From the human T2T-CHM13v2.0 reference genome, Homo sapiens: 64,000 nucleotides of DNA. Under the pieces are notes generated by a model. That model was given only the letters and a program-made list of their open reading frames with translations, was not told the DNA's origin and ran no database searches. Shown piece by piece: positions 1-64,000 of this stretch; position 1 is the stretch's first letter; each line of letters opens with the position of its first letter. The position numbers and the translations under genes are program-made. The stretch is from the NCBI RefSeq assembly GCF_009914755.1, contig NC_060939.1, one strand, 5' to 3'.

Positions 1-222
1 TATCAAATCTATTGATATTCTTTTTTTAAAAAAAGCTTTGGCTTTGTTGATTTTTCTCAATTTTATGTCAGCTATTTCATCAATTATTGTTTTCATTTTT
101 ATTAATTTCCCTCTATTTTCTGTTCTTTTTCTAACTTCTTGAGATGGTAACTTAGAAATTAATTTTTGATTTTTTTTCTTTTCTGATATAGGCATGTAAA
201 GTCAACTTTCTTCTAATCATTG

Positions 223-1155
<933 letters not shown>

Positions 1156-1810
1156 CACTGCTTTAGCTACACCACATAAATTTTGATGAGTCGCATTTTC
1201 ATTTTCATTATCTTGAGTACTGGTTTATTTAGAAAAGCTTTGTTTTATTTCCAGACATTTTCAGATCTTCTAGTCATGTTTCTATTAGTTGGTTTTCAGG
1301 CTAATTCCACCATGGTCTGAGAACATATCCTATGTGATTTCAATACTTTTGAAGCTTGTTCAGGCTTGTTTTATGCATAGCATATAGCCTATTTTGACAA
1401 ACATTTTATATGTGCTTGAAAAGAACTGTATTTTACAGTGGTTAGGTGTAGTGTCATATCGATATATCAAGTAGGTCAAATTGGTTAATCATTTTGTTCA
1501 AATATTCTATATAATTTCTAATTTTCGTTATCTAATTATCCTCTTGCATCTAACACACCAGAGATAGGTATAACACTGATTAAGATTTTGTCTGTTTTTC
1601 CTTTACTTCTACTAATGTTTGCTTATATTACTTGATACTAGGTTACTATGGACATAAAAATTTAGGATTGTTGTGTTTTCCTGTTGAATTGATCCCTCGA
1701 TCTTTATAAAATGCCATCCTTTATCTCTAGTACACTTCTGGCCTTAAAGTTTACTTTGTCTGATATTAATATAACCACAAACTTTCTTTAGGTTGCTGTT
1801 TGCATGATAA

Positions 1811-2259
<449 letters not shown>

Positions 2260-2399
2260 TAATTACTTATGTAATTGACTTTAAGTTTGCCATTTTGTTT
2301 CTGTTTTTAAATTATTTCTCTCATCTGTTCTTTTTCCTTTCCTAATTTTCTTGGGGTTAATTATATTTTTATTTGATGTTTCTTTCTTTATTCGTTGTT

Positions 2400-10544
<8,145 letters not shown>

Positions 10545-10649
10545 TAGTGTTTGTATGGCATATGACTTTCTACCCTTTTATTTTGAACTATTTTTGTTTT
10601 ATCATTTAAAGTAAGTTTCTTGTAGAGAGGATGTAGTCAAGTCTCTTTT

Positions 10650-11590
<941 letters not shown>

Positions 11591-11776
11591 GATTTGACTT
11601 AAAAAAATGTATAACATACTCTTTTATTTAGTTGTGTTTACATCATTTACATTAAATGAAATTATTGATATTGTCAGATTTAAATCTATCATCTTGCTAG
11701 TTGTCTGCTATTTATGTAATTTGTCCTTTATTCTCTTTCTGTCTTTTTCTGTCTGCTCTTGAATTGGTGGGGGTTC

Positions 11777-12106
11777 TTTATTTATTTATTTATTTTTTTT
11801 TTTTGTTGTTGTTGTTGTTGTTGTTGAGACAGAGTCTCACTCTGTCACCCAAACTGGAGGCTGGAGTGCAGTGGTGCTATCTCAACTCAGTGCAACCTCC
11901 GCCTCCCGAGTTCAAGCAATTCTTCTGCTGCAGCCTCCTGAGTAACTGGGACTACAGGCATGTGCCACCACACCCGGCTAATTTTTGCATTTTTAAGTAG
12001 GCATGGGGTTTCACCATACTGGCCAGGCTGGTCTTGAACTCCTGACCTTGTGATCTGCCTGCCTTGGCCTCCAAAAGTACTGGGATTGCAGTACCACACC
12101 CGGCCG
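11777..12106 (-). mobile_element. AluS (Sg-like) with (TTG)n/(TTTA)n tail
   Basis: gagacagagtctc...gaccttgtgatc...cacacccggcc. Tail has become a microsatellite. Confidence 0.9.
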
Positions 12107-13389
12107 AATTGTGTATTTTTTTTAACTCAATATTATCTCTACTATTGGTTTACTTATACTTCTTTTTAACTTTTTAGTGGTTGACATAGAATTTATAATG
12201 CATGTCTCAATTAATCACAGTTTACCTTCAAATAACATTATGTCACTCACATGTAATGTTAGAACTTTACAACAGTACACTCCAATTCCTCCCTCCAATC
12301 TGTTGTTCTATCATTTTCTTATATTTCACCTTTACACATGTTGTAAACCCAAAGTAGTCTTTCTATTATTTGCTTTAAATAGTTGGCTATCTTTTAGAGC
12401 AATTAAAATAAGGAAAAAAAGTCTTTTATCTTTGTCATTTCTTTGTGTAGATTTAAATTTCTGTCTAGCTCTGATTCTTTCTGAAGAAATTTCTGTAATA
12501 CTTCTGTTTATTTTTGTCTGAAAGTCTTTATTTCTTCTTTATGTATGAAAGATAGTTCTGCAACATATAAAATTCTGGTTTGACAATTTTTTCAGCACTT
12601 TAAATATTTCTTTCCATTCTTTTCTAGCTTGCATAATTCCTGATGAATAGTCTACTCTAATTCTTATATTTGTTGCTCTATATGTAAAATGTCTTTTTAC
12701 GTCTGGTTGTCTCTAAGATTATCCCTTTATCGTTCACTTTTAGCACTTTGAATATAATGTATCCAGGTGGTTTTATTTTTGTTGCTCTTATTTATCCTGC
12801 TTATGGTTCTCTGACCTTCTCGTATCTGTGGCTTCATGTCTTACATTATTTTGGAAAAATGTTAACCATCTTCAACCAATGTTAACTCTCCAAGTATTTA
12901 TTTGGTTTCTTTCTTTTCTCTGTCATTTCCACCCCCAACCACACCCCCAACCCTATGTAGGATTACCATTCTACATAGGGTAGACCGTTTGATATGATAC
13001 CACAGCTCTTGGGTGCTCTGAGCCGTTTTTATTTACCCACCTTTTTTCTTTTTGTCCTTCAATTTGGATAATTTCTATTGACCTACATTCAATTTCACTG
13101 ACTTTCCTTGATGTTTTGAGTGCATTGAAAGTAATCTTTATCTGTGTTACCATGTTTTATTTCTAGTATTTCCATTAATTTCTTATAATTTCCATTTCTC
13201 TGCTGAAATGCTGTCTTTTTGTGCATGTTGTTAATTTTTTCCCACTAGAACCATATTAATTGTAGTTATTTTAAGTTACTTGTCAGATAATTGTAATGTC
13301 TACATTATCTCTTGAATCTTGTTCTTTTGGTTGCATTGTTTTTTGACAGTGAGTTCATTTTTTCTTGCTTTTATATGTCTCTTTCTCTC

Positions 13390-13497
13390 TTTTTTAATGA
13401 AATGCTTCATGAATTTGTCTGTCATCCTTGCACAGGAGCCATGCTAATCTTCTCTGTATCATTCCAATTTTAGTGTATGTACTGCCAAAGTGAGCAC
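13390..13497 (-). pseudogene. RNU6: U6 snRNA retropseudogene (near full length, short A tail)
   Basis: Reverse complement reads gtgctcactttggcagtacatacactaaaattggaatgatacagagaagattagcatggctcctgtgcaaggatgacagacaaattcatgaagcatttcatt+aaaaaa. This is U6 with CpG decay, embedded in L1M, with no evident PSE/TATA promoter. Confidence 0.95.
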
Positions 13498-15007
13498 TTT
13501 CCTAATGTTCTGTTAATTGCTAGAGAGTGTGTAGAACAGTAAGATTCAGGTAAGTAGTATTTATGCCTGAAAATGGGCAGGCATGTTTTTTTTTTTCTCC
13601 TACCATTATTGTGTATGTGGGAGAAGGTTGTGTCAAACTTGTCAGGAGTGGAGCTGGTTTTATGTTTTGCTGTTGCTGGGTTTGTCTTCAGTGTACCACT
13701 GGCTTCATTCCTCTGCTATTACTTTAACTTTAGGGTGAGAATTAGTTTGCTGGATAGTTTTTCTTGAAGTTCCTAATCCCACCCTCAGGTTTTAGCCTTC
13801 CCTGTGTTCCTGAGTTTCAGAATAGGTCACTCTCCAAGGTATCTTACTTGCCAACAGCAAACTGTTGGTGTTTGATTTTCCTGCTGATGAGGCCAGGGGA
13901 ATTCCCTGTTGTCTTAGTTTAGCCTCATTCTTCAGTAGATCCTATGTCCCTATGTCTAAGGGTGGTGCTTTCTTAATCCTTTCACTCCAGTACTAGCAAA
14001 AAATTTCTAATGGTCTAGATCCAGAATGGTTTTGTGGCTCCTCCCCCAACGGTTGGAAGTTTTTTCATCCCCAGCTTCCAGCTCACTTGTGGCCTAGGGA
14101 TGACATGGTTTGCTATCCACCCCTCCAAACCCCATACCCCAGCTGGTTAGGTCTTTTGTTCTTAGTGGACAAAGGACCAAGCATAGCATGATCTCTTTCC
14201 CACAACTTGGTTACTACCATTTTCTAAGGCTCATCTTCATTGGATGCTTCTTCTGGTCTCTTGCTCTCTCCCAAATCTTTCTAACGAACACCTCATGAGC
14301 CCTAGGGAGAAGAGCCTATGAATGGGTGCAAATTCGTGTCATGTACATGGCTCCAAAGGATTTTATACTCTTATTTTAGCTCACATCAGCCTTTAGCAAT
14401 TTGTTTAAAATTTTTGGCTGAATTAATCTTATATACTTTTTAGTGGCCCCATCTTCCTGGTTCTGCCTAGGTGAGCCAGCCTCTTGCCCTTTGTGCTATT
14501 ATTGTTATATATTTTGTTTGTCTATATTTTTTTAACCCACACGACTTTATTGTCGTTATTTTTTTAAATGCTCAACATTCCCTTATATTACCAATAGATT
14601 TAACTTTTCTGAACTGTACTTTTTCTAAATTCCTTCATGTACTACTGTGCTTCCATTCATTCTTGTTTAGCTTTAAAAAAAATTGTATCTTTTTTTCTTA
14701 TAGTGTAGTTCTGCTTGCAATAAATTGCCTTCATTTTTCAAAGAGGTTCTAACTGAGTATAGAACTCTATACTCAGTTTTATAGTTGGCAGTTATATTTT
14801 CCTTTAGCACTTTACATATGCCATTCTATTGCCTTTGGCTTCCAAAAATTCTGTAGAAAAGTCAGTCTTATGTCCTGTTGCTTCTTTGAAGGCAACATGT
14901 TTCTTTTGTCTGTTTTTACAATTTTCTCTTTTCATTAGTTTTCAGCTATTTGACTTTAATATTCTTGGGTGTGGTCTCCTTTGTATTTTTCTTGGACTTC
15001 TCTAAAC

Positions 15008-16546
15008 TTTTTTTTTAATTTTAGTTTTTTATTTTATTTTACTTTAAGTTCTGGGATACATGTGCTGAATGTGCAGGTTTGTTACATAGGTATACATGGG
15101 CCATGGTGGTTTGCTGCACCTATCCACCCATCATCTAGGTTTTAAACCCTGCATGTATTAGGTATTTGTCCTAGTGCTCTCCCTCCTCTTGCCCCCCACA
15201 CCCTGACAGGCCCTGGTGTGTGATGTTCCCCTCCCTGTGTCCATGTGTTCTCATTGTCAACTCCCACTTATGAGTGAGAACATGCAGTGTTTGGTTTTCT
15301 GTTCCCGTGTTAGTTTGCTGAGGATGATGGTTTCCAGCTTCATCCATGTCCCTGCAAAGGACATGAACCCATTCTTTTTTATGGTTGAATAGTATTCCAT
15401 GGTGAATATGTGCCACATTTTCTTTATCTAGTCTATCATTGATGGGCATTTGGGTTGGTCCAAGTCTTTGCTATTGTAAAAGGTGCTGCAGTAAACAGAC
15501 GTGTGCATGTGTCTTTATAGTAGAATGGTTTATAATCCTTTGAGTATATACCCAATAATGGGATTGCTGGGTCAAATGGTATTTCTGGTTCTAGATCCTT
15601 GAGGAATCACCACACTGTCTTCCACAGTGGTTGAACTAATTTACACTCCTACCAACAGTGTAAAAGCGTTCCTATTTCTCCGCATCCTTGCCAGCATCTG
15701 TTGCTTCCTGATAGCCGTTCTAACTGGTGTGAGATGGTATTTCATTGTGGTTTTGATTTGCATTTCTCTAATGATCAGTGATGATGAGCCTTTTTTCATG
15801 TTTGTTGGCTGCATAAATGTCTTCTTTTGAGAATTGTCTGCTCATATCCTTCGCCCAGTTTTTGATGGGGTTGTTTGTTTTTTTTTCTTGTAAATTTGTT
15901 TAAGATCGTTGTAGATTCTGGATATTAGACCTTTGTCAGATGGATAGATTGCAACAATTTTCTCCCATTCTGTAGGTTGCCTGTTCAGTCTGATGATAGT
16001 TTTTTTGTTTTTGCTATGTAGAAGCTCTTCAGTTTAATTAGATCCCATTTGTCAATTTTGGCCTCTGTTGCAATTGCTTTTGGTATTTTAGTCATGAAGT
16101 CTTTGTCCGTGCCTATGTCCTGAATGGTATTGCCTAGGTTTTCTTCCAGGGTTTTTATGGTTTTAGGTTTTACGTTTAAGCCTTTAATCCATCTTGAGTT
16201 AATTTTTGTTTAAGGTTTAAGGAAGGGGTCCAGTTTCTGTTTTCTGTGTATGGCTAGCCAGTTTTCCCAGCACCATTTATTAAGTAGGAAATCCTTTCCC
16301 CATTGGTTGTTTTTATCAGGTTTGTTGAAGATCAGATGGTTGTAGATGTGTGGTGTTATTTCTGAGGCCTCTGTTTTGTTCCGTTGGTCTATAGATCTGT
16401 TTTGGTACCAGTACTATGCTGTTTTGGTTACTGTAGCCTTACAGTTTGAAGTCAGGTAGCATGTTGCCTCCAGCTTTGTTCTTCTTGCCCAGGATTGTCT
16501 TGGCTATATGGGCTTTTTTGGTTCCATATGAAATTCAAAGTAGTTG
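15008..16546 (-). mobile_element. 5'-truncated L1PA8-like element
   Basis: 3' UTR catctaggttttaaaccctgcatgtattaggtatttgtcctagtgctctcc fits L1PA8. ORF2 C-terminal sequence runs to aaattcaaagtagtt. Confidence 0.9.
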
Positions 16547-16919
16547 TTTTTTTTCTATGTATTCATTTCATTAGAGAATTAGGTATACCTCACATTACAT
16601 GGCCAAGGCCAAAAAATTTTGCACAGTTAGAATGTGTTGAAGAAACCAGCCACAATTTAACCAGATTAGATTTCAACAAGGAGATGACTGTATTCCTCCA
16701 AATAACCTTCATTTAGGAAGATGACATTCCTCCAATTTGTGGAAAGACAATAAATGCCCTTTCTGCTCTCTGCCACTGAGGAAGAAATTCTCCCGTTTGA
16801 GGGACCAACACTATTTCGTTTTTTTTTTCTCTTTTCCCTTTTTCTTTCTTTGGTTTCCCCTTTCCACGAAGCTTCTTTAGTCGTTTTTGCTCATCCTTAA
16901 AATCCTGATGCTCATCTCT
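16547..16919 (-). pseudogene. MRPS33: 5'-truncated retrocopy of mitochondrial ribosomal protein S33 (C-terminal CDS + 3' UTR + A8)
   Basis: Minus strand from 16919 translates [30 protein letters not shown], matching the recalled MRPS33 C-terminus [38 protein letters not shown] at 16811-16813, then ~255 nt of presumed UTR and an A-run at 16547-16554. Confidence 0.88.
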
Positions 16920-18718
16920 TTTATAGATTCTGGTACTGCATTAAAATTTTCAATATTTTTATTCAACCTATTCTTTCCTATATGTTCTTTACAATATTTA
17001 TTATTGTCATTTTAATCTCCTTGTATGATAAACATTAATATCTATAGCATTTGTGGGTCTCCTTCTATTCTCTATTTTTAAACCTGATTATTGCACATAT
17101 TATCCTTTCTCCTTGTATGTCTTGTAATGCCATATATAGTGTATGAAAGTATCATAGAGAAGGAGATGATGTATATTCCACCAGCAAGTGTTTCATCTTT
17201 TCTCTGCAAGGCAGATAATGTGAAAGGCTGATTCCCTCAATCCAAAAAAGATTAGGTTAGTTGCGGGTTGCCGTTTTAGTAAATTACAGTGCACCACTGG
17301 AGTGTCTTTGGGCCCATCATCCCATTTTGACTGAGTCCGCCATATTTTGTCTCCCCAGCCTGGGTACTGTGAGAGATTCATTTCTTTCCTTGGGAAATTT
17401 TGAGATTAGCTTTTTAGCCTCTGCTTTCTAGAAAATGTCTTTATGGGGATATGGGTAGTATTTTTGAAGCAGTTCTTCCTTGTGGGACTTTCTCTCTTAA
17501 ACACTATATTTATTCTGCCTTTTAGAAGCTTATTGCTGAACTTTTCCACTTTCCCCACAGGCCCAAAACTCAGTAAATATCTCATGAGGAAAGTTTCTCA
17601 TAGGTTTTGGGTTCCTCAAAAATTCAGTCTGTCATGACAACCTCAGCTACCAAGAGATCCACGTTTTTTTTTTTTCCTCACCCACTCAGTCCGTCCCTCT
17701 ATCTGCATCAAGTTCAGTCCTTAATCCAAGCTTAGAATTAGCAAATTTCCTGGGGGTAAGAAAATTGATTCTAGCAAAATCTTATTAAAAAGGGGTCTTC
17801 CTCCTCTGGAATATTATCTAGTCCTTGCTTCTACATTACTCTAATGTCTTTAAAAATATGATTTTTGTCATTTATTTATTTTTCCTCTAATTGCGTATTT
17901 GGAACATTGGTTTGATATGACATTTTAAATTTACTCACAACATACATACATATATATATTTTTAACTTTAACGGGAAAAAAGCATGCATGTACTTGCCAG
18001 TGACAAGGATTTTAAAAATGCTTTACTTGGTGTTTGCATACAGAAATGTACCTCATGAATTTATAGTTTTCTCATGTTTTAAAGTATTTGAAACCACCAA
18101 CCTTTATACTTTGTTGAGAAGAGCTAGGGAAGTGAATGACATATAGGAGGCTTTGGCCATAAAAGTGAACTGTGTTAAACAGGAGACCTGTTAAGGAATA
18201 ATTTTTAAAAATTAAGACTTATCTCTTGTCTGGATACTATAGTGAATATGTGTCAAAGATTTCTTAACTCATTATCAAGGGAATCAACAAGATGGTAAAG
18301 CTGGTTCAAACAAGAATTTGAGGAACCTAAGGTATATAGTTATCTAGTCAAAGGAAAGCTAAAATGAGTTTGCTAATAGATAGTGTTTAATGTCCTACAG
18401 GGGAAGAAAACCACAACCACTGGCATTACCTTTACTTCCATAGAGAAATCTAAAAGTTAACACCTAATTTTATGGAATTTAAGCCCTAATTAAGAGTAAA
18501 GAGTAAGTCAAGCAAAAATAAAATCCTCTAAATAATTCAGTAATTCTTGGAAAGGGCCGTTGCACAATAATTTAGAGTGACATTAAAAAGGTATGTATTC
18601 ATATTTTTGCCTTACTCCAAAGTACAGACAAATTTTCTTAGCATAATTTACTAAAGTGAAGCAAACTACCCAGAAATATTGTTTGCGTTCACAAAATTTT
18701 AAAAATGTGGCATGTCTA

Positions 18719-19087
18719 CATATAGTCTCCCAACTTACAATGCTTTGACTTACAAGTTTTCAACTGTACAATGGTTTGAAAGAAATATGCATTCAGTAGA
18801 AATGGGTATGATGTTCTTGCAATATTGGACAGCTTGCAATAAGCTGTAGCTCCCAGTCAGCTGTGTATTCATAAGGGCAAACAACTGATATTCTACAGTG
18901 TACTGTATTGCCAGATGATTTTGCCCAAACATAGGATAATGTAAGTGTTATAAGCCATTTAAGGCAGGCAATGCTAAGCTATGATGTTCAGTAAGTTAAT
19001 TGTATTAAATGCATTTTAACTTATGGCATTTTTAACTTGTGTTGGGTTTATCTGTATATAACCCTATCATAAGTTGAGGAACATCTA
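18719..19087 (-). mobile_element. Tigger4b-like (TcMar-Tigger) DNA transposon
   Basis: Imperfect terminal inverted repeats (catatagtctcccaacttacaatg ... cataagttgaggaacatcta), TA flanks, internal gatgattttgcccaa and aatgcattttaacttat motifs. Confidence 0.8.
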
Positions 19088-20146
19088 TATAAATATTGAG
19101 AGAAGACTTAGAGACTCTCCACCCACCCCACCCCCAGCCATGATCGCTGATGACAGCTTAAACTGCTGTGTGACAAGAGCCTTTGGTCTAGGGAAATGAA
19201 GGATATTACTGATTTTAGTGTTAAACCTTCACATTGTGTAAGCCTTGAAAAATATGTACATTATGCAAGAATGACCTTAGGAGAGGGATAACCTTCCTTG
19301 TATCTTCTGAACATTCTACCCGAAGGCAAAGATTGGAGGTATAATGATAGATATAACTTCTCTGCATAAGGAATAAATTATATGAGCCAAGTTAAATAAT
19401 GTATAAATGTGGTTGCTACAAATGAAGTCAAGATTATGCCTATTCTAACAATTTCCAATAAGTTTATAGGGAGATGAAACTTCATCCATAAGAAAAAAGG
19501 AAAAGAACGTAACTGTAATAATGTTTTTAATCTCACAGAATTGACTATACTGAAGAAAGTTATCTGAAGAGGTATATAACAGAATCATTGAAGCTGGGAA
19601 TGATTCCCACATCTGTCAGTCCTTGGCTAAATCATTTAAATTCTCAAGCCAGATTTTATGCCTAAGACTGAGTATTAATTAGAAAAATCAATGTTATTGC
19701 AAAGCCAGATGAATAACTTACGCCTAGCATAGATCTGCTAAAGTAATTTCAACCATGTGCTGGGGTATCAGTAAATGACTTAAACCAGAAGCCAAAGCAA
19801 AGTTGACATTCATAGCTTCAGAGGGATTTAATGAATTTAAGATTCTTTTTTTGAATTAAGAGGTGCTACAGGATTTTTTTTTCACTAATGGGTAAGAAAG
19901 GCATTGTCTGTGATAGAAATCTTGTATTGAAGAGGTTAAATGACATCTGAATTACTTGCATATTGTCTTCAGCATTAGCAAAATTGCTGGTAGTTTTGAA
20001 TATAAGGGTTCCTATATGTTTGAGGTGCTTTAAAATATATTTGTGTTGCAGAACGGTGAGGGGAAAAGTAGAACCCCTTTAAAGTTAAATGAAAAGAAAA
20101 TTCCTTCAAAGATACTGGTTAACAGAGGTTAGTATATAGTTTAAGT

Positions 20147-20489
20147 CAGGGGTCCCTAACCCCCAGGCTGCAGACGGGTACTGATCATGGTCTGTTAGGA
20201 ACTGGGCTGCACAGCAGGAGGGGAGCAGCAAGCTAGCATTACTGCCAGAGCTCTGCCTCCTGTCTGATCAGCCATGATATTAGATTCTCAAAGGAGCCCG
20301 AACCCTTCTGTGAACCGCCCATGCGAGGGATCTAGGTTGTGCGCTCCTTATGAATCTAATTTTTGATGATCTGAGGTGGAAAAATTTCATCCTAAAACCA
20401 TCCCTCACCCCCCGCCCCACTCTTAAGTCCGTGGAAAAATTATCTTCCATGGCAATGGTCCCTGGTGCCAAAAAGTTTGGGGACCACTG
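20147..20489 (+). mobile_element. MER1B-like (hAT-Charlie) DNA transposon
   Basis: caggggtccctaac...tttggggaccactg termini. 8-bp TSD gtttaagt (20139-20146) / gtttaagc (20490-20497). Confidence 0.9.
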
Positions 20490-21904
20490 GTTTAAGCCCT
20501 CAGATAGTCAAAATAATTGAAAAATATAAGAAATCTACATTATCTACCCCATGAAGTAATTTTGTAATATTTTTGCACCTTATAAACAGTCTTTGACCTA
20601 GGAATTGGTAATGAGAATTGTTATAGGTGACTGCTTTCAGTCAGTTCTCATGGTTATTATTATGCTTTATAGCTCTACCCAAATACAGTGTCCATTCCGA
20701 AGATCTGCAGTTTAAGGCACTTGATTCATCCAGGGATGATTAGATTATATTGGTTGATGCTAATCAAATTCACAAGATACTGTTTTCATGAACCAGAACA
20801 TCAACTTCTTCATTTATAACTTTCTCATTTCTACCCTGAGCGGAGAATACCTACCCCTTAAATGTTGATGTTCTATCATTCTAAATGCTTCTTTCAAATA
20901 AAAAAAAGATTTTAGTAATCCTTCTTATTTAACATAGGTGAAAAACTTCTAAACAAAATGTGAGAAAAAGAAAGCAACAATATGTATTTTTAATCCACCA
21001 GAACAGAAGGGATTTTATTCTAGGAATGTAATCAAGATTCAATAATAGGAAATATTTTTCTATTTGTAGAAAATTATTTGTATTTCTTAATATAAATAAA
21101 TCACTTAAAACGTCACAATCATCTCAACAGATGCCAAAAGGACATTTAATAAAATCAAAGTCATTCCTAATATATTCTCTGCAAGAATAGAAGTAAACAG
21201 TCACCTTCTTAACATGGTAAAGCGTACTTGTTTCAAACCCCCAGTAGATAGCATATTTTAAAGTAAAACCCAAAAGGCATATTCATCAAAAGTAGACATA
21301 ATGCTAGGGTGTCCACCGTTACCATTATTACTTAATATTGCATAGGAAGTTCTGGTCAATGCAATAAAGGTGAACCAGAAATAAACTCTTATTATTTGCA
21401 AATTATATTCTTAGATATCAAGAAATCTCATTAGAATCCCCAAAACCCATTAGAATTACTGTGACTTTTATTAAAACACTAAGTCCAGGAAAAATGTATA
21501 TAGAAAGGTTTGTGGGAAAAAATATCCTAAGCTATTAATAATACCTGAAGGGTGGTTTAGAGTTAGATAGTTGAAAGGGAGAAAAGTGGGATTGAAGTAG
21601 ATGTGGAAAATTCCTTAGCAAAGACCTAGGGGCTAGAGGAAGCATTTCCTTGATATTGCAAAGTGAGGGAAATTCAATATGCCTGTTAATTTGTATAAGA
21701 GTTGATACAATTCCAGACAAAACTTTGGTGGGATATTTTGGAACTGCACTAGTTATTTTAAAGTTTATTCTGGATAAAGAAACTGCTACTGTTGTGAAAA
21801 GTGAGGTAAAAAATAAATTTGAGGACTGAATGTATAATATGATCCAATTTGTGAAAATAGAGGGGGAGAATAAACATATATGTTTTTATTTATAGTGTGT
21901 ACAT

Positions 21905-21909
21905 TGTGT

Positions 21910-21946
<37 letters not shown>
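21905..21946. repeat. (GT)n microsatellite
   Basis: About 18-20 GT units. Confidence 0.95.
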
Positions 21947-21948
<2 letters not shown>

Positions 21949-23024
21949 ATATACACATACATAACATTTCTGGAAAAATACAACAAAATGTTAACAGTGG
22001 TCCCCAATGAGCAGAATTGACAGTTTGAAGGGACACAGGGGAAGCTGTTTTCTTTTTGCTTTATATCCTTTATATTATTTGCATTACTTCTATGACCATG
22101 TTATCATGTTGTAATTTGTTTTAGTTTCTTTATGTTGGTGGTTTAAAACGCATGCAATCAATGAATGATCCTCACTAAAAATATTTCTAGAAGGAAAGCA
22201 ATAAAATAATATCTTATCAGATGGTATTCAAAAATATCTACTAGATATTAAAGCATATTATAACTGTGCAGTTACAAATACCTTTTATACCTTTTGGTGC
22301 AAGATAGTCCTGAAATAAATTTGAATATAATATGAATCCAATGTACATAAAAGATATTTAATCAATGGAAAAGGACAGAGTTATTCAATAAATTATGTTG
22401 GAGCAATTGTTTAGCAATTTGGGGAAAAAAATCCTGTAGATTCTCACTTCACGTCTAGCATCAAAATAAATTCCAGATGGTTTGAGTTAAATATCTAAAA
22501 ACAAATCAAAACATAGGAAAAATAAATGTTAGTATTTATCAAGTTTTTAGAAGACAGCCAAAAAGTAATGAAAAAAATAAATATTTAACTGTGTGAATAT
22601 TTAAAACTGTATTTACCCCCCCTTCAAAAAACCATAGTTAAAATTAAGAGACAAACATAAACCTGGAAGAAAAAAAAATCACAATTAATTTGGTAACGCT
22701 GATATAAATTTGTTGAAACACTAAGACTTAAATTGATATACAAAGGGATGAATTCACAGAAAAGAAAATATGTCTCCAGCAAATATGGGAAATGTCTAAC
22801 CTCATAGTAATCAGAAAACTGCAAATTAAGGCAACTTCTATTTTTCACCTATGAATTAAACAGATTTTTAACAATCGATAGTGCAATGTCTAATATTATT
22901 AATGAGACTTCATTCATTGCTGGTGGAAATGTAAGTCAATACAAATCTTTTAGAAGACATTTTAGCAATGTGTCAAGTGCCCTAAAAATGTTTATGTCTT
23001 TTGACCTAGTAATTACACTTCTCC

Positions 23025-23160
23025 TTTTTTTTCTTTTTCTAAAGAGAGTCAGGGTCTTGCTATGTGGCCTGGCTGGCATTCAAACTACTGACCTCAAGTG
23101 ATCCTCCTGCTTCAGCCTTCCACAGTGCTAGGATTACAGGCGTGAGCCACAATGCCCAGC
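23025..23160 (-). mobile_element. FLAM_C / Alu left-arm monomer
   Basis: Poly(T), cagggtcttgctatg...ggattacaggcgtgagccacaatgcccagc. Monomer only. Confidence 0.8.
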
Positions 23161-24968
23161 TTAATTTCTTTGACTCTATCCTAAAGAAGTAATCCTAAAT
23201 ATTTTATTAAAACTTTGTGCATAAAAAGTTAAAATATCCTTTCAAAGGGTGTGCAGCAGTAAGATACTGGCTAAGTAAACTATGATATTATCTGGAAAGA
23301 ATATTATATTACCATTTTATCAAGTGTATGTGATAGCATGTAAAAATGCCTGTGTTATATAATATTAATTAAAATAAGGAATATAAACTATATTAAATAA
23401 TAGAATTATTATTATTGCGTTAAAGAAGGAAATATATAGGAATGAGACTGGAAGGAAACAATTGTTGACTAGTCTTGCAGAGAAATCAAACTCATTTCTC
23501 TCTCCAAACATGCCTCTTTACCAGTATTTCCAGTCCTATTTGATGGCCCTACTATCCACTATGCATCCTAAATTGCTGTAGCTATTTCACTTTCTAAATA
23601 TATCTTTATTGTTTTCCCCGTCCATCCTCACTGCCATTGGCTTGACCTTTTTTTCCAAGTTCTGATCTTCTCCCATAGGACTTAAGTAGTGCCCCCATTT
23701 GGTCTCTCTGTTTTAACTATTTGTTTGTTATTGATTTCTAGCTTAATTTTACTGTGGCAAGAGAGTATTCTCTATATGATTTTAATCATGTTAGATTTGT
23801 TGAGACTTGCTTTATAGCTCAATTTTGTATAATGTTCCATCTTCACTTATGTGTTATTGAATATATTAATTCTATATTATAACTTTATTTATCTAAGATG
23901 TTATTATATCTCTTTTAAATCATCGTTCATTTAAACTCACCCATATTCACTTTTTTTGCTCTTTATGCCTTTCGTATCTCACACCTTCTATGAGATTACT
24001 TTCCTTTGCCTGCAGTACATCCTCTAGAATTTTCGTTAGTGTGGGAGTGCTAGTTGCAGTCTCTTGATTTTCGTGTCTCTGAACATTTTTACTTTACCCT
24101 CACTCTCAAAAATATTTTCTGTTGGTACATAGAATTCCGGTTGGCAATTACTGCCTTTAGGAACAGTCAAAGATGTCTCCTGGTGTTGCGGGAAACAGAG
24201 GTCGTAGATAATTTGAGATAATCTCTACATCTCAAGATCCTTCACTTAATCACATCTGAGTACACACCTTATACCCTAAGGGTATAGCTTTTTGGGCTAC
24301 AATTTAATTTGGGAAAATCTTCTACTAAACTCTCCTCCCATTTGGGATTTGACTTCTATCTCCACCACCCTGTAAGTTTGCCAGAACCAAATTCAAGTTT
24401 TACAGGAATGACAGAGCCTTCAGGCCAAAAGTGGCTTTGATATTGTAGCTTTTTTCTTTGGATTTCAGCCTTCCCTTGGATTTTGGCCTGCTAGTTCTTT
24501 AAAATCTTTTCAGTTCTTCAGTACTCTTAAGGAAATTAAAACATATTTTATTCAGTATTTTTTATGTTTTCAGTATGAGCATTAGTTTAAATAATTTGCC
24601 TGCCATGGCACAAAGTTAAATCCCCAAATTCTTTATAATGACTACATTTTTATGTTAGGCAACATAAAAAATTATAGGTAAAACCTCAGTATACTTGGAG
24701 AGCAAACTAAATGACAAGGTAGTACGTGATTATTACTACAAAATGAAAATAGTGGCAATTAGCTCCTGTGAGTTTAGAAGGAAATAAAATCACCATGGAT
24801 TGAAATAGTTTGAAAAGTTTAGTGGCAGGAGTACAGTTTAAAGTGCAAGATAGGCCATTGGATTTTTATGAAATAGATTTAAAAATATTTGATTAATTTT
24901 TATGACTTCACCTTTATTCAGCTTCTGATAAAATCTGTGTGTCTGGAAACTATTTTGAGATATGAATC

Positions 24969-25666
24969 TATGGCGTTTTCATCTCTGTATTTCCCCTCTC
25001 CTGTGATCATTGCCTTAGAGGAGGTATGCAGATGAACAAAAAGCAGAAATAGTCCACAATTCTTGGTTGTTGCATTCCAAAAGTGTAAGCCCTCAGGAAA
25101 ACTTAAAGGGGAAGTTAAAAGAAAGGGAGATGTTTCCTAGGCATAAATGGCATGTTTCAAAAGAAACATGAAAGTACAAAGATCTACCTCAGACTAAAAT
25201 AACAGCTTCTTAGACTGAGGATAGGCGATGAAAATGAGATCTGTGGGGTCCAGAGATGAGGCACTGACACATCATCTTGTGCCACTAGGGCGGCAGCAGA
25301 GAGAAAGAGAGTAGCCAGAGAAAAATGACTCTTGGAGCATCTAGGCAGACAGGACATAAGCAGTCTTAAAAAGATCCCCAGGCACTAAACTGGCATAAAA
25401 GCAGCAGAGCACATCTAGAATTGTAGAGACCATTGGATATAGGACAACAGACTTCAGCGAGAACTGTTTAAGTTCCCTTTCTTACCCTGGCACTGTGTAA
25501 GACACTGAAATTATAGTACAACCCAGGAAGAAGGATATCTCCAAGAATGGCAGAGGTCAATTTTCCTGAGCCAGTGCAATGGAGGCTCAGGATTAGAAAG
25601 TTGAAATGTAGAAAAATAAAGTTGTATGTCTTAGCCAATCTCGTGACTGATGTTCAAATTACTACA
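24969..25666 (+). mobile_element. Probable ancient solo LTR (LTR78/79-like)
   Basis: Begins tatggcgttttcatc...tttcccctctcc, AATAAA near 25615, ends aattactaca. Family from recall only. Confidence 0.4.
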
Positions 25667-26132
25667 TCTTTAGTTCTCACATTTTCCCCAAGTTGCATCC
25701 AAGTGCTTACTAGAAATTTCTAGTTGGGTTTTGCATGTAATTTGGCATATTTATAACTATTTCACTAATATTTCTACTGAGGCAGAGGCAGATGAGACAA
25801 TTATTTCTATAGTCCCCTTCCTATAGTCAGGGGAGAAACTCAGGGATAGGGGAAATCCAATTTGAACAGAGTGGTTTTTACTGTTACTTAATGTCAGAAT
25901 GCTTTGTAATGCAGCATAGGACATGGAGGATGCTCTATATTTGACATAATGGCCCAAGTTTTCAATAAATGAAATAAACGTTATGTCAATAGGAGAACTA
26001 TGAATCTTTTTTATAGAAAGATTATGGTAAAGAAAATTAAACTTCAAGGTGGATGGATGCTATATAATAATTACTTAAATACTAGCCACAACTAGAGTAG
26101 AAACTTCCTACCATCATTCTTTTCCCCACTTT

Positions 26133-26242
26133 TTATGGGATCTGAGATTTAACCCTACTTGCATGCTAACATCTTAGCCTGACCTGGTTTCAGGGATGCT
26201 GGCAGAAGACACAAGACTCCTGGGTGAAAAGCAAAGAACTTA
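26133..26242 (-). mobile_element. LTR fragment split by L1MA (continues at ~29800-29930)
   Basis: gatgctggcagaagacacaagactcctgggtg...caaagaactt, resuming as acaaagtacattttggtcatggcacagcagacagcat after the L1. Confidence 0.55.
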
Positions 26243-29200
26243 ACTTTTTTAAAAAAATTATTTATTTTAATAGACAAGTGAAAAAAATATGTATATATAC
26301 TTGTGGTGTATAATGTGATGTTTTAATATATGTATACATCATAGAATGGCCAAACAAAGCTATTTAACATCGTAGTACCTCATATAATTATTTTTTATGG
26401 TGAGAACACTTCAAATATACTTAGCAATTTTCAAATATACAATATATTGTTATTAACTGTAGTCACCATAATGAATAATAGATCTCTTAAACTTATTCTT
26501 CCTAACTGAAATTTTTTGTCTTTTGACCAATATCTCCTCAATCCATATAACCCCATCAGACTCATGTAGTGACCATTTTCTCTCTGTTTCTGTAAGTTCA
26601 ACTTCTAAAAGTTCTACATATAAATGAGATCATATGGTATTTGTTCTTCTGTGCTTGCCTTATTTCACTTAACTTAATGTCCTCTGGGGCCATCCATGTT
26701 GTCACAAATGACAGGGTTTCCTTCCTTTTTAAGATTGAATAGTATTCCGTTGTGTATATATATATTTTCTTTATCCATTCATTCATTGATAAACACTTAG
26801 GTAGATTCAATATCTTGGCGACTGTGAATAATGTTGCAACATGAACATGAGAGTGCAGACATCTCTTTGACATACTGATTTCATGTCCTTTGGATATATA
26901 CGCAGTAGTGAGATTGCTGGATCATATGATAGTTGTATTTTTAATTTTTTGAGCAATCTGCATACTATTTTCCATAATGGTTGCACTATTCATAGTCTCA
27001 CCCACAGTGACAGTGTACAAGGGTTCCCTTTTCTCCACATTCTTGCCCACACTTATCTTTTGTCTTTTTGATAATAACCATTCTAAGAGGTGTGAGGTGA
27101 TACCTCATTGTGCTTTTAATTTGCATTTCTTTGGTGATTTTTTTTTTACTAGTTCGCTTTTTACTAGCTTTTACTAGAATTTTTTTTTACTAATTAGTTT
27201 TCTACTTTCTCATGTTTTTTTGTGTTACTAATAAGCATCTTTTTCTTTCAGCTTGAAGGACTCTCTTTAGCATTTCTTAGAAGACAGGTCTAGGGGTGAT
27301 AAACTCCCTCAGATTTTGTTTCTCTAGGGAAGTCTTTGTCTGTGCTTTATTACTGAAGGATACGTCTACCAGATACAGGATTTTTGGTTGGGAGTTTTTT
27401 CCCTTCAGCACTTTGAATATATTTTCTCACTCTCTCTTGGCCTGTAAGGTTTCTGCTGAGAAACCCATTGCTAGCCTTTTCAGAAATCCCTTATATACAA
27501 TTTGTTTCTTTCTCTTGCTGCTTTCAGGATCTTTTCTTTGTCTTTGATTTTTGGCAGTTTGATTATAATGTCTTGGTGTAGTCTTGTTTGTATTGAATCT
27601 GATTGGAGGCTTTTAACTTTTCCATACCTGCATATGTATATATTTTCCCAGATTTGGAAAGCTTTCTGTTAGTTCTTTAAATAAGCTCTCTACACTTTGT
27701 CTCTCTCTTCATCTTAACTCCTATAACTCTAATGTTTGCTTTTTTGATGCTATCCCATAAATCCTATAAGCTTTCTTCCTTCCTTTTCATTTGTTTCCCC
27801 CTTAGTGCATATTTTCAAATAACCTTTATTTCAGTTCCCTGATTCTTTCTTTTGCTTTATTCTGCTGTTGATGTTCTCTATTGCTTTTGTCATTTCATTC
27901 ATTGCATTTTCAACTCCAGAGTTCTTGTCTGATTTTTAAAATATAATTTCAATCTCATTGTTTAATTTCTCATTTTGGTCATTTATTGTTTCTCTGATTC
28001 TATTGAATTATTTCTCTGTATTTTCTCGAGGTTTTCTGAGCTTCCTTTAAACAATTATTTTGAATTCTTTGTCAGACAGCTTGTATGTCTCCATTTCTTT
28101 GGAGTCAGCTACTGGGAGATTGTTGTGTGCTTTTGGTGTTATGTCTTCTTGTTTTTTTCATGTTTCTTATTGTTTTATGTTGATGTCTATTCACTTGGTG
28201 GAGCAGTTGCCTCTTTCAGACTCTGTAAGTTAGTTTTGCTGTGGAAAGATCTTCCCCTACAAGAAGGGGGAATATAAAGGCACTTGCTGGGTAGGGTGCA
28301 GCAGTTCTGGCACCATTGAGGGTTCCAGATGTGTAGTGTCTGTGTAGCTCTGTCAGCTGAGGGTTGTGTTGATGAAGACTGCAGGAATCCTTCGCAGCTA
28401 ACACTGTGGCTATTCACAGTGGCAGTGAGGGTTGCTCAGTTCTTAAGCAGTAATTAATGGCTGCTAAGGTTCTCCTGGTTTCTTTTGCTCTCATAGGGGA
28501 AGTTGTGGCTGAGGGGGTTTCTCTTGGCACTGGGTCTGGCGTGTGGGCTCACTTGCAGTGGCAGTGGCACTGGTGACTGATGAGTGACCCCTATGGAGTG
28601 GCCATGGAGCTGAGGCCTGAAGCACAGACATGCGTGGACTACAGCTCTGGGATCTAGGGTGGTAATGGCATTGGTGCCCAGGGAGCAGGCACCCCTGCCA
28701 CCTCATTGGTAACAGAATGTGAGGCACAGATGCTTGTAAAGCAGCCGAGGAGCCAAGAATGGGAGCACAGACATGCTCGGAGTTACAAAGTCTTTGGCAT
28801 CAGGCTGATGTCTAGCTCTCTATGGCAGCTGAGCCAGTTCTGGAGTGTGGCCATGGGAAGCAAGGGATTGGCTCTGGAGTGTGAATTAGCTAACTATTGC
28901 AGTGTCTCTGGTGTCTGAGATGTGGGCAGACTCGATACAGCCATAGTGCCTGGGTCTGGAGAGTGGGTGCACGTGGAGCTGCCATGCCTCTAGGATTGGA
29001 GCACAACTGGGTTCGGGAGAGGTGTCAGCTTTTTTTCCAATGTAGTTCAAAAGCAGCTGCTTCTTGTGTGTCTGTTGGGGGGCAGAGGGGTGCAGGGAGG
29101 GTCATGCACTCACATCTCTCTCTCTCAGGTTCCTCTGTGTAATGGGTGTTCATTACCTCAGTGGCAAGAGATGCCAGTGTCCTCTGTAGAACAGGCTGCT

Positions 29201-29800
29201 AGGGATTGTGCTGATTCTTGCTGCATGGCTGATACCAATAGCCACCACCTTTCTTTTTTGCTCCTAGTGATCTCTTGGTGTCTCAGGTATGTTGATTTCA
29301 TCAGCAAGCCCTGCCCCCCCCAATTTTTTTCAATACAGGTCTTGCTCTGTCACCCAGGCTGAAGTATAGTGGTGCAATCATGGCTCACTGCAACCTTGAC
29401 CTTCTACGGTCCTCAAACAGTCCTCCCACCTCAGCCTCCCGAGTTGCTGGGACTATAGGCATGCACCACAATCAATACCAGCTAATTTTTTTAATGTTTA
29501 TAGAGGTGGGTTCTCACTATGTTGCCCAGGGTGGTCTTGAACTCCTGGGCTCAGGTGATACCCCAACCTCAGTCTCCCAAAGTGCTGGAATTACAGACGT
29601 GAGCCACTATGGCTGGCGACCAGCAATCCTTTCTATGTGGTTATTCTCCTTTTTTTTTTTTTCTTTTTCTCCATTGTGTTGCTGCAGATTCTTTAATAGG
29701 CTCTTGAGCCCTCTCTGGGCTATTTTGGTTTGTGACTAGCTGTCATTGTTTTTTTATGGGAGAATGAAGGCCTTTATCTTCTACTCTGCCATCTTGGTTG
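26243..29800 (-). mobile_element. L1MA8/9-like element: 3' end joined directly to ORF1 + 5' UTR (most of ORF2 deleted)
   Basis: L1MA8/9 3' UTR at 26260-27140. ORF1 antisense at 27230-28230. GC-richer 5' UTR ends ctctgccatcttgg (YY1-type caagatggc) at ~29785-29797. Confidence 0.8.
29324..29618 (-). mobile_element. AluJ inside the L1MA 5' UTR
   Basis: acaggtcttgctctgtcacccaggc...gagccactatggctggc. Flanks cagcaagccct / cagcaatcctt. Confidence 0.85.
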
Positions 29801-30277
29801 ACAAAGTACATTTTGGTCATGGCACAGCAGACAGCATAAGCTTTTATGTTTCCCTTTATCACCCAGTTTCCATGGGGATGATATGAAGGTGAGATCAGGT
29901 AGATTTTGCACATGTGGTGAATGTAAACCAAGTCCCAATTGAAGTATAAAGAGAAGTAAAGCTTCTGATAAGGAAATGATCCTGATGCACCTAGATGTTT
30001 TAGATTTAGAGTTATTCATTGATACAGATTGTAATATAGATTGAGACCCTTTTCTAAATACATATGTGAAAGATCTAGGTCAGAGATGTTGCAAGTCTGA
30101 GTAGGAGAAAAAGGGATGCTATTGACCTTCATTATGACCATAGAATGTGATTTGAAACTGAAGGACCAACGATGCTTGTTTTCACTTTGGATGGTTGAGA
30201 GGATCATTTACACTACCTTGTGGAGACCTCTTACTTGGTGGCAAGTTGATAACATAAGACAACATCCTCCCCCCTAT

Positions 30278-30580
30278 TTATTATATTTATTCATATTTTT
30301 AATTGACAAAATTGTATATATTTATGGTATACAGCATGATGTTTTGATATATGTATACATTATGGAATGGTTGAATCAACCTAATTAACACATGGATTAC
30401 CTCACATACTTATCATTTCTTTGTGGTGAGAATACTTAAAGTCTACTCTCTTAGCATTATTGTTATTAACTCTAGTCACCAAGATGTCCAGCAGATCTCT
30501 CTTGAACTTATATCTCTTGTCTAACTGAAATTTTGTATCCTTTAACCAACATCTTCCCAATTTCCCCACTCCCCCCAACT
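30278..30580 (-). mobile_element. L1MA8/9 3' UTR fragment
   Basis: aattgacaaaattgtatatatttatggtatacagcatg...aactgaaattttgtatcctttaaccaac. Confidence 0.8.
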
Positions 30581-30599
30581 TCTACCTTTGAAAGAGCAA

Positions 30600-31480
30600 A
30601 GATTCATTCTGACTATGATTTTCTTGGGTATGGGTATGTCTTTGTTTTTCATAGGGCTTCAGCCAATTCTACTCTCAGAGGGCTCATGGAGCATTTAATT
30701 TACTGATATGAGATCCCACATAACACGTCCTATAACAAAGGACCCACTTCGTGGCAAAGGAGATGAGGCAATTGGCACATGACTGTGGCATCCTTTAGTA
30801 CTATCACATAACAGCACAACCCACAGCTGTTAGCTTGCTAATGTGGTGACATGGCTTCAGGATGCCTCAACTGAGGCGCTGGCATAGAAATGACTTCCAT
30901 CTGAGAAAGAAGCACTATTCTTCATAATGCTGTATACATCTCAAAGTGATGATTATTATATGGTGCTATGTTCCCCATAGTTAGGATACATGGGTTCAGG
31001 AATGAAGGGGCAGAAATAGTAGTATCCTCATGCAGCATCATGTTCTTGGAGATTTAGGATCTGTGGGTCTACAGGTCTGTATTGCCAGGGGTGGCGTCCT
31101 CTTACCAAGGAACATAGAGTACCTATAAACTTAAAGCTATAGCTGCTTCCTGGTTACTTTGGGCTTCTGGTTCCTCTGTGGCAGCTGGAAGGCAGAGAGA
31201 GTAATGAACACACTGGCAGAGAGCATCATGAAGAGGAAGGACTATTGATATATATGGGGGAAGGAAGAAATGGTTTTGGTATTCAGGTGATCCCCTAGGA
31301 CATCTCTGAGTATTCCTGTGCCTGGTTTTAACACTATACAGGCAAAAATAGCAACTACAGCCTGGGAAGGGCCTTAGACCTTTTGGCAGTGAGGGTCTGA
31401 GCTACTCCACCAGGGCAAACCTAGACCACTGGAAATGTTTGTCAATGGGGAGGGGAATCTAGAATGAGTGGTAGAAGAGG
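30600..31480 (+). mobile_element. ERVL-class internal remnant (integrase core + dUTPase; ERV3-16A3/HERV16-like)
   Basis: With frameshifts it reads ASANSTLRGLMEHLIY*YEIPHN..KG/THFVAKEMRQLAHDCGIL*YYH (ERVL integrase: ASASTTIRGLTECLIHRHGIPH..DQGTHFTAKEVRQWAH) and PINLKL*LLPGYFGLLVP (ERVL dUTPase). Confidence 0.8.
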
Positions 31481-31489
31481 GAGATGTCC

Positions 31490-32210
<721 letters not shown>

Positions 32211-32308
32211 AAGACAGTCCCTTCTTTGCCATCTAAAAAATAAAAAAAATAAAAAGAAGGAAAAAACAAAAAGAAAAATCCTGGGGAAGAATTCTGACAG
32301 ACTTGGCA

Positions 32309-32939
32309 TGTAGTAAAGAATTTTCCAAAGAGAGGTCTGGCCTTTGCCCAACTACCAGGAAGTGATCTGTAGGCCCATGAATGTTCTGCCTAATATAAAT
32401 TCTATTCTAGAATGTTCTGGGGTGGGGGGTGTAGTTTGGCCACCACATGGCCTACAAATGTAATTTATGACGGGGCTTTGGGCCGCAGGGTATCAGTTTT
32501 GCCTCCAGAAGGGACTGGAGATTACAGGTATCAGCCTGACCTCAAAAGGTCAGCCATGCAGGCAGTATGTGATCAAGCCCTAGTAAAAACTCTGGTTACC
32601 AAAGGTTTGTGTGAGCTTCCCTGGCCAGCCATGTGTGTCTCACATTGTGGCTGGAAGGATTTAACACCATCCATGACTTCATGCAGGGAGGATGACCAGA
32701 AGCTCCACATTTGGATCCCTCCTGGACTCTACATGTCTCTTCCCTTGGATTTATTAATCCCTGTATTAAACCATAGCTGTGAATATAACAACTTTCTATG
32801 AGTTCCACGAATCCTTCTAGTGAATTATCAAGTATGAGGGTATTTGGGGAACCCCCACATTTGCAACTGGTGTCATAAGTGAGGGCAGTCTTGTGTAGAC
32901 ACTGCTCCTTCTGACTGTACAGTTGGATAAACTCTCACA
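32309..32939 (+). mobile_element. MER21C-like solo LTR
   Basis: tgtagtaaagaa...aggtctggcctttgccc...ccttctagtgaattatc...gataaactctcaca, with TG/CA termini. Confidence 0.75.
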
Positions 32940-34004
32940 CCTGGCTTGGGTCTTATCTCTACTACCCCTGGTGCCATGACTAGGACCATCTGGGTAAAGT
33001 GCAGTCCACTAGTACATATGATTGGAGCTGGGAGGGAGGGGAGCTAGAGGGATGGACTGTCAAAAAGATGTTTCACTTTCACTAGCGTTTTCTAAGACCC
33101 GTTATCTGCCCTGCCTTGACAGAAAAGTCTGCTTGTCCATTCAGATTGTAGCTGATCCTGCTTCTTGTCTTTTCCTTCCTTTCCTTTCCTGCATCAGGGA
33201 GAAACACTCTCCTCTCACTCCTAACCTTGACTCTTCTTCCTTCAGATGCCCAATGTATGTTTTTTGTTTGTTGGCACATCTAACATTATTTTACTTGGAA
33301 ATCAGTGATATATTAGTATTGTAGCCTTCTCAACTAATGCACATATTTACATCTCCTGTACTGTTTTTATCTCTGGCCAATGATTTTCTAATGTTAAAAT
33401 ATTCCTTTACAAAGAAGCTTCTTTGTTAACAGAAATAATATGGCATCCATATCAACTTCTTTACTATCTTAAGGAGCCTTTGGTAATTTTCATTTAAATT
33501 TTTATAATCCTAGCTAATAATATTACCTCATTCCTTGGCTTTTCCTGTGTTAGTTGATGTGAGGGGCTTGAGAGTAGCTGGGAGGAAATACCATGGTAAT
33601 GCTTGGGTATAACCCAAACAAAGGAAATATAAATTGGAATTTGAATATCAGCAGATTTCAAACACAAATTCTGTTTCACTTAGGGTTAGCTTAGGAACTG
33701 GGGTAGTATATCTATATACCAATTAGGGAGGTAAAAAGGCAGACACTAAGAGACCAAGGTAGAGACTGACAAGGGTAGACATTATCTAAAGCTTTCACTA
33801 ATACCTAAACTTAAAAGGACCAGTTAACATGAGAACATCACAGTAGTGAAGGCTGTATGTTTTTTCATATATATATATGTTAAAGTAAGCCTAAATATAT
33901 ATAAATATACTTTTTTCCTTAACTAGTAATAAACTATATATTTTTAATTCTATAATATAAGCCTATTTCTTCTCAATTGCTTTATGGAACAAGTGCAGTA
34001 TCCA

Positions 34005-34195
34005 GAAACAGACACAGTTCTGACCTTATTAGCTGAAGGACTGGGGACCATTTATTGTACCTTTCTGAGTCTTAGTTTCCTTACCTATAAAAATAGCAAT
34101 AAGTATAAACACCTTGTAGGATTGTTGAGAGCATTATAGATAATTTACAAAAAATGTTTGGCCCACAGAGCTGCTTTGTAAATGTGGCTATTACT
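34005..34195 (+). mobile_element. MIR
   Basis: Core ctttctgagtcttagtttccttacctataaaaat...taggattgttgagag. Confidence 0.7.
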
Positions 34196-36339
34196 AATAG
34201 CTATTATAACATTCTGGGTTTTAAAAAAATAACTCACCAAGTATCCTTATGGAGGTATCACTCTGATGTTCTAACTGGATATACCAGCTAAGCTGGTGTC
34301 CAAGTAGAAACCATTCAATTTTGGGTGTTCCATCCTTTCTGCATCTTGAGTAACTTCTTGAGGACCAGGCTGCTTACTAGTTTCTGCCTTCACTGGCCCT
34401 GCTCCTTTAAAAGCACTGTCATCTCCACCTGATATTTAGTCTCACCAGGTTCCTGACCATCTCATAGCTATTGCTTTTGCCTTTGTACCTAAAGGAGGCG
34501 ATATTTTATCAGATTCAAACCACAGCCATTGGAGTATGGGATTAATTTTACTACTTTGTATGCCTAGGGAGAGTCCTGGCTTCTCATATGTCCTAAAGCC
34601 ACAGTCTTCTGCTCATTCCTCTGTGTTATCCCAGGCCATTTGACCGGATTTTTCCCTTAGTTAACTGTTCAGAATTCAAGCTCCCCATTGGGACAGGAGC
34701 ACTGGAACCAAATCCATGTGAATGAGATCCTAACAGCCTGCTCTTGAGGGGCTGAATCTTTTTTCCTATAAACCAAAGGCTTTGTTACGCTTCTGCTCCT
34801 AAAATCCCAAACTGCTGCCTCTCCTGGCTTCATATTTTCTACTCTCTACCTCTGCCCACTGGAATGAGCCAAATTTCAATGCGGACTGAACTGGCGGTGA
34901 ATTTGCCATTTGAATACTAGCTTGCTACCCTGTGACCCAATCCTATAAGTGGATCAGTTCCTCCTTCTGTTCCATCTTAAATTCAAGTCTCAGTATACCC
35001 CACGGCCCAGCTTATACAAGCATCAGCTGCTAAGTGCACCCCAGTATTATATCTTTTTTAAAATTCACATAAATTACATTCCATATAATACCTTGTAAAA
35101 CTACCTGTATTACATGTATGCTTCTTTTAAAATCTAATTACCTAATTCTGTGACATTCATTCTAGTTTGTTACTGAATTTCAAATTCCATTTTGTTTTAG
35201 AGCCCTAGGAAAATTGCTCAAGTTTCTTTAATTAGTATCATTTTGGTTGTCAAATTTTCAAGATGAAGACGTTGTGTTTCAGCATTATTTAAAGCTAGGG
35301 CATTAAAATTAGCTGGGGATTTTTCAAGAATTACTCATTATGACCCAATTTTAAAGGTATTTTAAATGTAACATTTAAAAAGAATTATTAATGTCTGTAC
35401 TCTATCTCTTTCGGCTACAATATCTCAAAGTTATATAAAAAGTTAATTGCTAGCCAAAGGTTTCACTTTTCACTGTGTAAAATATAATGTCAACTCAATT
35501 GTCTGTATTGGGAAAAGCAGAGTTTGAGTAATTCAAAAGTAATTTATATTTGTCTTTGGAATGCTTTTGCCCTTAAATTTGAATATAGGTGAGTCTAACG
35601 TCTAGGGAATTCATGTCAAAATAAGGAAGCTGTATTATGAAGATCTCAAATCAGTAAACTGGTGAGTTCAATTATTCTACTTTTTTTTCTTTTTCTTTTT
35701 TGTTTTTTGTTTTGAGTTGCTCTCCTAGGTTGAAAGAAGCAAGTTAAGCTCAGTGTCGTTCCTCTTTGGTAGATTAGAATATTGAACGTAGATGTTAATC
35801 CATAGGTCTAGGAAGAGTTCCATAGAAGATTAGAAGCTGTTGAAATAAGAATTTTTGATCCCTATTGGGTTATGTGATTAAGCTAAAACAGCAACAACAA
35901 CAACAACAAAAGAAATACAGGAAACAGAAAAGGAAGATAGATTATATTATAGAAAAAATAATGTTTAGAAAAAATACTGTAGAAATTATATAAAGAGAAC
36001 AGGGAATGGCAACCGGCCAAGCATTATGTTGACTTGGAATGTACCTACCAAGTGCTGCATATTGCATGTCATGAGGATAGAGGTAAAACTGAGAAGGAAA
36101 TGAAATAATAAGCTAATGAAGTAAAAACTAATATCTTAAAAAATAGGGCGTCTCTTAAGTACTGGTAAGAAATACAAATATATGATATATAAAAACAAAT
36201 GCTCTTTTGTGTCATTTTGAATAAATTTTTACCATAAGCATCTTTTATCTATTACCCAACAACAAACTTGAAAATATATGCCTTGAAATTGAAAATCTAC
36301 AGAATTTGACAATAACAGCAAATGTTCTCCTAACAATAA

Positions 36340-36668
<329 letters not shown>

Positions 36669-39549
36669 ACTACAAAATTTCTAAATTAAAAGACAGCATT
36701 TGGTAATGTCTTATCTTCTCCAGCGAGACTGTACTTGTCCTGAGGCCAACTACTGTGCCATAATTCTTTATGTCTATCACAGGCTCTGGGGAAACATTTT
36801 ACACATAGTAGGCACTTTTTAAAAAATGAATGAAAGCATGAATACTGAATGTGTGCTTATCTCTGATTAGGTCTGGATGTTCCAAATAACAAGAACATTG
36901 CAATCTGATTGGCTCAGTTATTTTAATACCCCACCAAATTGCTTCTGCCCATGTTGATTATGTGATCTGCATGGAACAATTATGGCTATTGTAATTTATT
37001 TTATTTATACTACATCTCCTTTACAAAAAAGTATTTGAGACAGTACCACCCTGTTTTCATTCTAAATTTCTAGACCACTTCTATCAACAAAAGTTTCTTG
37101 ATATTAACAAGGAAAATAGTATTTGAGCAGTATCAAGTACCTTTAGCCACTTCCACGATGTTTCTTCAAATATCTCCCTTTAAAAAGTAACTTTTTGACC
37201 TCCCCTTTTTAAATTCTTAATAGAAATATACTTTGATTAGTTAGAAATCTAAATTGTATACTAGCTTTTAAATAGCTTAGTATTCAGGTTTCTTTGATAT
37301 GAACTTATGTAGGAAGTATAGACTTGTAGTTTGTTTATTTTTATTTAAAGATCATAAACCATTTTATTTTTTCTTCATACTTCTCTGTTCTTCCAAAGCA
37401 TCTACATTGGGCCCATATTATATAATAGAAAAATAAGTTACTATAATTTTTTTACCCTGCCATTTCCTCAAGCTGTCTCATCTGTCCATCCCTTTATTTC
37501 TGAACTTGAAGAAGGAGCCCATACACATTACTTTCACTTTTTCAGCGTTCACTCATTCTTTAATCCTCCCAACTCTGGTTTACCACTCTAATGAAACTGC
37601 TTTTCAAAGGCCATTGTTGTCCAATCATAAGATTAGGCTCTCTCTTAGGCTTTATCTTTCTCGGTCTTATTTGGAAAAGTACTTAACACAGTGTCCAATA
37701 AACAATCAATTCTCAATATATTTTAGTTCTGTTCCTACAAGAATTGCTTACTGTTATTGATTACATGAATAAATTTTTTATCTAAGTAAATTATTGCATC
37801 ACAATTAAAAGTTATGTAGGAAGATGACCAAATAGAATACTCCAGCAATTGTTCCCCCCAAACCCCTTCAAGGAATGCCATATTGAGCAACCATCTACCC
37901 AATAAAGCACCTTCATAAGAGCCAAAAATCAGGTGAGTGATCACAGTACCTGGTTTTAACATTATATCAGTGAAAGAAGAACTGAAGGGAGAAGGAAAGA
38001 CAGTCTTTAATTGCTGACGCCACCCCTCCACCATGCCCCAGCAGTAGCAATGGCCCTGTGCCACAGAAATAGAATCTGTGTGCTTGGAGAAGGGAGAGCA
38101 TAGTGGTTGTAGAACTTTGCATTGGAACTCAGTACTGCCCTGTCACAGAAGAAGCCACACAGCGCAGAAAGTAGCCAGTGCCCATGGAGGGAGCATTTAG
38201 ACCTGCCCTAGCAAGAGGGGAATTGCCCATCCCAGTGGTTGGAACCTGAGTTCTGGCTAGCTCTACCACCATGGGCTAAAACACTCAGGGTCCCTAAATA
38301 ACCTTGAAAAGCAGTCTAGGCCACAAGGACTAGAATTCCTGGTCAAATCCTGGTGCTGTTCTAGGCTCAGAGCCAGTGGACTTGGGGTACACATGACCTA
38401 GCGATATACCAACTGGGGTGGCCAAGGGAATGCTTGTGTCACCTCTCCCCTAAACCCAGGTAGCTCAGCTCGAAGCTCCAGGAGATACCCCTTACTTCCA
38501 TTTGAGGAGAAGAGAGAGAAGAGTAAAGAGGACTTTGTCTTGTAACTTGGATACCAGCTCAACCACAGTACAATGGGGTACTGGGTAGAGTCATAAGGCC
38601 CCCATTCCAGGCCCTTGCTCCAAAATGACATTTCTAGACACGCCCTGAGCCAGAAGAGAACCTGCTGCCTCTTCTGAAGGAAAGGACCCAGTTCTGGCAG
38701 GATTAATCACCCATTGACTAAAGAGACTCTGGGCCCTGAATAATCATCAGTGGTAGCCAGGCAGTACTCACCAGGAGCCTTGAGTGAGACACAATATCCT
38801 GTTGGCTTTCAGTGGCCATGAGGAGAGACTCTCTCTGCTTGTGGAAAGGAGAGAAAAGAGTAAAGGAGACTTTGTCTTTCAGCTTAAATATTGACTTGGC
38901 AACAGCGAGGTACAGCACCAAGCAGGCTCCCGGGGTCCCCAGTTCCAGTCCTTCACTCCTGGATGGCATTTTTTGAACCGCCCTGGACCAGAAGGGAGCC
39001 TACTTCCCTGAAGGTAGAGATCTAGGACTGGCAGCATTCACCACAAGCTGAAGAGCCCTTGGGCCTTGATCATCGCAGTAGCCAGGCAGTACTTGCTGTG
39101 GGCCCTGGGGTGATGATGGCCATGAGGAGAGGCTCCTTCTACTTGAGGGAAGGAGAGGGAAGAGTGAGAAGGACATTGTTTTGTGGCTTGGGTGCCAGTT
39201 CAGACACACTTTAATGGAACATCAAATAGGTTCATAAGGTTCCTGACTCCAGGCCCTGGCTCTTATATGGCATTTCTGGACCCACCCTGGGCTCAGGTGG
39301 AGCTTGTTGCCTTGAAGTTCCCATGCATGGCTGGATTTGCCTTCTAGACAGAAGCCTGGCTGGATTTGCCATCTGCTGATTGTAGAGCCCTTGGACCTTG
39401 AGGGAACATAAGCAGAAGCCAGGCAGTGTTTGCTGTGGGCCCTGTGTGAGACCCAGTATTGTGCTGGCTTTGGGTCTGACCCAGCACGTTCCCAGTGGTG
39501 GCCACAGGGGTGCTTGTGTCATTTCTCCTCCAGTTCCAAGCAACTCAGC

Positions 39550-39606
<57 letters not shown>
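39550..39606. repeat. (AG)n microsatellite in the L1MA 5' UTR
   Basis: About 28 AG units with one interruption. Confidence 0.95.
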
Positions 39607-39609
<3 letters not shown>

Positions 39610-41065
39610 CATTTCATTTGTTTGGGGAAAAGTAAAGCAAAAGTCTCTACCTGGCCCTAATGCAGATATAGCTGCAGTGACCAAATACTTAGATCACAAG
39701 ATTCAATTCCCTTTGAATACTTGGAAAGCTTTCCTAAGAAGAACAGGTACAAACAAGACTAGGCTGTGAAGACTACAGTAAATATCTAACTCTTAACTGC
39801 CCAGACACTGAAGAATATCAACGAGCATCAAGACCATCCAGGAAAATGTGACCTTACCAAATGAAATAAATAAGGCACTTGGTTGACAAATCACAGAGTG
39901 AAAAGAATATGTGACCTTTCGGACAGAGAATTCAAAATAGCTTTTTTGAGAAAGCTCAATGAAATTTAAGATAATACAGAGAAGGAATTCAGAATTCCGT
40001 CAGGTTAATTTAATGAAGAGATTTGATAATTAAAAAGAATCAAGCAGAAATTCTGGAGCTGAAAAATGCAATGGGCATATTAAAGAATGCATTGGTCTCT
40101 CAACAGCAGAACTGGTGAAGCAGAAGAAAGAATTATGAGCCTGAAGACAGGCTAGAAGACAAAAGAAAAGCGAATGAAGCATGCCTACAAGATCTAGAAA
40201 ATAGGCTCAAAAGGGCAAATATAAGAGTTATTAACTTTGAAGAATAACAGAAAATTTTCCAAACTCAGAGAAAGATATCAATATTCAAGTATAAGAAGGT
40301 TATACAACATCAAGCAGATTTAACCAAAAGAAGACTACCAAAAGGTGTTTAATAATCAAACTCGCAATGGTCAAGGATAAAGAAAGGATGCTAAAAGCAG
40401 CAAGAGAAAAAAAAATGAAGAACATAAAAAAGAGCTTCAATACATCTGGCAGCAGACTTCTCAGTGTAAACCTTATAGCCCAGGAGAGAGTGGAATGATG
40501 TTAAAGTGCTGAAGGAAAAAAAAAAAAACTTTTACCCTAGAATACTATATCCAGTGAAAATATCCTTCAAGCATTAAAGAGAAATAAAGACTTTCCTAGA
40601 CAAAAACTGAGGAACTTCATCAGCACCAGCCTTGTCCTACAAGAAATGCTAAAGGAAGTTCTTCAATCTGAAAGAAAAGGACATTAGTGAGCAATAAGAA
40701 ATCATTAAAGGTAGAAAACTCAATGGTAACGGTAAGTACAGAGACAAACACAGCATATTGTAACATTGTAATTGTGTGTAAACTACTCATATCTTGAGTA
40801 GAAAGACTGAAAGAAGAACCAATCAAAACGAATAATTACAACTTTAAAAGACATAGTATAATAAAATAGAAATAGAAACAACAAAATTAAAAAGCAGGGG
40901 CATGAAATTAAAGCATAGAGTTTTTATTAGTTTTCTGTTTGCTTAATTGTTAGTTACTTTGTTTGCTTTTGTTAGCAGTGTTAAGTTGTCATTAGTTTAA
41001 AATCATGGGTTATAAGATGTTATTTCCAAGCCGCATGGTAACTTCAAATCAAAAAACCTCCAACA

Positions 41066-41177
41066 GTCTGGGCACAGTGGCTCATGCCTTTAATCCCACC
41101 ACTTTGTGAGGCCAAGGCAGGAGGATTGCTTGAGCCCAGGAGTTCAAGACCAGCCTGGGCAACAGAGCAAGACACTG

Positions 41178-41224
<47 letters not shown>

Positions 41225-41400
41225 ACATAAAATAGCTATGTGTGCTGGCATGCACCTGAGATCCCAGCTACTCAGAAAGCTGAGGTGGGAGGATCACTTG
41301 AGCCCAGGAGATCAAGGCTGTAGCGAGCCATGATTGCACCACTGCACTCCAGCTTTGATAACAGAGCCAGACCCTGTCTCAAAAGCAAAATAAAACAAAA
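41066..41400 (+). mobile_element. AluJ with (AC)21 expansion in the middle linker
   Basis: gaggattgcttgagcccaggagttc; (AC)n at 41181-41222; flanks aaacctccaaca / aaacctacgaaa. Confidence 0.9.
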
Positions 41401-43042
41401 CAAACCTACGAAAGATACACAAAAAGTAAAAAGCAAGAAAGTAAAACATACTGCCAGAAAAAAAAATCACCTTCACAAAAAGAAAGGAAGAAAAGAAGGA
41501 AGGAAGAGAAGACTACAAAACAACCAGATAACAAATAACAAAATGGCAGGAGTAAGTTCTTACTTATCAATAATAACAGTTAATGTAGATAGACTAAAGT
41601 CTTCAATCAAAAGACATGGAGTGGCTGAATGGATTAACAAAGAAGACCCAATAATCGGTTGCCTATTCCAAGAAACACACTTCACCTATAAAGACACACA
41701 TAGAATGAAAATACAGGGATGGAAAAAGATGTTTCATGTAAATGGAAACCAAGAAAGAACAGGAGTCATTATACTTACATCAGACAAAATCTACTTCAGG
41801 CCAAAAACTATAAAAAAGGATGAAAGTCATTGTATAATTATAAAGGGGTCAATTCAACAACAGGATATAACAATTGTTAATAGATACACACCCAAAACTT
41901 GAGCATCCAGATATAGACAGCAAATATTACTAGAGCTAAAGAGAGAGATAGACCCCAATACAATAATAGTTGGGGACTTCAACACCAACTTACAGCATTG
42001 GACAGATCATCCAGGTAGAAAATCAGCAAAGAAACATTGGACTTGATCTGTACTATAGACCAAATAAACCTAATGGATGTTTATAGAACACTTCATCCAT
42101 AGCTACAGAATATACATTCTTCTCTTCAGCATATGGATCATTCTCAAGGATAGACCATATGTTAGGCCACAAAACACGTCTTTAAAAATTCAGAAAAATT
42201 GAAATAATATCAAGTATCTGACCACAATAGAATAGAACTGGAAATTAATAATAAGAAATTTGGAAACTATACAGATACACGGAAATTATATGATATGCTC
42301 CTGAATGATCAATGAAGAAATTAAGAGAAATTTAAAACTTTCTTGAAACAAATGAAAATGGAAACACAACATATCAAAACCTATGAGATACAGCAAAATA
42401 CGTACTAAGACCAAAATTTATAGCAATGAGTGCCTACATCAAAATAGAAGAAAAATTTCAAAAACAACCTAATGATGCATCATAAAGAACTAGAAAAGCA
42501 AAAGCGAACAAAACACAATATGAGTAGCAGAAATACATGAAATGGAAATGAAAAGGACAATACAAAAGATCAATGAAAGGAAAAGTTGACTTTTTGAAAA
42601 GAAAATTTACAAACCTTTATCCAGAATAAGAAAAGTGAGAAGACCCAAATAAAATCACAGATGAAAAAGGAAACATTTCAACCGATACCACAGAAATTCA
42701 AAGGATCATTAAAGACTATTATGAGCAAGTATATGCCAATAAATTGGAAAACCTAGAAGAAATGGATAACTTTCTAGTCACATACAACCTACTAAGATTG
42801 AACCATGAAGAAATCCAAAACATGAACGGACTAATAACAAGTAATGAGATTAAAGCTGTAATAAAAAGTTTCCCAGCAAAGAAAAGCATGGGATTTTATG
42901 GCTTTAGTGTTGAATTCTAACAAACACTTAAAGAACTAATATCAATTTTACTCAAACTATTCTAGAAAATAGAAGGAGAGAGAATACTTCCAAACTCATT
43001 CTACGAGGCCAGTATTACTCTGGAGTGCAGTGGTGTGATCAT

Positions 43043-43610
43043 TATGAAAACAAGGATATTTTGACTTCTTCCTTTCCAATTTGGACGCCCTTTATTTCTT
43101 TCTTTTGTCTGTTTGCTCTAGCTAGGACTTCCAGTACTGTGCTGAATAACAGCGGTCAAAGTGGACATCCTTGTCTTGTTGCAGATCTTAGAGGAAAGGC
43201 TTTCAGTCTTTACCCATTTAGTATGATACTAGCTATGGGTCTGTCATATAAAGTTTTTATTTTGTTGAGGTATCTTCATTCTGTATCCAGTTTTGTGAGG
43301 GTTTTTATGAAATGATGTTGAATTTTATCAAATGTTTTTCAGCATCTATTAAAATGATTATATGGTTTTTGTCCTTCATTCTGTTGATATGATGTATCAC
43401 ATTGATTGATCTGTGTATGTAGAACTATCCTTGCATTCATGGGATAAATCCCACTTTATCCCATGATGGTCATAGTCATGATGAATGATCTTTTTAATAC
43501 ATTGTTTAATTTAGTTTGCTAGTATATTGTTGACAATTTTCCCATCAATTTTCATCAGAGATATGGGCCTGTAATTTTCTTTCTTTGATGTGTCTTTGTC
43601 TGGTTTTGGT
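43043..43610 (-). mobile_element. Inverted segment of the L1MA ORF2 RT region
   Basis: Antisense L1 sequence (minus strand reads [25 protein letters not shown]) between two plus-strand parts of the same element. Confidence 0.9.
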
Positions 43611-43823
43611 TTCACTCTGTTGCTCAGGCTAGAGTGTGGTGGTGCAATCATGGCTGACTGCATCCTCATACTCCTGGGCTCAAGCCATCCTCCCTCCTCA
43701 GCCTCCTGAGTAGCTGAGACCACAGGCATACACCACCATGCCCGGTTAATTTTTGTAATTTTTGTAGAAATGAGGTGTTGCCATGTTGCCCAGGCTGGTC
43801 TGGAACTCCTGTGACTCAAGCGA
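43608..43823 (-). mobile_element. AluJ fragment with no tail, no 5' head and no TSD, at the inversion breakpoint
   Basis: ggtttcactctgttgctcaggctagagtg...aactcctgtgactcaagcga. Confidence 0.85.
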
Positions 43824-46424
43824 AGCATTGAGCATTTCTATATGCCAACAGTGAACAATCTGGAAAACAAATCGAGAATGTAACCCCATTTACATTAGCT
43901 ACAAATACAATTAAATACCTAGGAATAGACTAAAGTAGTAAAAGATCTCTACAGTAAAAACTATAAAACACTGATGCAAGAAATTGAGAAGACACAAAAC
44001 ATGGAAAAATATTCTATGTTCATGGATCGGAAGAGTTAATATTGTTTAAATATCCATATTATCCAAAACGATTTACAGATTCATTGCAATTCCTATGAAA
44101 ACACCACTGACATTCTTCACATAAATAAAAAAAAAATCCTACAATTTATATGGAACTACAAAAGACCCAGAATGGCCAAGGTCACCTTGAGCAAAATGAA
44201 CAAAACTGGAGGAATCTCATTACCAGACTTCAAATTATATTACAGAGCTATTGTAATCAAAACAGCATGGTACCTGCAAACAGACACATAGACCAAAGAA
44301 ACAGAACAGAGAACCCAGAAATAAATTTATAAATCTACAGTGAACTCATTTTTGACAAAAATGCCAAGAACGTACAATGGGGAAAAGATAGTCTCTTCAA
44401 TAAAAGGTGCTGGGAAAACTGAGTATCTATATGCAGAAGAAAGAAATTAGACCCTTATCTCTTGCCATACACAAAAATCAAATCAAAGTGGATTAAACAC
44501 TTGTCTAAGACCTCAAAATATAAAACTATTACAAGAAAAGATTGGGAAAGCGCTCCAGGACATTGGACTGGGCAATGATTTCTTGAGTAATACCCCATGA
44601 GCACAGGCGGTCAAAGCAAAAATGGACAAATGGGATCACATCAAATTAAAAAGCTTCTTGTAGCAAAGTAAGGAATCAACAAAGTGAAAAGACAACTCAT
44701 AGAATGGTAGAAAATATTCGCAATCTATCTATCTGACAAGGGATTACTAACCAGAATATATAAGAAGGTCAAATAACTCAAAGAGAAAAAAATGTAATAA
44801 TCTGATTTAAAAATGGGCGAAAGGAAATGTCAACAGGCTTTTCTCAAAAGAATACAAATTGCAAACAGACATATAAAAACATGCTCAATAGAAATGCAAA
44901 TCAAAACTACAATGAGATAACACCAGTTAAGATGGCTTTTATGCAAAAGCCAGGCAATAACAAATGCTGGTGAGAATGCAGAGAAAAGGTAACCCTTGTA
45001 CACTGTTGGTGGAAATGTAAATTAGTACAGCCACTATGCAGAACAGTATGGAGGTTCCTCAGAAAACTAGAAATAGAACTACCAGCAATGCCACTGCTAG
45101 GCTGATAGGTACATAGCAAAAAAAAAAAAAAAAAAAAGGAAATCAGTGTATCAAAGAGATATCTGCACTTCCATGTGCATTGCAGTACTATTCACAGTAG
45201 CCATGATTTGGGAGAAACCTAAGTGTCCATCAACAGATGAATAAAGAAAATGTGGTACCTATACACAATGGAATACTATTCAGCCATAAAAATGAACAAG
45301 ATCCTGTCATTTGCAACAACATGGGTGGAACTGAGGTTTATTATGTTAAGTGAAATAAGCCAAGCACAGGACAAACTTTGCATGTGATCACTCATTTATG
45401 GGAGCTAAAAATTAAAACAATTGAACTCATGGATATAGAGTAGAATAATGGTTACCAGAGGCTGGCAAGGGGTTTAGAGTTGGGGGAAGTGGGAATATTT
45501 AATGGATACAAAAATATGGTTAGACTAAGATGTAGTATTTTATAGTACAACAAGGTGATTACAGTCAACAATAATTTATTGTACATTTTAAAAATAACTG
45601 AAAGACTATAATTGGAATGTTTGTAACATAAAGGATAAATGCTTGAGGTGATGGATACCCCATTTACTCTGATGTGATTATTATGCATTGCATGCTTGTA
45701 TCAAAATATCTCATGTATCCCATAAATATATACTCCTATGTACCCATGAAACATTGAAAATTAAAAGAAACTTATACCGGCCATTAATACAGTTATATTT
45801 AGTTTACCTGTTGCTAATATGCCCAATAAATTTCAACAGTCTTTTTTCACTCATATCCAGGGTAGTTTAAAATCTCAACTCTCCTTTGTTCTTCCTGGCT
45901 GTGCTCAGTAACATAATTATTTATCTAAAATACACTTTCCTGGGGGGAAAATGACTAAATATCGGTGAGTACTGGCAGTAGGACACCTGCCCTAGCTTTC
46001 TAAGAAATCAAGCTGGCAGCCTAATGAAACTCAGAAAGAGGGATATAAGAAGCTGTTCACTGAATTAAGGTACTTCCACATCACAGGCCACTGGTCTTTT
46101 GTCTCAATGTTTATCCTCTACCCTTTCCCCAAGCTTATTGTCTAAACAGCCTCTAGCGAGAGCCTGCATCTGTTACCCAATTTTGGATTCCCCATGCTTT
46201 ACTGCAGCTCCTCTCCCTAGCCCACCAATCTGGACAGCTGTTTCCAATTTCCCTCACTGGCAATCCCCAGGTGCTACCACCTGGCCACTGCCAGGACTGA
46301 CGAGATAAAAGGTTTGTAAAACTCTGGGCAGGAAATAGCCTCAGCTCTGTGATTTGAATTGAGGTTGATGGGAATAAAACCAACCTACATTTATTAAATG
46401 TCCAATATTTGCCAGGCATTTAAA

Positions 46425-48550
46425 AAATAACAGCTTTGTTGACATAAATTACGTATCATAAAATTCACCCTTTTAAATCATTCAATGCAGTGGTTTTAAT
46501 GTATTTGTGGAGTTGCACAATCACCAAGGTCTAATTTTAGGACATTTTAATCACCCCCAAAAGAAACCTCATACTCATTAGCATATACTTGTCATTCTCC
46601 CCTGCCCCCAGTCTCTGAGTCTCTGGAAACCATTAATCTACTTTCTGTCTTTATGGATTTGCCTATTCTGGACATTTCATAAAAATAGAATTATATATAG
46701 CTTTTGTGTCTGGCATCTTTAACTTAGTCTAATATTTCCAAGTTCATCCGTGTTGCAGTTTGGATCAATACATTTATTTTTATATCCTAGTAATATTTCA
46801 TTGACTGGTTATATCATATTTTGTTTATCCATTCAGTAGTTGATGAACAATTGAATTGTCTCTACTTTTTAGCTATTATGAATAATGCTACTGTGAACAT
46901 CTGTGCAAGTTTGTCCATGGACATATTTTCAGTTTTCATCAGTATATATCTAGGAGTGAAAACGATGGGTCTTTAGGTAACCACATTTAACTTTTGAGGA
47001 ACTGCCAAACTGTTTTCCAAAGCAGCTGCACTATTTTACATTTTACCAGCAGTGTATAAGGGTTCCAATTTCTTCACATCCTTGCCAATACTTGTTATTT
47101 CCATCTTTTTTATTATAGCCAATCCTACTGGGTGTGAAATGGTATCTCATTGTCCTTCAGTTTGCATTTGCTGATGACTAATGGTGTTGAGCATCTTTTC
47201 ATATGCTTATTGACTATTTGTCTTTAGAGAAATGTCTATTCCAATCCTTTGCCCATTCTTTGATTGAATTATTGGTGTTTTGTTGAGTTGTAAGAGTGCT
47301 TTATTCTGGATATTAGACCTTTATCAGATATATGATTTGCAAATGTTTTTTCTCATTTTGTGGGTTGTCTTTTCACTTTCTTGATGATGTCCTTTGAAAC
47401 ACAAAAGCTTTTAATTTTGATAATGTCCAGTTTATCTATTTTTTCTTTTGTTGCATGTGCTTTTGGTATCATATCTAAGAAATCTTTCCTGATCCAAGGA
47501 ATGTTTTTACTCCTGTTTTCTTCTAACAGTTTTATAGTTTTAGCTCTTACATTTAGGCCTATGATTCATTTTAAATTAATTTTTGTATAGTGTATGAGGA
47601 AGGGGTCCAACTTCATTTTTTGTATAAGGGCATCCAGTTGCCCCAGGACGATTCATTGAAATGATTACCTTTGCCATTGAATTATTTTATACTATTGCTG
47701 AAAATCAATTGACCATAAGTAGAAGGACTTTTTTTCCTGTATTCCCAGTTCTTTACCATTGATCTGTATATTTAATCTTATGCCAGTACTGCACTATCAT
47801 TAGTGTGGCTTTGTAGTAAGTTTTGAAATCAGAAACTGTGAGTCCTTCAACTTTGTTCTTTTTCAAGATTATTTTGATTATTCTGGATTCCTTGTATTGC
47901 TATATGAATTTTATGATAAGCTTATCAATCTACATAAAACATGCTAGCTGGAATTCTGATAGAAATTGTTTTGAATCTGCAGATCATTTGGGGGAGTATT
48001 ACCATCTTAACAACATTAGGACGTTCATTATCAAGTATGACACTAGCTGTAGGTTTTTTATCGATGGTCTTTCATTAGGTTGAAGAAATTCCCTTCTATT
48101 CCTGATTTGCTGAGGTTTTTTATTAAGAAAGGATGTTGGAATTTGTCCATTTTTTCTGTGTTTATTGAGCTGATTCTGTGGTTTTTGTATTTTTTAATTC
48201 TGTTGGTATTATATTAGTTGATTTTCAGATGTTTACCTGACTTTGCATTCTTAGAATAAATCCCAGTTGGTTGTAGTGTAAAACACTGGATATTTTATAT
48301 GGCTGGATGTGGTTTTGCTAGTATTTCGTTGATGGTTGTAACATCCACATTCATAAGGAATATTGGTCTGTAGATTTTTTTCTCTTGTGAAATCTTTGTC
48401 TGGTTTTGGTATGGTGGTAATGAATGAATTGGCAAGTATTCTCTCCTTTTCTATTTTTTAATGGAAAAGCTTGAGAAAGATTGGTGTTAATTCTTTAAAA
48501 GTTGAGTGGAATTTATTGGTAAAGCATCTGGGCCTGGGATTTTTATGGGA

Positions 48551-48552
<2 letters not shown>
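46425..48552 (-). mobile_element. L1MB element, 3' part (continues at 56025-57750)
   Basis: aacagctttgttgacataaattacgtatcataaaattcacc 3' end. ORF2 antisense runs to catctgggcctgggatttttatgggaag. Confidence 0.85.
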
Positions 48553-49432
<880 letters not shown>

Positions 49433-50208
49433 ACAGCGCATCCTACTTTCCATTGCTGGTCTATTATGATCCCTGCACCAGCTCTGTCAAGTAGGCTAGC
49501 CACTGACATTCTTGCACAGATTCATCAGTGGAAGCCTGGACAGGTTAAAGATAGGTGGCTAGATAATGAGTCATTGCAAATCAGAATAGCAAGTCTTCTG
49601 AGCAAAGGGAAAGCAGAGAAAAAGAGGGTCAGGGAGCACAGAACAGAGGCAGCTAATCCAACTGGAGATGGAAACCCTTTCAGGAGTTCCAATGCCAGTC
49701 CTTCAGTGGCGCAACCCTGAAACCTCAACAGAGTTTTCAAAATGACATGCACAGGCTTCCACATTTGGGCTCAGTCCCAACTCTCCTTCCGATTGCAGAG
49801 AGAGGTTGCTCTGGAAAGTCATAGGGAAGGGCCCTACAGATGACCTCGGACGAACACCCTCTCAACACCCAAGTCTAGAACCCTTCAGAATTTTCTGGAG
49901 CTGCCTCCTTCTGCCCTGGCATTTGCACCCACAGCTGTCTGTGCCTTACAGTGTACTTCTCTCCCCTTCTCCCTTGGTGACTCCTTATTTCTTTTTTTTT
50001 TTAATTATACTTTAAGTTTTAGGGTACATGTGCACATTGTGCAGGTTAGTTACTTATGTATACATGTGCCATGCTGGTGCGCTGCACCCACTAACTCGTC
50101 ATCTAGCATTAGGTATATCTCCCAATGCTATCCCTCCCCCCTCCCCCCACCCCACAACAGTCCCCAGAGTGTGATATTCCCCTTCCTGTGTCCATGTGAT
50201 CTCATTGT

Positions 50209-54036
<3,828 letters not shown>

Positions 54037-54099
54037 TATGATGTTAGCTGGTTATTTTGCTCGTTAGTTGATGCAGTTTCTTCCTAGTCTCGATGGTCT

Positions 54100-55116
54100 T
54101 TACATTTTGGCATGATTTTGCAGCGGCTGGTACCGGTTGTTCCTTTCCATGTTTAGTGCTTCCTTCAGGAGCTCTTGTAAGGCCGGCCTGGTGGTGACAA
54201 AATCTCTCAGCATTTGCTTGTCTGTAAAGTATTTTATTTCTCCTTCACTTATGAAGCTTGGTTTGGCTGGATATGAAATTCTGGGTTGAAAATTCTTGTC
54301 TTTAAGAATGTTGAATATTGGCCCCCACTCTCTTCTGGCTTGTAGGGTTTCTGCCGAGAGATCCGCTGTTAGTCTGATGGCCTTCCCTTTGAGGGTAACC
54401 CGACCTTTCTCTGTGGCTGCCCTTAACATTTTTTCCTTCATTTCAACTTTGGTGAATCTGACAATTATGTGTCTTGGAGTTGCTCTTCTCGAGGAGTATC
54501 TTTGTGGCGTTCTCTGTATTTCCTGAATCTGAACGTTGGCCTGCCTTGCTAGATTGGGGAAGTTCTCCTGGATAATATCCTGCAGAGTGTTTTCCAACTT
54601 GGTTCCATTCTCCCCATCACTTTCAGGTACACCAATCAGATGTAGATTTGGTCTTTTCACATAGTCCCATATTTCTTGGAGGCTTTGCTCATTTCTTTTT
54701 ATTATTTTTTCTCTAAACTTCCCTTCTAGCTTCATTTCATTCATTTCATCTTCCATCGCTGATACCCTTTCTTCCAGTTGATCGCGTCGGCTCCTGAGGC
54801 TTCTGCATTCTTCACGTAGCTCTCGAGCCTTGGTTTTCAGCTCCATCAGCTCCTTTAAGCACTTCTCTGTATTGGTTATTCTAGTTATACCTTCTTCTAA
54901 ATTTTTTTCAAAGTTTTCAACTTCTTTGCCTTTGGTTTGAATATCCTCCCGTAGCTCAGAGTAATTTGATCGTCTGAAGCCTTCTTCTCTCAGCTCGTCA
55001 AAGTCATTCTCCGTCCAGCTTTGTTCCATTGCTGGTGAGGAACTGCGTTCCTTTGGAGGAGGAGAGGTGCTCTGATTTTTAGAGTTTCCAGTTTTTCTGT
55101 TCTGTTTTTTCCCCAT
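54100..55116 (-). CDS. LINE-1 ORF1p (338 aa, open)
   Basis: MGKKQNRKTGNSK...QNHAKM. REKG reads TEKG and YPAKLS reads YPAKPS; ARR intact. Confidence 0.9.
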   Translation of the reverse strand: MGKKQNRKTGNSKNQSTSPPPKERSSSPAMEQSWTENDFDELREEGFRRSNYSELREDIQTKGKEVENFEKNLEEGITRITNTEKCLKELMELKTKARELREECRSLRSRRDQLEERVSAMEDEMNEMKLEGKFREKIIKRNEQSLQEIWDYVKRPNLHLIGVPESDGENGTKLENTLQDIIQENFPNLARQANVQIQEIQRTPQRYSSRRATPRHIIVRFTKVEMKEKMLRAATEKGRVTLKGKAIRLTADLSAETLQARREWGPIFNILKDKNFQPRISYPAKPSFISEGEIKYFTDKQMLRDFVTTRPALQELLKEALNMERNNRYQPLQNHAKM

Positions 55117-56024
55117 CTTTGTGGTTTTATCTACTTTTCGTCTTTGATGATGGTGATGTACAGATGGGTTTTTGGTGTGGTTGTCCTTTCTGTTTGTTAG
55201 TTTTCCTTCTTACAGAGAGGACCCTCAGCTGCAGGTCTGTTGGAGTACCCTGCCGTGTGAGGCGTCAGTGTGCCCCTGCTGGGGGGTGCCTCCCAGTTAG
55301 GCTGCTCGGGGGTCAGGGGTCAGGGACCCACTTGAGGAGGCAGTCTGCCCCTTCTCAGATCTCCAGCTGCGTGCTGGGAGAACCACTGCTCTCTTCAAAG
55401 CTGTCAGACAGGGACATTTAAGCCTGCAGAGGTTACTGCTGTCTTTTTGTTTGTCTGCGCCCTGCCCCCAGAGGTGGAGCCTACAGAGGCAGGCAGGCCT
55501 CCTTGAGCTGTGGTGGGCTCCACCCAGTTGGAGCTTCCGGGCTGCTTTGTTTACCTAATCAAGCCTGGGCAATGGTGGGCGCCCCTCCCCCAGCCTCGCT
55601 GTCGCCTTGCAGTTTGATCTCAGACTGCTGTGCTAGCAATCAGCGAGACTCCGTGAGCGTAGGACCCTCCGAGCCAGGTGCGGGATATAATCTCGTGGTG
55701 CATCGTTTTTTAAGCCCGTCGGAAAAGCGCAGTATTCGGGTGGGAGTGACCCGATTTTCCAGGTGCCGTCCGTCACCCCTTTCTTTGACTCAGAAAGGGA
55801 ACTCCCTGACCCCTTGCGCTTCCCAAGTGAGGCAATGCCTCGCCCTGCTTCTGCTCGCGCAGGGTGCGCGCACCCACTGACCTGCGCCCACTGTCTGGCA
55901 CTCCCTAGTGAGATGAACCCGGTACCTCAGATGGAAATGCAGAAATCACCCGTCTTCTGCGTCGCTCACGCTGGGAGCTGTAGACCGGAGCTGTTCCTAT
56001 TCGGCCATCTTGGCTCCTCCCCCC
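55117..56024 (-). promoter_or_regulatory. L1 5' UTR: CpG-rich internal sense promoter with YY1 site, plus antisense promoter
   Basis: caagatggcc YY1 motif near the 5' end; many CpGs retained at 55600-56010. Confidence 0.8.
55572..55880 (+). CDS. L1 antisense ORF0-like frame (102 aa, C-terminally extended)
   Basis: MVGAPPPASLSPCSLISDCCASNQRDSV... from ATG 55572, within ORF-track entry 55503-55880. Confidence 0.55.
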   Translation: MVGAPPPASLSPCSLISDCCASNQRDSVSVGPSEPGAGYNLVVHRFLSPSEKRSIRVGVTRFSRCRPSPLSLTQKGNSLTPCASQVRQCLALLLLAQGARTH

Positions 56025-57750
56025 TTGTGGGAAGTTTTTAATTATTATTATGGATTCAATATCTTGTTATGAATCTATTCAGATTTTCTCTTTATTCTCA
56101 AGTCAAATTGACCAGTTTGTCTTTCTAGGAATATACTCATTTCATCTAGGCTACTGAGTTCATTGGCAAACAATTATTCATTCCCTTATAGTCCTTTTGG
56201 TTTCTGTAAGGTAGGCAGATATCTGCCCCCTTCTTTATTCTTAATGTTAGCAATTTAAGTTTTCCCCTCTCTTTTCCTTTTCAGTCTAGCTAAAGGTTTG
56301 TCAGTTTTGTGAATCATATCAAAGAACCAACTTCTATTGATTTTCTCTATTGTTTTTCTATTTTCTGTTTTATGTATTTCTACTCTAATCTTTATTATTT
56401 TCTTCCTTCTACTTGCTTTGAATTTAGTTTACTATCCTTTTTCTAGTTTATTAAGGCAGACATTTAGGCTTTCTATTTGAGATCTTTTTTTAAATATAGG
56501 CCTTTATAGCTAGACATTTCTAAGTACAGCTTAATTGTGTTCCATATATTGTACTTTCATTTTCATTAATCTCAAGGTATTTCCTAATTTCCCTTGTGAT
56601 TTCATCTTTGACAATTGATTATTTAGGATTATGTCATTCAATTTCCACATATCTGAGAATTTTCCAAATTTCCTTCTCTTATTGATTTTTAATTTTATTC
56701 AATTTTTGTTGGAGGGCACATTTATTGAGGCTTGTTTTATGGCCTAACATATGATCTTTTCTGGAAAATATCTCATGGGCACTTGTGGAGAATGTGTATA
56801 TCACTGTTTGAGGTGGAATGTTCATAGATGTCTATTAGGTCTAGTTGGTTTATAGCATTTTTCAAATCTTCTGCTTTCTTGTTGATAGTCTATTGGTTCT
56901 ATCCATTATTGAAACTGGGTTACTGAAATCTCTCTTATTGTTGAATTGTCTTATTTCTCCTTCAATTCTCTCAATCTTTGCTTTATATATTTTGAAGCTC
57001 TGTTGTTAGGTGCATATATATTTGTAATTGTTTTGTGTTTGTTGAATTGACCCTTTTATTTATGTTCCTAATGCGTTGATCCTTTTATTATTAAAAAAGT
57101 CCTTCTTTGTCTCTGTTAACACTTTTTGCTTTGACGTCTATTTCATCTGATATAAATATAGCTGCTCCAATTCTTTTTTGTTTACTGTTTGCATGCTATA
57201 TGTTTTGTCATCTTTTTCTTTCAACCTATTTGTACATTTGAATCTAAAGTGCATCATATTGTAGGCAGCATATCGTTGGATCATGTTTTTATCTATTCTA
57301 CAGTTCTTGGCCTTTTGATTGGAGTGGTTTTTCCACTAAATTTGATTAGTGTTTAGTTTACATTTAATAAAATTACTGATGAGGTAAGATTTATGTCTGC
57401 TATTCTCCATTTGTTTTCTATATGTCTTTCATCTTTTTTGTTTCTTTATTCCTTTATTACTTCCTTCTTTTGTGTTAAATAAATATTATCTAGCATATAA
57501 TTTTAATTCTCTTGTTGTTTCTTTTACTATTTTTTTGAGAAATACTCAGTGGTTTTCTTGGAGATTGCAGTTAACATCTTAACTTAAGCAATCAAGTTCA
57601 GATTAATACCATTGTAATTTTAATAGTATATAAAAATTTGCTCCGATATAGCTCCACTTCTTCCTCCCTCCTTTGTGCTATTATTGTCACACATGTCATT
57701 ATATTATAAACCCATCAATGCAGTTTTATAATTAATAATTTATGCAGTTG
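56025..57750 (-). mobile_element. L1MB continuation (ORF2 endonuclease region)
   Basis: gggaagtttttaattattatt...ctattcagattttct picks up exactly where 48552 left off. Confidence 0.85.
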
Positions 57751-59110
57751 TTAAGAGACTACTCAACAAATGAGATTAAAGAACTCTACGCTATTACAAC
57801 CCTGTACATAACATGCCCACATCCATACTGTATTAAAGGTCTTCAATGTCTCTGTTTGCCTAGGTTTAGAATACAAAAGAAAATTATTTAATTGCTTAAA
57901 GTAGTATTTAAAAATCCCACCAGTATTGTTCAGAGAGGAAGTTTCACAAGTGAAATTTTAAAAATCTGTATCATCCATCTGTATTATCCTATTATCACTA
58001 TAAATTTGAGAATTTCTTAGGTCATAAGGCAGGACCAACCCCTCTGTGATGGCCACAATAAACCATTTCAAAACGTCTTGACCATTTGAATGGCTAAGTT
58101 AAAGTTTCTCATTACTAAGACTGTATTACTAAGTGGTTCAGATATCAAAGGAAGGGTTTTTAATGATAATACTTACCATGATACACAAGCAGAAGACTCT
58201 TACCAACTGTGTCAACAAGACATATACATAAGACAAATCACAGATCATAGTGGGCATTTCAACCCTTCTGATGCTCTGATTGCAGATTTCAGAACTTAGA
58301 GTACAGAGTATGCAAAAATTTTAATCACACATTATTCTTCTTTCCATAATAAAAAGGTACCCTTTCAAGCTTTTCATGTTTGCTTTTGCTGTTCCTCAGA
58401 TTTGCATGTTGATTTCAGTTTTAATGTTGAAACTTCATTTTCTTCATATTAATTTATTTCTCTTTCTCAAAATCCAACTTGTCTGGGCCCAGCAGAAACC
58501 TAGGGAAATGGCAGCACCAAATGAGAGAGTCAGCAGGTAAGAGCACAGTCAAAATTGGCCCTATGATCAATTCCCAGGATGAGGAGGCAGAAGCCCAGTT
58601 TGTATGAGCCAGTGTTATGGCCAAGAAAATATTGTGAATCATATCTTTCAGATGGGGGGAAGTTGGAAAATGAGTATTAAAGTCAGTGGTCAGAAGACTG
58701 GAGGATGGGTAGGTTCAATGCAAAACATAGGTTTGTTGAATGTGAGGTAGGTGGTCCATGTCAAAACATGGTATATGATGTGGAGCCAGGATCACATATT
58801 TAAGGAGGTATATCAGGCTGAACAGAGACAAAACTCTTTCCTCTATGTCCTCTCTAAAACCTTGTGTCATATTCTTGTAATTAACTAGTCTCCCCTGGGC
58901 CCTGTATCTGATGCTACAGCTGCAGGTACAGGAGCCCTCATAGGCATTTTTATTGCAACATCTTTTAAATTCTCATTTTATTTTGTCTAGTATTAGATAG
59001 TATTTAGGTGCTCACTTCCACTGCAATGGAATTATTCTCTAAAAAGTAATCAGAGTGTATTCTCTGCTGAAGTGTAAGCTTCTTTAGGGCAATAGTTTTT
59101 GTTATACCTC

Positions 59111-59480
59111 TATGTTAGTCAGCTCCAGCTGCCATAATAAAATACCATAGACTGAGTAGCTTAGACAACAAAAATTTATTTTCTCACAGTTCTGGAGGCT
59201 GGAAAGTCTCAGATCAAGGTTCTAGTCAATTTAGTTTCTGGTAAGGGCTCTCTTCCTGGCTTGCAGAGGGCTTCCTTTTTACTATGTCCTTACATGACCT
59301 TTCTTGTCTGTGTGTGGGGATAGAGGGAAAGAGAGATAGAGAGGAGAAAGAGAGAGACAGAGCAAGAGCACATATGCATGAGAGAGATAGGACTCACCCT
59401 GGTGTTGTTTCTTCTAAGGACACTATTTCTATCAGATCAGGGTCCAATCCCTGTGACCTCATTTAACTTCAGTTACCTAT
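59111..59480 (-). mobile_element. MLT1A-like MaLR LTR
   Basis: gctgccataataaaataccatagactg...ttctcacagttctggaggctgg...tgacctcatttaac. Confidence 0.8.
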
Positions 59481-59540
59481 TCCCTCCAGAGCTGTGGAGA
59501 TAGGGAGAGTAATATGTTGTGTATGCTTGCTGTATATAAT

Positions 59541-59659
59541 TAGGGTAGCCATATGATTTGTCATCAGAATGGGTACACTTTGAGAGTAAAAAATCTGCTA
59601 TGATAATTACACCTTATATCCAGCATTGTCCTGGCAAACCTGGCCATATGGTCATACTG
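59541..59659 (+). mobile_element. MER94-like hAT-Blackjack MITE
   Basis: tagggtagccatatg...acacttttgagagt...catatggtcatactg with imperfect inverted termini. Confidence 0.6.
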
Positions 59660-60689
59660 GTCTAATACTAAAGGGCTCCTTTGTTTTCCTTTGCCCCTTT
59701 GGACACATATCTCCCTCAGGAATATTGTGAAGAGTGGCTGGAACTAGGAAATAAAGACAGTACATTTCCACTAATATGCATGAGACAAAGCCTAAGCCAC
59801 GTTGTGAATCATCAAAGTTTGTTAAAGCCACTTTACAATCGTAGCCTGCCAGAGTTGTTAACTTCTGGTTTTTATGCTACAGCTGCAGGTACAGGAGCTA
59901 ACCTGTGAGCTTTCTTGTTATTTTTTATTTCCTACTTATGGGAAACTCAATGCCACTGTGTGATTCATGGGTCAGAGTTCCTAGTAGATGCGAATGATTA
60001 GTGGGTGTGATATAATCAAAGAGGAATACAATAAGGCCACAGTAACTAAGCTGGAAGTTTGACTTTGACATTTAAACCCCCTTGTCCCAGGGCATACTCA
60101 AAACTTAGATGTGGCAAACCAAAGAACCAAGGCCAGAGCACAGAATACTCAGGTTAAGAAGCAACTGGTTCCTGAGTGAGGGAGCAGACTCAGAATGCAG
60201 GGCTCAAATGGAAAGAGACTGGGAACTTCAGGAACTGCATAGGCAAGTAGCATTTTGCAGACATCATTAGAGTAACCTTCAGCAATTCAACAACAGTTAT
60301 TCAGTGCTTAAAAGGATCTTTGGACTTTGGTAAATCCAAAGAAAATACTGCAATTAGTATTAAGGCCATTATATAAAAAGGTAATTTATGAAGGACAGGA
60401 ACAGATATTGGGAAGGGAATTAGCAGGAACCTGACAAACTAGGAGAGGAGGAATCTGAGCCAAGCCAGGCCAGCATGGAAATTATTCTTCTAACCAGCCT
60501 AGCTGAGGTTTTGCCCTGAGAATCTACATCACATTCCCATTAAAGCTTATATTTAGTTTATTAAATATATCTATGCTTAAGTTAATACTCTTTCAGTCAT
60601 GCTTAATTAATTATTTTGCTATCCTCAAGTACTGATTTGAATGAGTCCTGCAGATATTAGGACTAGCTAGACCTCAAATAATGGTTAGA

Positions 60690-60930
60690 GTAAAAATACT
60701 AGGGTCTAAAAACAATAGAGATGGAGAAAACAGAAGTAGTTGCCGGGGTTAGGAGTGGGTGGGGGAAGGGGTTGACTGTAAATTGGCTGCCTGAGGGAGT
60801 TCTGAGGAATGATCACACTGCTTTATATTTTGATTGTGGGAATAGATAAATGACTCTAGGCATATGTCAGAATTCATATAAGTATACAGCACAAACAGTA
60901 AATTTTACTATATGTAAATTTAAAAATAAA
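60690..60930 (+). mobile_element. L1MC/ME 3' UTR fragment
   Basis: agtagttgccggggtt...gtaaattttactatatgtaaatttaaaaataaa. Confidence 0.65.
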
Positions 60931-61849
60931 GGGAACCATGTCCACCTCCGAGGAATAGTGTTCCTGTCCAAACGAAAAGCAAGCAGAAAAGGAGTGGAAA
61001 TGAGCTTCAGGTCTGCGGATCAGCAAGAATACCAGTGTGGATAGAGAGGAGTAGGGAAGAAGTGAGGAGTGGACAGGTTGTGTCAAGTCTGATAGGCCTT
61101 AGTAAGAAGTGCATTTTATTTTAAGTGTGGCAGGAGGCCATTGAGAGTAAGCAGGGTAACTACCCGGTCACCTTTGCATTTTTAAAGGCTTACTCTGGCT
61201 CTTATATGGAGAAGAAACATTAGGGGGCAATTATGGAATTAAGAAAACCATCGTGGTCATGCAGAAATGGTCTTGGAAGAGTTTTAGTGTGGAAGGAGTG
61301 GGTGAGAGGGAGCTTTTTTCTACTGCCCAACCAGAATCCTGTCTCATCATTGAAATGATATACTTAATATTACCTCAGGATTCCTTATCTCTTGGGCCTT
61401 ACAGAGATGTTGTAGTATGTGTAGAAATGCTGCTAGGCAACTTGAAGGTGAGCTGAAGTTGGTGACTAAATTTTTAGTGACTCCAAGGCACAGTTGTATG
61501 ATTTTTCTCTAGCGATGTTCAGGAGCCCATGTGTATGAATGGAGAAGGCAGATGGTTTTACTAATCCAGAGTCAAAGTTTTGCCAGATGTGTGTGAGGAA
61601 TGAACAAAGGGGCCAAATAATATTACTGTAATTCACACTAAGGAGTTAATATTTTAATACAGTACATAATCACATTACAGTAAAAAAGAATATCACATGT
61701 TGAAGACAAGGTGGTGGGAATGATGCTGAGAGTATAGTAGGAAGAATGGTAAAGAGAGAATGGGGTGAGGCATGGTAAAGAGAGGAGGAGAAGAAGGAGG
61801 AGGAAAAGAATATCACAGAGTACTTCCTAACAAAAATAAAGAACGGAGG

Positions 61850-63071
61850 CACAGCTACGGCAGTACACTGAGCTCCATAGAGACAGCACTGGGGCAAGTG
61901 AGAGCTGGATGGGTACTGGATGACTCTGCCTCATTGAGAAAAAATAACTAACCATGGGCAAAGGAGATTCTAAGAAGCTGAGAATCAAAATGTCCTCATA
62001 TGCATTCTTTGTGCAAACTTGTTGGGAGGAGCACAAGAAAAAGCAGCCAATGCTTCAGTCAACTTCTCAAAGTTCTCTAAGAAGTGCTCAGAGTAGTGGA
62101 AGATCATGTCTGCCAAAGAGAAAGGAAAATTTGAAGATATGGCAAAGGTGGACATGAAAAAGTAATGAAAACCTGTGTTTCCTAAAGGGGAAACAAAAAA
62201 AGTTCAAGGAACTCAATGCATCTGAGAGCCTCCTTCGGCTTTTTTTCTTGTTCTGTTCTGAATATCACCCAGAAGTCAAAAGAGAACATCCCATTGGTGA
62301 TGAGGCAAAGGAACTGGGAGAGATGTGGAATAACACTGCACAAATGACAAGCAGCCTTATGAAAAGAAGGCTGTGAAGCTGAAAGAAAAATGTGAAAAGG
62401 ATATTGCTGCATACCAAGCTAAAGAAAAGCCTGATGCAGCAAAAAAAACGGGAGATGTCAAGGCTGAAAAAAGTGAGAAAAAGGAGGAAGAGGAACAAGA
62501 TGAAGAGGAGGAAGAGGAAGAGGAAGAAGAAGAAGAGGAAGAAGGAGGAGGAGGAGAAGGAGGAGAAGAAGGAGAAGGAGAGGGAGGGGGAGGGGGAAGA
62601 GGAAGAAAAAAGTAGTAGTAGTTGGTTCTAGTGACTTTTTTCTTGTCTGCAAACCATTTAACTCCCCTGTACACAACTCACTCCTTTTAAAGAAAATAAT
62701 TGAAATGTAAGGCTCTGTAAGGTTTGTTTTTAAACTGTCCAGTGTCCTTTTTTGTATAGTTAACACACTAATGGATATGTCTTTAGATATCATGCCCTGG
62801 TAGTATTTTCCATAGCCACAAACCTGGCCTGGTACAGTATGGGGGTCGTAAACTGGCATAGAAATCGAAAGCAGGTTCTTATTGGTGCACAGCACAAATT
62901 AGTTATATATGGGGATGGTAGTGTTTTCATCTTCAGTTGTCTCTTACACAAAATAATTGTTCTTTTAACTAAATATCACTCTGTAATTGCAAAAAAAAAA
63001 AAGTCGCAGTGGTTTTGTTGCCATTCTGAATGCTTCTAAGTAAATACAATTTTTTATCCGTTAAAAAAAAA
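61850..63071 (+). pseudogene. HMGB1: HMGB1 processed pseudogene (5' UTR, frameshifted CDS, short 3' UTR, A tail)
   Basis: 5' UTR gagctccatagagacagc...aaataactaaccATG (61954). [30 protein letters not shown], then a frameshift. [22 protein letters not shown] and an acidic tail. Intronless. 3' UTR ends ttctaagtaaatacaatttttt + A9. Confidence 0.95.
62502..62612 (+). repeat. Pure purine (GAG/GAA/GGA)n tract derived from the HMGB1 acidic tail
   Basis: About 111 nt with no pyrimidine. Confidence 0.9.
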
Positions 63072-63519
63072 GAAACAGTACAAGTTCTTGTCCTTTTGGA
63101 AGTAGTCCTTCCTGGAAGCCTGCATATCAGATCATTACAAGTCTATACTTTAATTTAGAATAGTTCATTTTGGACAGTGTGGGATATATGTGTATAATTT
63201 TAATATACACCTTAGGAAGGCATATTAACATTGAGTTACACACATAAGTGGTGTGTAGGAAAAAGGCTCACATTCCACAGGGAATATTCCTAATATCTTT
63301 AATTAACTGAGAGGGTTTGTTAATTAGCATACTGCATTAGAAATTATTTTTCATTGGTAAAATATATAGTATTCTACAGATGTGGATTATGTAGGAATAT
63401 CGTATAGGCTTTTCCACAGCTGCATGAACGGACAAAGTATGGAAATGTGGTGAACTCATTATTTTTACCCTTTGGAATGGTGCTCTATGCTTAGAATTCC
63501 AATTAATTCTTTGTATAGC

Positions 63520-63720
63520 TACTTAGGATGGATTTTGTGGCCTGGCTTCGGCTAGATGTTTAGCTAAGTCATGATGCATCTGCCTTGAGTGACTCTTTCA
63601 TGCAAGTTACTTGCTCTACCATTTAAAAGGTCAGAAAAGTGGGGCTTTAGCAAGCTTACACTATAGGTTGTGTGACTGCTTTTATTCCTTCTTACTGAAG
63701 AACATGTGTAAGTGTCGCAG
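63520..63720 (+). mobile_element. MIR-like remnant
   Basis: caagttacttgctct...taggttgtgtga...catgtgtaagtgt. Confidence 0.4.
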
Positions 63721-64000
63721 ATTTGGTCTATAACTTGATTTCATTATAAAATCCACATAATAGAGAGATTATAAAGGAAAAGACCAATAGTTCTTACCTA
63801 CCTCTAGTCATCAGAAGGTTCCAATAGAGCCTAATAATCAGAAATAATCAAACAGGTTTAAGTCAGTTTGGCAATACACTGTGTAAGACAGCCTGCTTTA
63901 GAAGGTCCTTGGTTCCTTGGTAGATGAGTATGTGTTCTCTTTTTCTGTGTAGCATTGATTACCACCTTGTAGAAACACAAATGCTAATTCTGGAAGTGAA

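What the first reader, a model, noticed from the sequence alone, without database searches (positions are those of the whole stretch)
15008..16919. MRPS33 mRNA fragment fused to an L1PA8 3' end: candidate mRNA-L1 template-switch chimera
Seen: on minus, an MRPS33 C-terminal CDS and 3' UTR (absent from the ORF track) run through ...catagAAAAAAAA straight into L1 ORF2 sequence (caactactttgaatttcatatgg) and on to the L1 poly(A). The L1 consensus at this point reads ...tagaaaaaactac, so both templates share a TAGAAAAAA microhomology. Known: U6-L1 and other cellular RNA-L1 chimeras have this 5' cellular RNA / 3' L1 layout. Inference: RT primed on L1 RNA and jumped to the 3' end of MRPS33 mRNA. Alternative: the L1 inserted later into the pseudogene's A-tail. 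The outer flanks match only loosely (cttctctaaact vs cttttatagatt, 8/12), so the TSD does not decide it.
Basis: partly seen in the sequence, partly recalled or inferred. Interest (0 to 1): 0.72.

Follow-up and report, generated by a model that had tools for sequence, protein, structure and literature searches.

The report
MRPS33 retrocopy fragment abutting L1 end
A dead copy of the last exon of the MRPS33 gene sits head-to-tail against the 3' end of an old L1 retrotransposon, and the pair replaced about 350 bases of an even older L1; this genome alone cannot show whether the two arrived in one event or two.

Summary
The anatomy is real. On the minus strand, 16919-16556 is a retrocopy of the last MRPS33 exon only. 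It ends at the mRNA's proximal poly(A) site. Then come G+A8+C (16555-16546), 1.5 kb of L1 ORF2/3'UTR (16545-15041) and a 33-nt A-rich tail. L1 copies do read TAG+A-run+CTAC at the breakpoint, so the shared TAGAAAAAA is confirmed.

The proposed 8/12 TSD is chance. The flanks are two parts of one ancient L1 ORF1 region that lie about 331-375 bp apart in four paralogous copies. The composite therefore carries a target-site deletion and no TSD.

Private divergence is 4.4% for the MRPS33 part (16/363) and 4.3-5.7% for the L1 part. This does not separate the possible histories:
- L1 inserted into a fresh A-tail, about 0.42.
- One template-switch event, about 0.28.
- MRPS33 cDNA primed later at the L1's internal A-run with an upstream deletion, about 0.18.

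Two of the five defining features of chimeric retrogenes (full-length 5' part, flanking direct repeats) are not met.

Only primate orthologs can decide. This is an ordinary kind of locus of modest interest.

The parts
16556..16919 (-). 5'-truncated MRPS33 processed retrocopy, last exon only. It holds a remnant of 34 C-terminal codons (16919-16811, frame broken by a 1-nt insertion) plus the 3' UTR up to the proximal poly(A) site.
   Evidence: 92% identity to the chr7 parent over 365 columns. Pfam MRP-S33 at 27.2 bits. It ends where the other retrocopies begin their A-tails.
16546..16555 (-). Junction: G, A8, C. It may be a short remnant of the MRPS33 poly(A) tail, part of the L1's own TAG+A6 run, or both. 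It is a zone of microhomology between the two templates.
   Evidence: Sequence. 16 of 21 L1 copies read TAG plus at least 5 A here. None of the 4 polyadenylated retrocopies keeps a G after ATACAT(A/T).
15041..16545 (-). 5'-truncated L1 (primate L1PA type): C-terminal part of ORF2 plus the 3' UTR.
   Evidence: 85.6-88.9% identity to 29 L1 copies of the same genome. 84.7% identity to the 3' 1.5 kb of the 6-kb L1 at 50008-51511. Private divergence 4.3-5.7%.
15008..15040 (-). A-rich 3' tail of the composite, 33 nt, interrupted by T and C.
   Evidence: Sequence and alignment of L1 3' ends.
16920..17145 (-). Upstream flank: 5'/N-terminal ORF1 region of an ancient L1, same orientation.
   Evidence: Collinear weak matches to 3 of 11 paralogous loci (60.6-65.5% identity, E 3e-9 to 9e-6) and to a second ancient copy in the window.
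14488..15007 (-). Downstream flank: C-terminal half of ORF1 of the same ancient L1. In paralogs it lies 331-375 bp from the segment matching the upstream flank, and that stretch is missing here.
   Evidence: Matches in 11 of 11 fetched paralogous loci. It links through the in-window copy 2 to ORF1 of the 6-kb L1, whose ORF is Pfam Transposase_22/Tnp_22_dsRBD.

Best explanation
Shown:
- A last-exon MRPS33 retrocopy and a 1.5-kb L1 3' end lie head-to-tail on the minus strand, joined through G+A8+C.
- They share one terminal A-rich tail.
- Together they replaced about 331-375 bp of an ancient L1 ORF1 region. There is no target-site duplication.
- Both parts are equally diverged.

Inferred, most likely history (two L1-driven events close in time):
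1. An MRPS33 mRNA was reverse-transcribed at a nick in the ancient L1. The cDNA was 5'-truncated and was joined upstream with loss of about 350 bp of target (an L1-type insertion-mediated deletion).
2. Soon after, L1 endonuclease nicked the T-run opposite the fresh A-tail at its border with the 3' UTR. A new L1 was copied there in the same orientation.
3. The L1's truncated 5' end was attached where its own A6 run could pair with the A-rich overhang. About 10 nt of A-run were left 5' of the L1, and the rest of the old tail merged with the L1's tail.
For: Anatomy.

Target deletion and absence of a TSD: the upstream flank is found in 3 of 11 paralogs and the downstream flank in 11 of 11. The gaps are 346, 331 and 332 bp, and 375 bp in the in-window copy. 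The 8/12 repeat is matched by 36% of shuffles.

The 10-nt A-run 5' of the L1 has the size of an L1 target duplication made inside an A-stretch. Levy et al. (PMC2836564, passages read) show that A-stretches inside older elements are strong hotspots for L1-machinery insertions, in the sense orientation, directly after the A-stretch.

A 5'-truncated retrocopy is ordinary: one of the 5 other MRPS33 retrocopies is cut to 185-204 nt.

The comparative catalogue of Law and Burns (PMC11838501, sections 21 and 25 read) found only 17 mRNA/lncRNA-L1 chimeras in hg38. As described there, they are mostly 5' exons joined to near full-length L1, not 3' exons with a poly(A).
Against: The MRPS33 part is, if anything, slightly less diverged than the L1: 4.4% against 5.7% by the same majority rule. 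Without the A/G-rich cluster it is 10/338 against 82/1434, p=0.04, but that exclusion was chosen after seeing the data. This history needs MRPS33 to be the older part.

No L1-specific TSD can be seen, because it would consist of A only. Nothing in the structure excludes a single event. My prior odds rest on rough, partly recalled base rates.
Confidence: 0.42

Rival explanations
1. Single event. Reverse transcription was primed on L1 RNA at the nick in the ancient L1. After about 1.5 kb, at the L1's TAG-A6 run, the T-ended cDNA switched to the A-tail or 3' end of an MRPS33 mRNA and copied its last 364 nt. The cDNA end was then joined upstream with loss of about 350 bp of target.
For: Equal private divergence of the two parts (16/363 against 82/1434, p=0.37). 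Same orientation and one terminal tail. The breakpoint lies in a sequence shared by both templates. The junction is unique in the genome, and no L1 adjoins the parent gene or the other retrocopies within the 1.5 kb fetched on each side. Template switching by L1 RT to cellular RNAs, mRNAs included, is the published model for chimeric retrogenes (PMC2104539, passages; PMC11838501, sections 21 and 25).
Against: Two of the five defining features listed in PMC2104539 are not met: the 5' part is not full-length (last exon only) and there are no flanking direct repeats. The mRNA-L1 chimeras catalogued in PMC11838501 have a different build. Equal age within sampling error still allows a gap of several million years: the MRPS33 95% interval is 2.5-7.2%. 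The microhomology is explained just as well by 5'-end attachment in a two-step history.
Confidence: 0.28
2. Reverse order. The L1, possibly longer at its 5' end, inserted first into the ancient L1. Later an MRPS33 cDNA was primed on the T-run opposite the L1's internal A6. Its 5' end was joined upstream with a deletion that removed the L1's 5' portion, its 5' TSD and about 350 bp of the ancient L1.
For: It explains three things together: the breakpoint at an A-run of the L1, the short A-run after the MRPS33 3' end, and the fact that the deleted DNA lies on the 5' side of the MRPS33 piece, where L1-type insertion deletions fall (recalled from Gilbert 2002, Symer 2002 and Han 2005). The MRPS33 point estimate is not above that of the L1.
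Against: On the nicked strand the site would read T6 followed by C, not the usual TTTT/A (site preference as quoted in PMC2836564). The MRPS33 tail would be only about 5 nt. Near-equal ages would be a coincidence, since most L1 DNA in the genome is much older (inference).
Confidence: 0.18
3. The roughly 350-bp gap in the ancient L1 predates the retro-insertion or is otherwise unrelated to it. The insertion then made a short 5-nt TSD (AAAAG, at 16922-16918 and 15011-15007).
For: AAAAG is present at both edges.
Against: A 5-nt A-rich repeat next to an A-tail is expected by chance. An unrelated deletion would need both of its edges to coincide with the edges of the insertion, within the resolution of the alignments.
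Confidence: 0.05

Closest known systems
Chimeric retrogenes of the U6-L1 type (Buzdin and colleagues; features as listed in PMC2104539)
   Same: A cellular RNA copy lies 5' and a 5'-truncated L1 lies 3', in the same transcriptional orientation, with one poly(A) at the 3' end.
   Different: The 5' part is not full-length. An A-run separates the parts. There are no flanking direct repeats; instead about 350 bp of target is lost.
mRNA/lncRNA-LINE-1 chimeras found by multi-species alignment (Law and Burns 2025, PMC11838501)
   Same: An mRNA fragment lies in sense orientation 5' of an L1. Their test of arrival at the same time is exactly the one needed here.
   Different: Their 17 cases are mostly first exons ending at splice donors, fused to near full-length L1, with TSDs. 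Here a last exon with its poly(A) site is fused to a truncated L1 without a TSD. MRPS33 and TEX9 have no occurrence in the main text or in the one supplementary file held. Supplementary Table 4 was not seen.
Sense-orientation insertion of L1-mobilised elements into A-stretches of older elements (Levy et al. 2009, PMC2836564)
   Same: The new element sits directly after an A-stretch of the older one, on the same strand, with a TSD hidden in the A's.
   Different: That hotspot is documented there for Alu insertions inside Alu. Here the target would be the tail of a processed pseudogene and the insert an L1.
L1 insertion-mediated deletions
   Same: No TSD, and target DNA is missing at the 5' junction of an L1-machinery insertion.
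   Different: Here the loss is inferred from paralogous copies of an ancient repeat, not from an orthologous empty site.

Membership tests
Chimeric retrogene made by L1 RT template switching | The 5' part is a full-length copy of a cellular RNA (PMC2104539) | tested here: not met
   Homology to MRPS33 starts at 16919, within 2 nt of the start of the parent's last exon. Upstream exons seen in the spliced chr4 retrocopy are absent.
Chimeric retrogene made by L1 RT template switching | The 3' part is a 5'-truncated LINE | tested here: met
   1505 nt of the L1 3' end plus a tail. L1 copies continue upstream of the breakpoint.
Chimeric retrogene made by L1 RT template switching | The parts are directly joined in the same transcriptional orientation | tested here: inconclusive
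   The orientation is the same. Between the last sure MRPS33 base (16556) and the first sure L1 base (16545) lie G+A8+C, which could belong to either template.
Chimeric retrogene made by L1 RT template switching | The whole chimera is flanked by short direct repeats | tested here: not met
   The best 12-mer match is 8/12 and is reached by 1815 of 5000 shuffles. The flanks are 331-375 bp apart in 4 paralogous copies.
Chimeric retrogene made by L1 RT template switching | Sites of L1 truncation fall at random in the L1 RNA (PMC2104539) | not testable with these tools
   This is a property of a set of chimeras and cannot be judged from one locus. Here the break lies at the L1's TAG plus A-run.
Chimeric retrogene made by L1 RT template switching | Both parts arrive at the same time in the phylogeny (criterion of PMC11838501) | not testable with these tools
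   No primate genomes are held. As a proxy, divergence is equal (4.4% against 4.3-5.7%, p=0.37), which allows simultaneous arrival but does not show it.
Processed pseudogene (L1-mediated mRNA retrocopy) | It ends at the mRNA's poly(A) site and is followed by A's | tested here: met
   It ends at ATACATA, as do the 4 polyadenylated retrocopies. The parent's genomic DNA continues differently.
Processed pseudogene (L1-mediated mRNA retrocopy) | Introns are absent | tested here: inconclusive
   Only one exon is present, so no exon-exon junction can be seen. There is no homology to the parent's last intron.
L1 insertion-mediated deletion | No TSD, and target DNA present before the insertion is missing | tested here: met
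   Shown by paralog proxy only. The gaps are 346, 331, 332 and 375 bp in the 4 copies where both flanks could be placed. In 8 of 11 fetched paralogs the upstream flank was not detectable.
L1PA8 subfamily | Diagnostic subfamily positions | not testable with these tools
   No repeat library was available. Private divergence of 4.3-5.7% fits the 30-40 Myr quoted for L1PA7-L1PA8 (10.1101/2021.04.06.438727, passages) if a rate near 0.15-0.17% per Myr is assumed (recalled).

The most novel reading that the evidence does not exclude
One TPRT event produced a polyadenylated-mRNA-3'-fragment/L1 chimera and at the same time deleted about 350 bp of target. Such a chimera has no TSD and a truncated 5' part. 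Catalogues that require TSDs or full-length 5' parts would therefore miss the class, and template switching onto mRNA tails could be commoner than the catalogues suggest.
Probability: 0.28. Interest if true: 0.4.

Novelty: new member of a known kind. Interest (0 to 1): 0.24.

Why it matters
This locus has little importance of its own. It is an unannotated, dead MRPS33 fragment and a dead L1, lying antisense in a TEX9 intron.

It is a useful worked example in two ways:
- The outer "TSD" test cannot separate a chimera from nested insertions.
- An ancient repeat around an insertion can stand in for the empty site, and here it reveals a target deletion.

If orthologs showed the two parts arriving together, the locus would add a TSD-less, poly(A)-bearing mRNA-L1 chimera to the known types.

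Tried and rejected
- **More MRPS33 sequence upstream of 16919.** BLAST with word size 7 against the parent and five retrocopies found none; all alignments start at 16919.
- **Copy of a pre-existing composite or read-through transcript.** The 161-nt junction query matches over its full length only at the window itself (1 of 40 scored, 592 candidates). The window's L1 part finds only two short, unrelated L1 pieces within the 1.5 kb fetched on each side of the parent and the five retrocopies.
Rejected. My first anchored scan was offset by 2 nt and found nothing. It was redone.
- **Naming the flanks by Pfam.** Five short ORFs, three from the flanks and two from the L1 part, gave nothing useful: one WRC hit at 13.7 bits, below its cut-off. 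The ORF1 label rests instead on the chain flank, to in-window copy 2, to ORF1 of the 6-kb L1.
- **Upstream flank as a genome query.** It found only itself. Its homology to paralogs is weak and was detectable in 3 of 11 fetched loci.
- **Nucleotide-level placement of the 5' junction against ancient L1 copies.** Not resolvable at about 56% column identity. A microhomology of 2-3 nt (AG or AGA) is possible but not shown.
- **The paper on L1PA ages that I wanted.** Not held under the PMC id I tried.
- **Search for the locus in print.**, with MRPS33 among five terms and at least three required, listed 8 of 229 papers. None of the 8 contains MRPS33.

Full report
**Setting.** The window is human T2T chr15:54,064,001-54,128,000. 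Its whole assembly could be searched. All coordinates below are window coordinates, and the feature is read on the minus strand.

**The MRPS33 part.**
- A 381-nt query over the proposed MRPS33 part found the window itself and nine further matches. They fall at the parent gene on chr7 (92% identity) and at five retrocopy loci: chr4 at 118.4 Mb, chr4 at 37.97 Mb, chr4 at 42.58 Mb, chr20 and chr1.
- With word size 7, every alignment to the parent and to the retrocopies begins at window 16919. The alignment to the parent ends at 16556, at 92.06% over 365 columns.
- In the parent, the matching stretch is preceded by a pyrimidine-rich intron end and AG. In the spliced chr4:118.4 Mb retrocopy it is preceded by upstream exon sequence. 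The window matches neither.
- So only the last exon is present, and the copy starts within 2 nt of the exon boundary. I cannot explain that coincidence.
- The frame through 16940-16713 hits Pfam MRP-S33 at its C-terminal end: 27.2 bits, cut-off 25.
- The four polyadenylated retrocopies start their A-tails after ATACAT(A/T). The window copy reads ATACATA at the same point. The fragment therefore ends at the mRNA's proximal poly(A) site.

**The L1 part and the junction.**
- After 16556 come G (16555), eight A (16554-16547), C (16546) and then L1 sequence from 16545.
- A 1507-nt query found 41 matches, including the window itself, among 40 scored of 24,752 candidates. The 29 fetched loci are 85.6-88.9% identical to the window copy.
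- I aligned the 21 copies that cover the breakpoint, each with 120 nt upstream. All continue as L1 upstream of the breakpoint. 16 of 21 read TAG followed by at least five A and then CTAC or a near variant.
- The L1 body ends at 15041 and is followed by a 33-nt A-rich tail down to 15008.
- A 161-nt query across the junction matches over its full length only at this locus. The window's L1 part finds only two short, unrelated L1 pieces within the 1.5 kb fetched on each side of the parent gene and the other retrocopies. The composite was therefore not copied from a pre-existing composite.

**Flanks and the TSD.**
- The 8/12 repeat proposed as a loose TSD is reached by 187 of 20,000 shuffles at a fixed register. 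When 81 registers near the ends are allowed, 1815 of 5000 shuffles reach it. It is not evidence of a TSD.
- More important, the flanks are repeat DNA. The downstream flank (15007-14488) matches 17 other loci in the genome at 66-90%, and all 11 fetched paralogs.
- The upstream flank found only itself in the genome search. It aligns weakly but collinearly to 3 of those 11 paralogs, at 60.6-65.5% identity with E from 3e-9 to 9e-6. It also aligns to a second ancient copy in the window at 13341-12106.
- In all four copies where both flanks can be placed, the segments lie 346, 331, 332 and 375 bp apart. I computed these from the coordinates.
- The in-window copy maps to ORF1 of the 6-kb L1 at 54473-54218. 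That ORF carries the three L1 ORF1p Pfam domains.
- The composite therefore sits in the ORF1 region of an ancient L1, in the same orientation, and about 331-375 bp of that element are missing exactly where it sits.
- The simplest reading is a retro-insertion that ended with a target-site deletion and no TSD. This kind of outcome is known for the L1 machinery (recalled: Gilbert 2002, Symer 2002, Han 2005; not read here).
- Caveats: the upstream homology is weak, it was not detectable in 8 of 11 paralogs, and the junctions cannot be placed to the nucleotide.

**Relative age.**
- For the MRPS33 part I polarised the 27 differences from the parent (363 aligned columns, 2 indel columns) with the five other retrocopies. 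Before counting, I masked three visibly misaligned stretches in the chr1, chr20 and chr4:37.97 Mb copies.
- 16 changes fall on the window branch, 11 on the parent lineage and none is ambiguous. Four of the 16 rest on a single outgroup. Six form a cluster of G/C-to-A changes at 16843-16819.
- That gives 4.4%, with a 95% interval of 2.5-7.2%. The FastTree terminal branch is 0.054, with weak node support.
- For the L1 part, a consensus-free star estimate from 21 copies over 1522 columns gives 0.054, or 0.051 without 28 CpG-like columns. The FastTree terminal branch is 0.062.
- Private differences from the majority of the other copies are 82/1434 (5.7%). At columns with at least 80% agreement they are 59/1366 (4.3%), and at columns with at least 90% agreement 46/1230 (3.7%).
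- The two parts do not differ (Fisher p=0.37). If the clustered changes are dropped, MRPS33 looks younger (10/338, p=0.04), but that exclusion was made after seeing the data.
- With L1PA7 and L1PA8 quoted at about 30 and 40 Myr (10.1101/2021.04.06.438727, passages), the divergence fits that age range. The subfamily name itself could not be tested.

**Three histories fit the structure.**
- N, the MRPS33 retrocopy came first with the deletion, and an L1 then inserted into its A-tail.
- C, one event with a template switch from L1 RNA to the MRPS33 mRNA tail.
- R, the L1 came first, and an MRPS33 cDNA was later primed on the T-run opposite the L1's internal A6, with an upstream deletion that removed the L1's 5' part and the ancient ORF1 segment.
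- In all three, the outer flanks, the single terminal tail and the A-run breakpoint come out the same.

**Arguments that shift the odds.**
- Equal ages are certain under C and only fairly likely under N and R.
- The 10-nt A-run 5' of the L1 has the size expected for a target duplication made inside an A-stretch. A-stretches of older elements are strong sense-orientation hotspots for L1-machinery insertions (PMC2836564, passages).
- The comparative catalogue of LINE-1 chimeras found only 17 mRNA/lncRNA-L1 cases in hg38. As described, these are mostly first exons on near full-length L1 with TSDs (PMC11838501, sections 21 and 25). Its Supplementary Table 4 was not available to me. MRPS33 and TEX9 occur neither in the main text nor in the one supplementary file held.
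- Under R the priming site would be T6 followed by C, not the usual TTTT/A.
- Weighing these, I put N at about 0.42, C at 0.28 and R at 0.18. The remainder, about 0.12, goes to an unrelated deletion with a 5-nt TSD (0.05) and to unlisted histories. These odds rest partly on recalled base rates and are soft.

**Comparison with known families.** The defining features of chimeric retrogenes, as listed in PMC2104539 (passages), fare as follows:
- The 5'-truncated LINE 3' part is met.
- The same orientation is met.
- Direct joining is inconclusive.
- Random truncation sites cannot be judged from one locus.
- A full-length 5' part is not met.
- Flanking direct repeats are not met.

The locus may still have been made by the same mechanism, but it cannot be filed as a member on present evidence. 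It is at most a new member of known kinds: a nested retro-insertion or an mRNA-L1 chimera, with an L1-type target deletion.

**In print.** I found no mention of this locus. MRPS33 is absent from PMC11838501. A library search with MRPS33 among five terms, at least three required, listed 8 of 229 papers, and none of the 8 contains MRPS33.

**Verdict.** Primate orthologs would settle it.

Noticed in passing
window 13497-13391 (-) and 13341-12106 (-): A full-length U6 pseudogene (Rfam U6, 90.1 bits, model positions 1-105 of 105) is followed within about 50 nt, on the same strand, by a second ancient L1 copy that starts in the ORF1 region. This may be an old U6-L1 chimera with an unusually long L1 part. 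Its ends and TSD were not examined.
   Followed up: partly
window 49980-56054 (-): A roughly 6-kb L1 keeps an open 338-aa ORF1 with all three ORF1p Pfam domains, and an 1177-aa open frame in ORF2. It is 84.7% identical to the L1 part studied here.
   Followed up: partly
window 16570-16556; L002-L007: The window copy and all five other MRPS33 retrocopies read AATG(A/C)(A/G)TACA before the poly(A) site, while the chr7 parent reads AATAAATACC. The parent seems to have gained a canonical AATAAA after these retrocopies were made.
   Followed up: no
L003 (chr4 at 118.4 Mb): This spliced MRPS33 retrocopy runs past the proximal poly(A) site into sequence collinear with the parent's downstream genomic DNA. 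It was therefore made from a longer 3' UTR isoform.
   Followed up: no
window 16843-16819: Six of the 16 private changes of the MRPS33 copy are G/C-to-A changes packed into 25 nt of the A/G-rich coding end, beside a 1-nt insertion. They look like slippage or homogenisation rather than independent substitutions.
   Followed up: no
window 16919-16917: The 5' end of the MRPS33 homology falls within 2 nt of the parent's last intron/exon boundary. By chance this would be expected for well under 1 in 50 truncation points. No explanation was found.
   Followed up: partly
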